Assembly: GCA_937949525.1 (NCBI GenBank)
Contig: CALEDT010000041.1
Location: 42,709 to 106,708 of the forward strand
Reading direction: 5' to 3'
From: an uncultured Burkholderiales bacterium
GTDB taxonomy: Bacteria > Pseudomonadota > Gammaproteobacteria > Burkholderiales > Thiobacillaceae
Length of the DNA stretch: 64,000 bases
Below the pieces are notes generated by a model, which made no database searches, was not told the origin of the DNA, and saw only the letters and a program-made list of their open reading frames with translations. Made by a program: the position numbers and the translations under genes. Shown piece by piece: positions 1-64,000 of the stretch. Each line of letters opens with the position of its first letter. The stretch's first letter is position 1.

Positions 1-1
1 G

Positions 2-256
2 GCGGCGGTCGAACAGCGCGACGCTGCGCGCACGCTGCGCCACGCCCACCAGATCAAAGGCGCGGCCGCCTACCTGGGCATCGAAGTCATGGCCGGTCTG
101 GCCGCCGAGGTCGAGGAAGCCGCGCGTGGCAACGACTGGGCGGCCTGTCTCACGGCGCAGGAGGATCTGGAAGCGGCATTCATCGCCGTGCGTCTGCGCA
201 TCGACACGCGCGCGCCGAAGGCCAAGTCCGACGTGCAACCGGTCGTTTCATCATGA
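2..256 (+). CDS. C-terminal fragment of an Hpt (histidine phosphotransfer) domain protein; 5' end is outside the window
   Basis: Frame 2 is open from the window edge to TGA at 254-256. Translation ...RTLRHAHQIKGAAAYLGIEVMAGLAAEVEEAARGNDW... carries the HxxKG phosphotransfer-histidine motif. It is absent from the ORF track because it has no start in the window. Confidence 0.55.
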   Translation, partial: AAVEQRDAARTLRHAHQIKGAAAYLGIEVMAGLAAEVEEAARGNDWAACLTAQEDLEAAFIAVRLRIDTRAPKAKSDVQPVVSS

Positions 257-258
257 CC

Positions 259-267
259 TGCTAGAAT
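259..267 (+). promoter_or_regulatory. possible extended -10 sigma70 element TGcTAGAAT upstream of typA
   Basis: TGCTAGAAT lies 28 nt upstream of the typA ATG. The same 11-mer tgctagaatgc recurs at 47261-47271 upstream of another gene. Confidence 0.3.
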
Positions 268-294
268 GCTGGGTTTTGCACACTGGCTCATCCC

Positions 295-2109
<1,815 letters not shown>

Positions 2110-2136
2110 GCGAGCGGCGGCAACCGCCCTCGTGTC

Positions 2137-3426
<1,290 letters not shown>

Positions 3427-3467
3427 TCACGAAAGGCCCCGATTCTACCGTCCACACCCCATTTGCC

Positions 3468-3755
3468 ATGCAGACCTTGCACATCGATGCCGACGAACTC
3501 GGCCTGGACTTCGATCGAGCCCACCGCCTGGCCGACGTGGTCGCGGACCATCTGTTGCACGCACGCGGCGGCGCCATGCTGCTGTCGTTCTGGGATGCGC
3601 TGCGCGGCCTGGAATCACCCGGCGGCGTGTCGGAATGCCACGTCGGCTGTCCCGTGCCCGGCTGGCAGGATTACGCACAGAATCGCGGCGGCACGCTGAT
3701 GGTGAACTTCAGCCAGGGCCGACATGTGTTCTGCTACCGCCCGATCGACGACTGA
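3468..3755 (+). CDS. hypothetical small protein (95 aa) with CHVGC / PGW motif
   Basis: ATG start and strong G/C third-position bias. No family assigned. Confidence 0.55.
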   Translation: MQTLHIDADELGLDFDRAHRLADVVADHLLHARGGAMLLSFWDALRGLESPGGVSECHVGCPVPGWQDYAQNRGGTLMVNFSQGRHVFCYRPIDD

Positions 3756-3767
3756 AGGAGGCGAGCC

Positions 3768-3974
3768 ATGCGTGCTCACGTCATCATCCCGCTCTGCCTG
3801 GTGCTCGCCGCCTGCGGTGCCGAGACCGCCGGCACCGCGGCGGTGGCGGGCACCAGGCAGGACGAGGCGCGCCAGGCGCGCGAGACCGTGGAAGACCATC
3901 AGCGCAAACTGGAGGAGGTCCAGGCACTGCGCGAACAGCAATTGCGCGAGCAGGAACGGGCGGCTCGGCAATGA
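3768..3974 (+). CDS. small lipoprotein (68 aa), charged coiled C-terminal half
   Basis: Signal peptide with lipobox LVLAAC at residues 11-16. It starts 13 nt after the preceding ORF. Confidence 0.55.
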   Translation: MRAHVIIPLCLVLAACGAETAGTAAVAGTRQDEARQARETVEDHQRKLEEVQALREQQLREQERAARQ

Positions 3975-4010
3975 AAGCACGATAGCGGGCCGACCGCGCC
4001 CTGCGGCACG

Positions 4011-4826
4011 TCAAACCGCCACCGGTGCCTTGATGGCGGGATGCGGGTCGTAGCCATCCAGCGCGAAGTCCTCGTAGCGGAACGCGAACAAGTCGTCGAC
4101 CGCCGGATTGAGGCGCATGGTCGGCAACGGCCGCGGCTCGCGCGTCAGTTGCAGGTTCACCTGGTCGAGGTGATTCAGATAGATGTGTGCGTCACCCAGG
4201 GTGTGCACGAAATCACCCGGTTTCAGCCCGCTCACCTGCGCGATCATCAGGGTGAGCAGCGCGTAGCTGGCGATGTTGAACGGCACGCCGAGGAAGATGT
4301 CGGCGCTGCGCTGGTAGAGCTGGCACGACAGCCGGCCGGGCTGCCCCGGTTGCTCCGGCGGCGCGACATAGAATTGGAACAGCGCATGACAGGGCGGCAG
4401 CTTCATGCGCGGCAGGTCGGCGACGTTCCAGGCGGACACGATCATGCGCCGTGAATCGGGATCACGCCGCAGCGTCTTTAGTACCTGCGCGATCTGATCG
4501 ACCTGGCCGCCGTCCGGTGTCGGCCAGGAACGCCACTGATGGCCGTAGATGGGACCGAGCTCGCCCTGGGCATCGGCCCATTCGTCCCAGATGCTGACGC
4601 CGTTGTCCTTCAGGTAAGCGATGTTGGTGTCGCCGCGCAGAAACCACAGCAGCTCGTGAATGATGGACTTGAGGTGCACCTTCTTGGTGGTCAGCAGCGG
4701 GAAGCCGGCGGCCAGATCGAAGCGCATCTGGTAGCCGAATACCGACAGCGTGCCGGTGCCGGTGCGATCCTCCTTGCGCGCGCCGTGCTCCAGCACATGA
4801 CGCAACAGCTCCAGGTATTGGCGCAT
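4011..4826 (-). CDS. thyA: thymidylate synthase
   Basis: [31 protein letters not shown]..., [11 protein letters not shown] active-site region. The true ATG at 4826 overlaps the stop of the upstream PilZ gene (ATGA). The track ORF extension up to 5027 is spurious. Confidence 0.97.
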
Positions 4827-5737
4827 CAGGCGTTGTCCTTCAAAAGATGCTGATACACCAGGTTCATGATGATCAGGCGTTGCGACTGACTCAGGGCACC
4901 GAACTGCACGCCGAACGCGTTCATCGGCTTGCCTTGTTCGTCCTCCTCGACGCCGATGGAACGGATCACCGCCGGCGTCCTCACGTACTCTTCCATGTCG
5001 CCCAGATTCACCTTGAACGACAGCCACAGAGTCTGATCCTTCACGCCCAGCGCACCGGGCGACAGCAGCTTGGCGCCGCCGACGCTCAGGTCGACGATGC
5101 GCCCGGCGCCCGACTGGCGCGCCTCCTCGCTGTCCTGCACGGCGACGATGATGCTAACGGGCGCGCGCATGTTCTTGCGGATGCGCATGGCCTGCACGCT
5201 GTCGGGATAGGACAGGTGCAGATAGGGAAAGGGTTGCAGTTGCGCCTTCAGCACCCGGGCCTTGAACGCGCACACGTTGAGGCCGGAGAACGCGCGCACC
5301 AGATAGGTCTGGCCGTCGCGCACGAAGATCAGCTTGCCTTCGACGACCGGCGCGGTGACCAGCACGCTCTTGGGTCGCATGATGCCGATCACGCGCACGG
5401 TGTAGCGCTCGGTCTGCCCTTCCAGCAACGGTTGCAACTGCAACGCGTCACCGGGCATCAGCTTGATCGCTTCGAAAGACAGGCTCTCCTCGGTCGGCTT
5501 GGCGCTGGTGCGCTCCGACTCCGCAGTCTCGCGCGCGGCCGCGACCGACGCGGTATTGCGCTCGCGTTCGCGGAACAGGCCGCGACGGGTGAGTTCTTCA
5601 AGCTGATGTTCGCTGGTCACCACCACGCCCCGGTTGAGCAGCAGGTTGCGGTCCGCGTCATAGACCGCGAACGGTAGCGGTTTGCCGAGCTCGATCTCGG
5701 CCTTGCGTACCGGAACCAGGAAATCATCCAGCGCCAT
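4826..5737 (-). CDS. PilZ domain protein (YcgR-like, c-di-GMP receptor)
   Basis: RIRKNMR (RxxxR) followed by DLSVGGAKL (DxSxxG), with a YcgR-like beta-barrel region before it. SD GGGGGA lies upstream of the ATG at 5737. Confidence 0.85.
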
Positions 5738-5754
5738 AGCGATCGTCCCCCCGT

Positions 5755-6309
5755 TCAGTGCCGCCCCAGCCGCGCCAGTTCATCGACGATGTCGAGCACC
5801 AATTGACGCCCCAGCGCACCCATGCCGCGCGCGAGTACATCGGCATCGCGTTCGCCGTTGACCAGACGGCGCATGATGCCGCCCAGGCGCGCCATGTCGC
5901 CGCCGGCGCGCAGCATCTGCTCCGCCATGTTGGCCAGTACCGCCAGCGCCTGCGCATCGCCGCGCGCCGCCGCGTCGATCAGGGCGGCCAGGCCGGGCGC
6001 GGCGGCGCCGGCGTCGGGCGGGCGATCGAGCACGGGCAGCGTGGCGGGATTGTCCAGGCCACGCAACACGGCATCGACGATGATGCGGTCCTCGGCATCG
6101 AGACCGAGCTTGATGCGCTCATCCCGCCGGCCGTCGACGATCTGGCGCAGGGCATGCACCAAGGGGGCCCAGCCCTGGGCTTCGGCGGCGTTCAGCGTGT
6201 CGTGCAGTTCCGGCAGACGCGAACGATCGGTCAACGCATTCACCACGGCATGGATGAACGGCGCGTGCATGCTGAGTACCTGTTCAACGGCATCTGGCCA
6301 TTGCGCCAT
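5755..6309 (-). CDS. hypothetical protein (184 aa) with two internal (I/L)V(D/N)G(R/E)RD repeats
   Basis: ATG at 6309 preceded by GGAGGA (5-nt spacer). Good third-position bias. Overlaps the bpt 3' end by 26 nt. The part of the track ORF upstream of 6309 is spurious. Confidence 0.6.
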   Translation of the reverse strand: MAQWPDAVEQVLSMHAPFIHAVVNALTDRSRLPELHDTLNAAEAQGWAPLVHALRQIVDGRRDERIKLGLDAEDRIIVDAVLRGLDNPATLPVLDRPPDAGAAAPGLAALIDAAARGDAQALAVLANMAEQMLRAGGDMARLGGIMRRLVNGERDADVLARGMGALGRQLVLDIVDELARLGRH

Positions 6310-7036
6310 CGGGCTCCTCCAGTTCGCGCCAGTGGCCGTCGACCAGAACCTCCACGGGACGGTAGACGCGTTTGTAGGCCATCTTAGTACAGGCCGCAAT
6401 CCAGTAGCCCACGTACAGATAGGGCAGGCCCATGTCGCGCGCCAGCCGAATCTGGCTGAGCACGCCGTAAACACCCAGGCCGCGCCGCTCCAGCCCCGGT
6501 TCGTAAAAGGTGTACACGGCCGACAGGCCATCGAGCAACCGGTCGATCAACGCCACCATCACGACCTCGCCGTCGAGCGTGAATTCCGCCAACGCGCTGT
6601 CGACCCGGCTTAGCAAAAGAAAAGCGCGAAACTGCTCACGATCATCCTGATCCATGCCGCCGCCGGCATGGCGCGCCGCCTGGTAACGGCGATAGAGACG
6701 GTAGTGCGCCTCGTCGTACTGCAACGGCCGCAAACGCATGGTCACGTCCGCATTGCGCTTGAGGCAACGCCGTTGCGAACGGCTGGGCGCATGATCGTGC
6801 ACGCGCACGCGCATCGGCATGCAGGCCCGGCAGGCATCACAACGCGGCCGATAGACATGCTGGCCGCTACGCCGGAACCCGAGGCGCACCAGTTCGCTGT
6901 AGGTCACGGTATCGATCAGCCCGGCCGGCGCAGCCACCTGTGACCGCGCGGTTCGCCCCGGCAGATAGCTGCAGGCGTAAGGCGCCGTCAGATAGAAGCG
7001 CAGTCGGTAGATCGGCAGTTCGCTCGGCGAACTCAC
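6284..7036 (-). CDS. bpt: arginyl/leucyl-tRNA--protein transferase Bpt (ATE family, N-degron pathway)
   Basis: ...[19 protein letters not shown]...[25 protein letters not shown]...YVGYWI is typical of bacterial Bpt. The GTG at 7036 overlaps the aat stop (GTGA). Confidence 0.88.
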
Positions 7037-7725
7037 GTCAGCGCCTCCTCTCGCCAGCAGCCGGGCGCACGCGGGCGCGCCGTCAGATCGTCGAGCAGGG
7101 CGACGAAGTCGGCGCGCGCAATCTCGCGCGCGCCCAGGGAGGCCAGGTGCGCGGTATTCATCTGGCAGTCGATGATGCCGAAATCGCGCGCGCGAAGGAA
7201 GCGCACCAAGTGCGCCAGCGCGATCTTGGACGCGTCGCTCACGCGCGAGAACATGGACTCGCCGTAGAACGCGCCGCCCAAAGCCACGCCGTACAGGCCG
7301 CCCACCAGTTCGTCCGCCATCCAGGTTTCGAACGAATGAGCGTAGCCGGCGGCGTGCAGCGCGCAATAGGCTTCGATGATGCGCGCGTCGATCCAGGTGC
7401 CGCCGGCTCCGGCGCGTGGCGCGGCGCAGCCGCGCATGACCTGCTCGAAGGCGCTGTCCACACGCACCTGGTAATCGGCGCGGGCGAGGCGCCGTCTGAG
7501 CGAGCGAGACACCTTGAACTCCTCCGGAAACAACACCATGCGCGGGTCCGGCGACCACCACAGGATGGGTTCGTCCGGATTGAACCAGGGAAAGATGCCT
7601 CGCCGATAGGCGGCCAACAGCCGCGGCACCGACAGGTCGCCACCCGCCGCGAGCAGACCGCCGTAGCCGTCCAGGGCGGTCTCGACCGGCGGAAACGGTG
7701 CGTCGCCACGCAGCCAGGGAATCAC
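7033..7725 (-). CDS. aat: leucyl/phenylalanyl-tRNA--protein transferase
   Basis: [14 protein letters not shown]..., [29 protein letters not shown] motifs. GTG start overlaps the gloA stop. Confidence 0.93.
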
Positions 7726-8117
7726 GAGCCGCGCGTGCCCTTCTGGATGAATTCGATCTTGTAGCCGTCCGGATCCTCGACGAATGCGATCACCGTACTG
7801 CCGTGCTTCATCGGGCCGGCCGGCCGGGTGACCTTGCCGCCCATGGCGGCCACCGCATCACAGGCATGGTAAGCGTCGTCGACTTCGATGGCGATATGGC
7901 CGAACGCCGTGCCCATGTCGTAGCCGGCCACGCCCCAGTTGTAGGTCAGCTCCAGCACGGTATGCGTGTCCTCTTCACCGTAACCGACGAATGCCAGCGT
8001 GAACTTGCCCTCCGGATAGTCCTTGCGACGCAGCAGGCGCATGCCCAGCACGCGGGTATAGAAATCGATCGAGCGGTCGAGGTCGCCGACGCGCAACATG
8101 GTATGCAACAGACGCAT
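7722..8117 (-). CDS. gloA: lactoylglutathione lyase (glyoxalase I)
   Basis: [26 protein letters not shown]...ELTYNWG...GHIAIEVDD...IEFIQ. Start taken at MRLLHTM (8117). Confidence 0.93.
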
Positions 8118-8175
8118 GGTTCCGTTTCCTATGGCGGACAAAAGCACACATTGTGCCTCGGGTCGGGCGCGGCGG

Positions 8176-8865
8176 TCAGGCCACGTGAAAACAGAGGTGC
8201 TGGCTGCCGCGCAGGAGCCGGCGCGCTTCGCGCCAATCGGGATACAGACGCTCGACCTCGCGCCAGAAGGCCGGCGAATGATCGCGCTGGCGCAGATGCG
8301 CGAGCTCGTGGCAGACGACGTAATCGATGGCCTGTGCCGGCAGCATGACCAGGCGCCAGTTCAGTCCCACCACACCGGTGGCGGACAGGCTGCCCCAGCG
8401 CGTGCGCGCATTGGACAGGCGCAGGGGTGGCGTCGGCACACCGGCAACTGCGGCCCACGAGGCCAGACGCGCCGCGAGCAGGCCGCGTGCCTGGGTCCGG
8501 TACCAATCCAGCACCTGCGTCGCCAGTTCGCGCCCGGCGACGGCGCAGTAAAGCATCGCACCGTCCAGCCGGACCGGGGCTCCGGCACCCGGCGGACACA
8601 CCCGCAGCGTCACATGGCCGCCCAGCCACGGCAGCGCCGCGCCATCCTGCCAGGCGAAGGGGATGACGCGGGCGCGCTGCAAACGCGCGTGCAGCCAGTC
8701 TGCATGCGTGCGGATGAACTCTTCGATGTGCGCGAGCGGCAGGCGCATCGGTGCGTTGACCGCCACCTCACCCCGGCCATCGACGCGCAACGCCAGGGTC
8801 CGGCGTGCGGAACTGCGCTTCAGGCGGTAGTTCAGCTCGCGCTGCGGCAACGCCAACGCACCCAT
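8176..8865 (-). CDS. YgjP-like M48-family metallohydrolase (DUF45)
   Basis: HELAHL zinc motif near the C-terminus, RWGS..., NWRL. Start ambiguous (ATG 8865 or GTG 8883). Confidence 0.82.
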
Positions 8866-8897
8866 CTGTTCCACCCGGATGACCCGCCGGTTCGCGC

Positions 8898-9650
8898 TCA
8901 AATGCCGTCCCCATGATCCGCGCCCGCCTTTGCCAGCCCCCGGCGCGCCATGGCCCAGCGCAGATGGGCAATCTGGGTCTGCAAGGACAGCGATTTCGGG
9001 CACACGTCCTGGCAGCCGAGCAGGCTCATGCAACCGAACACGCCGTCGTCGTCGCCGAGCAAATCGAAGAAATCACCATCGTCGCGCGCGTCGCGCGGGT
9101 CGAGGCGGAAGCGTGCCAGCTTGATCATGCCCACCGCGCCGACGAAATCCGGACGCATCTGCGCCGTGCCGCAGGCGGCGACGCAACAACCGCATTCGAT
9201 GCAGCGGTCGAGCTCGTACACCGCCTCGGCCCGATCGGGGTCCATACGGGTTTCCAGCGCGTCGAGGTCGACTGCCGTGGCGACGTGCAGCCAGGCGTGC
9301 AGGCGCTCGCTCATGACGCGCATCCAGCGGCCGGTATCGACTGACAGATCCGCGATCAGCGCAAAACCGGGTAGCGGCAGCAGACGGATGTGCGCCGGCA
9401 ACGTGGCAGTCAGCGTGCGGCAGGCCAGCCCCGGGCGACCGTTGATCAGCATGGCGCAGGAGCCACACACGGCGGCACGGCAGACGAAATCGAAATGGAC
9501 ACCGGGGTCGAGTTCTTCGCGGATGCGGGTGAGCGCGATGAACAACGTCATGCCCGACGTTTCCGCCAGCCGGTAGCGTTGCAGTCGCGGCACGCTGGCG
9601 GCATCGCGTGGGTTGTGACGCAGGATGTCGAAGTCGAGGATGCGAGTCAT
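8898..9650 (-). CDS. frdB: fumarate reductase/succinate dehydrogenase iron-sulfur subunit, Wolinella type
   Basis: [14 protein letters not shown]...[49 protein letters not shown] at 9650 overlaps the frdA stop (ATGA). Confidence 0.9.
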
Positions 9651-11632
9651 GATTCGTCGAGGCGTGCATTGCGACGGCGGTAGCGCGGCGGCAGCAGGTG
9701 CTTGAACGGCATCAGGTGGCTCTGCACGGCATGGCGGTCCTGCTTGGCGGCGCGCAGTTCGTCCACCTCGGACTGACGAAGCGCGCTGTCCGGGTGTTCG
9801 ACCAGATTGCGCGCGCCGTAGCCGCGAAAGCCGGGCGGTAGCTCCATGCGCATCACGTCGAGCGGCTCGTAGTCCAGCGTCGGCCGCGACGCGCCCGGCT
9901 CCCAGCGCGCCAGCGTGCGCACCAGCCAGTCGCGGTCGTTGCGCGCCGGATGGTCCTCGCGGAAATGCGCGCCGCGGCTCTCGGTGCGCGCCAGCGCGCC
10001 CATCGCCACGGTCAGCGCCAGCTTGAGCATGCGCGGCAGTCGGTAGGCCAGCACCAGTTCCGGATTGGCGTCGAGGTGGGCAGCGCGCACGCCGATGTCG
10101 GCACTGCGCGCCAGCAGTTCGCCGAGTTCGTCGACCGCCGTGCGCAAACCGTCGCCGTTGCGGAACAGCCCGACGCGCTCGGTCATGATGCGTTCCATGC
10201 GGCGGCGCAGTTCGACCGCGCTCTCCTTGCCCGGACGCCCGGCCAGTCGGCGCAGATACGCCTGTTCGCGCGCCACGAAATCGCGCGCCAGGGCGCTGGA
10301 CAGGCTGTGCTCGCCCTGCGCCGAATGGCAGAAATCGGCGACGTACTCGCCCAGCAGCATACCAGCCACCACGGTTTCCGCCACCGAGTTGCCGCCCAGG
10401 CGATTGAAGCCATGCAGATCCCAGCAGGCCGCCTCGCCGCAGGCGAACAGGCCGGACAACCAAGGCGACTCGCCGCGATGGTCGGTGCGGATGCCGCCCA
10501 TGGAATAGTGCTGGGTCGGGCGCACCGGGATGTAGTCGCACGCCGGGTCGATGCCCAGGAAGTAATGACAGATGTCCTTCACCTCGCGCAGGTTGCGCTC
10601 GATGTGCGCGGCGCCGAGCCGGGTGATGTCCAGCCACAGATGCTCGCCGTAAGGGGAAGGCACCCCCTTGCCCCGCCCGCCCTGCTCAACCGGGCGCATG
10701 TGTTCCGCCATGCGCCGCGACACCACGTCGCGCGAGGCGAGTTCCTTCTTCTCCGGCTCGTAATCCGGCATGAAGCGGTGGCCATCGACATCGCGCAACA
10801 CGCCGCCGTCACCGCGACAGCCCTCGGTGACCAGAATGCCGGCCGGCACGATGGCGGTGGGATGGAACTGCACCGCCTCCATGTTGCCCAGGCGGGCGAC
10901 GCCGGTTTCCAGCGCCAGCGCCGCGCCCATGCCCTCGTTGATCAGCGCGTTGGTGGAAACGCCATAGATGCGGCCATAGCCGCCGGTGGCCACCACCGTC
11001 GCGCGCGCCAGGTAGGCGGTCAATTCGCCGCTGACCAGGTCACGCGCGACCGCGCCGTGGCAGCGCTCGCCGTCGTGGATCAGCGCCAGCGCCTCGACCC
11101 GCTCGCGCACCGGGATGGCTTCAGCGATGGCGCGGTCGCCCAGCGCGTAGAGCATGGCGTGGCCGGTGCCGTCCGATGTGTGGCAGGTGCGCCACTTGCG
11201 CGTGCCGCCGAAATCGCGCGCGCTGATCAGACCCTGCGCGGCTTCGTGTTCGTCGATGACGACACGCTCGCCGTTGATCACCGCCTCGTGAGCACCGGCG
11301 CGCACCCGGTTCCAGGGCACGCCCCAGGCCGCCAATTCGCGCGCCGCCTTGGGCGCCATGTGCGCAAACATGCGCGCGACGACCTGGTCGCAGCCCCAGT
11401 CCGAACCGCGCACGGTGTCCTCGAAATGCGCGTCCTCGTTGTCGCCCCGGCCCATCGCGCAATTGCCCAGGCTGGCTTGCATGCCGCCTTGTGCCGCGAC
11501 GGAATGCGAACGCTTGGCCGGCACCAGCGACAGAATCAGCGGCTCCAGGCCGCGCCTACGCACGCCGATGGCCGTGCGCAGGCCGGCCAGGCCGCCGCCG
11601 ATCACCAGCACGTCCGCGTGGATCAGCTTCAC
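9647..11632 (-). CDS. frdA: fumarate reductase/succinate dehydrogenase flavoprotein subunit
   Basis: [19 protein letters not shown] (FAD fold), [10 protein letters not shown] (covalent-FAD histidine). 661 aa. GTG at 11632 overlaps the frdC stop. The track ORF extension up to 12262 is spurious. Confidence 0.92.
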
Positions 11633-12348
11633 GACAGCGTCCGTTGCCAGGTGGGCAGGTAGGGTTCGCCGGCATGCGGGGCGTGCTCGATGCCCAGCCG
11701 GACATAAGCAGCCAGCGTGAGCAGGCCGAGTGCGATGAAAAACACGGTGAAACCCCACTTCAGCCGCATCAGCCGCATTCGCGCCTTGTCGCCGACCGCC
11801 AGCCACTTGACCGCCAGGCGGTAGAGACCGACGCCGGCATGGATCTCCACCAGCAACAGCAGCAGCAGGTACAGCGGCCACATGCGGCCGCTCCATACCC
11901 GGTCGGCGGACTCGTAGGGGCCGATCAGCTCGGGATGGGTCAGCATCAGGTACAGATGCACCGGCGCCAGGAAGAACACGCCGAAGCCAGTGACCACCTG
12001 CGCCAACCACGACGTGGTGTCGCCGTGCCGCATGCCGCGCATGTGCCGCCAGTACGCGGCATGCTGGCGCCAGTGGCTGGGGAATTTGCGCAGCGCCAGC
12101 CCGGCATGGACGGCGAACAGCACGAAGACGACTGCCACGAACAGTGAGACCAGCCACGGCAGCGACCGGCCGAAGAGGTAATAACCCTCGAAGAAGCGCG
12201 CCACCCGCCACATCGCGTCGGTGCCGAACAGGATGGAGGCGACGAACAGCATGTGCAGCCACATGAACAGGGCCAGGAACAACCCCGTGGCACTTTGCAG
12301 CAGATCGAGGCGCGCCGGCCAGGGGCCGGGAGAAACGGGAGCGGGCAT
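11629..12348 (-). CDS. frdC: fumarate reductase dihaem cytochrome b subunit (type B QFR)
   Basis: [55 protein letters not shown] aligns by eye with W. succinogenes FrdC, including four His haem ligands. ATG 12348 preferred (track gives TTG 12360). Confidence 0.85.
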
Positions 12349-12422
12349 GATGGACGACAACGACGTCTGTTGATCATGTTAGCGGGGAACCGCGCGTGTC
12401 GCAGCCGGCAGCGGAATCCGCC

Positions 12423-13136
12423 CTACCTGTGGCTCGGCAATTCGCGCATCGCGGCCTCGATCCATGCCTCGGTCAGCGCCAGCACCTCGCCGGGCTTGCG
12501 CCCGGTGGTGTCGATGGCGGGCCCGATGCGCACCTGGATCTCGCCGGAGTGCTTGATGAAAGCGTTTCGCGGCCAGTACAGGCCGGCATCATGGGCCACC
12601 GGCACGACCGGCACACCGGCTTTGACCGCGAGCCAGGCGCCACCGATCTGGTAATGGCCCTTCTCTCCCGGAGCGACGCGCGTGCCTTCGGGGAAGATCA
12701 GCACCCAGAAACCGCTCGCCAGGCGTGCCCTCCCCTGGGCTTCGATCTGGCGCAACGCCTCGCGGCCAGCCGCGCGATCGATGGCGATGGGGCTGAACAG
12801 GGCCAGCCCCCAACCGAAGAACGGGATGCGCAGCAGGCTCTTCTTCAATACGAACGAAATCGGCGGAAATATCTGCTGAAAGGCGATGGTCTCCCACGCG
12901 GACTGATGCTTGGCCATGATCACCGCGGGACCGGGCGGCAGATGCTGCAGGCCATCGACTCGGTGACGGATGCCCAACACGACGCGTGCCAGCCAGATCA
13001 CGACCCGACCCCACAACGCGATGACCCGATAGCGCTTAAGCGGCGACAGCACGACGGTCGGCAGGATCAGCACACTGAACGGGATGGTCAGCGCGATCTG
13101 CGCCAGCAGGAACAGGACCGATCGCAGCAGCGCCAT
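12423..13136 (-). CDS. plsC: 1-acyl-sn-glycerol-3-phosphate acyltransferase
   Basis: N-terminal TM, then AKHQSAWET (HX4D-type box) and FPEGTR motif. Confidence 0.9.
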   Translation of the reverse strand: MALLRSVLFLLAQIALTIPFSVLILPTVVLSPLKRYRVIALWGRVVIWLARVVLGIRHRVDGLQHLPPGPAVIMAKHQSAWETIAFQQIFPPISFVLKKSLLRIPFFGWGLALFSPIAIDRAAGREALRQIEAQGRARLASGFWVLIFPEGTRVAPGEKGHYQIGGAWLAVKAGVPVVPVAHDAGLYWPRNAFIKHSGEIQVRIGPAIDTTGRKPGEVLALTEAWIEAAMRELPSHR

Positions 13137-13139
13137 GGT

Positions 13140-13682
13140 TCAGTCCGCCTCGGCGATGATCGCCTGCGCCGCTTCGTAGAGATTTTCGAACACCGGCACA
13201 CCGGCGGGCAGTTCGCCGCCTTGCAGGGTACGCAAGCCCTTGCCGGTCTTGACCAGCATGGGGCGCGCGCCGGCGAGCAGCGCCGCCTGCACGTCGCGCA
13301 ACGCATCACCCACCGCGGGCACACCGGCAAGGTCGAAATGAAACCGCGCGGCGATGTCCAGGAACAGGCCCGCGTTCGGCTTGCGGCAGGCACAGCGCGA
13401 ATCGGCCGCATGTGGGCAGAAGAACACCGCATCGATGCGTCCGCCGAGTTGCCCGGTGAGCTTGTGCATCTTGGCGTGGATGTCGTTGAGCGTGGCCATG
13501 TCGAACAGCCCGCGGCCGACGCCGGACTGATTGGAGGCCACGACCACGCGGAAACCCGCCTGATTCAACAGCGCGATCGCCTCCAGGCTGCCTGGAATGG
13601 GCTGCCATTCCTGCGGACTCTTGATGAACTGGTCGGAATCGAAGTTGATGACGCCATCGCGATCGAGTATCACGAGTTTCAT
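13140..13682 (-). CDS. gmhB: D-glycero-beta-D-manno-heptose 1,7-bisphosphate 7-phosphatase
   Basis: MKLVILDRDGVIN (DxDG HAD motif), SNQSG, CxC Zn site FFCPHAADSRCACRKP. Confidence 0.92.
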   Translation of the reverse strand: MKLVILDRDGVINFDSDQFIKSPQEWQPIPGSLEAIALLNQAGFRVVVASNQSGVGRGLFDMATLNDIHAKMHKLTGQLGGRIDAVFFCPHAADSRCACRKPNAGLFLDIAARFHFDLAGVPAVGDALRDVQAALLAGARPMLVKTGKGLRTLQGGELPAGVPVFENLYEAAQAIIAEAD

Positions 13683-13702
13683 GAGTGCTCCCAAAACCGT
13701 GC

Positions 13703-14905
13703 TCAGGCCGATGCCCAACCGTCACGGCCGCGCTGCCGCGCCACACGCTGGGCCACCTCGCCGCGCCGCATCAAGGCCACGAACGGCTCGCCCGCATGCG
13801 CCTGAGCCATGCCGACGCTGACGGTGAAGTGGATGGTGCCGCCACTCAGACAAGCCGGCGCGGCGCGCGCGGCGTGCACGAGATCTTCGGCGAACAGCTC
13901 GCACTGGCGCGCGTCACGCCGCGCCAGCAACACGGCGAATTCCTCGCGCCCCAGGCGCGCCACCAGATCGTCGCCGCGGGCGCGTTCACGGCATACGTCG
14001 GCCAGCGCGCGCACCAGGGTTTCGCATTCGCTCTGGCCATAGGTGTCGACCAGTTGCGGATAGAAGTCGATCTCGATGCGCAGCAAAGCACAAACGTCAC
14101 CACGCCGTTGCGCCGCCTCCAGCTCGCGTTCCGCCTGGGCCAGGAAACGCCGGCGGTTGGCGATGCCAGTGAGGTCGTCCTGATCCAGCAGGTCGCGCAA
14201 CTCGGCCTCCAGACGCTCGCGCCGCTCGACCTCGGCTTGCAGCCGCTCGTTGGCCAGACGCAACACCTGCGCGTCCCGATAGCCCTCGCGTTCCTGACGC
14301 GACAAACGATGTGCGGTGAGCGCGCCGATGATGTTCACCGCCAGCAGCATCAGCCCCAGACCAAACAGGTTGCCTGCGGAAAAGTGGAAATGCTGGGACA
14401 GCAACCACAGGAACGCCAATGTCCCGACCAACGCGAGCGACAGTGAGGCAAGGAAACGATTGGGGATGAAGACGTAGATGGCCATCAGCATGACGCAGAA
14501 CGTCATGGCGTGCCAGCCCGGCTCGTAATCGCGCAGGAAGGTGCTGGACAGGAAGCCGGTCAGGGCGAGCCCGGCGACCAGAGACGGCGTGACGCCATCC
14601 ATCATGGCGCGCCAGAAGCGGCGTGCGCTGACAGCCACGAGCAGGCCGAACCCGGCGACGGTGAGACGGGTGAGAAACAAGACCTGGTAGGCTTCACCAT
14701 CGCCGATATTGAAGTAATCGACCACGGTGAACAGCAGGTAGAACAGCGCGGCGATGCCCACGCTCCAACGCGTGTCGCGCACCCGGCGCAGGTGCGCGGC
14801 TTCGCGGAAGGCCAGTTCGACCGCCGTGTCGCGGAACTCGGCACTGACCGGCGAGATGCGGTAGTCGGTGCCGGGCTGCACCTGACGACGCGCCGCAGTC
14901 GTCAT
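13703..14905 (-). CDS. membrane protein with degenerate GGDEF domain (GREEF; RxxD I-site retained)
   Basis: About 6 predicted TM helices, a coiled linker, then DLTGIANRR...DFYPQLVDTYGQ...RGDDLVARLGREEFAVLL. ATG at 14905 overlaps the glyS stop (ATGA). Confidence 0.85.
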   Translation of the reverse strand: MTTAARRQVQPGTDYRISPVSAEFRDTAVELAFREAAHLRRVRDTRWSVGIAALFYLLFTVVDYFNIGDGEAYQVLFLTRLTVAGFGLLVAVSARRFWRAMMDGVTPSLVAGLALTGFLSSTFLRDYEPGWHAMTFCVMLMAIYVFIPNRFLASLSLALVGTLAFLWLLSQHFHFSAGNLFGLGLMLLAVNIIGALTAHRLSRQEREGYRDAQVLRLANERLQAEVERRERLEAELRDLLDQDDLTGIANRRRFLAQAERELEAAQRRGDVCALLRIEIDFYPQLVDTYGQSECETLVRALADVCRERARGDDLVARLGREEFAVLLARRDARQCELFAEDLVHAARAAPACLSGGTIHFTVSVGMAQAHAGEPFVALMRRGEVAQRVARQRGRDGWASA

Positions 14906-17019
14906 TGCGCGCCGAGTTGGGCGATGTCGGCGACACTGTTCATCAGTTGCCCCAGTGACGCCAGCAGCGCCAGACGATTGGCACGCACCAGCGGCTCCTC
15001 GGTCATGACCATGACTTCATCGAAGAAGCGGTCCACCGGAGCCTTCAACGCCGCCAGGCGCAGCAACGCAGCGACATAGTCCAGACCGGCGAGCGCGGAT
15101 TCGATGCCGGGACGCGCGCGCTGCAACGCGTCGAACAAGGCGCGCTCCGCGTCTTCCTGGAACAGTGCGGGGTCGACCCGGTCGGCGCGCACGCCCGCCT
15201 TGCGCAGCAGATTCTGGATCCGCTTGTTGGCCCCGGCCAGCGCCGCCGCCTCGGGCAGGCGGCTGAACTCGGCCACGGCCGCGAGTCGTGCCGGCACGTG
15301 ATCGATGCGGCGCGGATGCTGACTCACCACCGCCTCCACCTGATCGCCCGGCGCGCCCTGATCCTTCAGATATACGCGCAGCCGCTCGAGCATGAACGCA
15401 AACACGTCCAGCGCCACGCTGGTGGCGAGCTGCTCGGGGGCGAACTGCGCGCGCGCCAGCTCCAACAGATCCGGCAGATCCAAAGGCAGGGCCTTTTCCA
15501 TCAGCATGCGCAGCACCCCCAGCGCGGCGCGGCGTAACGCGAACGGGTCCTTGTCGCCGCTGGGCACCAGACCGATGCCGAAGATGCCGACCAGGGCATC
15601 GAGCCGGTCCGCCAACGCGACGGCCAGCGCGATGTTGCCTGCGGCGAGGGCATCGCCGGCGAAGCGCGGCAGATAATGATCGCGGATGGCGTCCGCGACC
15701 CGTGCATCCTCGCCATCGTGCAGCGCGTAGTAACGCCCCATGACGCCCTGCAGCTCCGGGAATTCGCCGACCATGTCGGTCACCAGGTCGGCCTTGGCCA
15801 GTTCCGCGGCACGCATGGCCAGCGCCTCGTCCGCGCCCAGCGCGGCGGCGATGGCGCCGGCCAGCTTGACCAGCCGGCGCACGCGCGCGCCCAGACTGCC
15901 CAACCGGTTGTGATAGACCACCTTGTCCAGCGCGGCGACGCGCGCTGCCAGCGGCCGCTTGCGATCCTGGTCGTAGAAGAACTTGGCGTCGGCCAGCCGC
16001 GGGCGCACCACGCGCTCGTTGCCGCCGATGACCTCCCCGGCGTCCTCCGGGCGGATGTTGGCGACGACCAGGAAACGATGGGTCAGACGGCCGGCGGCGT
16101 CCAGCAGCGGAAAATACTTCTGGTTGGCCTTCATGGTCAGGATCAGGCATTCCTGCGGCACGCTCAGGTACTCCGCATCGAACTGGCACAGCAGCACGTT
16201 GGGCCGCTCCACCAGCGCGGTGACCTCGTCCAGCAGGGCCTCGTCCTCGACCGGTCGGGCGCCACCGCCGACCTCGTCGGCCTTGACCCGCAACTGCCGG
16301 ACGATCTCCGCACGCCGCCGGGCGAAACCGGGGATCACCGCGCCCTCGGATTCCATCTGCGTTTCGTAGCTACCCGCATGCCGAATCGACAACGGGTGAC
16401 GCTGCGCCTCGAACCGATGCCCGGACGTCTCGCGCCCCGCAACCAGGCCCAGCACGGTCACCGGCACGACGTCCGCACCGTGCAGCGCCAGCAGGCCGTG
16501 GGCCGGACGCACGAAGTTCACGGTGGTCCAGCCATCGGCCAGTTGATAGGTCATGACCTTGGGAATCGGCAGGCGCGCCAAGGCTTCCTCCAACGCCAGG
16601 CGCAGCCCCTCGACCAGCGTGACCCCGGGCACCACGCGATCATGGAACAGCGCTTCCGCCTTGCCATCGGTCACCCGCCTGAGGTGGACGACCGCCGCGG
16701 CGTCCAGTCCCAACGTCGCCAGGCGCTTGAGCAAGGCCGGTGTCGCTCGGCCCTGCGCATCGAGGCCGACGCCCACCGGCATCAGCTTGACGGATTCGGT
16801 CTTGTCCGCGGCCACCGCGAGCACGTTCGGCACGGTGACGCCCAGTCGGCGCGGGCTGGCATACACGTTCGACGGCAGGGTCTGCGCGGGGCACAGGCCA
16901 CGCTTCTTCAGGCCATCACACACCGCTGCGGCGAAGGCATCGCCCAGCGCCTTCAACGCCTTGGGCGGCAGTTCCTCCACCAACAATTCGACCAGCAGAT
17001 CGTTCGCGTCCATGCTCAT
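14902..17019 (-). CDS. glyS: glycine--tRNA ligase beta subunit
   Basis: 705 aa. N-terminus [15 protein letters not shown] is typical of GlyS. ATG overlaps the glyQ stop. Confidence 0.97.
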
Positions 17020-17933
17020 GCCGCCTTCTGCGCGATCTGCGCCAGAACCTCATCCGCCCAGGGCTTGGGTGCCATGGGGAAACCCAGTCGTGCGCGCGAA
17101 TCCAGATAGCTGCGCGCCACGCCGCGCGCCAGGTTGCGGATGCGGCCAATATAGGCGGCGCGCTCGGTGACCGATATGGCGCCGCGCGCGTCCAGCAGGT
17201 TGAAGGTATGCGCGGCTTTCAGCACCTGTTCGTAGGCGGGCAGCGCCAACCGGGTATCCATCAGATGTTGCGCCTGTTTTTCGTGGGCGTTGAACGCAGC
17301 GAACAGGAATTCGATGTCGCTGTGCTCGAAGTTGTAGGCGGACTGTTCCACCTCGTTCTGATGGAACACGTCGCCGTAACGGATGCCGGGCGCGTATTCC
17401 AGATCGAACACGTTGTCCACCCCTTGCAGGTACATGGCCAGGCGCTCCAGGCCGTACGTGATCTCGCCGGTGATCGGCTTGCAGTCGATGCCGCCGACCT
17501 GCTGGAAATAGGTGAACTGGGTCACCTCCATGCCGTTGAGCCACACCTCCCAGCCCAGGCCCCATGCGCCCAGCGTCGGGTTCTCCCAGTCGTCCTCGAC
17601 GAAGCGCACATCGTTGCGGCGCAGGTCGAAACCGAGCGCGCGCAGTGAGTCGAGATACTGATCGAGGATATCGGCCGGCGCCGGCTTCAGCACCACCTGG
17701 AACTGGTAATAGTGCTGCAGACGGTTGGGGTTGTCGCCGTAGCGGCCATCCTTGGGGCGGCGCGAAGGTTGCACGTAGGCCGCCTTCCACGGCTCGGGGC
17801 CGAGCGAGCGCAGGAAGGTCGCCGTGTGGCTGGTGCCGGCGCCGACCTCGAGATCATAGGGTTGCAGCAAGGCGCAACCCCGTTCGCCCCAGTATCGCTG
17901 GAGCGTGAGGATGATGTCCTGGAATGCGGGCAT
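17016..17933 (-). CDS. glyQ: glycine--tRNA ligase alpha subunit
   Basis: [31 protein letters not shown]... is near-invariant GlyQ sequence. Confidence 0.97.
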
Positions 17934-18237
17934 GGCACACGCTGGGAAGCCGGAAAACCTTGGATTCTACCGGCGGCGCGGCGCTTGCGCGTAACCCGCC
18001 GTCGACCGCCGCGGCGGCTGCGGGGCGCCGTGGTCGGGCTGCGCCCACTTGTCGGAATTTCGTCGAACCGTCGCGCCGGTCGACGCCACCGCTCGGCCGC
18101 TTGCCGACGGGACCAACCACGGCGCGGCGTGGCGCGCCCATCGGAGCCGTCAGGCCGACCCCATGTCTGCGCGGGCGCATGGAGACCGGCACCCGGCCGA
18201 GGCATTGCCGCCGGGATCAAAACGTACCAAGCAACCA

Positions 18238-18253
18238 TGGCACGCAAATTGCT
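18238..18253 (+). promoter_or_regulatory. sigma54 (RpoN) -24/-12 promoter TGGCACgcaaaTTGCT
   Basis: Exact TGGCAC-N5-TTGCT with GG and GC 10 nt apart. It lies in a non-coding gap, 27 nt upstream of an SD/ATG. Confidence 0.5.
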
Positions 18254-18279
18254 GCTCTACACTCAAATTGGAGGAAACC

Positions 18280-18435
18280 ATGACGCTCAACCTGACCCCC
18301 AGTCTGACCATCCGCATTCGCCGCGCCGCCGACGACGCGCGTCAGGTGATCCGCACACATACCCGCCGTCTGTCCATCACCAGCATGACCTTCCTGAAAC
18401 TGGAGGTCATGGTGTTCCGCTACCACGTGAAGTAA
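18280..18435 (+). CDS. candidate small protein, 51 aa (MTLNLTPSLTIRIRR...VFRYHVK), no family assigned
   Basis: GGAGG at 18270-18274, 5-nt spacer, ATG. 44 of 51 codons end in G/C. The 3' 29 nt overlap the convergent kinase gene. Confidence 0.4.
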   Translation: MTLNLTPSLTIRIRRAADDARQVIRTHTRRLSITSMTFLKLEVMVFRYHVK

Positions 18436-19768
18436 GCGGCAGGCTCACGCGCGCGATCAGACCGCCGCCGTCGCGGTCGGCGAGTTCGATGCGCCAGCCA
18501 TGCGCATCCGCCAGTTGGCGGGCGATGGCCAGCCCCAGACCACTTCCGCCCTGCTCGCGATTGCGCGACGTCTCCAGCCGGGTGAACGGGCGGAACACCT
18601 CCTCGCGCCGTTGTGCGGGAATGCCGGGGCCGCGGTCCAGCACCTCCACATGGGCCTGGTCGCCGACGCACGACAGGCGCACTTCCACCTCGCCGCCGCC
18701 ATAGCGACGCGCATTTTCCAGCAGATTGCCGACCACCCGGCGCAACGCCGCCTCGCCCAGCGCCACCGTGCAGGGTGGTCCGGGCTGCCAGCGTACCGGC
18801 CCCAGACGCGCCGCCTGGGTACACAGATCGGCCAGCACGACATTGGGATCGCCGGGCGTGCTGGCGTCCTCGTGCAGCGCGCGTGAGAACGCCAGCATGT
18901 CGCCGATCAGCCGGTTCATTTCGGCGAGGTCGCGCTCCATCGCCGCCACGCGCTCGGGATCGGCGTCGTCCAGCAGCGACAGCGCCAGATGCAGGCGGGT
19001 GATGGGGGTGCGCAGATCGTGCGAGATGCCGGCCAGCAGCACGGTGCGGTTCTCCAGCAGGGCGCGCACTTCCTCGGCCATGCGGTTGAACGCGGCGGTC
19101 AGCTCGCGCAGTTCGCGCGCACCGGTTTCCGGCAGGCGCGCGGGCACGCGCCCGCGTCCCACCTCGGCCGCCTTGTGTGCCAGACTGGTCAGGCGGCGGC
19201 TGATCTGACGCGCCAGCACCAGCGCGGTCAGCACCGTCAACGCGGCACCCAGCAGGAATACGCCGGCCACGGCCAGCGGCGCGCGCAAGGCATAACGTTG
19301 GCGCTCGAAGCCGACGCGCAGCAGCTTGTCGGCCACGCGCAACTCCAGCCAGTCGTAGCGCGCGTCGCCGGCGCGCATCAGTCGTACTGGTTGTGCCGCG
19401 CGCCGGCTTGCCGCCTGTTCGATCAGCCGCCCGAAGTAGCCGGAATCGGCGGTGGTATGCAGACGCTCGCCGCGCACCTCGCCGAGCTCCAGGCCATGCC
19501 GGAACGACAGTTCCATCTCGTAGTCGGCGCGTGTCTCGGGCGGCAGTTCCACCCAGGTCTGCGCCACCAGCACGATGCGGGCGGCGAGATCGTCCGCGGA
19601 GCGCTGCGCCAGCGGCTCGATCACCAGCCGCCAGACCACCAGGAAAGCGATGGCCTCGAAGATCAGGAACGCCACCAGCAGCGCTGCGGCGGCGCGCCCG
19701 AACAGGGTCTGCGGCAGAGGAATCAAGCCATCCTGCCGCGCGGCGAAAACAGATAGCCCTGACCCCAC
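18407..19768 (-). CDS. EnvZ/CpxA-like sensor histidine kinase
   Basis: Two TM segments, HAMP, H-box LLAGISHDLRTPITRL, and N/G boxes (NARRYG, DRGPGIP, GGSGLGLAI). Start uncertain: GTG 19768, or TTG 19726 overlapping the regulator stop (TTGA). Confidence 0.9.
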   Translation of the reverse strand: MGSGLSVFAARQDGLIPLPQTLFGRAAAALLVAFLIFEAIAFLVVWRLVIEPLAQRSADDLAARIVLVAQTWVELPPETRADYEMELSFRHGLELGEVRGERLHTTADSGYFGRLIEQAASRRAAQPVRLMRAGDARYDWLELRVADKLLRVGFERQRYALRAPLAVAGVFLLGAALTVLTALVLARQISRRLTSLAHKAAEVGRGRVPARLPETGARELRELTAAFNRMAEEVRALLENRTVLLAGISHDLRTPITRLHLALSLLDDADPERVAAMERDLAEMNRLIGDMLAFSRALHEDASTPGDPNVVLADLCTQAARLGPVRWQPGPPCTVALGEAALRRVVGNLLENARRYGGGEVEVRLSCVGDQAHVEVLDRGPGIPAQRREEVFRPFTRLETSRNREQGGSGLGLAIARQLADAHGWRIELADRDGGGLIARVSLPLTSRGSGTP

Positions 19769-20424
19769 ACGGTGCGGATGTACACCGGATTGGCGGGATC
19801 GTCCTCCAGCTTGCGACGCAGGCGGGTGACGCGCACGTCGATCGATCGGTCGAACGGATCGCGCTCGTAGCCCTTCAACCAGTCCATGATCTGGTCGCGC
19901 GACAACGCGCGGTTGGGGTGCTCGACGAACAACTTGAGCAGGCTGAACTCCGCCTGGGTGAGCGCGACGTCGACACCGTCCCGGCTCAGCGCCTGGGCCG
20001 CCAGATCCAGCGCGAACGGGCCGAAACGCACCAGTTCAGCCCCGCCCGCCCGCGTACCGGCGCTGCCGCGCCGCAGCACGGCGCGGATGCGTGCCAGCAG
20101 CTCGCGCGGATTGAACGGCTTGGGCAGGTAATCATCGGCGCCCACCTCCAAGCCGACGATGCGGTCGATGTCCTCACCGCGCGCCGACAGCATGATCACC
20201 GGCACGTCGGCCGCCGCCTTGATGCGCCGCGTCAGACTCAGGCCATCCTCCCCCGGCAGCATCAGATCCATGACGATCAGGTCCGGCATGCCGGCGCGCA
20301 GCCGTTCGTCCATTTCGCCGCCGTCGCGCGCGGTGCTCACGTCGTAACCCTGCTTGGCCAGATAATCCGCCAGCAGGTCACGGATGCCGGCATCGTCGTC
20401 CACCACCAGTACCCGGTCGCCCAC
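19723..20424 (-). CDS. OmpR-family response regulator
   Basis: RVLVVDDD...MDLMLPGEDG...DDYLPKPF receiver plus a winged-helix C-terminus (VWGQGY). GTG at 20424 with GGAGG 7 nt upstream. The track ORF extension is spurious. Confidence 0.92.
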   Translation of the reverse strand: MGDRVLVVDDDAGIRDLLADYLAKQGYDVSTARDGGEMDERLRAGMPDLIVMDLMLPGEDGLSLTRRIKAAADVPVIMLSARGEDIDRIVGLEVGADDYLPKPFNPRELLARIRAVLRRGSAGTRAGGAELVRFGPFALDLAAQALSRDGVDVALTQAEFSLLKLFVEHPNRALSRDQIMDWLKGYERDPFDRSIDVRVTRLRRKLEDDPANPVYIRTVWGQGYLFSPRGRMA

Positions 20425-20524
20425 CACTTCGCCTCCGAAACACACTGTTACAAATCTAGCCGATGCGGAAACCGCCGTGTTACCGCCCCCGCCTAGCATG
20501 AGCACCATGGAAAGGAGCAATGCC

Positions 20525-20869
20525 ATGAAAGCCAGAACCCTGATCCCCCTGCTGCTGGCCCTGACCACCACCCCGGTGATGGCACAGGATGCCTACACCA
20601 GCCTGTTTACCGGTGTAAGCGTCACGGTCGCACAGCTCGGCGCGGAAGAACGCCGCGCCTGGCAGGAACGCTGGGAACGCGCCAACCCGGACGAGCGGGC
20701 CCGGCTGCGTCAGGAGATGCAGGATCGCATGCGCATGCCCGGATTTCCAGACAACGGCCGCTTCGGCACCGGTTATGAACGCCGGTTCGAGGATGGACGC
20801 GCTGACGATCGTGGCGCACGCGAGTTCCCGCCCGTGCCCCGCCCGTCGCGCGATGGTCGCGGCCGTTGA
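20525..20869 (+). CDS. small secreted, highly charged protein (114 aa)
   Basis: Signal peptide MKARTLIPLLLALTTTPVMA-QD, SD AAGGAG upstream. The mature part is Arg/Glu/Asp-rich (EERRAWQERWERANPDERARLRQEMQDRMR). Confidence 0.6.
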   Translation: MKARTLIPLLLALTTTPVMAQDAYTSLFTGVSVTVAQLGAEERRAWQERWERANPDERARLRQEMQDRMRMPGFPDNGRFGTGYERRFEDGRADDRGAREFPPVPRPSRDGRGR

Positions 20870-20900
20870 ACGCTCAACCTGACCAACCAGGAGTCGAATC

Positions 20901-21440
20901 ATGCGTAACCTCAAGAAAATCGCCCTGCCGGCCATGTTGCTTGCCGCGCTGCAACTCACGCCCGCGCTGGCGGGTGGTCCGCGCCATGCCCCGGTGTTCC
21001 AGGACCAGGCCCGGGTGATCTCCAGCATCGCGGTGTACGAACGCATCAACGAACCGCGACGCGAATGCTGGACGGAACAGGTCGGCTATGAAACCGTCGG
21101 CAGCCGTGACCGCAATTACGGCGGCGCCATCATCGGCGGTATCGTCGGCGGCGTACTCGGCAACCAGGTCGGCAAGGGCACCGGACGCCATGTCAGCACC
21201 GCCATCGGTGCCGCCACCGGCGCCATCGTCGGTGACAACCTGGGCAACGGCCGCTACGTGCAGACCGGCTATCAACGCCCGATCTACGAGGAGCGTTGCC
21301 GCACGGTCGACAACTGGAGTCAGCGCCTGACCGGGTACGACGTCACCTACCGCTATCAGGGGCGCGACTACACCGCCTTCATGCCGCGCGACCCGGGACC
21401 GTTCGTACGCGTGCACGTTCAGGTGTCGCTGGCCGAGTGA
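20901..21440 (+). CDS. glycine-zipper 2TM (17-kDa surface antigen/SlyB-like) outer-membrane protein
   Basis: Signal peptide, then GGAIIGGIVGGVLGNQVGKGTG...AIGAATGAIVGDNLG glycine zipper. Confidence 0.8.
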   Translation: MRNLKKIALPAMLLAALQLTPALAGGPRHAPVFQDQARVISSIAVYERINEPRRECWTEQVGYETVGSRDRNYGGAIIGGIVGGVLGNQVGKGTGRHVSTAIGAATGAIVGDNLGNGRYVQTGYQRPIYEERCRTVDNWSQRLTGYDVTYRYQGRDYTAFMPRDPGPFVRVHVQVSLAE

Positions 21441-21542
21441 CCCCGGTCATGCCGGCCGGCGCGGGATGGGGGAACCGGATGGACGTCCGCCCCCCTGCGG
21501 CGGCCGATCGCGAATTGAAGCGATCACGGCCTTGCGGTTACA

Positions 21543-23549
21543 GTGACGTCTGCCTGTGTCCCCGACGTGAAGCCCGTGCGCCAGTTGTTCGCCGCCACCA
21601 CGCTGTTCCTGATAGCGACCCTCGGCGCCGCGCACGCGCTGGCCTCGGTCGAGAATGCCTACATCGCGGCGCGCGAAGCATTCCAGAAAAAGCAGACGGC
21701 GCGCTTCGAGCAGCAGGCAGCACGCATCCCCGCTGACCATCCGCTCGCCCCCTACGTGCGCTTCTGGCGCCTGCAACTGGGACGGACGGACGAAGCGGCG
21801 ATGCTCGCCTTCATCGAACGACATGCCGACACGCCCCTGTCCAACCGCGTGCGCGGCGATCTCGCGCTCCAGTACGCGCGCGCCGGCGACTGGCAGGCGT
21901 TCGGCCGGCAGTACGCGCTGCTGCATCGCCCCGATCAGGAACTGCAGTGCCATGACCTGCGCGCGCGCATGCTGGCCGGCGAGGCCAGCGCCGAGCGCGA
22001 CGGTCTGACGCTGTGGCGCACGCCGCGCGACCTGCCGTCGAGCTGCGACGCCGTGTTCGCTTTGCTCGACGAACGCGGCCTGCTCAGCACCGAGGAGCGC
22101 CTGCGCCGTCTGCGCCTGGCGCTGGATACCGACAACCTGCGCCTGGCGCGCGACATCGATGCCCGTCTGCCGCCCGAGCTGCGCATGGTACGCGACGCGC
22201 TCACCAGTGCCCAGGCCGATGCGACGCGCTTCCTTGCGCGCGCCGCGAACACCCCTGGGCAGCGTGAAGCCGCGTTGTACGCACTTACCCGCGTTGCGCG
22301 CGACGATCCCGAGGCGGCGGCGCGCCTGTGGGAATCGCGTCAGGACGACTTCACCGAGGACGAGTGGCGTTACGGCTGGGGTCAGATCGCCCTGCACGCC
22401 GCGCGCCGCCATGACGGTCGCGCGTTGCGCTGGTTCTACCGCGCCGGCCCACCACACAGCGAGCTACAGGCGCAGTGGCGCGCGCGCGCGGCCCTGCGCG
22501 CCGGCGCCTGGCCGGACGTGTACCACGCCATCCAGGCCATGCCTGAAACCCTGCGCGATCAGGCGGTATGGCGCTACTGGCGCGCTCGCGCGCTGAAGGA
22601 ACTGAACGCGCCGTCCCAGGCCAACCAGTTGTTCGCGCCGCTGTCGCGGGAAATCCATTACTACGGCCTGCTGGCGCAGGAAGAACTGCCGGTCAAGCTG
22701 GAGGCGCGTCCGGCCGAGTACAAGGTCACCCCGGACGACATGCGCCAGATCGAGTCGCTGCCGGGCCTGCGGCGCGCACTGTTGCTGCGCCGCGCCGGTG
22801 ACCCGGCCAATGCGGTGGCGGAGTGGGATTGGGCGCTGCGTGGACTGGACGATCGTCTGATCCTCGCCGCCGCCGAGCTGGCCCGGCGTGAAAACTGGCA
22901 TGACCGCGCCATCGTCACGGCCGAACGCACGCGCGAGCTGCATGATTTCGACCTGCGTTACATCGCGCCTTATCGGGATCTGGCCAGCGCCTACTCGTCG
23001 CAGCATGGACTGGACGAGGCCTGGGTGTATGGCCTGATGCGCCAGGAGTCGCGCTTCGTCGAACACGCGCGCTCCAGCGTCGGCGCCCAGGGTCTGATGC
23101 AGATCATGCCCGCAACGGCGCGCTGGATCTCCGACCAGTTGGGCCTCAAGCGCGGTGCTCAGGCCGCCGTGCGCGATCCGGAGACCAACATTCGTTTCGG
23201 CACCTGGTATCTGCGCCATGTCTACGATTCGCTGCACCGCTCGCCGGTGCTGGCCACCGCCGCCTACAATGCGGGCCCTGGGCGGGCGCGGCGCTGGCAG
23301 GCCGAGGAGCCGCTGGAAGGCGCCATCTACGTCGAGACCATCCCGTTCGTGGAGACCCGCGAATACGTCAAGAAAGTGATGGCCAACGCCATGTTCTACC
23401 GTGCCCGCTTCGGCGCCGAGTCCCTGCCGTTGAAGGAACACCTGGGCGTGATTCCGGCACGCGCCAGCGCCGCGCGCATCGCCGCAGACACGACCGGCGA
23501 TGAACGCCCCGCGTCCGCACCGGCCGGCGCGGGAAGCGGTGAAGGCTGA
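21543..23549 (+). CDS. slt: soluble lytic murein transglycosylase (Slt70 family)
   Basis: Superhelical N-domain, then catalytic GLMRQESRF...GLMQIMP...AAYNAGPGR. A more likely start is GTG 21567 (VKPVRQLFAATTLFLIATLGAAHALA signal peptide). Confidence 0.92.
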   Translation: MTSACVPDVKPVRQLFAATTLFLIATLGAAHALASVENAYIAAREAFQKKQTARFEQQAARIPADHPLAPYVRFWRLQLGRTDEAAMLAFIERHADTPLSNRVRGDLALQYARAGDWQAFGRQYALLHRPDQELQCHDLRARMLAGEASAERDGLTLWRTPRDLPSSCDAVFALLDERGLLSTEERLRRLRLALDTDNLRLARDIDARLPPELRMVRDALTSAQADATRFLARAANTPGQREAALYALTRVARDDPEAAARLWESRQDDFTEDEWRYGWGQIALHAARRHDGRALRWFYRAGPPHSELQAQWRARAALRAGAWPDVYHAIQAMPETLRDQAVWRYWRARALKELNAPSQANQLFAPLSREIHYYGLLAQEELPVKLEARPAEYKVTPDDMRQIESLPGLRRALLLRRAGDPANAVAEWDWALRGLDDRLILAAAELARRENWHDRAIVTAERTRELHDFDLRYIAPYRDLASAYSSQHGLDEAWVYGLMRQESRFVEHARSSVGAQGLMQIMPATARWISDQLGLKRGAQAAVRDPETNIRFGTWYLRHVYDSLHRSPVLATAAYNAGPGRARRWQAEEPLEGAIYVETIPFVETREYVKKVMANAMFYRARFGAESLPLKEHLGVIPARASAARIAADTTGDERPASAPAGAGSGEG

Positions 23550-23611
23550 GCTGGTCCGACACGCGGCTGAGCTACGCCACGGCTTGATTTCTCATTGATC
23601 GATGCAATGCG

Positions 23612-24610
23612 ATGACCCTACGTAACCTGTGCATCCTGGGCGGCAGCGGCTTCGTCGGCCGACATCTGCTCACCCTGCTGGCCGCGCGTGGCTATCGCGT
23701 CACGGTGCCCACCCGGCGACGCGAGGCGGCCAAACACCTGCTCGTGCTGCCCACCGTCGAGGTGGTCGAGGCCGACATCCACGATCCGGCCACCTTACGC
23801 CGACTGTTCGCCGGCGCCGACGCCGTGATCAACCTGGTCGGCATCCTGCACGAACGCGCGTCGCGCCGCGCCGATGACGAGTGCTCACGGCGCGGCAGTT
23901 TTCAGCACGCGCATGTCGAACTGCCGCGCAAGGTGGTTGAGGCTTGCCGCGAAAGCGGCGTGCCACGCCTACTGCACATGAGCGCGCTCGGCGCCGACGT
24001 CGACGCGCGCAGCGTCTATCAGCGCACCAAGGGCATGGGCGAGGCGCTGGTGCTGGAGGCGGGCGCATCGCACCCCGGCCAGGCCGGTAAGCCCCTGGCG
24101 GTGACCGTGTTCCGGCCGTCCGTGGTGTTCGGCCCGGGCGACAGTTTCCTGAGCCTGTTCGCCGACCTGCTGCGGCTGGCGCCGGTCGTGCCGCTGGCGG
24201 GCGCCAAAGCCCGCTTCCAGCCGGTCTATGTCGGTGACGTGGCGCGCGCCTTCGCCGACGCGCTGGCCGATCGCGATACGTTCGGGGAGCGCTACGACCT
24301 GTGCGGCCCCAGGGTCTATACCTTGCAGGAACTGGTCGAGCTGACGGCGCGCACGCTGGGCATGCGCCGCCTGGTCGTCCCGCTCGGCGTCACCGCGTCG
24401 TATTGGTTCGCACGCCTGATGGAGCTGAAACCCGGCAGCAAGATCATGACCCGCGACAACCATTACGCCATGCTCACCGACAACGTCTGCGACACACCCT
24501 TCCCGTGCCGGTTTGGCGCGCCGACCGCGCTCGAAAGCGTGATCGGTTATCTGCGCGAAGACGGCCCGCGACGGCGCTATGACGCGCTGCGTGCCCATGC
24601 CAGACGCTGA
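23612..24610 (+). CDS. NAD(P)H-binding SDR, complex I NDUFA9-like family
   Basis: [12 protein letters not shown] Rossmann motif and extended-SDR architecture. Confidence 0.82.
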
Positions 24611-24645
24611 TCGGCCGACGCGCCGCTGAACAACGGCTGCCGACC

Positions 24646-25869
24646 GTGGATTTTCCCGCCGGCATCCGCGCATATGTTGTCGGCGGTGCAGTGCGCGACG
24701 CGCTGCTCGGCCTGACGCCGGGGGATCGCGATCACGTCGTCGTGGGCGCCACACCGGAGGACATGGTGGCCCTCGGCTTCCGTCCGGTGGGCAAGGATTT
24801 TCCGGTGTTCCTGCATCCGCGCACGCACGAGGAATACGCATTGGCCCGCACCGAGCGCAAGACCGCGCGCGGTTACAAGGGCTTCACCGTGTACGCGGCA
24901 CCGGACGTCACGCTGGAGGAGGATCTACGCCGCCGCGACCTCACGATCAATGCCATGGCGCTGGCCACCGACGGCAGCCTGATCGACCCCTTCGGCGGCC
25001 GCGCCGACCTCGATGCGCATGTGCTGCGACACGTCTCGCCGGCGTTTGCCGAGGATCCGGTGCGCATTCTGCGCGTGGCGCGCTTCGCGGCGCGTTACAC
25101 CGGCTTCACCGTGGCAGCGGACACCCTGGCACTGATGCGCGCCATGGTGGCATCGGGAGAAGTCGATGCGCTGGTGCCGGAACGTGTATGGCAGGAGCTG
25201 TCCCGAGGACTGATGGAACGGATGCCCTCGCGCATGTTCCTGACTCTGCGCGCCTGCGGCGCGCTGGCACGCTTGCTGCCGGAGCTCGATCGCCTGTTCG
25301 GCGTGCCGCAGCCTGCGACGCACCATCCGGAAATCGACACCGGCGATCACGTGATGCGGGTGATCGATGTCGCCGCTGAATCCCGGCTGCCCCTGCCGGT
25401 GCGTTACGCCGCGCTGCTGCATGATCTGGGCAAAGGCACGACGCCACCGGAACAATGGCCGCATCATGTCGGCCATGAAACACGCGGCGCCGATCTGGCC
25501 CGGAACGTCAGCGAGCGCCTGCGCGCACCGCGTGAATGCCGTGACCTTGCGGTGCTGGTGGCGCGCGAGCACACCATGGTGCACCGCGCTCTGGAACTGC
25601 GTCCGGCCACGCTGGTGCAGTTGTTGGAACGGGTCGATGCATTCCGCCGGCCCGAACGTTTCGAACAGATATTGGCGGGGTGCGAAGCGGATTTCCACGG
25701 CCGCGCCGACCATGACGCGCGCCCCTATCCCCAGGCGGCCCACCTGCGCGCGGCACTGGCCGCGGCGCGCCGGGTCGATGCCGGCGCCATTGCGGCGCAG
25801 GCCGACCCGGCGCGCATCGCCGGTGCATTGCACGCTGCGCGCGTCGCGGCGGTGCGCGATGCGTTCTGA
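24646..25869 (+). CDS. cca: multifunctional CCA-adding tRNA nucleotidyltransferase with HD domain
   Basis: [16 protein letters not shown]..., RTERK, C-terminal HD (LLHDLGK). GTG start. Confidence 0.95.
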
Positions 25870-25888
25870 GTGCCCGGGCAAGCGCGCG

Positions 25889-26599
25889 TCAGTCCGTCGG
25901 CACCAGTCCGGTGCGGATGGCGTAGCGCGTCAGTCCGGCCACGTCGTGGATGTTGAGACGCTGCATCAACTGCGCGCGGTGACTCTCCACCGTCTTCACG
26001 CTGACATGCAGTTGCGATGCGATCTCGCGCGTCGCATAGCCGCGCGCGATCAGATGCAGGATCTCGCGCTGACGCGGCGTCAGGCGATCATCGCGATGTG
26101 CCAGCGCGGACGGCTCCTCGGTACGCAGGAAATCCTCGATCACCGCCACGGCATCTTTCAGATTGGACAGCACGGAGCGATGCTTCTCGCTGGCCTTGCG
26201 TAGATCCTCCAGCGCCTGCTTGTGGTTGGTCACATCGACGCAGTGGCCGATGAAGCCCAACACGTTGCCAGCCTCGTCGCGATAAGGTTCGCCGCTCTTG
26301 TGCATGACGCGATAGCGGCCATCGCGCCGCCGCAGCCGGCACTCGACGGAAAACGGCTTGAGCGATTCCAGCGCCTCGCCAATCTGCCCCGGCCAGGCTG
26401 CGGCATCCTCGGGATGCATGGCCGCGAGCCAGCCCTCGCCCAGCGAATCCTCCAGCCTGCGCCCCGTGAACTCCCGCCACGCCCGGTTGACCAAGCGGCA
26501 CGCTCCGTCCGGAGCCGCCACCCAGATGATGGTAGGCACCCAGTCGAGCGCGCGGACCATATCTGCGGTCAGTTCGCCACCCATGGCGTCGATACTCAT
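25889..26599 (-). CDS. PAS domain / LuxR-type HTH transcriptional regulator
   Basis: N-terminal PAS (RLVNRAWREFTGR...HPED...GFIGHCVDVT). C-terminal LTPRQREILHLIARGYATREIASQLHVSVKTVESHR. Confidence 0.85.
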   Translation of the reverse strand: MSIDAMGGELTADMVRALDWVPTIIWVAAPDGACRLVNRAWREFTGRRLEDSLGEGWLAAMHPEDAAAWPGQIGEALESLKPFSVECRLRRRDGRYRVMHKSGEPYRDEAGNVLGFIGHCVDVTNHKQALEDLRKASEKHRSVLSNLKDAVAVIEDFLRTEEPSALAHRDDRLTPRQREILHLIARGYATREIASQLHVSVKTVESHRAQLMQRLNIHDVAGLTRYAIRTGLVPTD

Positions 26600-26751
26600 A
26601 ACGGATTGCTCCTCGCTGGCGCGAACGGCCGCGCCGTCGTATTAAAGTTTTATAGCTTAGGATCATCTCCGGCGGCCAAGAATCGGGGAATACCTGATTC
26701 TTCTGATGGGTTTCTTCGATATACGGGTCCGATAACTCGGCAATCACGTGC

Positions 26752-28299
26752 TCATTTGAGGAACAGCGCGTATGCGGGGTTGCGCGATTCGTTCCAGTAA
26801 CGGTAGCCGAGCTGGTCCAGCGAAGTCTGGAACGCCTCGCGCTGCTCGGGTGGCACCTGGATACCGACCAGCACGCGGCCGTAGTCGGCACCGTGGTTGC
26901 GGTAATGGAACAGGCTGATGTTCCAGGCGTGGCTCATGCCGTTGAGGAAGCGCATCAGCGCGCCCGGACGCTCGGGGAACTCGAAACGGTACAGCACTTC
27001 GTTGTCCACCTGGCGCGCGCGGCCGCCGACCAAGTGGCGGATGTGCAGCTTGGCCATCTCGTTATCGGACAGGTCGAGCACCGGCAGTTGGTGCTTCTCC
27101 AGCGCCGCCAGCAGCTTGTCGACTTCCGCCCGGTTACCGACCTGCACGCCGACGAAGATGTGCGCTACCTCGGGGTCGGCGAAGCGGTAATTGAACTCGG
27201 TGATGGCGCGCGTACCCAGCAGAGAACAGAACGCCTTGAAACTGCCGGGGCGCTCCGGGATCGACACCGCCAGCACCGCCTCGCGCTTCTCGCCCAGTTC
27301 GGCGCGCTCGGCGACGAAACGCAGGCGGTCGAAGTTCATGTTGGCGCCACTGGCGATGGCCACCAGGTTGCGGTGCCGGGCCTTCTCGCGCGCCACCCAG
27401 GCCTTGATGCCGGCCACGCCCAGCGCCCCGGCGGGCTCCAGGATGGAGCGGGTATCCTCGAACACATCCTTGATCGCCGCGCAGATCGCATCGTTGCTGA
27501 CGCGGATGATCTCGTCGACGTAATGCTGGCATAGCCGGAAGGTCTCTTCCCCGACCTGCTTGACGGCGACGCCGTCGGCGAAGATGCCGACCTGCGGCAG
27601 CACGATGCGCTCCTTGCGGCACAGGCTGCGCGCCATGGCGTCGGCCTCCTCCGGCTCGACACCGATCACCCTGATTTCCGGCCGCAGCCGCTTGAGATAG
27701 GCGGCGATGCCGGCGATCAGGCCGCCGCCGCCCACCGGCACGAACACCGCGTCGATCGGCGTGCGCGCCTGACGCAGTAGCTCCATGCCGATGGTGCCCT
27801 GGCCGGCGATGACTTCGGGATCGTCATAGGGATGCACGAAGGTCTTCTTCTCCGCCTTGGCGATTTCCATGCCGTGCCGGTAAGCATCATCGTAGGAATC
27901 GCCATGCAGTACCACCTCGGCGCCACGTTTGGCGACCGCATCCACCTTGATCGCCGGGGTCGTCGCCGGCATCACGATGGTCGCCGCGCAACCCAGCACC
28001 TCGGCGGCCATGGCCACGCCCTGAGCGTGGTTGCCGGCGCTGGCGGCGACCACGCCGCGCTTCAGTTGCGCCTTGGGCAATCCCGCCATCTTGTTGTAGG
28101 CACCGCGCAACTTGAACGAGAACACCGGCTGCATGTCCTCGCGCTTCAGCCAGACGGTGTTGCCCAGGCGGCGCGACAGGTTCGGCGCTTCGTCCAGCGG
28201 CGATTCGATCGCCACGTCGTAGACGCGCGCGAGCAGGATGCGCTCCAGATAGTCGATGGCAACGGGCGTCGGCGAGGGTGACGGAGCGGCAGTCGGCAC
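26752..28299 (-). CDS. ilvA: biosynthetic threonine ammonia-lyase
   Basis: PLP site [15 protein letters not shown], plus two C-terminal ACT-like regulatory repeats. GTG start. Confidence 0.96.
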
Positions 28300-28369
28300 A
28301 GGGTTTGCTGGGGACGGGAAAGGCCGCTATTCTCGTGCTTTCCCCGCAAACGACAAAGAGCAACGCGAC

Positions 28370-29029
28370 ATGATGACGCAAGACGAAATGAAACAGGCCA
28401 CGGCGCGCGCCGCGCTGGAATACGTGACCCCCGGCATCATCGGCGTGGGCACCGGCTCCACCGCCAACTATTTCATCGACGCGCTGGCCGACATCAAGGG
28501 CCGCATCGATGGTGCCGTGGCCTCCTCGGTGGCCACGGCCGAGCGCCTGAAGAAGCACGGCATCGAGGTGATCGATCTCAACGATGCCGGCGAGTTGCAG
28601 GTGTACGTCGACGGCGCCGACGAGATCACGCGCCACATGGCCATGATCAAGGGTGGCGGCGGCGCGCTGACGCGTGAAAAGATCGTGGCCGCCTGCGCCA
28701 GGAAATTCGTCTGCATCGTCGATCAGAGCAAACTGGTGGATGTGCTGGGCAAGTTCCCGATGCCGGTGGAAGTGATTCCGATGGCCCGTTCCTACATTGC
28801 CCGACAACTGGTCAAACTGGGCGGCAACCCCGTGCTGCGCAGCGGCTTCACCACCGACAACGGCAACGTGATCCTGGACGTGCACGGCCTCGACATCCTC
28901 GATCCCGTGGCCTTGGAAAGCGAGATCAACCAGCTCGCCGGCGTGGTCACCGTCGGCCTGTTCGCGCGCCGCGGCGCCGATGTCTGCCTGATGGGCACGC
29001 CGGAGGGCGTGCGCACGCTGACGCGCTGA
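28370..29029 (+). CDS. rpiA: ribose-5-phosphate isomerase A
   Basis: [15 protein letters not shown]...VDGADE...[11 protein letters not shown]...[11 protein letters not shown] at 28370. Confidence 0.95.
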
Positions 29030-29131
29030 GGGAGCGAAAGCCAACGGACTGGCCCTGAAAGGCGGGACGCAGCACGGGGTCGCCGCGCCGGCGTGGCGGC
29101 CGATACGCGCCGCGGGCTGTCCCAGCGAAAT

Positions 29132-29335
29132 CTACGAGCGCACGGGCCGGTCATCGTCCGCATCGGTGAGCGGCGCGTCGTCCGCCACCGGCACGCGATA
29201 GCGTTCGCTCGCCCATTCACCCAGATCGATCAGCTTGCAGCGCTGGCTGCAGAAGGGTCTCCAGGCGCTCTCCGCCACCCACGCCACCCGGCTGCCGCAG
29301 GTGGGGCAATGCACCCATCGGGGACGTTCGGTCAT
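29132..29335 (-). CDS. yacG: DNA gyrase inhibitor YacG (zinc finger)
   Basis: [10 protein letters not shown]....[16 protein letters not shown] matches YacG. Confidence 0.85.
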
Positions 29336-29348
29336 CGCGCGCCTCGCC

Positions 29349-29376
29349 AAAGAAAAAGGGCGGCCCGAGCCGCCCC
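29349..29376 (-). terminator. rho-independent terminator after erpA
   Basis: Minus strand reads GGGGCGGCtcgGGCCGCCCtttttcttt. Confidence 0.55.
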
Positions 29377-29393
29377 GTTCGCCCTACGCGACC

Positions 29394-29741
29394 TCAGACC
29401 GAGAAGGAGGAACCACAGCCGCAGGTGGACACGGCGTTCGGGTTCTTGATGACGAACTGTGCGCCTTCCAGACCCTCGGTGTAATCGATCTCGGCGCCCA
29501 TCATGTACTGCATGCTCATCGGATCGATCAGCAGCGTCACGCCGTTCTTCTGCATGACCATGTCGTCCTCGTTGGTCACCTCGTCGAAGGTGAAGCCGTA
29601 CTGGAAGCCGGAGCAACCACCGCCGGTGACGAACACGCGCAGCTTCAGATCGGGATTGCCCTCCTCCTCGATCAGGGCCTTGACCTTGTTGGCGGCGCTG
29701 TCGGAGAAGATGAAGGGAGACATTTCGGTAGCGGCGTTCAT
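29394..29741 (-). CDS. erpA: iron-sulfur cluster insertion protein ErpA
   Basis: [17 protein letters not shown]...[14 protein letters not shown] at 29741. Confidence 0.93.
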
Positions 29742-29910
29742 GACGATCCTTTCAAGTGAAACCGGTATGCCGGCATTATTGGGGCGGCCCGCCACCCCGT
29801 CAACCACGGCGCGTTCAGGGGGATGGCCGGGTCGATGCGGTCGGCAGCGTCGGCACGTCCGCCCGGACGGGTCCCAGGCAGGCGCCGGCACGACGCCGCC
29901 GTTTTCCACA

Positions 29911-30939
29911 TCACGGCGCCACGGGAATCTGGGTCAGGCCCTCGTGCTCCGGCAGGCCGAACAGCAGGTTCATGTTCTGCACGGCCTGACCGGCGGCACC
30001 CTTGACCAGGTTGTCGATCACCGACAGCACCACCACGGTATCCCCGCCCTGCGGCCGATGCACGGCGATGCGGCACAGGTTGGAGGCGCGCACCGAACGC
30101 GTTTCCGGATGCGATTTCGCCGGCAGCACGTCGACGAAATACTCGTTGGCGTAGCGCGCCTCGAACAGCGTCTGCACGTCGATGTCGCGGCGCAGCCGGG
30201 CATACAACGTGGCATGGATGCCGCGGATCAATGGGGTCAGGTGCGGCACGAAGGTGAGCCCGACGTCCTGGCCGGCCATGCGTGCGAGTCCTTGGCGGAT
30301 CTCCGGCCAGTGTCGATGACCCGGCACCGCGTAGGCCTTGAAACTGTCCGACGCCTCGGCGAACAGCGTCGCCACTTCCGCCTTGCGCCCGGCACCGGAA
30401 ACGCCCGACTTGCAGTCGGCGACCATCCACGCGGTATCGATCGCACCGGCTTCCAGCAGCGGCAGGAAACCGAGCTGCACGGCGGTAGGATAGCAGCCGG
30501 GGTTGGCGATCAGGCGCGCACCGGGAATGCTCGCGCGGTTGACCTCCGGCAGACCGTAGACCGCCTCGGCCACCAGATCCGGGCAGGCATGCTCCATGCC
30601 ATACCATTTCGACCACTCGGCGATGTCCTGGATGCGGAAGTCGGCGGCGAGGTCGATGACCTTCACGCCGGCGTCGAGCAGCTCGCGGGTCTGCTGCATG
30701 GCCACGCCGTTGGGTGTGGCGAAGAACACCACGTCGCAATCCTTGAGCGGCGCCTCCTCGGGGGTGCTGAAGGCCAACGCGATGCGACCACGCAGGCTGG
30801 GGAACATGTCCGCCACCGGCATGCCGGCTTCCTTGCGCGAGGTGATGGTGGTGAGTTGCACGTTCGGGTGCTGCGCCAGAAGGCGCAGCAGTTCGACGCC
30901 GGTATAGCCGGTGCCACCGACAATGCCTGCCTTGATCAT
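29911..30939 (-). CDS. argC: N-acetyl-gamma-glutamyl-phosphate reductase
   Basis: [21 protein letters not shown]..., NPGCYPT active site. Confidence 0.96.
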
Positions 30940-31000
30940 GTCGTGGGATCCTGTAGGTGAGCGGATGAAAAGCAGGCGCGATGCTAAAGCGCTTTCCCCG

Positions 31001-31029
31001 AAAAAACAAAAAGCCGCCCGCAGGCGGCT
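31001..31029 (-). terminator. rho-independent terminator after rpsI
   Basis: Minus strand reads AGCCGCCtgcGGGCGGCTttttgtttttt, directly after the rpsI stop. Confidence 0.6.
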
Positions 31030-31048
31030 GTTGCCGGCAGCGCTGGTA

Positions 31049-31441
31049 TCAGCGCTTGGAGAACTGCTTGCGCCGGCGCGCCTTGTGCAGGCCGACCTTC
31101 TTGCGCTCCACCTCGCGCGCGTCGCGCGTGACGAAACCGGCCTTCTTCAGCGTGCCCTTGAGCGCCGCATCGTATTCGATCAGCGCCCGAGTGATGCCGT
31201 GGCGCACCGCGCCAGCCTGACCGGTTTCACCGCCGCCCGTGACGTTGACCATGATGTCGAAGCTGTCCGCACGCTCGGTCAGCACCAGCGGCTGACGCAC
31301 GATCATGCGCCCGGTCTCGCGCGAGAAGTATTCGTCCACGGGCTTGCCGTTGACCACGATGCTGCCGCTGCCAGACTTGATGAATACGCGCGCCACCGAG
31401 CTCTTGCGGCGGCCGGTGCCATAGTAATAGTTGCCGATCAT
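31049..31441 (-). CDS. rpsI: 30S ribosomal protein S9
   Basis: [15 protein letters not shown]...[12 protein letters not shown]...[17 protein letters not shown]. Confidence 0.97.
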
Positions 31442-31452
31442 GCTCGGAGTCC

Positions 31453-31881
31453 TCAGATTTCCAGGGGTTGCGGTTGCTGCGCGGTGTGCGGGTGCGTGGC
31501 GCCCGCGTAGACCTTCAGCTTCTTGATCATGGCGTAGCCGAGCGGACCCTTGGGCAACATGCCCTTGACCGCCTTTTCCAACGCGCGCCCGGGGAAACGC
31601 GCCTGCATCTTGCCGAAGTTGGTTTCCGTGATGCCGCCAGGGAACGTGGAGTGGCGATAGTACTTCTTGTCGAGCGCCTTGTTGCCGGTGACGCGGATCT
31701 TGTCGACGTTGACCACGACGATGTAGTCGCCCGTGTCCACGTGCGGCGTGTAGATGGCCTTGTGCTTGCCGCGCAGACGACGGGCGATTTCGGAGGCGAG
31801 ACGGCCAAGCACCTTGTCGGTGCCGTCGACCAGATACCAGCCGTGCTGAACCTCGTGGGGCTTGGCGGAGAAGGTTTTCAT
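31453..31881 (-). CDS. rplM: 50S ribosomal protein L13
   Basis: [39 protein letters not shown]. Confidence 0.97.
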
Positions 31882-31991
31882 GGCGCGATCCAGAACAGGG
31901 GGACTTCGGAAAAACGCGGATTCTATGTTGGCCACGCAACGCTGTCAAACCGCGCTATCGATGGCCGGCGATCCCGGCAATAATACGGGAC

Positions 31992-32741
31992 ATGTCCATC
32001 GACTGGCTGCTCACCAACCTGATCGCCACCCTGCTGTTGCCGCCGGTCAGCCTGTTGCTGTTGTGCGCGCTGGGCTGGTGGCTGCTGTCGCGCCGCCCGC
32101 GTCTGGGACGCGCGCTGCTGGGCGCCGCGCTGGCCGCGCTGTGGCTGTTGTCCACGCCCATCGTCGCCGGCCGCCTGTTGGACGGCCTGAAGCCGCCCCA
32201 TGCCGTGCTCGATGGGTCGGAGGCGGACGCCATCGTCATTCTGGGCGGTGGACGGATCCGCGATTCGCTCGATTACGACGGCGACACGCTGGGCGCGCTG
32301 ACGCTGGAGCGGGTGCGCTACGGCGCACGCCTGGCGCGCATGCTGGACAAACCCGTGCTGGTGACCGGTGGCATGCCGGACGGCGGTTCGCGCGGCGAGG
32401 GCGAACTGATGCGCGCGGCACTGGAGACCGAATTCTCGACGCCGGTGCGCTGGGTCGAGCAGCACGCCAACAACACGCGCGAAAACGCCCGCCTGGCCGC
32501 GGCGCAACTGCATCACGATGGCGTGGCACGCATCTACCTGGTATCGCACGCCTGGCATCTGGCGCGTGCGGTGCCGGAGTTCGAGGCGACGGGGCTCAAG
32601 GTCACGCCCGCCGGTTTCGGTTACCACGCCGGCGCCCGGCCGGCGCCGCTCGACTTCCTGCCGCAGGGCAAGGCGCTGCAGGACAGTTACTTCGCCTGCC
32701 ATGAATGGCTGGGCCTGCTCTGGTATCGCTTGCGCAACTGA
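31992..32741 (+). CDS. YdcF/ElyC-like DUF218 membrane protein
   Basis: N-terminal TM helices, AIVILGGG, NTRENA, LVSHAWH motifs. Confidence 0.8.
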   Translation: MSIDWLLTNLIATLLLPPVSLLLLCALGWWLLSRRPRLGRALLGAALAALWLLSTPIVAGRLLDGLKPPHAVLDGSEADAIVILGGGRIRDSLDYDGDTLGALTLERVRYGARLARMLDKPVLVTGGMPDGGSRGEGELMRAALETEFSTPVRWVEQHANNTRENARLAAAQLHHDGVARIYLVSHAWHLARAVPEFEATGLKVTPAGFGYHAGARPAPLDFLPQGKALQDSYFACHEWLGLLWYRLRN

Positions 32742-32759
32742 CGGTGGAAAGGACGACCG

Positions 32760-33206
32760 ATGAAATCGCGTGTCAAGTGGGTGGAGAACGTGTGCTTCAT
32801 GGCCGAGGCCGACAGCGGCCACGCCCTCATCATGGATGGCTCGCCGGACATCGGCGGGCGCAATCTGGGGCCACGGCCGATGGAACTGCTGCTGATGGGC
32901 GCGGGGGGATGCACCTCGGTCGACGTGATCATGATCCTACGCAAGAGCCGCCAGGACGTGACCGGTTGCGAAGTCGAGATCGACGCCGACCGCGCCGGTG
33001 ACCATCCCAAGGTGTTCACCCGCATCCACATGCATTTCATCGTGCGCGGGCGCGGCCTCAGAGCCGAGATCGTCGAACGGGCGATCAGGCTGTCGGCGGA
33101 AAAGTACTGCTCGGCCAGCATCATGCTGGGCAAGACGGCAGCGATGACGCACGACTTCGAGATCGTCGAGGAGCCGACCGGCGCCCAGCCCGCGGCCACA
33201 CCCTAA
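32760..33206 (+). CDS. OsmC family protein
   Basis: GPRPMELLLMGAGGCTSVD...KYCSAS conserved Cys pair. Confidence 0.85.
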   Translation: MKSRVKWVENVCFMAEADSGHALIMDGSPDIGGRNLGPRPMELLLMGAGGCTSVDVIMILRKSRQDVTGCEVEIDADRAGDHPKVFTRIHMHFIVRGRGLRAEIVERAIRLSAEKYCSASIMLGKTAAMTHDFEIVEEPTGAQPAATP

Positions 33207-36019
33207 TAGCCCGCCAGCACCGCATCGAGCGGTCTGGGTTTGCCGACCGCATGGCCTTGGGCAAAGTCGATGCCGATGGCACATGCCTCCGCCAGCAGCG
33301 CATCGTTCTCGATGAACTCGGCGATGGTGCGCTTACCCATCAACCGGCCGATGCGGTGGATGGTCTCGACGAACACGCGGTCGACCGGATCTTCCAGCAT
33401 GTCGCGCACGAAGCCGCCGTCGATCTTGATGAAGTCCACGGGCAGGTTCTTGAGGTAGGCGAACGACGACATCCCGGCGCCGAAATCGTCCAGCGCGAAG
33501 CGGAAGCCGACTTCGCGCAGTTCACGCATGAAACGCACGCCGACGGCAAGGTGGGCGACCGCCGCGGTCTCGGTGATCTCGAAGCAGATGTTGGCCGGCT
33601 CGATGCCAGTCTCGCGCGCAGCGTCGCGAATGAACCGGGCCATGTCGTCCTCGCGCAGACTGAGTCCGGACAGGTTGATAAACAACATGGCGGCGCGCAT
33701 GCCGGCGCTGGCAGCGGCCAGCAGCTCGAAGCTGCGGCGCACGATCCAGCGGTCCAGTTCGGGCATCAGGCCATAGCGTTCCGCCGCCGGGATGAACATG
33801 CCCGGCTGTATCAGATTGCCGCGTTCGCCCTGCATGCGCGCCAGCACTTCGTAACTGGGCGGGCGCCCGGCATGGGCAAGGTCGCGGATTTCGTGACTAA
33901 ACAACACGAAGGCGTCACGCGCCAGCGCTTGGCGCATCGACGCGGCCAAGCGCATTTCGCCCAATCGTTCGCCGCCGTCTTCGGCATCGCGGCGATACTC
34001 GTGCACCCGGTTGCGGCCCGCCTCCTTGGCGGCGTAGCAGGCCGTGTCGGCGGCGACCAGGGCATCTTCCGCGCCAGGCGTGTCGGCATCGAGCATGACC
34101 AAGCCGATCGAGACACCGACGTCGAATACCCGGCCCTGCCAGGTGAAGCGGAAATCGGCGACGGCGCGCCGCAACTTCTCCGCGATTTCACGCGCGTTTG
34201 CCGGCGGGCAATGTTCCAGCAGCACAGCGAACTCATCCCCCCCGAGACGCGCCAGCATATCGTTACGACGCATCTGTTCCGACAGCACGAAACCCAGTTG
34301 CTTGAGCAGTTCGTCGCCCGCCAGATGGCCACTGGTATCGTTGACGATCTTGAACTGGTCGAGGTCGAGGTACAGCAGCGCGTGCACACCGCCCCCCTCG
34401 CGCGCATCCTGCACCAGGCGGCGCAGCCGGTTGTCGAACTCGCGGCGCGAGTACAGGCCGGTCAGTTCGTCATGGGTCAATTGCCAGGACATCCGCCGGG
34501 TCAGTTCGCGGGTGTGCGACACGTCGTGGAATACCATCACCACACCGATCAGCGTGCCGTCCCCGGCGAGTATCGGCGCCGCGGATTCGTCCACCGCCAA
34601 TTTCGCTCCGTGGCGATCGAGCAGTAGCGCGTGTCCACTGGAACCGACCGCGCGTTTCTCCCTACCGGCGCGCAGCACCGGGCTATCGATCATGATGCCG
34701 CTGCTTTCGTCATACAGCGGTGCGATGGTGTCCGCCGGCAGGCCCAGGGCTTCGATCTCGCGCCAGCCGGTGAGCCGTTCCGCCACGCCGTTCATGAAAG
34801 TGACGTTGCCTTCCGCATCGGTGGTGATGACCGCGTCGGCAATCGAAGCCAAGGTGACCTCGGCGCGCTCCTTTTCCAGGAACAGGCGCTGCTGCAGGGC
34901 CTTAAACTCGGTCACGTCGGTATGCACGCCGACGAAGCGTGCCGGCTCGCCGGCGGCATTGCGCACCATGCGGCCGCGGCTGTGGATCCAGCGCCAGGTG
35001 CCGTCCTTGGCCCGAGCCCTGAATTCCACCTCATAACGCTCGGTCTCTCCGTCGAGGTGGGCCTGCTTCGCGCGCAGCAGCGCCGGTAGGTCGCCCGGGT
35101 GCACCAGGGCCATCCAGATCTCCTCGGCGCTGCCCAGTTCACCGGCGCGGTAGCCGAGCATTTCGGCCATGCGTGGCGAATGGAACACGTCGCCGCGCAG
35201 CAGATCCACGTCCCATATGCCGTCGTTCGCGCCCTCCAGCGCCAATTGCAGACGTGTGCGGCTTTCCTCCAGTGCCGCATACAGGTGTAGCCGCTCGCGT
35301 TCCTGACGCGCGGCGACGCGCGCGCCGATGCCGATACCGGTCAGACCGAGCAGCCAGAACAGGCCATGGCTGACGCCGAGGTCGAGCAAGGCGGCCCGGC
35401 GGTTGGCCAGGTAGGGGGCCAGCGGCACGCTGACGCCGATCGCGCCGCGCAGATCCCCTTCCCGGTAGCCCATGTCGCCGTGGCACTTGACGCAGCCCGG
35501 CTCCATGTACAGGGCATGCAGGTAGCGCAGATGCGGCGCGCCATCGAGTTCCGCCACGGTCCAGGCCGCCTGCACCTCGCCGCGTTCGAAGCGGTGCAAC
35601 TGCTCACGCTCCCAGTCGTCCGGCGCATTGGCCGGATTGATCTGGCGCAGGCCGGTGATGCGTCCGCGCACACCGTAATCGCGCGAGTACTGCTCCATCA
35701 TCTGGCGCAGCATGGTTGCCGGATTGAGCAGCGTGAGCCGGCGTCCGTCCGGCGCGACCACGTCACGCTCGGGCAGATGCGCGAGCCAGGGCACCGGCGC
35801 CTGGCGCGGCGTGACCGGCACGTACACGCCGCCGTGCCCGGCACCCCAGCGGCGGAACGTGATGTCCTTGTTGAAGTTGGAAATCGCCTCGGCGCGCGCC
35901 AGCTCGACCACTTCGCGATTCTCCCGCTGCACGTTCCATGCCAGCGACAGGATCACGGCCAGGGTCCAGCCGGCGGCAGCCAACCCGGCGAAACGGGGCG
36001 TGACCGGCTTCCTTTGCAT
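33203..36019 (-). CDS. membrane sensor: periplasmic DUF3365-like CxxCH haem domain / PAS / PAS / GGDEF / EAL
   Basis: TM, CVKCHG, second TM, two PAS regions. Canonical DQFKIVND...RLGGDEFAVLL, then the EAL domain (YEVLARM, INLS, EITET, DDFGAG, KIDG). Confidence 0.9.
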   Translation of the reverse strand: MQRKPVTPRFAGLAAAGWTLAVILSLAWNVQRENREVVELARAEAISNFNKDITFRRWGAGHGGVYVPVTPRQAPVPWLAHLPERDVVAPDGRRLTLLNPATMLRQMMEQYSRDYGVRGRITGLRQINPANAPDDWEREQLHRFERGEVQAAWTVAELDGAPHLRYLHALYMEPGCVKCHGDMGYREGDLRGAIGVSVPLAPYLANRRAALLDLGVSHGLFWLLGLTGIGIGARVAARQERERLHLYAALEESRTRLQLALEGANDGIWDVDLLRGDVFHSPRMAEMLGYRAGELGSAEEIWMALVHPGDLPALLRAKQAHLDGETERYEVEFRARAKDGTWRWIHSRGRMVRNAAGEPARFVGVHTDVTEFKALQQRLFLEKERAEVTLASIADAVITTDAEGNVTFMNGVAERLTGWREIEALGLPADTIAPLYDESSGIMIDSPVLRAGREKRAVGSSGHALLLDRHGAKLAVDESAAPILAGDGTLIGVVMVFHDVSHTRELTRRMSWQLTHDELTGLYSRREFDNRLRRLVQDAREGGGVHALLYLDLDQFKIVNDTSGHLAGDELLKQLGFVLSEQMRRNDMLARLGGDEFAVLLEHCPPANAREIAEKLRRAVADFRFTWQGRVFDVGVSIGLVMLDADTPGAEDALVAADTACYAAKEAGRNRVHEYRRDAEDGGERLGEMRLAASMRQALARDAFVLFSHEIRDLAHAGRPPSYEVLARMQGERGNLIQPGMFIPAAERYGLMPELDRWIVRRSFELLAAASAGMRAAMLFINLSGLSLREDDMARFIRDAARETGIEPANICFEITETAAVAHLAVGVRFMRELREVGFRFALDDFGAGMSSFAYLKNLPVDFIKIDGGFVRDMLEDPVDRVFVETIHRIGRLMGKRTIAEFIENDALLAEACAIGIDFAQGHAVGKPRPLDAVLAGY

Positions 36020-36025
36020 GCGGCG

Positions 36026-36373
36026 TCAATCGGCGTCCAGCCACTCCTGCGCCAACCCCGGATCGTCGAACACGCGCAGTTCGGCATCGACGAACAGGCG
36101 ATTCAGCCAGGACAGCCAGACCATCCATTCGTCGGTGGTGACCACGGCGATCTTGCGAAAGTCGTATCGATGCTCGCGCGCGAAGCGCACCTCCTCCCAG
36201 GCGACGTCGAGCGTGTAGGTCACCATGTCGCGCAGGTCCATGAGCAGGTTGACGCCCCCCTGGAAGCGGATGTTGTGCTCCACATGCTGCTCGAATTCCT
36301 TGTAGTCGGCGAGCGTGAATTCGCCCATGACGGCGACGGAAACCTGGTTGTCACGGGTGCCGATGGCGATCAT
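36026..36373 (-). CDS. STAS/SpoIIAA-like (DUF3478-type) protein
   Basis: 115 aa. Pattern ...VAVMGEFTLADYKEF....RKIAVVTTDEW..W is typical of SpoIIAA-like small proteins. Stop lies 6 nt before the sensor gene start. Confidence 0.7.
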   Translation of the reverse strand: MIAIGTRDNQVSVAVMGEFTLADYKEFEQHVEHNIRFQGGVNLLMDLRDMVTYTLDVAWEEVRFAREHRYDFRKIAVVTTDEWMVWLSWLNRLFVDAELRVFDDPGLAQEWLDAD

Positions 36374-36431
36374 GTCGTGGTCCTTTCCGGTTCATCCAAC
36401 AAAGCAGTATGTCCGCCCGTGCGCGCCATGA

Positions 36432-37331
36432 TCACTCCCCGACCCGCGGGCGCCGGCGCAACGCCGCTTCGCCGCGCGCGCTGCCAACCGCGGCCGCGAT
36501 TCCCGCGGCGACGGTGATGGCCATGCCCAGCCAGGCGACCGGCGGCAGGCTTTGGTTCCAGATTACACCATCCAGCACGCTGGCGAAGACCACGGTGGAG
36601 TAGGCCAGACTGGCCACCACCACGGTACGACCGGTGCGGTAGGCACGCGTCATGGCCAGTTGGCCGAGCGTGGCCAGACCGCCCATGGCCAGCAGCACGC
36701 CGATCTGCAGGCCATCCGCCGGCGCGTGCCAGCCGCCGTCGATACTGGCCAGCAGCGCGGCGCCGAGCGCGCACACCAGGGCGAACCAGAACACCGTGCG
36801 CCATTCCGGTTCGCCCACGCGGCCGAGGCGGCGCACGTGGATGTAGGCGAACGCCGCCATGATCCCGGACCACAGGCCCAGCACGCCGGCAAGCAGGTCG
36901 CGCGCCGGCGCCCGCCACGGCTGCAGCAGCAACACCACGCCGACGAATCCCAGGGCGACCGTGAGGTACTGCGCGCGCGACGGGCGCTCGCCGAGTTGCC
37001 AGGGCATCAGCAGGGCCAGAAACAGGGGTGACGTGTAGTTCAGGGTCACCGCCACCGACAGCGGCAGATGGGTGACGGCGTAGAAGAAGGTCGCCAAAGC
37101 GACGAAGCCGACCAGACCGCGCTGCAGATGCAGACCGGTGTGCACCCCGAACACGCGCAGACCGCCGCGCCGGCCATGGCGCAGCGACAACGCGCCGAGC
37201 AACAGCAACAAGCCGATCACGGAACGGTGGAACACCAGCTCATGGCTGCTGAACCAGGCTGCGCCGAGCTTGACGAACACCCCCATGAGCGCGAAGCAGA
37301 GGCCGGCGCCCAGCATCCATGCGGAGCCCAA
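36432..37331 (-). CDS. DMT superfamily (EamA-like) transporter
   Basis: 10 predicted TM helices and a duplicated EamA architecture. TTG start at 37331 preceded by AGGGAG, immediately after the rmuC TGA. Confidence 0.85.
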   Translation of the reverse strand: MGSAWMLGAGLCFALMGVFVKLGAAWFSSHELVFHRSVIGLLLLLGALSLRHGRRGGLRVFGVHTGLHLQRGLVGFVALATFFYAVTHLPLSVAVTLNYTSPLFLALLMPWQLGERPSRAQYLTVALGFVGVVLLLQPWRAPARDLLAGVLGLWSGIMAAFAYIHVRRLGRVGEPEWRTVFWFALVCALGAALLASIDGGWHAPADGLQIGVLLAMGGLATLGQLAMTRAYRTGRTVVVASLAYSTVVFASVLDGVIWNQSLPPVAWLGMAITVAAGIAAAVGSARGEAALRRRPRVGE

Positions 37332-38711
37332 TCACGGCTCCCTTGCATCGCCGAACAGCTCGGGCGCGCGCAGCTCACGCGGTACCTGCTCCACCGGCGC
37401 CGGCGCGGCCAGCGTCGTGCCGACCGGCGCGGCGCGCAGCGCCGCGAACTCGCGCGCGGTCACCAGCACCCGCCCTTCCAGCGACGCGCTGGCCTCGTTG
37501 TAGGCCCGCACCGCCTGGCCCAGGCTCTTGCCCACGCCCTGCCAGTGTTCGCCCAGACGCGCCAGACGCTGATACAGGCGTGCGCCGAGTTCGCTGATCT
37601 GGCGCGCATTGTCGGCCAGCGCCGCTTCGCGCCAGCCGTGGTAGACGGCCTTGAGCAGGGCCAGCAGCGTGGTCGGGGCGGCCAGGATCACCCGGCGCTG
37701 CGCCGCGAATTCGATCAGTTCCACGTCCTCGCGCAGCGCGGCACTGAAGAACGCCTCGCCCGGTAGGAACATGACGACGAACTCGGGCGCCGGCTGGAAC
37801 TGCTGCCAGTAGGTCTTGGCCGCCAGGCGCTGCACGTGCTCGCGCACATGCCGGGCGAAGCGCGCCAGCGCCTCGGCGCGTGCGCCATCGTCGGGCGCCT
37901 CCAGCGCTTCGAGGTAAGCCGCCAGCGGCGTCTTGGCATCCAGCACCACCTGCTTGCCGCCGGGCAGGCGCATGACCATGTCCGGGCGCGCACCATCGTC
38001 GCTGACCTGCTGTTCGGCGAAATCGCAGTGCTCCAGCATGCCGGCCAGCTCCACCACGCGCCGGAGCTGCACCTCGCCCCAGCGGCCGCGCACCTCCGGC
38101 CGGCGCAGCGCGGTGACCAGACGCGCGGTCTCCTGGCGCAGTTCGGCCTGTGCCTGCGCCAGTCCGTGCAACTGGCGGCCGAGATCGCCGAAATCGCGTG
38201 CCCTCGCCTGTTCCAGCTCGCGCGTCTGGCCGCCGAGCCGTTCCAGCGCCTCGCGCACGGGCGCGAGCAATGCCTCCACGGCCTGCTGGCGCGCGGCGAG
38301 GTCGCCCCGCGCCGCCTCTTGGAACTGCGCCAGGTTCTCGCGCGCCAGCGCCAGGAACGATGCGTTGTTGCCCTGCAGCGCCTGCGCCGACAGCGCGCGA
38401 AAAGTCTCGGTCAGGCGTTGCTCGGCATGCGCCAGCAGCGCCGCCCGTGCCTGCGCCTCCTGACGTTCGCCCGCCAGCAGCGTCTCCAGTTCGACGATGC
38501 GCGCCTGCTGTCCGGCCTGGCGCTCGCGCGCCGCATCCAGTGCGCCCTGCAGCGTCTGCGCCTGCGCACGCGCCGCCTGCAACGCAGCCTCCAGCCCCTC
38601 GGCGCGCGCATCCGCCGCAGCCGCGCGCGCCAGCCAGCGCGCGCGCAGCCACAACAATGCGCCGCCGGCCAGGATCAGACCGACCGTCAAGCCGATGACA
38701 AACTCTTGCAT
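37332..38711 (-). CDS. rmuC: DNA recombination protein RmuC
   Basis: N-terminal TM, long Ala/Gln/Arg coiled coil, and C-terminal RmuC nuclease-like region (VVLDAKTPL...VVMFLPGEAF). ATG 38711 with GGAGG upstream. Confidence 0.9.
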   Translation of the reverse strand: MQEFVIGLTVGLILAGGALLWLRARWLARAAAADARAEGLEAALQAARAQAQTLQGALDAARERQAGQQARIVELETLLAGERQEAQARAALLAHAEQRLTETFRALSAQALQGNNASFLALARENLAQFQEAARGDLAARQQAVEALLAPVREALERLGGQTRELEQARARDFGDLGRQLHGLAQAQAELRQETARLVTALRRPEVRGRWGEVQLRRVVELAGMLEHCDFAEQQVSDDGARPDMVMRLPGGKQVVLDAKTPLAAYLEALEAPDDGARAEALARFARHVREHVQRLAAKTYWQQFQPAPEFVVMFLPGEAFFSAALREDVELIEFAAQRRVILAAPTTLLALLKAVYHGWREAALADNARQISELGARLYQRLARLGEHWQGVGKSLGQAVRAYNEASASLEGRVLVTAREFAALRAAPVGTTLAAPAPVEQVPRELRAPELFGDAREP

Positions 38712-38833
38712 GCACCTCCAACGGCGTCGCCGCGAACCAGCGGCGATGATAACCGCGCCGCCGCTCGACCGACGTGCATTGATCTCTCGCCCGTCCTGGT
38801 TCACGATGCCGCCTTTGCCCGAGTTTCCGCGTC

Positions 38834-39985
38834 ATGCGCGCTTCGTTCGACATCCTCATCCTGGGTGGCGGCCTCAACGGCGCCGCGCTCGCGCTGGCGC
38901 TGTCCGCCGGGCCGCACGACGTGGCCCTGCTGGAGCCGCGGCCGCCCGACCCGCCCGAGGACGAGGCCGCATGGGACAGCCGCATCTATGCCTTCAGCCC
39001 CGGCAACGTCGATTGGCTGCGCACGCTCGGTGCCTGGGACCAAACGCTGCGCGCCCAGGCGGTGACACAGATGCGGGTGCGCGGCGACGGCGACGGCGCG
39101 CTGACCTTCGATGCGCTGGACGCCGGGCTGGGCGAACTCGCCTGGATCGCCGAGAACGGCCGGTTGCAATGGGCTCTGTGGCAGGCGCTGCAACGGACCG
39201 GCCGGGTGCGGCTGTGCCGGCAGGCGGCGGAGGCGGTGACCTGGGGCAACGGCCGACATACGCTGCATCTGGCTGGTGGCGACCGCCTCGATGCGCGTCT
39301 GCTGATCGCCGCCGACGGCGCGCACTCCTGGCTGCGCGCGCAAGCCGGCATCGAAGTCGACACGGAGGACTACCGGCATGTCGGCGTGGTCGCCAACTTC
39401 GACTGCGAACGGGCGCACCGCGGCATCGCGCGGCAATGGTTCCGCGCCGATGGCGTGCTGGCCTGGCTGCCGTTGCCGGGCCGGCGCATCTCCATGGTCT
39501 GGTCGACGCCACCCGCCGAGGCCGAGGTGCTGCGCGCACTGCCCGCGCAAGAGCTGGCGCGCCGCGTCGGCGCCGCCGGCGATCATGCGCTGGGCGAACT
39601 GCGCGTGCTGACCGCCGCCGTCGGCTTCCCGCTCCAACGTCGACGCGCGCGCGTCTGGACACGCCCCGGCCTGGTGCTGATCGGCGATGCCGCGCACACC
39701 GTGCACCCGCTCGCCGGCCAGGGGGTCAATCTCGGCTTCCGCGATTCCCGGCTGCTGGCCGCGCTGCTGGCACGCGGCGGCGATCCGGGAGAGCCCGGGC
39801 GTCTGGCCGGCTACTCCGCGCGCCGCATGGAGGATGTCGCCAGCATGCAGTTCACCACCGGCGGCCTGAAGAAACTTTTCGCCCGGCCGGACAGCCTCAG
39901 TCGGACGTTGCGCAACTGGGGCATGCGTCAGGTCGATGCCTGCGACCCGCTCAATCAGGCGCTGACCCGCCACGCCATCCTGTAA
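38834..39985 (+). CDS. UbiH/UbiF/VisC/COQ6-family FAD-dependent ubiquinone hydroxylase
   Basis: DILILGGGLNGAALA (FAD), LLIAADGAHS, GDAAHTVHPLAGQGVNLG. Confidence 0.9.
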   Translation: MRASFDILILGGGLNGAALALALSAGPHDVALLEPRPPDPPEDEAAWDSRIYAFSPGNVDWLRTLGAWDQTLRAQAVTQMRVRGDGDGALTFDALDAGLGELAWIAENGRLQWALWQALQRTGRVRLCRQAAEAVTWGNGRHTLHLAGGDRLDARLLIAADGAHSWLRAQAGIEVDTEDYRHVGVVANFDCERAHRGIARQWFRADGVLAWLPLPGRRISMVWSTPPAEAEVLRALPAQELARRVGAAGDHALGELRVLTAAVGFPLQRRRARVWTRPGLVLIGDAAHTVHPLAGQGVNLGFRDSRLLAALLARGGDPGEPGRLAGYSARRMEDVASMQFTTGGLKKLFARPDSLSRTLRNWGMRQVDACDPLNQALTRHAIL

Positions 39986-40020
39986 CGCCGGGCATCCCCG
40001 GCACCCCTTCGGAGAACCGC

Positions 40021-40764
40021 ATGAAGCCGCCCCTCGTCCCCCTGCTGCTCGCCAGCCTGTTTCCCGCCCTGCTCAGCGCCGGCACGGCACGTGCCGGCGA
40101 AGCCGAAATCCGCGCGGCGATCGCCGCCAGCTTCCCCGGCACCAACATCGTGTCCATCGCCAAGGCGCCTCTGGCCGGCCTGTTCGAAGTGGTGGTCGAT
40201 GGCGATCAGGGACCGGTGGTGGTGTATGCCGACGACGCCGGCCGCCATGTGCTGATCGGCGATCTGCTGAGCCTGGCCGACAAGCGCAACCTCACGCGCG
40301 AGCGCATGGACAAACTGCTCGAAGTGAAATGGGACAGCCTGCCGTTCAACAATGCCATCAAGCTGGTGAAGGGCAACGGCAAGCGCCAGTTCGCCGTGTT
40401 CTCCGATCCCGACTGCCCGTTCTGCAAGAAAGCCGAACAGGAGTTCGCCAAGCTCGACAACGTCACCATCCACATCTTCGCGTACCCGCTGCCCATGCAT
40501 GCCGACGCCCCGCGCAAGGCGCGCCTGGTCTGGTGCAGCAAGGATCGTGCCGCCGCCTGGCAGGATCTGATGCTGCGCGGCAAGCTGCCGAGCGGCAAGG
40601 ACGATTGCAAGAACCCGATCGACGACAACCTCGCGCTCGGCGCCCGCCTGCGCATCGAAGGCACGCCGGCCATGATCTTCCCCAACGGCAAGCGTATCCC
40701 CGGCTATGTCGACGCCGCCCGCCTGGAAGCCATGTTGGACGGCGCGCAGGTGGCCAGACGCTGA
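40021..40764 (+). CDS. dsbC: thiol:disulfide interchange protein DsbC/DsbG family
   Basis: Signal peptide, dimerisation domain, thioredoxin fold with FSDPDCPFCKK, GTPAMIF. Confidence 0.88.
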   Translation: MKPPLVPLLLASLFPALLSAGTARAGEAEIRAAIAASFPGTNIVSIAKAPLAGLFEVVVDGDQGPVVVYADDAGRHVLIGDLLSLADKRNLTRERMDKLLEVKWDSLPFNNAIKLVKGNGKRQFAVFSDPDCPFCKKAEQEFAKLDNVTIHIFAYPLPMHADAPRKARLVWCSKDRAAAWQDLMLRGKLPSGKDDCKNPIDDNLALGARLRIEGTPAMIFPNGKRIPGYVDAARLEAMLDGAQVARR

Positions 40765-40861
40765 TACCGGGCAAGGGCGCGCCCGACCCTTGCCCCTGCC
40801 CGGCGGTCGCCGCAGGCACGCTGCGCCGTGCCCGGACACCCCTTCTATACTCGCGGTCATC

Positions 40862-41641
40862 ATGACCTCCGCCGCGACACTCGCTTCCGACTGGTCCACC
40901 TGGATGCGCACGCCGTTGGCGCGCAGCCTGCTGCTATCGCTCGCCGTGCACGTCGCCGTCATCGCGCTGCTGCGCCCCGCGCCGGGCGGCGACGGCGCGC
41001 GCCCGGTCATCATCCAGGCGCGTCTGATGGACATCGCCGCGCAGCAGGCGGCGCCGAGCGCGGCGCCGGTCGCCGAGGAGGCGCCGCTGCCCGCCATGCC
41101 GACCGAACCGGAGCAGGCGCCGCCCGCACCCGAGCCCGTACCGCTGACCACCCCGGCACCCTCCCCGCTTCCGTCACCACCTCCGCCACCCGCGCAAGCC
41201 GCCGAGCGCATGGCCGATGCCGCCGCCGGCGCGCCGGCACCGGCGCCGGTCGTCACCACGCCCACACCGGCGCACGATGACATCACCCGCACCGGGCCGA
41301 GCGAGGCATCGCCCCTGCCCAGTGTGCCGCTGGGCATCGATGACACCTGGTATCTGGCGCGCCAGGTCGATCGCCATCCCAGGGCCATCGGCAGGATCGA
41401 ACCGGAATACCCGGAGGAGGCGCGCCACCGCGGTGTGGAGGGCACGCTCAAACTCAAACTGCGCATCGATCCGTTGGGGCGGGTGCGCGCGGCGGAAGTG
41501 GTGGAGGCCGTTCCTCCCGGCGTGTTCGAGCAGGCGGCTCTGGCGGCCTTTCGCGATGCCCGGTTCGAGCCGGCCGTGCGCGACGGGCGCCCGGTACGCT
41601 ACGAGGCCTACATCCGCGTCGACTTCCGCCTGAGCGACTGA
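40862..41641 (+). CDS. tonB: energy transducer TonB family protein
   Basis: TM anchor, Pro/Ala-rich spacer, C-terminal [26 protein letters not shown]... Confidence 0.85.
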   Translation: MTSAATLASDWSTWMRTPLARSLLLSLAVHVAVIALLRPAPGGDGARPVIIQARLMDIAAQQAAPSAAPVAEEAPLPAMPTEPEQAPPAPEPVPLTTPAPSPLPSPPPPPAQAAERMADAAAGAPAPAPVVTTPTPAHDDITRTGPSEASPLPSVPLGIDDTWYLARQVDRHPRAIGRIEPEYPEEARHRGVEGTLKLKLRIDPLGRVRAAEVVEAVPPGVFEQAALAAFRDARFEPAVRDGRPVRYEAYIRVDFRLSD

Positions 41642-41655
41642 CCGGCGGGCGCCGT

Positions 41656-42996
41656 TCAGCGCGTACCGGCGCGGCCGTTGCCGAGCAACGGGTAATCGCG
41701 CGGCAGCAGCACCCACATGCGTCCGCGCTGCTTCATGGCCCCGGCCAGCCGGCCGGCATCGTCACCGTAGCCCCAGAAGAAATCCGCGCGCACGTTGCCG
41801 CGGATGGCGCTGCCGGTATCCTGCGCCAACATCAGCCGGTTCAGTGGCACCGTGCCGTTCGGCCGCGTGGTGGCCAGCCACACCGGCGCCCCCAGCGGCA
41901 CGCCGCGCGGATCCACGGCGATGCTGCGCTCCGGCGTCAACGGCACACCGAGCGATCCGATCGGCCCGCCGTCCTGGTTGGGCAGTTCGCGGAAGAACAC
42001 GAAGCTGGGGTTGGCGTTGAGCAGCTCCGGCAGGCGCTCGGGATTGCGCCGGCCCCAGTCCTTGATGCCCTGCATCGATGCCTTGTCGGCACTGAGTTCG
42101 CCCCGTTCGATCAGCCAGCGGCCGATCGACACATAGGGGTGGCCGTTCTGATCCGCATAGCCGATGCGCATGACCTCGCCGTTCTCCAGTTGCAGCCTTC
42201 CCGAGCCCTGCACCTGCAGGAAGAACAGCTCGACCGGATCGTCCACCCAGGCCACTTCCTTGCCGCGCAACGGCGCGGCGCCGGCCTCGATCTCGGCGCG
42301 GGTGTAGTACGGCACCACCCGGTTGCCCTGCAGCCGACCGCGCAGACGCAGGCTCCTCAACTCCGGATAGAGCGCGGCGAGATCGACCACCAGCAGGTCA
42401 TCGGGCGGGGCATACAGCGGATAACGATAGCGGGCGCTAGAGCTGCGGCTACCACGCAGCAGCGGTTCGTAATAACCCGTCACCAGCCCCTCGTCTCCGC
42501 CATCGGCCTGGCTCACACGCCAAGGCTGGAAGTGCTGTTCGAAGAACGCCCGCGCGGCCGCGTCACCGGGCGCGGCCGGCAACCGTTGGGCGGCCAGGCA
42601 CACGCCGGTCCAGGCACCATTGCTGCGCAGCCCGCGACAGGATTGCAGCAGGGCCGGCCAGGCCTGGGCATGGGCGTCGTCCGGCCAGCCCGGCAGTTGC
42701 GCCCAGTTGGCCGCCACCAGCCAGGGCATGGCCACCGGCGACGGCCGGGTCGCCTCGGGCGGCGCCGGCGGCGACGGTGGTGTCGGAGGAGGCGCTTGCG
42801 GCGCTGCCGGCGGCGGCATCTCCGGCGGAGCCGGCGCCTCGGGCGGGGCCGGCGCCTCGGGCGGGGCCGGCGCCTCGGGCGGGGCCGGCGCCTCGGGCGG
42901 GGCCGGCGCCTCGGGCGCCGGTCGCGGCTTCAGCGGCGGCATGCCAGCCATGCACCCGCCCAGCAACGCCAGGAAGAGAAGAACTGCCGGACGCAT
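41656..42996 (-). CDS. mltA: membrane-bound lytic murein transglycosylase A (lipoprotein)
   Basis: Lipobox LLGGC, (APAPPE)x5 linker, MltA/3D domains (TGYYEP..., GRMWVLLPR). Confidence 0.9.
   Translation of the reverse strand: MRPAVLLFLALLGGCMAGMPPLKPRPAPEAPAPPEAPAPPEAPAPPEAPAPPEAPAPPEMPPPAAPQAPPPTPPSPPAPPEATRPSPVAMPWLVAANWAQLPGWPDDAHAQAWPALLQSCRGLRSNGAWTGVCLAAQRLPAAPGDAAARAFFEQHFQPWRVSQADGGDEGLVTGYYEPLLRGSRSSSARYRYPLYAPPDDLLVVDLAALYPELRSLRLRGRLQGNRVVPYYTRAEIEAGAAPLRGKEVAWVDDPVELFFLQVQGSGRLQLENGEVMRIGYADQNGHPYVSIGRWLIERGELSADKASMQGIKDWGRRNPERLPELLNANPSFVFFRELPNQDGGPIGSLGVPLTPERSIAVDPRGVPLGAPVWLATTRPNGTVPLNRLMLAQDTGSAIRGNVRADFFWGYGDDAGRLAGAMKQRGRMWVLLPRDYPLLGNGRAGTR
42831..42920. repeat. 18-bp tandem repeat x5 inside mltA (encodes APAPPE x5)
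   Basis: ccggcgcctcgggcgggg is repeated four times perfectly plus one diverged copy. Confidence 0.9.
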
Positions 42997-43008
42997 GCGG
43001 CCGCCCGT

Positions 43009-43392
43009 TCAGTGCAGCACGCGCGGCACGGCCAGGATGAACTCGGGAATCTCCGCCTCGAACTGGCTGCCGTCCTCCGCCACCATCTGGTAGCTGCCCT
43101 TCATGGCCCCCACCGGCGTGGCGATGGCGGTGCCGCTGGTGTATTCGAAACGGTCGCCGGGCTTCAGCAACGGCTGTTCACCCACCACGCCCAGGCCGCG
43201 CACCTCCTGCGTCTTGTCGTGCGCGTCGGTGATCACCCAATGGCGCGAGATCAGTTGCGCCGCGACCTGCCCGGTATTGGCGATGGTGATCGTATAAGCG
43301 AACACGTAGCGATTGCTGGCTTCGTCCGATTGATCCGGAACGAAACGCGTCGTGGCGCTCACGGTGATCTGGTATTTCCTTGCTTCGGCCAT
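43009..43392 (-). CDS. apaG: Co2+/Mg2+ efflux-associated protein ApaG
   Basis: [13 protein letters not shown]...[11 protein letters not shown]...PGD.F.YTSG. ATG at 43392. Confidence 0.93.
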
Positions 43393-43537
43393 GGCTATTG
43401 CGGCAAATGAACAGCGAACTGGCAGGCATTGCACACGAATCGACCGGAACTGTCCAGCATGCCGGCGGACGTGGGGATATCGCCGGCCGGCGTGCGCGGT
43501 TACAATCCCGGGCCAGTTCAACCCCGGAAAATTCCCC

Positions 43538-44224
43538 ATGGCCGACTATCAGATCGCTCCCTCCATCCTGTCCGCGAACTTCGCCAAGCTGGGCGAAGAA
43601 GTGGACAACGTGCTGGCCGCCGGCGCCGACATCGTGCACTTCGATGTGATGGACAACCACTACGTGCCCAACCTCACCATCGGCCCGCTGGTGTGCGAGG
43701 CACTGCGCAAGCACGGCGTCACCGCGCCGATCGACGTGCATCTGATGGTCAAGCCGGTGGACCGCATCATTCCCGATTTCGCCAAGGCCGGCGCCACCTA
43801 CATCACCTTCCATCCGGAAGCTTCCGAACACATCGATCGCACCATCGGCCTGATCAAGGACAGCGGCTGCAAGGCCGGGCTGGTATTCAACCCCGCGACG
43901 CCGCTGGACGTGCTGGAGTACACGCTGCCCAAGTTGGACATGGTGCTGTTGATGAGCGTCAACCCCGGTTTCGGCGGCCAGAAGTTCATTCCCTACGTGC
44001 TCGACAAGGCGCGCAAGGTGCGCGCGATGATCGATGCCGGCGGCCATGCCTGCCGGCTGGAGATCGACGGCGGCGTCGGCCCCGGCAACATCCGTGAAGT
44101 CGCGCAGGCCGGCGTCGATACCTTCGTCGCCGGCTCCGCCATCTTCGGCGCCGCCAAGGAAGGCGACCCGCATCGCTACGACAGCGTCGTCGCCGCGATG
44201 CGCGCCGAGCTGGCCAAGGTATAA
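43538..44224 (+). CDS. rpe: ribulose-phosphate 3-epimerase
   Basis: [17 protein letters not shown]...[14 protein letters not shown]...[10 protein letters not shown]...DGGV. Confidence 0.96.
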
Positions 44225-44250
44225 GCGCGGCGAATGGCGACCAACCTGCC

Positions 44251-44976
44251 ATGCCGCTGTCCATCAAGGCCGTCGTCATCGATCTCGACGGCACGCTGCT
44301 CGACACCGCTGAGGATCTTGCCGATGCCGCCGAGGCCATGCTGGCCGACCTCGGCCTGCCGGCGGTGCCGCTGGCGGAGATCAAGACCTACATCGGCAAT
44401 GGCGTGTCGCGTCTGGTCAAACGCGCGCTGACCCGCGACCTGTCGGCCGAGCCCGACGCCGAGCTGTTCCGGCGCGCGCTGGCCAGCTTCGAGCGGCATT
44501 ACGGCGAACACGTCTCGCGCAAGAGCCGCCCCTTCCCCGGCGTCGTCGAGGGCTTGCAGGCGTTCAAGGCCAGCGGCGTACATCTGGCCTGCATCACCAA
44601 CAAGGCGGCGCGCTTCACCCACCCGCTGCTCAAGGACACCGGCCTGTTCGACTATTTCGAGCTGATCCTGTCCGGCGACAGCCTGCCGGAGAAGAAACCC
44701 TCACCGCTGCCGCTGCTGCATGCCTGCCGGGTGTTCGGCTGCGCGCCGGCGGAACTGCTGCTGATCGGCGACTCGCTCAACGACACGCAGGCCGCGCGCG
44801 CCGCCGGCTGCCCGGTGTTCTGCGTGCCCTATGGCTACAACCGTGGCCGGCCGGTGGAGGAACTGGACCTCGATGCGGTGGTGCCCAGCCTTGTGGCGGC
44901 GCTGCCGTTGATCGAACTCAAGGCGGAAAGCCTGGCCGATACCGCTGAGCCGGCCGTCGATGCCAGGCCCGGCTGA
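44251..44976 (+). CDS. gph: phosphoglycolate phosphatase
   Basis: VIDLDGTLLDT HAD motif I, ITNK, GDSLNDTQAARAAG. Confidence 0.9.
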   Translation: MPLSIKAVVIDLDGTLLDTAEDLADAAEAMLADLGLPAVPLAEIKTYIGNGVSRLVKRALTRDLSAEPDAELFRRALASFERHYGEHVSRKSRPFPGVVEGLQAFKASGVHLACITNKAARFTHPLLKDTGLFDYFELILSGDSLPEKKPSPLPLLHACRVFGCAPAELLLIGDSLNDTQAARAAGCPVFCVPYGYNRGRPVEELDLDAVVPSLVAALPLIELKAESLADTAEPAVDARPG

Positions 44977-45036
44977 AGCACCCGCCAACGCCACGGCATC
45001 CTTTATTCCCGGCGTCACCCCGCTCACGCCCTGCCC

Positions 45037-46518
45037 ATGTTCAACGAAGACCAATTCAACGACCTCGCGCGCCAGGGCTACAACCGCATCCCGGTGATCC
45101 GGCAGTTGCCGGCCGACCTGGACACGCCGCTGTCGATCTACCTCAAGCTCGGCAACGAACCGTACACCTATCTGCTGGAATCGGTGGTCGGCGGCGAACG
45201 TTTCGGCCGCTACTCCTTCATCGGCCTGCCGGCGCGCACCGTGCTGCGCGTGCACGGCCACTTCATCAGCGTCGAGACCAACGGCCTGCCGGTGGAACAG
45301 GGCGACCATGCCGATCCGCTCGAATTCGTCGAGCGTTACCTGGGCCGCTTCAAGGCCGCGCCGGTGCCGGGCATGCCGCGTTTTCCGGGCGGCCTATGCG
45401 GTTACTTCGGCTACGACACGGTGCGCTACATCGAGAAACGTCTAGCCGATACGCGCAAGCCCGACGACATCAACACGCCGGACATCCTGCTGATGCTGAC
45501 CGACGAGCTGTGCGTGGTGGACAACCTGTCCGGCAAGCTCACGCTGATCGTGTACGCCGATCCGCTGCAGGACGAGGCCTACCTGAAGGCCCACCGCCGT
45601 CTCGACGAGCTCACGCGCCTGCTGCGCCGGCCCGCGCTGCCGCCGCGCGACGTGGCCGGCGAAGGCGCCGAGGCGGTATCCCAGTTCGGTGAGGACGCAT
45701 TCAAGGCCGCCGTGGCGCGTGCCAAGCAGTACATCGTCGACGGCGACATCATGCAGGTGGTGCTGTCGCAGCGCATGAGCCGGCCGTTCCATGCCCACCC
45801 GCTGTCGCTGTACCGCGCGCTGCGCGGCCTCAACCCCTCGCCGTACATGTTCTATTACGACATGGGCGGCTTCCAGGTGATCGGTTCCTCGCCGGAAATC
45901 CTGGTGCGGCTGGAGGGCGACACGGTCACGGTACGTCCCATCGCCGGCACGCGGCCGCGCGGCGCCACGCGCGAGGAAGACGAGCGCCTGGAACGCGAAC
46001 TGCTGGCCGACCCCAAGGAGCGCGCGGAACACGTGCAACTGATGGATCTTGGCCGCAACGACGTCGGCCGGGTGGCCCGCATCGGCAGCGTGCGCGTCAC
46101 CGAACACATGTGCATCGAGCGATACTCGCACGTCATGCACATCGTCTCCAATGTCGAAGGCGCGTTGCGGCCCGGTCTGTCGGCCATCGACGTGCTGCGC
46201 GCCACTTTCCCCGCCGGCACCGTATCCGGCGCACCCAAGGTACGGGCGATGGAGATCATCGACGAACTGGAACCGGTCAAGCGCGGCGTGTATGCCGGCG
46301 CAGTCGGCTACGTCGGCTTCAACGGCGACATGGATGTCGCCATCGCCATTCGCACCGCCGTGGTCAAGGACCACACCTTCCATGTCCAGGCCGGTGCCGG
46401 CATCGTCGCCGATTCCGACCCGGACAGCGAATGGCGGGAAACCTGCAACAAGGCCAAGGCGGTGATACGCGCCGCCGAACTGGCGCAGAGCGGATTTGGC
46501 GGGGAGGCGGATTACTGA
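45037..46518 (+). CDS. trpE: anthranilate synthase component I
   Basis: LLESV.GGE..GRYSFIG, ...[20 protein letters not shown]... chorismate-binding core. Confidence 0.96.
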
Positions 46519-46563
46519 CCGGCCGCTCGCTCGCGGCGACCGGGAAACCACTTGATCGGCGCG

Positions 46564-47170
46564 TCAGTAACGGTAGCGCAGCCCGGCGGTCCGCACGTTG
46601 CCGCCACCCTGTTTGCCGAACACCCCATACGCGGTGGAACGGTGATGCAGGCGAAACAGCGTGGCCCAATCGCTGCCCGGCTGCGCCAATTCCAGTTCGA
46701 GCTGCCAGTACAGCATCGATCGTTTGCTGCTCCCGTCCAGCCTGACCTCGGCCGCCGGCACGCGGGTGGCATGGGATGGGCCGGCACCGAAGGCGACGCT
46801 GGTCGCCAGCCGTTCACGCCAGGGAAAGGCATGAAAGCACATCGTTCCCCAGTGCGTTGAACTCCCAGTGATCCTGTAAACCGAAATGCCGGAGCGTATT
46901 GCCCTCGACCTCGAACGACCAGTGGCGCGGCGCATCACGCCACAGCGTACGCGCACCGGCCAGCGCGATCAGACGCGAATCGACCCAGTCGGCACGGCCG
47001 GACAGTGACTTGATCCAGTCTTCATCGGTCATGCGTCCGGCATAGACACTGATCGCGGTATCGCCGGTATCGGCCGTGGCCGGCGCGATGACTGCGCAAC
47101 AGAACGCAAACACCAGGGTGGTGGGCGGGAAGGCAACCCCCGCCGGCACGCCGAGAGAAACGGTTGACAT
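46564..47170 (-). pseudogene. frameshifted small outer-membrane beta-barrel protein (possibly PagL/acyloxyacyl-hydrolase-like)
   Basis: The N-terminal half (signal peptide ...VIAPATA-DTGD..., track ORF 46814..47278) and the C-terminal half (track ORF 46564..46956, ending ...GLRYRY with a terminal aromatic) are both well coding-biased. They lie in frames offset by 1 nt and switch near 46845-46860. Confidence 0.5.
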
Positions 47171-47240
47171 GGCGGCAAGATACATCAGCGGACCGATACC
47201 CCTCGAGCGCCTCCACCCCGTTGCCGGCGGCCCGCCGGAA

Positions 47241-47269
47241 CTGGCACGGGCGGGGTTTTTTGCTAGAAT
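47241..47269 (+). promoter_or_regulatory. candidate sigma70 promoter (CTGGCA-N17-TAGAAT with TGn extension)
   Basis: -35-like CTGGCA at 47241-47246. TGcTAGAAT at 47261-47269. About 90 nt upstream of the lipoprotein ATG. Confidence 0.35.
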
Positions 47270-47364
47270 GCGCGCCATCGAAAAGTCGTCGGAAACGAAG
47301 ATCTTTCGATGGTTCCGGTATGTGTTGTTTAGTGTTGATCAACTCCGTCCTGAGGAAAAACCAC

Positions 47365-47589
47365 ATGAAATACTCCGTCCTGCTCGCTGCCCTGCTGGCC
47401 TTCTCCCTGACTGCTTGCGGCAAGAAAGAAGAAGCCGTCGTGGAACCCGCTCCCGCGCCCGAAGTCGCCGCCCCCGCGCCGATGGCTCCGGCCGAGGAAG
47501 CCCAACCCACCGAAGGCGAAGCCGCCGAAGGTCACGCCGCTGAAGGCCAGGCTGCCGACAAGCCGGCCGCTCCCGGCTACGGCAACTAA
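47365..47589 (+). CDS. small low-complexity lipoprotein (74 aa)
   Basis: MKYSVLLAALLAFSLTAC lipobox, Ala/Pro/Glu-rich mature part, followed by a strong terminator. Confidence 0.65.
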   Translation: MKYSVLLAALLAFSLTACGKKEEAVVEPAPAPEVAAPAPMAPAEEAQPTEGEAAEGHAAEGQAADKPAAPGYGN

Positions 47590-47606
47590 GCGTCACTCGC
47601 TTGAAG

Positions 47607-47636
47607 AAAACCGGCCTTCGGGCCGGTTTTTTTTCT
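47607..47636 (+). terminator. rho-independent terminator
   Basis: AAAACCGGCCttcgGGCCGGTTTTTTTT. Confidence 0.8.
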
Positions 47637-47830
47637 TTCCAAGTTGCTCCACCGGCGGGATTTCGGAACGTCACCGACTTCCGTTCCTGTTTCGGTGGAT
47701 GTTTACGACTCCTTCGAAAGACGGGTGCTCGGAGGAAAGCTCAACCGGTAGCGATGTTCGGATTTCGCCCCCGACGCCGTCGAGTCGACAGACCGGACGG
47801 CGGCACAGGCCCGGAGAAATATCGTATCTC

Positions 47831-47846
47831 ATTGTTTATAAACAAT
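47831..47846. promoter_or_regulatory. perfect 16-bp AT-only palindrome ATTGTTTATAAACAAT
   Basis: Self-complementary. It lies 10 nt upstream of the -24 element of the PEP-CTERM gene promoter, in a 66% GC genome. Confidence 0.4.
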
Positions 47847-47855
47847 AATAAAAAC

Positions 47856-47871
47856 GGGCACAGTCATTGCT
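47856..47871 (+). promoter_or_regulatory. sigma54 -24/-12 promoter GGGCACagtcaTTGCT
   Basis: GG-N10-GC spacing is exact and 5 of 6 plus 5 of 5 consensus positions match. GGAG at 47895 and ATG at 47905 lie downstream. Confidence 0.5.
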
Positions 47872-47904
47872 TGAAGACATGACAGTCAACCAACGGAGTC
47901 TGCC

Positions 47905-48717
47905 ATGCACAAGTTCGCATCCGCCTTGCTGTTCGCCGCCAGCCTGGCCGCCAGCGCCGCCGCGCAGGCGGTGGTGATCACCATCGACGGCAATCTGGCC
48001 GACTGGGGCCTGAAACGCAACGGCAACGCCAACGACTGGATCCCGGACCCGGCCCTGGGGCTGGTGGAAGGCGTGAACTGGAAGGTCGAAGACCAGACCG
48101 GCGGCGCCAACAGCTTTCTGAATCCCGGCTGGGGCGGCCAGGCCTACGACGCCGAGGCGTTATACGTCCATCTCGACAGCAGCCACCTGTATATCGCCCT
48201 GGTCACCGGCCTGAGCCCTGACACGATCACCAACCCGGCGCTCAACACCTACGGACCGGGCGATTTCGCCATCGATTTCGGCCGGAACGGGGTGTTCGAG
48301 TTCGGCATCGAGACCACCGGCCCGAACGCCGGCGCAGTGTATCGCGTCGACCAGTGGGCCTACGGCCTGTGGGACGTCAACGGCAATCACAATCCCGCCA
48401 ATCCGGACACCGGTCATCCCACGTCCATCGTCGCCGGCACCCTGGTGGGCCAGGGCCAACTGGTCTACACCACCAGCGCGTTCAAGAACATGGGCATCCA
48501 CAAGAACGACCAGCACTACGTCATCGAAGCCGCTATTCCGCTCAGCGTGTTCGCCGGCTTTTCCGGCAAGTTCGATGTGCACTGGACCATGGACTGCGCC
48601 AACGATGCGATCTGGGTCGATCCGGAACTGGCCGCCGTCCCCGAGCCGGGCACACTGGCGCTGCTGCCGCTCGGTCTGGCCGGCCTGCTGGCGCTGCGCC
48701 GACGCACGGCCGTCTGA
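47905..48717 (+). CDS. PEP-CTERM sorting-domain secreted protein
   Basis: Signal peptide. The C-terminus VPEPGTLALLPLGLAGLLALRRR is a canonical PEP-CTERM motif, TM helix and Arg cluster. Confidence 0.9.
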   Translation: MHKFASALLFAASLAASAAAQAVVITIDGNLADWGLKRNGNANDWIPDPALGLVEGVNWKVEDQTGGANSFLNPGWGGQAYDAEALYVHLDSSHLYIALVTGLSPDTITNPALNTYGPGDFAIDFGRNGVFEFGIETTGPNAGAVYRVDQWAYGLWDVNGNHNPANPDTGHPTSIVAGTLVGQGQLVYTTSAFKNMGIHKNDQHYVIEAAIPLSVFAGFSGKFDVHWTMDCANDAIWVDPELAAVPEPGTLALLPLGLAGLLALRRRTAV

Positions 48718-48749
48718 ACCACGCGCCGCCCGGCGCGCGCGACGACGCG

Positions 48750-49913
48750 TCAGTCGAGCACGCGCGCCAAGCGCGCCACCGCCTCGCGGATGCGCGGCAA
48801 GGCGGTGGTATAGGCGAAACGCACGTGCCGACCTGCGCCGTGCACACCGAAATCGCTGCCCGGCGTGATCGCCACGCCGGCCTCCAGCAGCAGTTTTTCC
48901 GCCAGCGACTCGCCGTCGCCGCCGAAGCGCGACACGTCGGCATAACAGTAGAACGCCCCCGCCGGCCGGGCATCGATGCGAAAACCCAGAGCCTCCAGCG
49001 CCGGCAGCAGCCAGTCGCGTCGCGCACGCAGTTCCGCCTTGCACGCCTCCAGTAGCGGCCGGGTGTCCGGCGCCAGCGCCACCAGCGCGGCATGCTGCGC
49101 CACGGTCGGCGCGGCCAGGTAGACGTTCTGCGCCAGCCGGTCGATCACCGGCAGCAGCGCCGGCGGCGCCAGCAGCCAACCGAGGCGCCAGCCGGTCATC
49201 AGAAAGTATTTGGAGAAGCTGTTGATCACCAGCACGTCATCGCCCAGCGCGGCGGCACTCTGCGGCACCCGGTCATAGACCAGCGAGTGATAGATCTCGT
49301 CGACTAGCAGCCAGCCGCCACGCGCGCGCACCACGGCGTGGATCGCGGCCAGCTCGGCGTCGTCCAGCAGCGTGCCGGTGGGATTGCCGGGGTTGGCCAC
49401 CAGGACGCCGCGCGTGCGCGGCCCCCAATGGCGCTCGACCAGCGCCGCGCTGAGCTGATAGCCGCTCTCGGGCCCCACCGGCACGGCGACCGCGCGGGCG
49501 TCCAGCAGGCGGGCGAAATGGCGGTTGCACGGATAGCCGGGATCGGCCAGCAGCACTTCGTCGCCGGCATCGAACAACGCCGCCAGGGCCAGCAGCAGCG
49601 CGCCGGACGCGCCTGGCGTCACCGCCACGCGCGCGGCGTCGACGTCGACGCCGTGACGCTCGCCATACCATGCGGCGATGCCTGCGCGCAGTGCCGGCAG
49701 GCCCAGCGCCGGGGTGTAATGCGTCCGCCCGGCGCGCAGCGCGGCGATGCCGGCCTCCACCACCGGCGCCGGCGTGGCGAAGTCCGGTTCGCCGACCTCC
49801 ATGTGGATGATGTCGCGCCCTTCGGCTTCCAGCGCGCGTGCACGCGCCAGGATGGCCATCACGCGGAACGGTTCGATGGCCTCGGCCCGTGCCGCCGCAT
49901 GCGGCTTGGTCAT
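48750..49913 (-). CDS. pyridoxal-phosphate-dependent aminotransferase (class I/II)
   Basis: ...DPGYPCN..., NSFSKYFLMTGWRLGW (PLP lysine). Confidence 0.9.
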   Translation of the reverse strand: MTKPHAAARAEAIEPFRVMAILARARALEAEGRDIIHMEVGEPDFATPAPVVEAGIAALRAGRTHYTPALGLPALRAGIAAWYGERHGVDVDAARVAVTPGASGALLLALAALFDAGDEVLLADPGYPCNRHFARLLDARAVAVPVGPESGYQLSAALVERHWGPRTRGVLVANPGNPTGTLLDDAELAAIHAVVRARGGWLLVDEIYHSLVYDRVPQSAAALGDDVLVINSFSKYFLMTGWRLGWLLAPPALLPVIDRLAQNVYLAAPTVAQHAALVALAPDTRPLLEACKAELRARRDWLLPALEALGFRIDARPAGAFYCYADVSRFGGDGESLAEKLLLEAGVAITPGSDFGVHGAGRHVRFAYTTALPRIREAVARLARVLD

Positions 49914-49937
49914 GGCTTGGCGCGCCGACGGCCGTGA

Positions 49938-50318
49938 TCAGAGATGCGCATCGATGAACTCGCGCACGAAATGCTCCGGCTTGGCGCTGTGGAATCGCGC
50001 GCGCTCCTCACCGTCCTTGAACAGCAGCACGGTGGGAAAGCCACGCGCGCCGTAACGCCCGGCCAGCTTCATGTTGTCGCCCTCGTCCACCTCCACCTTG
50101 GCCAGCCGCACCTTGCCGTCATAGCTGGGAATCACCCGCGCCAGCACCGGCGCCAAATAGTGGCAGGGACCGCACCAATCGGCCCACAGGTCGACCAGCA
50201 CCAGGTGATGGTGCGAGGCCTCGATGACGTCGCGCTCGAAGTGATGCACGTCGGTGTCGAAGATGCACTTGCCGTCGCACGCGCGTTCGTGTTGATGATC
50301 GTGGATCTGCAGGGTCAT
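49938..50318 (-). CDS. thioredoxin with short His/Cys-rich N-terminal extension
   Basis: LVDLWADWCGPCHYLAP active site. N-terminus MTLQIHDHQHERACDGKC. Confidence 0.88.
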   Translation of the reverse strand: MTLQIHDHQHERACDGKCIFDTDVHHFERDVIEASHHHLVLVDLWADWCGPCHYLAPVLARVIPSYDGKVRLAKVEVDEGDNMKLAGRYGARGFPTVLLFKDGEERARFHSAKPEHFVREFIDAHL

Positions 50319-50447
50319 GACGTCGCTCTCCGGTCGCGGCGCGCGTCCCGCCGGTGCGCCCGACGCCCTCGGGGCACGCGCCTTGGCAAAAGGCGCAATG
50401 CTACCGGCGCCAGCGGGTGGGCGGCTACTGCCCTGCCCGCACGCCGC

Positions 50448-51899
50448 TCAGGCCACCCACAGCGCCATGAAGTCCTGCACCGGCGTCGCTTCCAGCCGTG
50501 CCTGGTCGGCGCACAGCGCACTCAGCGCGGCGCATCGCTTGGGCGCCAGCCGGCCGGCCAGCGCCGCTTCGAACTTCTGCAGCAGGATGGGGATGCCCTC
50601 GGCGCGGCGCGAGCGGTGGCCGATGGGCGCATCGATGCTGACCTTGTCCGTGCAGGTGCCATCGTCGAAAAAAACCTGCACGCTGTTGCCGATGTAGCGT
50701 TTGTCGGCTTCCAAGTACTCGCGCGTGAAGCGCGGGTTCTCCTTCACCGTGGTCCTGGCACGCAGCGCGTCGATGCGCGGGTCGGCGGCGCCGGCGTCGG
50801 TGTAGTCGTCGGCGGTCAGGCGGCCGCGCAGCAGCGGCACCGCGACCATGTACTGGATGCAGTGGTCGCGGTCGGCGAAGTTGGCCAGCGGGCCGGTCTT
50901 GTCGATGATGCGGCAGCCGGCTTCCTGCGTTTCGATCTCGATGCGTTCGATCCGGTCGATGCGGTCCTTGACCAGCGGATGCAGCGCCAGCGCGCATTCC
51001 ACGGCGGTCTGCGCGTGGAATTCGGCCGGGAAGCTGATCTTGAACAGGATGTTCTCCATCACATAGCTGGCGAACGGCTGGCTGAACTTCAGTGCGTTGC
51101 CGCGGAACAGGCTGTCCTGGAAGCCCCAGGTCCTGGCGGTGAGCGCCGACGGATAGCCCATCTCGCCGGTGAGACAGATCAGCGCCAGGCGCACGCCGCG
51201 CGAGCTGGCATCTCCCGCCGCCCAGGACTTGCGCGAGCCGGTGTTGGGCGCATGCCGGTAGGTGCGCAGCGCGCAACCGTCGATCCAGGCATGCGACAGG
51301 GCATTCAATACCTCCTCACGGCTGCCGCCGAGCAGTTTGGCCGCCACCGCCGTGGAGGCGATGCGCACCAGCATGACATGATCGAGGCCGACCCGGTTGA
51401 AGGCGTTCTCCAGCGCGGTCACACCCTGGATTTCGTGCGCCTGGATCATCGCCATCAGCACGTCCTTCATACGCAGCGGCGGCCGGCCTTCGGCGACGTT
51501 CTTGCGCGACAGCCAGTCGGCGACGCCGAGGATGGCACCCAGGTTGTCGGACGGATGGCCCCACTCGGCAGCCAGCCAGGTATCGTTGAAATCGAGCCAG
51601 CGCACCAGGCAGGCGATGTCCCAGGCGGCCTTCACCGGGTCCAGTTCGTGCGCGGTACCGGGCACGCGCGTGCCGCCGGGCAGATGGGCGCCGGGCACCA
51701 GCGGACCGAGCAGCTTGGTGCATTCCGGATAGTCCAGCGCCATCAGCGCGCAGGCCAGCGAATCCATCAGGCAGTAACGCGCCGTTTCCATCGCCAGCGG
51801 CGACTGGCTGGCGTCGTAATCCATGACGTAATCGGCCATGGTTTGCAGGACGGTGTCGAATGGGGGGCGGTCGGCGGCGCGGATATCGTGGGTGGACAT
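50448..51899 (-). CDS. prpD: 2-methylcitrate dehydratase
   Basis: MSTHDIRAADRPPFDTVLQTMADYV... MmgE/PrpD fold, in prp context. Confidence 0.94.
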   Translation of the reverse strand: MSTHDIRAADRPPFDTVLQTMADYVMDYDASQSPLAMETARYCLMDSLACALMALDYPECTKLLGPLVPGAHLPGGTRVPGTAHELDPVKAAWDIACLVRWLDFNDTWLAAEWGHPSDNLGAILGVADWLSRKNVAEGRPPLRMKDVLMAMIQAHEIQGVTALENAFNRVGLDHVMLVRIASTAVAAKLLGGSREEVLNALSHAWIDGCALRTYRHAPNTGSRKSWAAGDASSRGVRLALICLTGEMGYPSALTARTWGFQDSLFRGNALKFSQPFASYVMENILFKISFPAEFHAQTAVECALALHPLVKDRIDRIERIEIETQEAGCRIIDKTGPLANFADRDHCIQYMVAVPLLRGRLTADDYTDAGAADPRIDALRARTTVKENPRFTREYLEADKRYIGNSVQVFFDDGTCTDKVSIDAPIGHRSRRAEGIPILLQKFEAALAGRLAPKRCAALSALCADQARLEATPVQDFMALWVA

Positions 51900-51963
51900 G
51901 ATGGCTGAGTCGTGCGTGGCGAGTGAGGGTTGGACGATCTCCCGCAAGCGGGAGAGGGAGAAC

Positions 51964-53118
51964 CTAAGGTCGTTGATCGATGGGCACGAATTTCCGATCC
52001 TCCGGGCCGATGTAATTCGCCGAGGGCCGGATGATCTTGCCGTCCAGGCGCTGTTCGATCACATGCGCGGCCCAGCCGGTGGTGCGCGCGATGATGAACA
52101 GCGGCGTGAACATGGCGGTGGGCACGCGCATCATGGCGTAGGACACGGCGCTGAACCAATCCAGGTTGGGAAACAGGTTCTTGATCGCCTTCATCACCGC
52201 TTCCAGACGCTCGGCGACGTCGTACAGCTTGCGGTTGCCGGCATGCTCGGCAAGCCGCCTGGCCACCGCCTTGATCACCACGTTGCGCGGATCGGATACC
52301 GTGTAGACCGGGTGGCCGAAGCCGATGATCACCTCCTTGTTTTCCAGCACGCGTCGGCGGATGTCGGCCTCGGCCTCGTCCGGCGTGTCGTAACGGCTCT
52401 GTATACCGAACGCCGCCTCGTTGGCGCCACCGTGCTTGGGGCCGCGCAGGGCGCCGATGGCGCCGGTGACCGCGGAATACATGTCCGAGCCGGTGCCGGC
52501 GATGACCCGTGCGGTGAAGGTGGAGGCGTTGAACTCGTGCTCGGCATACAGGATCAACGAGGTGTGCATGGCGCGCACCCAGATCGCCGGCGGCGCCTCG
52601 CCGTGCAGCAGATGCAGGAAATGGCCGCCGATGGAATCGGCGTCGCTGTCGACCTCGATGCGCCGGCCGTTATGGCTGTAGTGGTACCAGTACAGCAGCG
52701 CCGAGCCCAGGCTGGCGATCAGCCGGTCGGCGATGTCGCGCGCGCCGGCGACGCTCTGCGTCTCCGCCTCCGGCAGCAGGCAGCCGAGCGTGGACACCGC
52801 CGTGCGCATCACGTCCATCGGATGGGCCGATGCCGGCAACTGCTCCAGCACCGTCCTCGATACCGCCGGCAGGCCGCGCAGCGCACGCAGCTTGGCCTTG
52901 TAGGCGGCCAGTTCGGCGCGGTTGGGGAAATGGCCGTGGATCAGCAGATGCGCGACTTCCTCGAATTCGCACACGTCGGCGATGTCGAGGATGTCGTAGC
53001 CGCGATAGTGCAGGTCGTTGCCGGTGCGGCCGACCGTGCACAGCGCGGAATTGCCGGCGACCACGCCGGACAGCGCGACGGATTTCTTCGGCTTGGGGGC
53101 GGTGGGGGTATCGGTCAT
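51964..53118 (-). CDS. prpC: 2-methylcitrate synthase
   Basis: Citrate-synthase family ([16 protein letters not shown]), in prp context. Confidence 0.94.
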
Positions 53119-53151
53119 GTCGTCTCCTTGTATGTTCCGCTCCATGTCGGG

Positions 53152-54051
53152 TTACCGGGGAAATCCGTCCTTGCCCTCGGCAAACAGGGCATCCAGCTTG
53201 CGTTCGAACTCGTGATAGCCAAGGTGTTCGTACAGTTCCATGCGCGTCTGCATGGTGTCCAGCACACCCCGCTGCGTGCCGTCGCGTCGGATCGCGCCAT
53301 ACACGTTCAATGCCGCACGGCTCATGGCGCGGAACGCCGACAGCGGATACAGCACCAGGCCGACGCCGACCGCGCGCAGTTCCTCGACGGTGAACAGCGG
53401 CGTGGCGCCGAACTCGGTGATGTTGGCGAGGATGGGCACCTTCACCGCCTGGGCAAAGGCTTGGTACTGCGCCAGCTCGGTCATCGCCTCGGGAAAGATC
53501 ATGTCGGCGCCGGCCTCGACGCAGGCGCCGGCGCGGTCGATGGCGGCTTGCAGGCCCTCGGCCTGCAATGCGTCGGTGCGCGCCATGACGACGAATTCCG
53601 CATCGATCCTGGCATCCACCGCCGCCTTCACCCGGTCCACCATCTCCGCCTGGCTGACGATGGCCTTGCCGGGCCGGTGGCCGCAGCGTTTCTGCATGAC
53701 CTGGTCCTCGATGTGCACCGCCGCCACGCCGGCGCGGGTCAGCGCGCGGATGGCGCGGGCGATGTTGAAGGCGCCGCCCCAGCCGGTATCGATATCCACC
53801 AGCAGCGGCAGTTCGGTCACGTCGGTGATGCGGCGCGCGTCGATCAGCACGTCTTCCAGCGTGGTGATGCCCAGATCGGGGATGCCGCAAGAACTGGCGG
53901 CGACGCCGCCGCCGGACAGATACAGCGCCTTGAAACCGGAGTGCTCGGCCAGCCGCGCGGCATAGGCATTGATGGCGCCGACCACCTGCAAGGGGCGCTC
54001 GGCGGCGACGGCGGCGCGGAAACGGGCGCCGGCGGATGTGAGTTGGGTCAT
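53152..54051 (-). CDS. prpB: methylisocitrate lyase
   Basis: ...[16 protein letters not shown] active-site loop, PEP-mutase/ICL fold. Confidence 0.95.
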
Positions 54052-54070
54052 GGTCGTCGATCCTTCCGTA

Positions 54071-55963
54071 TCAGGTTTTCACCGCCTTCCGAATCTCCTC
54101 CAGCGCGTTGGGATCGTCCAGCGTCGACAGGTCGCCGGTCTCGCGGCCTTCCGCCAGCGCCTGGATGGAGCGGCGCAGCAGCTTGCCGGAGCGGGTCTTG
54201 GGCAGCGCGTTGACGAAGTACAGCTTATGCGGCTTGGCCACCGCGCCGAGCCGTTCGGCGACCTTGGCGATGCATTCCTGCTCCAGCAGCGCGCGCGCGG
54301 TGGGGTCGGCGATGCGCGCCGGGTCCTTGACCGTGCAGAAGCCGATCGGCACCTGGCCCTTCAACTCATCCTGCACACCGACCACCGCCACCTCGGCGAT
54401 GCAGGCATGCGCTTGCAGCGCCTCCTCGATCTCGCGCGTGCCGAGACGATGGCCGGCGGTGTTGATGACGTCGTCGGTACGGCCGAGGATGAAGAAATAG
54501 CCCTCGTCGTCGCGCAGCGCCCAGTCCGACGAGGAATACAGCAGTGTCTTCTGGAACTGGCCGAAATAGCTGTCGAGGAAGCGCGCATCATCGCCCCACA
54601 CCGTGGTCAGGCAGCCCGGCGGCAGCGGCGGTTTCACGGTCAGCACGCCCTTCTCGTTGGGGCCGCACTCGGCGCCGGTCTGTTCGTTGACCACGCGGAT
54701 GTCGAAGCCGTAGGCCGGCAAGCCAGGCGAGCCGAACTTCACCGGCTGCATCTCCACACCCGGCAGCAGTGTCAGCATCGCCCAGCCGGTTTCGGTCTGC
54801 CAGTAATGGTCAATCACCGGCACGCCCAGGCCGTCGGTGATCCAGCGCGAGGTCGGCTCGTCCAGCGGCTCGCCGGCGATGAACAGATAGCGCAGACTGG
54901 AAACGTCGTACTTCTTCAGCCAGGCCGGGTCTTGCTTCTTCAGCACGCGGATCGCGGTGGGCGACGAGAACATCGTGGAGACCTTGTGATCCTGCACGAT
55001 CTTCCACCAGATGCCCGCATCCGGCCGGATCGGCAGGCCCTCGTAAACGATGGTCGCCATGCCGTGGATCAACGGCCCGTAGACGATGTAGCTGTGCCCC
55101 ACCACCCAGCCGATGTCCGAAGTGGTGAACATGGTCTCGCCCGGCTGCGCGCCATAGATGTAGCGCATGGACGCCGCCAGCGCCACCGCGTAGCCGCCGA
55201 CGTCGCGCTGCACGCCCTTGGGCTTGCCGGTGGTGCCGCTGGTATAGAGGATGTAGCTGGGCTCGTTGGCCTCCAGCCAGGTCATCGGCACCTCGACGTC
55301 GCGGTGTTCGTCGCGCAGATCCCAGTAATCCTCGTCGCGGCCGTCCACCCACTGCATGTCGGCGTCGAGGCCGCGGTCGACGATCAGCACCTTGGGCGGC
55401 GCGTGCTTCGCCTCGCGCATCGCCTCGTCCACCAGATGCTTGTACGGCACCGGCTTGCCGCCGCGCATACCGGCGTCGGCGCAGATCAGCAAACAGGGTT
55501 TGGCGTCGTCGATGCGCAGCGCCAGGTTGTGCGCCGCGAAACCGCCGAACACCACCGAATGCACCGCCCCCAGGCGCGCGCAGGCCAGCATGCAGAACAC
55601 CGCTTCGGCGATCATCGGCATGTAGATCACCACCCGCTCGCCCTTGCTCACGCCCAGCGCGCGCAGCACAGCGGCGCAGCGGTTCACCTCGCGGTGCAAC
55701 TCGGCATAGCTGTAGGTGCGTTGCTCGCCGGTCTCGGTGGACAGCCAGATCAGCGCCGGTTGCGCGGCACGCGCCGGCAGATGGCGGTCCACGGCGTTGT
55801 GGCACAGGTTGGTGCGACCGCCGACGAACCAGCGGCGGAACGGCGGATGGTCATAGTCGAGCACGCGCGTGGGCGCTTCGTGCCACTCGATCAGGCCGGC
55901 CTGCTCGCCCCAGAAACCTTCCGGATCGTCGATGGAACGACGGTAAAACGCCTGGCTGTCCAT
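54071..55963 (-). CDS. prpE: propionate--CoA ligase
   Basis: [27 protein letters not shown]...[23 protein letters not shown] closely parallels enterobacterial PrpE. AMP-binding motif [11 protein letters not shown]. Confidence 0.9.
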
Positions 55964-56061
55964 GGTGTCTCCTCCTATGGCGGGCGTAGCGCATGGCATT
56001 GTGCACCGCAAAAGCTGACGCGAGCCTGACGGCGCTCACCTTACCGGCCTCGCCGGACAAC

Positions 56062-56078
56062 CGCACCATTCCGGTGCA
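56062..56078. promoter_or_regulatory. NtrC-type dyad cGCACCattccGGTGCA (candidate enhancer for the prkA sigma54 promoter)
   Basis: 11 of 12 match to TGCACC-N5-GGTGCA. Centred about 100 bp upstream of the -24 element. Two more GTGCACC copies at 56001 and 56084. Confidence 0.45.
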
Positions 56079-56170
56079 CCGATGTGCACCACGACCTGCC
56101 AAGGGTCATGAAATTTTCCTCAACCGGCACCAATTCCTGTCGATACGGTCTCAACAGACGTTTTTGGCAG

Positions 56171-56186
56171 TGGCACGCACATTGCT
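56171..56186 (+). promoter_or_regulatory. sigma54 -24/-12 promoter TGGCACgcacaTTGCT
   Basis: Exact consensus and spacing, 60 nt upstream of the prkA ATG. Confidence 0.6.
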
Positions 56187-56245
56187 CTAGTCTGGCAGAG
56201 GAACGTGTGAACACCGGGCCGGGATCATGGATCAGGAGTCGCGAA

Positions 56246-58165
56246 ATGAGCTTGTTCAATCAGTACATCGAACGTTACCGCCGCGTGGAAGAGGAATACA
56301 CGCTGGAGGAATACCTGAAGATCTGCAAACAGGACCGTATCGCCTACGCCAGCGCGGCCGAACGCATGCTCGCGGCGATCGGCGAGCCGGAACGGGTGGA
56401 TACCCGCCAGGATCCGCGCCTGTCGCGCATCTTTTCCAACAAGATCATCAAGATCTACCCGGCGTTCAAGGACTTCTACGGCATGGAGGAGACCATCGAG
56501 CAGATCGTCTCCTATTTCCGCCACGCCGCGCAGGGGCTGGAGGAACGCAAGCAGATCCTCTACCTGCTGGGGCCGGTCGGTGGCGGCAAGTCGTCGCTTG
56601 CCGAGAAGCTCAAGCACCTGATGGAAAAGGCGCCGTTCTACGCGATCAAGGGCTCGCCGGTGAACGATTCGCCGCTGGCGCTGTTCTCCGCCGAGGAGGA
56701 CGGCGACATCCTGGAACAGGAATACGGCATCCCGCGCCGCTATCTCGGCCGCGTGCTGTCGCCCTGGGCAGTCAAGCGCCTGCACGAGTTCAACGGCGAC
56801 ATCACCAAGTTCCGCGTGGTCAAGCGCTGGCCGTCGGTGCTGGGCCAGGTCGGCATCGCCAAGACCGAGCCGGGTGACGAGAACAACCAGGACATCTCCT
56901 CGCTGGTGGGCAAGGTGGATATCCGCAAGCTGGAGAAGTTCTCGCAGGACGATCCGGACGCCTACAGCTACTCCGGTGGCCTGTGCCTGGCCAACCAGGG
57001 GCTGCTGGAATTCGTCGAGATGTTCAAGGCGCCGATCAAGGTGCTGCATCCGCTGCTGACCGCCACCCAGGAGGGCAACTACAAGGGCACCGAGGGCTTC
57101 GGCGCGATTCCGTTCGACGGCGTGGTGCTGGCGCACAGCAACGAGTCGGAATGGCAGGCGTTCCGCAACAACAAGAACAACGAGGCCTTCCTGGACCGCA
57201 TCTACATCGTCAAGGTGCCGTACTGCCTGCGCGTGTCCGACGAGGTGAAGATCTACCGGAAGCTGCTGCGCCACAGCTCGCTGTCGGATGCGCCGTGCGC
57301 GCCCGGCACGCTGGAGATGCTGGCGCAGTTTTCGGTGCTCACGCGCCTGAAGGAACCGGAGAATTCCAGCATCTTCTCGAAGATGCGCATCTACGACGGC
57401 GAAAACCTGAAGGACACCGACCCCAAGGCCAAGTCGTATCAGGAGTATCGGGATTTCGCCGGGGTCGACGAGGGCATGACGGGCATTTCCACGCGCTTCG
57501 CGTTCAAGATCCTGTCACGCGTGTTCAACTTCGATCACAGCGAGATCGCCGCCAACCCGGTACACCTGCTGTACGTGCTGGAGCAGCAGATCGAACAGGA
57601 ACAGTTCCCGCCCGAGGTGGCGCAACGCTACGTCGCCTACCTCAAGGAGTACCTGGCGCCGCGCTACGCCGAGTTCATCGAGAAGGAGTTGCAGACCGCC
57701 TATCTGGAGTCGTATTCCGAGTACGGCCAGAACATCTTCGACCGCTACGTCACCTACGCCGACATGTGGATCCAGGACCAGGAATACCGCGACCCGGATA
57801 CCGGCGAAATCCTCGACCGCGGCCAGCTCAACGCCGAACTGGAGAAGATCGAGAAGCCGGCCGGCATCGCCAATCCCAAGGACTTCCGCCACGAGGTGGT
57901 CAATTTCGTGCTGCGCGCGCGCGCGCAGAACCACGGCAAGAACCCGGCGTGGACCAGCTACGAGAAGCTGCGCGCGGTGATCGAGAAGCGCATGTTCTCC
58001 AGCACCGAGGATCTGCTGCCGGTGATCTCGTTCAACGCCAAGGCCTCCAGCGAGGAGCAGAAGAAGCACCACGACTTCGTGCAGCGCATGGTGGCCAAGG
58101 GCTATACCGACAAGCAGGTGCGCCTGCTGGCGGAATGGTATCTGCGCGCACGCAAGGCATCGTGA
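56246..58165 (+). CDS. yeaG: PrkA/YeaG family serine protein kinase
   Basis: [11 protein letters not shown]...[18 protein letters not shown] (Walker A), full-length similarity by eye to E. coli YeaG. Confidence 0.95.
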
Positions 58166-58178
58166 ACGGACCCCGCGC

Positions 58179-59444
58179 ATGAGCCAGTTGATCGACCGTC
58201 GCCTGTCCGGCAAGAACCGCAGCGCGGTCAACCGCCAGCGCTTCCTGCGCCGCTACAAGGGACAGATCCGCAAGGCAGTGGCCGAGGCGGTGTCCGGTCG
58301 CAAGGTGTCCGACCTGGAACGCGGCGAGAAGATCTCCATCCCGTCCAAGGATCTGGAAGAGCCTGTATTCCATCACGGACCCGGTGGCCGGCGGCAGATC
58401 GTGCATCCCGGCAACAAGGAGTTCGTCGGCGGTGACCGCGTCGACCGCCCCGAAGGCGGCGGCGGTGGCCGGGGCGGCGGCGCGTCGCAGGATGGCGAGG
58501 GCATGGACGACTTCGTGTTCGAGCTGTCCAAAGAAGAGTTCATGGATTTCTTCTTCCAGGATCTGGCGCTGCCCGACCTGGTGAAGAAACAGCTCGCCGC
58601 CGTGCCGGAGGTGAAGAAGACGCGCGCCGGCTTCGTCAGCCAGGGCAATCCGGCCAACCTGCACGTGGTGCGTTCCATGAAGCAGGCCATCGGCCGCCGT
58701 CTGGCGATGGCCGCCGGCCCCAGGGAAGCGCTGCGCGAAGCGGAGGAAGCACTGGAAACACTGATCGCCGAGGGGCATGGCGAGAGCGCCGAGGCGGAAG
58801 CGCTGCGTGAGGAAATCGCCACGCTCAAGGCGCGCATCGCCGCCGTGCCGTTCATCGACACCTGGGATCTGCGTTACGCCAACCGCGTCGACCAGCCCAC
58901 GCCCAGCAGCCAGGCGGTGATGTTCTGCCTGATGGATGTGTCCGGCTCCATGAACGAGGAACGCAAGGACATCGCCAAACGCTTCTTCATGCTGCTGTAC
59001 CTGTTCCTGACGCGCAGCTACGAGCGCATCGAGGTGGTGTTCATCCGCCATCACACGGTGGCCATGGAGGTCGACGAGGAGGACTTCTTCACCTCGCGCG
59101 AGACCGGCGGCACCGTGGTGTCCAGCGCACTGGAACTGATGAACGAGATCGCGCGCGAGCGTTATCCCAGCCAGGCCTGGAACCTGTACGTGGCACAGGC
59201 TTCCGACGGCGACAACTGGGAGGACGATTCGCCGCGCTGCGCCGACCTGCTGCTGCACGACATCCTGCCGCTGGTGCAGTACTACGCCTATGTCGAGATC
59301 AAGGCCGAGGAACCGCAGAGCCTGTGGCACCAGTACGAGGCGGTGGCGGCGCGCAACAAGCGTTTCGCGATGCGCCGCATCCTGGACGTGGCCGACATCT
59401 ACCCGGTGTTCCGCGAACTGTTCGCCAAGAAGAGCACGGCATGA
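58179..59444 (+). CDS. yeaH: YeaH/YhbH family protein (DUF444, vWA-like)
   Basis: [27 protein letters not shown]..., CLMDVSGSM vWA-like MIDAS region. Confidence 0.92.
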
Positions 59445-60973
59445 ACGAACCGACACCCAAGCCCGCCCCGCTGCCGGCGACGGCACGCCAGCCCCTGTCC
59501 ACCGGTTCGGAGTGGACCTTCGAACTGCTGGAACGCTACGACCGCGAAATCGCGCGGGTCGCCGCCCACTATGGCTTGGACACCTATCCCAACCAGATCG
59601 AGGTGATCTCGTCCGAGCAGATGATCGACGCCTATTCCTCGGTGGGCATGCCAGTGGGCTATCACCACTGGTCGTTCGGCAAGCAGTTCATGACCACGCA
59701 GAAGAGCTACAAGCGCGGGCAGATGGGTCTGGCCTACGAGATCGTGATCAACTCCAACCCGTGCATCGCCTACTTGATGGAAGAGAACACCATGACCATG
59801 CAGGCGCTGGTGATCGCGCATGCCTCGTATGGCCACAACTCGTTCTTCAAGGGCAACTATCTGTTCCGCACCTGGACCGATGCCGAGGGCATCCTCGACT
59901 ACCTGGTGTTCGCGCGCAATTACGTCGCCGAGTGCGAGGAGCGCCACGGCGAACAGGCAGTGGAGGAAATCCTCGATTCCTGCCACGCGCTGATGAATCA
60001 TGGCGTCGACCGCTACAAGCGTCCGGCCCGGCTGTCCATGGCCAAGGAGCAGGCGCGCCAGATGGAACGCGAGGCCTACCTGCAATCGCAGGTCAACGAC
60101 CTGTGGCGCACGTTGCCCGCGCGCCAGACGGCGGAACGGGAACGGCAGACCACGCGCTTTCCGGCGGAACCGCAGGAGAACCTGCTCTACTTCATCGAGA
60201 AACACGCGCCGCGCCTGGAACCCTGGCAGCGCGAGATCGTGCGCATCGTGCGCAAGATCGCGCAGTACTTCTACCCGCAGCGGCAGACGCAGGTGATGAA
60301 CGAGGGCTGGGCCACGTTCTGGCACTACACCCTGCTCAACCATCTGTACGAGGAAGGCCGGCTGACCGACGGCTTCATGCTGGAATTCCTGCAAAGCCAT
60401 ACCAACGTGGTGTACCAGCCGCCGTTCCACAGCCGCGCCTACGGCGGCATCAACCCGTATGCGCTGGGCTTCGCGATGTTCCAGGATCTGCGCCGCATCT
60501 GCGAACGGCCGACCGACGAGGACCGGCGCTGGTTCCCGCAGCTCGCTGGCGGCGACTGGGTGAAGACGCTGGACTTCGCCATGCGCAATTTCAAGGACGA
60601 GAGTTTCATCGCACAGTACCTGTCGCCCCGACTGATCCGCGAGCTCAAGCTGTTCGCGGTGATCGACGACGACCACGACGACAAGCTGGAGATCGCCGCC
60701 ATCCATGACGACGCCGGCTACCGCACGGTGCGCCAGATGCTGGCGGAACAGTACAACCTGGGCCAGCGCGAACCCAACATCCAGGTGTACGACGTCGACG
60801 TGTATGGCGACCGCACGCTGACGCTGCGTCACTTCATGCACAACCGCCGTCCGCTGGGCGACAGCACCGAGGAGATGCTGCGCCACATCGCCCGCCTGTG
60901 GGGCTACGACGTGCGCCTGGAAAGCGTCGATGCCAACGGCACGATGCAGGCGGCCTACGAGGTGCAGGTGTAG
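59441..60973 (+). CDS. ycgB: SpoVR/YcgB family protein
   Basis: ...[33 protein letters not shown]...[13 protein letters not shown] overlaps the yeaH stop (ATGA). Confidence 0.93.
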
Positions 60974-61166
60974 CGGCGCGCCGCGCGCGCATCGGCTCTC
61001 GCTGCCGCCGTGCCGGTCGTCCGGCACGTGCCCGGTGACCGGGTACGTTCCCCGATCAGGGGAAAAATCGCACGGATGAATCCACGTCCCGGCTCGTATC
61101 CCCGGAAGCGGCGCACACGCGGGAGTTGCCGGGTTGGCGCGGGCAAACTCCGACCGACCGACGCGA

Positions 61167-62240
61167 TCAGAGACCCACGCGCAGCAGCAACGCCCCCATC
61201 GCCACCAGCAACAGCCCGCCGCCGATGGCCAGCACCAGAGTCAGCGACTTCACCCGGGCTTGCAGCCGCGCCAGTCGTTCCGGCGTGACCGCCTCGCCGG
61301 CGCGGGCCGCCGAGATCTCGCCCAGTCGTCGTTCCGTCGCCGCCAGGTGCGCTTCCATCTGCGCCGCGTGTTCGCGCAGGCGGGTCTCCACCGCCGCCTG
61401 CAACTCCTGCCACCGCTGTGCCTGCTGCCGTTCGAGGTCGACGCGCAGACCGGCATGCAGTTGGTCGATGCCGGTGGTGAGGAACTGCTGCAGGTAGCCG
61501 TGCAGCCCGTCCGCTTCCGGTACGGCCGGCGACGCGGTCTCCAGCGCGGTCAGGCGCCGTTCCATGTCCTGGCCGAGCGCGGCCAGTCTCTGCGCCCCGG
61601 CGCCGGTCTCCGCCACTGCGTGGCGCAGCGCCGCCGTCTCCGCGGCGGCCGCATCCAGACGCTGGCTCTCCACCCGGACCCATTGCTCGATGGTCTGCTG
61701 CTGCGCGGCGAGGCGCGAGCCGATGCGCTCGTCCAGCTCGGCCAGCAGTTGCTCGCGCAGCGGCTCCAGGCGGCTCCCCAGCAGCCGTTCCACCACCGCC
61801 TGCACGGCCGCCGGGTCCATTGGCACGGCGGCCGGCGCGGCGGGCGGCGCCGCGGGCGCGGCCGTGGTGACGGCGCTTGGCAGGCGTGCCAGCAGGGCCT
61901 CCAGCACCCCGGGTGGCGGCGGCTTGGCGATGGCATCCACGGCACCGGCGGCGCGCGCCTGCTCGACGAACTCGGGTTCGTCGTTGCCGCTGACGATGAT
62001 CACCGGGATGTCTTGGATACCGGGTGTGGCCTGGATGCGCCGCGTCACCTCGAAGCCATCCATGTCCGGCATCATGTGATCCATGAAGATCAGGTCCGGC
62101 CGTCGATGGGCGAGATAATCCAGGGCCTGCTGGCCGGACTCGGTCATGTCCACCCGCATGCCGGCGGCCTCCAGCCGCTTCTGCATGGTCAGGCGGCCGA
62201 CCTTGGAATCGTCGACCACCAGCGCGTGTAGTTTCGCCAC
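61167..62240 (-). CDS. CheY-like receiver / long coiled coil / C-terminal transmembrane anchor protein
   Basis: LVVDDS..., FMDHMMPDMDG, IVSG, AKP receiver residues. About 230 aa of Ala/Gln/Glu/Arg heptad-like sequence. Last 25 aa LTLVLAIGGGLLLVAMGALLLRVGL. GTG 62240 with GGAGGA 9 nt upstream. Confidence 0.8.
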   Translation of the reverse strand: MAKLHALVVDDSKVGRLTMQKRLEAAGMRVDMTESGQQALDYLAHRRPDLIFMDHMMPDMDGFEVTRRIQATPGIQDIPVIIVSGNDEPEFVEQARAAGAVDAIAKPPPPGVLEALLARLPSAVTTAAPAAPPAAPAAVPMDPAAVQAVVERLLGSRLEPLREQLLAELDERIGSRLAAQQQTIEQWVRVESQRLDAAAAETAALRHAVAETGAGAQRLAALGQDMERRLTALETASPAVPEADGLHGYLQQFLTTGIDQLHAGLRVDLERQQAQRWQELQAAVETRLREHAAQMEAHLAATERRLGEISAARAGEAVTPERLARLQARVKSLTLVLAIGGGLLLVAMGALLLRVGL

Positions 62241-62319
62241 GTTGCAAGTCCTCCGGATGGCAAGACCATTCGATTGAAGATGCCCGCCGGCGCAGCCCGC
62301 ACGGGCCTGGACCAGCCCA

Positions 62320-62541
62320 TCACCGCGACGGATCGGGCAGCGATGGCTCGTCCGCGGCGAACTCGCGCGCCCAGTCCCCCCAGGTGTACCAGTCATCCCC
62401 CAGCATTTCCGCCGGGTGCTCGGTGCGCCCGGAGCCGTTGCCGCACATCAGCGCGTCGGCCGGACAATAACGGTCACAGCCCCAGCAGATGCGCTCGGGA
62501 TGTTTGGGGTGCAGCGGAAATTTCTTGCGGACCATGCCCAT
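62320..62541 (-). CDS. small Cys-rich protein (DUF3079-like)
   Basis: MVRKKFPLHPKHPERICWGCDRYCPADALMCGNG... Start 62541 or 62535. Confidence 0.65.
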   Translation of the reverse strand: MGMVRKKFPLHPKHPERICWGCDRYCPADALMCGNGSGRTEHPAEMLGDDWYTWGDWAREFAADEPSLPDPSR

Positions 62542-62642
62542 AGCGTAGCAGAGGGCGGCGCATTGCCCTAAGCCGGCGTGGCCGGCATCATCACGGCGCA
62601 ACACCCATCCCCACCCGATCCCGACGACGGCAAGGAGCCCAC

Positions 62643-63215
62643 ATGACCACGCGTTGCGCCTGGGTCGGCCAGGATCCGGTGTACGTCGCCTACCACGACC
62701 ACGAATGGGGCGTACCGCTGCACGACGAACGCGCCCTGTTCGAGTTCCTCATCCTGGAAGGCGCGCAAGCCGGCCTGTCCTGGCTGACCATCCTGAAGAA
62801 ACGCGAAAACTACCGGCGCGCGTTCGCCGGTTTCGATGCCGAGCGCGTCGCGCGCTTCGGCGAGGCCGACGTCGCCCGGCTGCTAACCGACCCGGGCATC
62901 GTGCGCAACCGCCTGAAGATCGCCGCGGCGATCGGCAACGCCCGCGCCACGCTGGCGCTGCGCGACGCGTTCGGCGGTCTGGACGCCTACTTCTGGCGTT
63001 TCGTCGACGGTCGCCCCATCGTCAACGTCTGGCGCCGCCTGACGGAAGTGCCGGCGCGCACGCCGCTGTCCGACGTCATCAGCAAGGATTTGAAACGACG
63101 CGGTTTCAAATTCGTCGGCTCCACCATCGTCTACGCGCACATGCAGGCCACCGGCATGGTCAACGACCATACCGTGGACTGTTTCCGCCACCGCCAACTG
63201 GCCGGCGGCACCTGA
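62643..63215 (+). CDS. tag: DNA-3-methyladenine glycosylase I
   Basis: RCAWVGQDPVYVAYHDHEWGVP..DERALFEFLILEGAQAGLSW. Confidence 0.94.
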   Translation: MTTRCAWVGQDPVYVAYHDHEWGVPLHDERALFEFLILEGAQAGLSWLTILKKRENYRRAFAGFDAERVARFGEADVARLLTDPGIVRNRLKIAAAIGNARATLALRDAFGGLDAYFWRFVDGRPIVNVWRRLTEVPARTPLSDVISKDLKRRGFKFVGSTIVYAHMQATGMVNDHTVDCFRHRQLAGGT

Positions 63216-63680
63216 GCCACCACCTGCTGCCCGCATGAGTTCGCGCTACGCTCGCGATCACGGCCACCACCCTCGCCGGCATTGCGCGGCGGCGCGGCGA
63301 TCCAGCGGGCAATGGCCAGCCGTTACACTCTCGCCATGCAATCCGAGCGTCCATCCTTCCCGGACCACTTCACGCCCGTCGCCGCCGCCGACGCGGCATT
63401 TCGCCCGCGTGATCCGGACACGCTGTTCGACTGGCTGGCGGCGCCGGCGCCAGCGCCAGCGCGGGAACTGACGGCGCGGTGGGGCGGACCCGGCAGCGCC
63501 GCGCCGCGTCTTGTGGCCGCTGGCGCTGCGCATCGGCAGTGGCCGGAGGCTTTCTATCGACGCATGCATCGCCAGGCTGCACCATGCCTGACTGAAACGA
63601 GCGGTGGGCATCGGTCAGTCCGGGGCTGCCGCGCGGGTAACGTTTCTGCACCGATGCCCGCTGGCAGGCCAGCGCCGGTT

Positions 63681-64000
63681 TCATCGGCCCTCGGGTTTCG
63701 AGACGAAGCCGATGCGCACGAGCCCTGCTTTTGCGGCCTGCGCCATCACCTTGGCCACTTGTTCGTAAGCCACGCGGCGGTCGGCGCGGATGTGCAGCTC
63801 CGGCTGCGGCTGTTTTGCCGCCTCGGCGGCGAAGCGCTGCGGCAACTGTTCCAGCGTCACCGCCTCACCGCTCCAGAACAGGCTGCCATCCTCGCGGATG
63901 CCGAAGTCGATGTGCTCGGGTCGGGTGAGGTTGACGTGGCTCGATGCCTTGGGCAAGTCGATCTTCACCGCATGGGTGAGGATCGGCGCGGTGACGATGA
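63681..64000 (-). CDS. exbD: ExbD/TolR family biopolymer transport protein (5' end beyond window)
   Basis: ...APILTHAVKIDLPKAS...LHIRADRRVAYEQVAKVMAQAAKAGLVRIGFV. The reading frame continues open to position 64000. Confidence 0.85.
   Translation of the reverse strand, partial: IVTAPILTHAVKIDLPKASSHVNLTRPEHIDFGIREDGSLFWSGEAVTLEQLPQRFAAEAAKQPQPELHIRADRRVAYEQVAKVMAQAAKAGLVRIGFVSKPEGR

Follow-up and report, generated by a model that had tools for sequence, protein, structure and literature searches.

A probable sigma-54-dependent gene for a 51-residue basic protein lies tail to tail with an EnvZ/OmpR-like operon in Thiobacillaceae and Hydrogenophilaceae

We found that a 51-codon open reading frame (ORF), located between glyQ and an EnvZ/OmpR-like operon in a 64,000-nucleotide stretch of DNA (the window), is very probably an unannotated but genuine protein-coding gene under a sigma-54-dependent promoter. 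This conclusion comes from comparing the window with 36 related loci (37 loci in total) from MAGs of Thiobacillus, Thiobacillaceae, Hydrogenophilales, Tepidiphilus and Hydrogenophilus; all homologues were from MAGs or metagenomes. On the sequences collected, the gene is restricted to one lineage, the Thiobacillaceae and Hydrogenophilaceae. The features of the region are given in Table 1.

Table 1. Features of the small gene and its surroundings (positions in the window)
Feature	Position	Strand	Details
Upstream dyad "box 1", candidate enhancer (UAS)	18050-18065	+	TGTCGGAATTYCGWCG / TGTCGGAATTTCGTCG; weight-matrix score, conservation
Sigma-54 (-24/-12) promoter	18238-18253	+	TGGCACGCAAATTGCT = TGGCACgcaaaTTGCT; GG 18239-18240, GC 18251-18252; exact consensus
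Predicted transcription start	18262-18266	+	Inferred from usual sigma-54 promoter spacing, C of GC at -12
Shine-Dalgarno GGAGG	18270-18274	+	5 nt 5' of ATG
51-residue basic protein gene	18280-18435	+	MTLNLTPSLTIRIRRAADDARQVIRTHTRRLSITSMTFLKLEVMVFRYHVK; pI 11.8, 6.06 kDa; stop 18433-18435
Convergent 3'-end overlap, small gene and kinase gene	18407-18435	.	29 nt
EnvZ-like sensor histidine kinase	18407-19768	-	Pfam HAMP, HisKA, HATPase_c
Untranslated stretch antisense to kinase	18436-18835	+	C-rich, G-poor; no intrinsic terminator
OmpR-like response regulator	19723-20571	-	Maximal ORF; Pfam Response_reg, Trans_reg_C

Results

Conservation of the reading frame

In each of the 37 loci the ORF had exactly 51 codons, started with ATG and contained no indels. 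Frame 0 was open in all of them, and frame +1 was interrupted by stops in all of them. Column entropy across the 37 sequences was 0.56, 0.36 and 0.98 at codon positions 1, 2 and 3, respectively, and the median dN/dS was 0.29. The window and the relative L001 differed at ten positions of the ORF, all ten of them synonymous and none non-synonymous. Serine codons alternated between the TCN and AGY families among the relatives, the amino-acid substitutions were conservative (K/R, L/M/I and S/T), and 44 of the 51 codons in the window ended in G or C. In Tepidiphilus the gene was present as a tandem duplicate; both copies retained an open frame of 51 codons and had promoters of their own, an argument for a function at the protein level. 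An earlier note on this DNA had proposed that the ORF is translated, and had named orthologues with a broken frame behind a retained nucleotide motif as the sign of an RNA or of chance. The frame was unbroken in every locus and the changes were biased towards synonymous ones, consistent with a translated gene.

The promoter and its conservation

The same note had placed a consensus sigma-54 site, a GGAGG and an ATG in front of the 51 codons, and every coordinate was reproduced. It had also described positions 18215-18279 as AT-rich, in agreement with the G+C content that we measured there (46%, compared with 67% for the window). Exact matches to TGGCAC-N5-TTGCW occurred twice in the 64 kb, at 18238 and 56171, and allowing up to one mismatch gave seven sites compared with 2.2 expected, a number reached in none of 100 shuffles. 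Across the comparison set, GGCA(C/T)-N5-TTGC was found in 37 of 37 loci, 27-45 nt (mode 30) upstream of the ATG, and in each locus it was the single occurrence within 120 nt of the start codon. The eight core positions were kept in all loci, and the information content of the N4 spacer and the flanks was only about 0.1-0.4 bits at each position. The window and L001 share about 90-92% identity; the stretch that separates dyad and promoter could not be aligned between them, and both elements were nevertheless kept. Because the promoter core and the frame were retained in all 37 loci although the surrounding non-coding DNA had diverged, the finding goes beyond chance. Nearly all loci also had GGAG, GGAGG or GGAA 5-9 nt upstream of the ATG, and the leader would be about 15-18 nt long from the predicted start. 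Together with the conserved dyad described below, which fits an enhancer, this phylogenetic footprint supports the sigma-54 promoter suggested from the window.

A conserved dyad upstream of the promoter

A weight matrix for the upstream dyad, built from 21 other loci, gave the dyad of the window 18.8 bits, and the next best score in 128 kb scanned was 6.4 bits. In about 31 of the 37 loci, including loci outside the matrix, a box 1 scoring 13 bits or more preceded the small gene. The distance from the dyad to the GG of the -24 element was 189 bp in the window, 219 bp in L001 and approximately 98-120 bp in most relatives, so that the dyad lay about 100-220 bp upstream of the promoter across the loci. 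A second conserved box (GTTTCGCC), situated about 61-64 bp from the promoter in relatives, was missing in the window and in L001. The conserved dyad looks like an activator-binding site. No second consistently placed box 1 site was found elsewhere, nor was a second regulon member with the dyad found in any Thiobacillus-type locus. A GAFTGA motif was not found in the window, and no Sigma54_activat gene was found within 10 kb in L037-L039.

The palindrome CGGAATTCCGWC also occurred elsewhere, at about 75-100 bp from the sigma-54 promoters that it preceded; these belonged to fliL and flgB, on metagenome contigs unrelated to the small gene's loci, and to hydrogenase genes. In other bacteria, identical palindromes thus stood before sigma-54 promoters of flagellar, hydrogenase and pilin genes. 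A flagellar regulon was considered and set aside: named relatives of the fliL query pointed to Steroidobacteraceae and not to Thiobacillus, and the fliL and flgB matches show only that the palindrome is an activator-type site, giving no ground for assigning the small gene to such a regulon. Nor was the dyad supported as a site for the neighbouring OmpR-like regulator, no matching site being present in the upstream region of the regulator gene in any locus.

The other exact sigma-54 site of the window belongs to prkA (56171-56186). The note's observation that the two promoters are one base apart held, the difference being a single spacer base. However, this likeness is no sign of co-regulation, because the NtrC-type dyad of prkA (GCACC-N5-GGTGC at 56063-56079) was not found in the 350 bp that precede the small gene in any of the 37 loci. 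Co-regulation of the two genes by NtrC was therefore rejected, as their enhancers differ.

Alternatives to a translated, sigma-54-dependent gene

Two alternatives bear on whether the locus is a protein-coding gene read from this promoter. The promoter might drive a sigma-54-dependent non-coding antisense RNA or sRNA, with an incidental ORF that is never translated. Such a transcript would extend over the kinase 3' end without a terminator, and synonymous variation was about 2.4-fold lower in codons 34-51 than in codons 2-33, a hint of an additional constraint at the nucleotide level. On the other hand, such an RNA would not account for the frame, length and start codon kept in all 37 loci, the conserved Shine-Dalgarno sequence, the dN/dS, the switches between serine codon families or the retained frame of the tandem duplicate. 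RNAalifold gave no consensus structure within or after the ORF on either strand, and Rfam gave no match at gathering score in the whole window and none at E<=1 in 17900-18700. A 10-bp hairpin within codons 36-44 was seen in the window and L001 only. Taken together, these data make an untranslated RNA very improbable.

The other alternative is that the sigma-54 site is unproductive, being either a chance match or a place where a closed complex is bound, and that the small gene is expressed in some other way; in one variant, the closed complex would act as a roadblock to read-through from the kinase gene towards glyQS. No activator gene is encoded close by. A scan for a sigma-70-like promoter found none, such scans being weak in high-GC genomes. 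Since glyQS and the kinase gene share a strand, read-through across the region is conceivable. Against this, the core was invariant, about 30 nt from the ATG and on the strand of the ORF, with the conserved dyad at enhancer distance, and a base-composition estimate put the chance expectation of the core motif at about 1e-3 per locus. We consider an unproductive site to be extremely improbable, slightly more so than the untranslated RNA.

A narrow protein family with a predicted all-beta fold

The note had called the peptide unplaceable. This was correct for libraries of known proteins, as searches of Pfam, NCBIfam, PHROG and PDB profiles gave no family match for the 51-residue protein; the only recurring match, RE_ApaLI (E 0.009-0.05), was far below its cut-off. 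The peptide does, however, belong to a narrow family of its own, consisting of 56 clusters (clustered at 90% identity), found at 69-100% identity and all of them hypothetical or unnamed. When 1.84 billion representative proteins were searched exhaustively with a profile, the result was nine clusters of the same family and one spurious match to an Ig-like repeat protein. Some listed "members" of the 51-residue clusters are 384-429 aa long; these are unrelated sequences and a database artefact.

AlphaFold2 run on alignment A2 predicted a five-stranded beta meander (pLDDT 93.4, pTM 0.71) with strands at residues 2-6, 9-15, 22-27, 31-38 and 41-48, in which the variable residues 19-22 fall in the longest predicted loop. 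Alignment A1 contained gene calls with N-terminal extensions, and the run on it gave instead a helical hairpin with a pLDDT of 64 and no Foldseek matches. We take the all-beta model to supersede this one, with the disagreement between the runs as a caveat. With the beta model, Foldseek returned nothing at E <0.001 (best 0.2 in PDB and 0.03 in BFVD); the hits were generic beta-meander pieces (RseB, phytochrome GAF/PAS sheets and Roadblock) and unnamed phage proteins. Two candidate folds were rejected. A ribbon-helix-helix protein (CopG/Arc/MetJ), suggested by threading onto CopG and Arc by eye, was not supported by any match at E<=10 in Pfam and PHROGs with 38 family members, and the A2 model is all-beta. 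For a CsrA/RsmA-like protein, the hhalign probability was 0.24%, and CsrA structures were absent from the top 50 Foldseek matches.

The convergent kinase gene and the downstream RNA

The best NCBIfam match of the kinase was EnvZ, at 243 bits and under the 415-bit cut-off, and that of the regulator was OmpR, at 293 bits against a cut-off of 331 bits. The regulator probably starts further downstream than its maximal ORF, because the family match begins at residue 52. The catalytic domain of the kinase ends about seven residues before its stop, so the strand opposite the small gene encodes the kinase tail. As glyQ starts at 17933, the gap between glyQ and the kinase gene is 473 bp; the note had given 470 bp and the 29-nt convergent overlap that we also found. 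In relatives the kinase ORF overlapped the small gene by 20, 29 or 62 nt, abutted it with zero gap or lay 6-39 nt away.

A convergent kinase gene followed the small gene in all loci with enough downstream sequence except L016, a linkage that held down to 56% identity and across two NCBI classes. In L016 a different gene lies downstream, and the dyad, promoter and ORF are kept. The upstream neighbour varied, being either glyQ or inserted operons. The block comprising the regulator gene, the kinase gene and the 143aa, Gly-zipper and Slt genes, often together with glyQS, was syntenic across the clade.

No intrinsic terminator was found after the small gene in the window, and none was consistently placed in the 37 loci. 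The earlier suggestion that the transcript may run antisense into the two-component operon is thus plausible. The 400 nt that follow the stop codon averaged 40% C and 30% G, and this stretch is likely to serve as a Rho-termination zone.

Discussion

We propose the following model. RNA polymerase containing sigma-54 would bind the GG and GC elements at 18239-18252, and an AAA+ activator bound to the dyad at 18050-18065 would drive open-complex formation, two steps that sequence comparison supports. Transcription would then start at about 18264, and the 51 codons would be translated from a leader of about 15 nt carrying GGAGG. As no intrinsic terminator follows, the transcript would extend in antisense orientation over the 3' portion of the convergent kinase gene, and Rho would probably end it within the C-rich untranslated region. 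Either the protein or the antisense read-through, or the two together, might tune the EnvZ/OmpR-like system, thereby connecting the signal of the activator to the envelope-sensing system; it is solely the conserved tail-to-tail linkage that points to this last step. That the small gene acts on the adjacent two-component system is a tentative reading, somewhat short of an even chance. For the model as a whole, from the sigma-54-dependent gene and basic all-beta protein to read-through and tuning of the neighbour, the chances appear about even. Weighing against the whole are the unusual distance of the dyad in the window and L001, where the second box is missing, the lack of an activator gene nearby, a protein that matches no known connector or other family, and the disagreement between the two AlphaFold runs. 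A more specific version, in which the new-fold protein binds the kinase or regulator while the same mRNA serves as an excludon-like cis-antisense RNA to the kinase 3' end, is unlikely; if true, the signal of an enhancer-binding protein would override or retune the envelope-sensing system.

The gene and its sigma-54-dependent expression may also be accepted with a function unrelated to the kinase and regulator. The protein would then serve the regulon of its activator, and the tail-to-tail layout would be inherited synteny, locked by the gene overlap. Overlapping genes cannot be split by insertion, and the synteny of the regulator-kinase-143aa-Gly-zipper-Slt block across the clade means that adjacency may inform little. 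In L016 the dyad, promoter and ORF stand beside a different gene. On this reading these three form the mobile, conserved unit, and the identical palindromes at flagellar, hydrogenase and pilin promoters of other bacteria also fit it. By contrast, repeated rearrangements have affected the DNA upstream of the gene, and the junction with the kinase gene has been kept in all but one of the loci with enough sequence, in two NCBI classes, and no second member of a dyad-sharing regulon appeared in any Thiobacillus-type locus. We regard an unrelated function as a serious possibility, at rather better than one chance in three. If the link to the kinase is one of synteny only, the locus represents an ordinary but well-supported new small-protein family.

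The proposed action on the neighbouring pair would resemble that of the connectors or modulators PmrD, SafA/B1500, MzrA and MgrB of enterobacteria, in that a very small protein made under one regulator would act on another two-component system. Among these, PmrD is small, cytoplasmic and rich in beta structure and has an OmpR-family regulator as its target, and the target of MzrA is EnvZ. The small gene is physically linked to an EnvZ/OmpR-like pair. However, no sequence or structural similarity to the connectors was found (Pfam, NCBIfam, PHROG, PDB-HMM and Foldseek), the predicted promoter here is sigma-54-dependent, and the gene runs towards the kinase gene and overlaps it. Unlike MgrB, SafA and MzrA, the 51-residue protein has no membrane segment.

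The arrangement of the predicted transcript resembles excludon-type convergent overlaps and dual-function antisense RNAs such as SR7/SR7P of B. subtilis, which depends on SigB and codes for a protein of 39 residues (bioRxiv 10.1101/2020.05.15.097949). The likeness lies in a short mRNA from an alternative-sigma promoter that would encode a small protein and be complementary, in its 3' part, to a convergent gene. There is also no intergenic terminator, and in most loci the two ORFs either abut or share 20-62 nt. SR7/SR7P has another sigma factor and another host, and here the overlap is with the coding 3' end of the kinase gene, where an antisense effect may follow.

The locus may matter in several ways. 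Small proteins are systematically missed by annotation, and this 51-residue family is hypothetical or unnamed everywhere, yet the comparative evidence is unusually clean, combining a fixed 51-codon frame with a footprinted sigma-54 promoter and candidate enhancer. It therefore offers a test case for the content of sigma-54 regulons beyond nitrogen, flagella and exopolysaccharide in sulfur-oxidising chemolithoautotrophs, and for whether small proteins or convergent read-through link enhancer-binding proteins to EnvZ/OmpR-type sensing outside enterobacteria. It is also a test case for the role of a 51-residue, highly basic protein whose predicted all-beta fold has no structural relative.

The promoter region has the GG-N10-GC core of classical enhancer-dependent promoters, among them the NtrC-type promoter of prkA/yeaG in the window, and resembles them in its predicted short leader and in a dyad placed about 100-200 bp before the core. 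Signatures of NtrC, NifA (TGT-N10-ACA) and PrsR (TTTACA) were absent at the small gene. Published activator sites include that of FleQ, GTCaNTAAAtTGAC (PMC6120874), and that of AauR at aatJ, TTCGG-N4-CCGAA (PMC7962211). The core of the dyad, TCGG-N4-CCG, equals the central seven of the ten specified AauR positions, whereas its outer bases differ.

In the PEP-CTERM/PrsR regulon (Haft et al. 2006, PMC1569441), products carry a PEP-CTERM domain and the sigma-54 site is preceded, at a distance of about 63 bp, by a 17-nt motif 1 that ends in TTTACA. Box 2 of the relatives, at about 61-64 bp, comes close to this spacing, but the small protein has no PEP-CTERM domain or tail and TTTACA is absent. The small-gene weight matrix gave only -1.4 bits at the upstream site of the PEP-CTERM promoter in the window, and membership of this regulon was thus unsupported. 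The PEP-CTERM gene itself, at 47905-48717, has its own sigma-54 promoter, and the host lineage has the PEP-CTERM/PrsR system.

A conserved small-protein gene

The earlier note had read a promoter motif, a GGAGG, an ATG and a 51-codon ORF with its stop inside the kinase overlap, and we found each of them in the window where it had placed them. The codon skew and AT-rich stretch that it reported hold as well: 44 of the 51 codons end in G or C, and G+C is 46% at 18215-18279 against 67% for the window. A protein search returned 56 clusters at 69-100% identity to the small protein, all unnamed or 'hypothetical'. Nearly all have 51 residues and the same methionine start, and over-length members have a start called further upstream. 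An in-frame ATG 24 nt upstream accounts for the 59-residue gene calls; because it would sit at or before the predicted transcription start, the cell probably makes the 51-residue form. Four protein clusters (P0004, P0027, P0039 and P0050) also list unrelated 'members' 384-429 residues long (one carries the name HlyD family), which share no sequence with the peptide and were rejected as a database artefact.

Features in the window, with positions and supporting matches
Feature	Position	Strand	Remarks
glyQ	17016-17933	-	Pfam tRNA-synt_2e
Box 1	18050-18065	+	189 bp upstream of the promoter GG
Sigma-54 promoter TGGCACGCAAATTGCT	18238-18253	+	exact TGGCAC-N5-TTGCW
Shine-Dalgarno GGAGG	18270-18274	+	read from sequence
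ATG of the small gene	18280	+	read from sequence
51-codon ORF MTLNLTPSLTIRIRRAADDARQVIRTHTRRLSITSMTFLKLEVMVFRYHVK	start 18280, stop 18433-18435	+	read from sequence
EnvZ-like kinase	18407-19768	-	
Secreted Arg/Glu-rich protein	within 20384-23549		~140 residues, no family match
Glycine-zipper lipoprotein	20901-21440		
Soluble lytic transglycosylase	21543-23549		
PEP-CTERM protein gene	47905-48717		Pfam PF07589
NtrC-type dyad GCACC-N5-GGTGC, prkA	56063-56079		
prkA sigma-54 promoter	56171-56186		consensus
prkA	56246-58165		Pfam AAA_PrkA and PrkA

Scanning one genome per GTDB species gave 36 loci carrying the gene, all from MAGs labelled Thiobacillus, Thiobacillaceae, Hydrogenophilales/Hydrogenophilaceae, Tepidiphilus, Hydrogenophilus or more broadly, and covering two NCBI classes, Betaproteobacteria and Hydrogenophilia. 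With the window they form a comparative set of 37 sequences. The earlier note had asked whether relatives keep the motif and break the frame; the ORF is 51 codons long without an indel in all 37, and its frame is open in each while the +1 frame is interrupted by stops in each. That refuting condition is therefore not borne out. Column entropy is 0.56, 0.36 and 0.98 at codon positions 1, 2 and 3, and the median pairwise dN/dS is 0.29. The window and its relative L001 are ~90-92% identical in DNA, and all 10 differences inside the ORF are synonymous. Furthermore, conserved serines are encoded by TCN in some sequences and by AGY in others. The intact frame together with the synonymous bias indicates, by comparison of sequences, that the small gene is protein-coding and under purifying selection.

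The gene is duplicated in tandem in a Tepidiphilus MAG (L025, at 5001-5156 and about 5209-5364). Both copies have a 51-codon frame and their own sigma-54 core, GGCA-N6-TTGC, the second promoter beginning 8 nt past the stop of copy 1. Copy 2 is altered at otherwise near-invariant residues (R12L, D18N, R25H and F46L).

The small protein (6.06 kDa, pI 11.8) shows neither a membrane segment nor a signal peptide. The earlier note could place it in no family, and Pfam, NCBIfam, PHROG and PDB likewise returned no match; when 1.84 billion cluster representatives were searched exhaustively by profile, only nine clusters came up, all of the small-protein family itself. AlphaFold2 gave a helical hairpin of low confidence (pLDDT 64) from an alignment including extended gene calls. 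From a cleaner, more diverse alignment of 42 sequences it gave an all-beta model (pLDDT 93.4, pTM 0.71; three of five models >91) with strands at 2-6, 9-15, 22-27, 31-38 and 41-48. The beta model agrees better with the sequence: LTIRIR and LEVMVF both alternate hydrophobic with polar residues, the near-invariant Pro7 is placed in a turn, and columns 19-22, the most variable, map to the longest loop. Foldseek searches with it found nothing significant in PDB (best E 0.2, generic sheets of RseB, phytochrome and Roadblock) or BFVD (best E 0.03, unnamed phage proteins). A ribbon-helix-helix fold, an idea formed by eye, was rejected, being without profile support and at odds with the confident all-beta model, and profile comparison rejected a CsrA-like protein.

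The sigma-54 promoter and its candidate enhancer

Exact matches to TGGCAC-N5-TTGCW occur at two sites in the 64 kb, 18238 and 56171, and sites with at most one mismatch number seven against 2.2 expected, a count reached in none of 100 shuffles. Each of the 37 loci has a single GGCA(C/T)-N5-TTGC in the 120 nt before the ATG, 27-45 nt from it (mode 30), with GGAG or GGAGG following the core 5-9 nt before the start. The invariance of the core is a product of the search design; the evidence is that a site is present at the same place in every locus, for which we estimate from base composition a chance expectation of ~1e-3 per locus. In a GG-anchored alignment, positions around the core, spacer included, carry only 0.1-0.4 bits.

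Upstream of the promoter we found a conserved composite of box 1 (TGTCGGAAWTYCGWCG), ~10 nt and box 2 (G(G/T)TTTCGCC). The spacing between the boxes is fixed, and in most loci the upstream distance from the -24 GG to the start of the composite is 98-120 bp; in L001 box 1 is 219 bp upstream, and the window retains box 1 only, without box 2. A weight matrix trained on 21 loci with the window left out, scored the window's box 1 site at 18.8 bits, the runner-up among about 128,000 positions reaching 6.4. Box 1 alone recurs upstream of the small gene in ~31 of 37 loci, six of them outside the training set, and accompanies it with either upstream neighbour, glyQ or an inserted operon. No consistently placed copy was found elsewhere in the loci, including before the response-regulator operon. 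We regard the composite as enhancer-like. The core of box 1, TCGG-N4-CCG, is similar to the footprinted AauR site TTCGG-N4-CCGAA (PMC7962211), which we treat as a lead and not an assignment. The window contains no activator gene, and in L037-L039 there is none within 10 kb.

Depending on the locus, the upstream neighbour is glyQ or one of several inserted gene sets, among them an F5/8-type-C protein with a TPR protein and a ~330-residue protein, and a 2163-residue PKD/SprB-like protein with a 332-residue protein; some lineages carry other large genes. This insertion hot spot lies between glyQ and the enhancer (window 17934-18049; loci L004, L005, L013, L016, L027, L029, L032 and L037-L039). 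In several insert lineages the ~330-residue protein, without a Pfam match, terminates right before box 1.

Related signals at other promoters

A metagenome scan for CGGAATTCCGWC-N76-106-GGCAY-N5-TTGC gave at least 120 rows. Identifiable matches preceded the small gene (at least six loci), fliL (at least 12 diverged promoters), flgB (at least five loci), the [NiFe]-hydrogenase small subunit (at least three loci), and a pilin, a PEP-CTERM protein and an enhancer-binding protein (at least one locus each), indicating that genuine sigma-54 promoters elsewhere use the palindrome as their upstream site. At fliL and flgB, the palindrome CGGAATTCCG(T/A)C lies ~75-100 bp upstream of the sigma-54 promoter in many diverged contigs (L046, L054, L055, L058, L069, L070, L072, L073, L076, L098, L111, L115, L124, L148, L151, L152 and L158), and in the fliL cases it is followed by a second dyad, TGTGCG-N6-TCACA. 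Those relatives of the fliL query that have a name belong to Steroidobacteraceae, a group in which a flagellar FleQ-type activator probably binds the palindrome. The matches do not assign the small gene to a flagellar regulon.

The earlier note had compared the promoter with that of prkA. The two cores do differ by one base, but the likeness fails as a sign of co-regulation because the enhancers differ: the NtrC-type dyad is present at prkA, and upstream of the small gene in no locus. The prkA promoter with this dyad and additional half-sites (56000-56014 and 56084-96) suggests control by nitrogen limitation, as for E. coli yeaG. Before the PEP-CTERM gene lie an AT-rich stretch (47830-47855) and a sigma-54-like core, GGGCACAGTCATTGCT (47856-47871); by analogy with the exopolysaccharide/PEP-CTERM promoters described by Haft et al. 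2006 (PMC1569441), its promoter looks like the PrsR type. We found no support for placing the small gene in that PEP-CTERM/PrsR regulon (Haft 2006, PMC1569441).

The junction with the kinase gene

Read along the minus strand, an OmpR-like regulator and the EnvZ-like kinase precede the gap; the small gene occupies it on the plus strand, and glyQ and glyS come next. The gap measures 473 bp and the convergent overlap of the two ORFs 29 nt, matching the ~470 bp and 29 nt proposed before. The best NCBIfam matches are OmpR and EnvZ, each under the equivalog cut-off. Apart from L016, a convergent histidine kinase is the downstream gene wherever the sequence of a locus extends far enough, and the linkage extends to Tepidiphilus, Hydrogenophilus and the most divergent members (56% identity). 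The junction varies: an overlap of 20 nt (commonest), 29 nt or 62 nt, a zero gap, or 6-39 nt of separation. The conserved HATPase domain stops ~7 residues short of the kinase C-terminal end, and the tail, as read here, is simply the antisense of the small gene to the first stop codon. We found no intrinsic terminator after the small gene in the window, and none consistently placed in the 37 loci. The 400 nt 3' of its stop average 40% C and 30% G; such C-rich, G-poor untranslated RNA would be a good Rho substrate.

Synonymous variation, tallied over the 37 sequences, is ~2.4-fold lower in codons 34-51 (window 18379-18435) than in codons 2-33, with Phe46 TTC in 36 of 36, His49 CAC in 21 of 21 and Glu42 GAA in 31 of 37 despite 86% GC3. 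This could reflect an extra nucleotide- or RNA-level constraint near the kinase junction. Rfam gave no match at gathering score and none at E<=1, and RNAalifold found no consensus structure on either strand of the ORF. A 10-bp hairpin from codons 36-44 (CATGACCTTCC...GGAGGTCATG) occurs in the window and L001 only.

We regard it as highly probable that a sigma-54 promoter, an upstream dyad, a Shine-Dalgarno sequence, a conserved frame and a convergent, terminator-less kinase overlap are combined here, and rate the small gene as an unannotated, lineage-restricted small-protein gene in a sigma-54 regulon. It and its product belong to none of the protein or RNA families tested. An activator would bind the dyad and turn the promoter on, as at ordinary enhancer-dependent promoters; transcription would start near 18264 and yield the 51-residue peptide, and the transcript would run on antisense to the kinase gene as far as a Rho-dependent stop. 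The EnvZ/OmpR-like system might then be modulated by the protein, by the antisense RNA or by both, much as the two-component connectors PmrD, SafA, MzrA and MgrB or the dual-function antisense RNA SR7/SR7P work in principle. Such a functional link is a tentative proposal, to which we give slightly less than an even chance. The main rival keeps the sigma-54-driven coding gene and takes the kinase adjacency as frozen synteny. Dual protein and antisense action on the kinase, if true, would raise the weight of the finding.

Three genes divergent from the regulator-kinase operon (20384-23549) are conserved alongside it across the clade; the OmpR-like regulator could plausibly control them as envelope targets.
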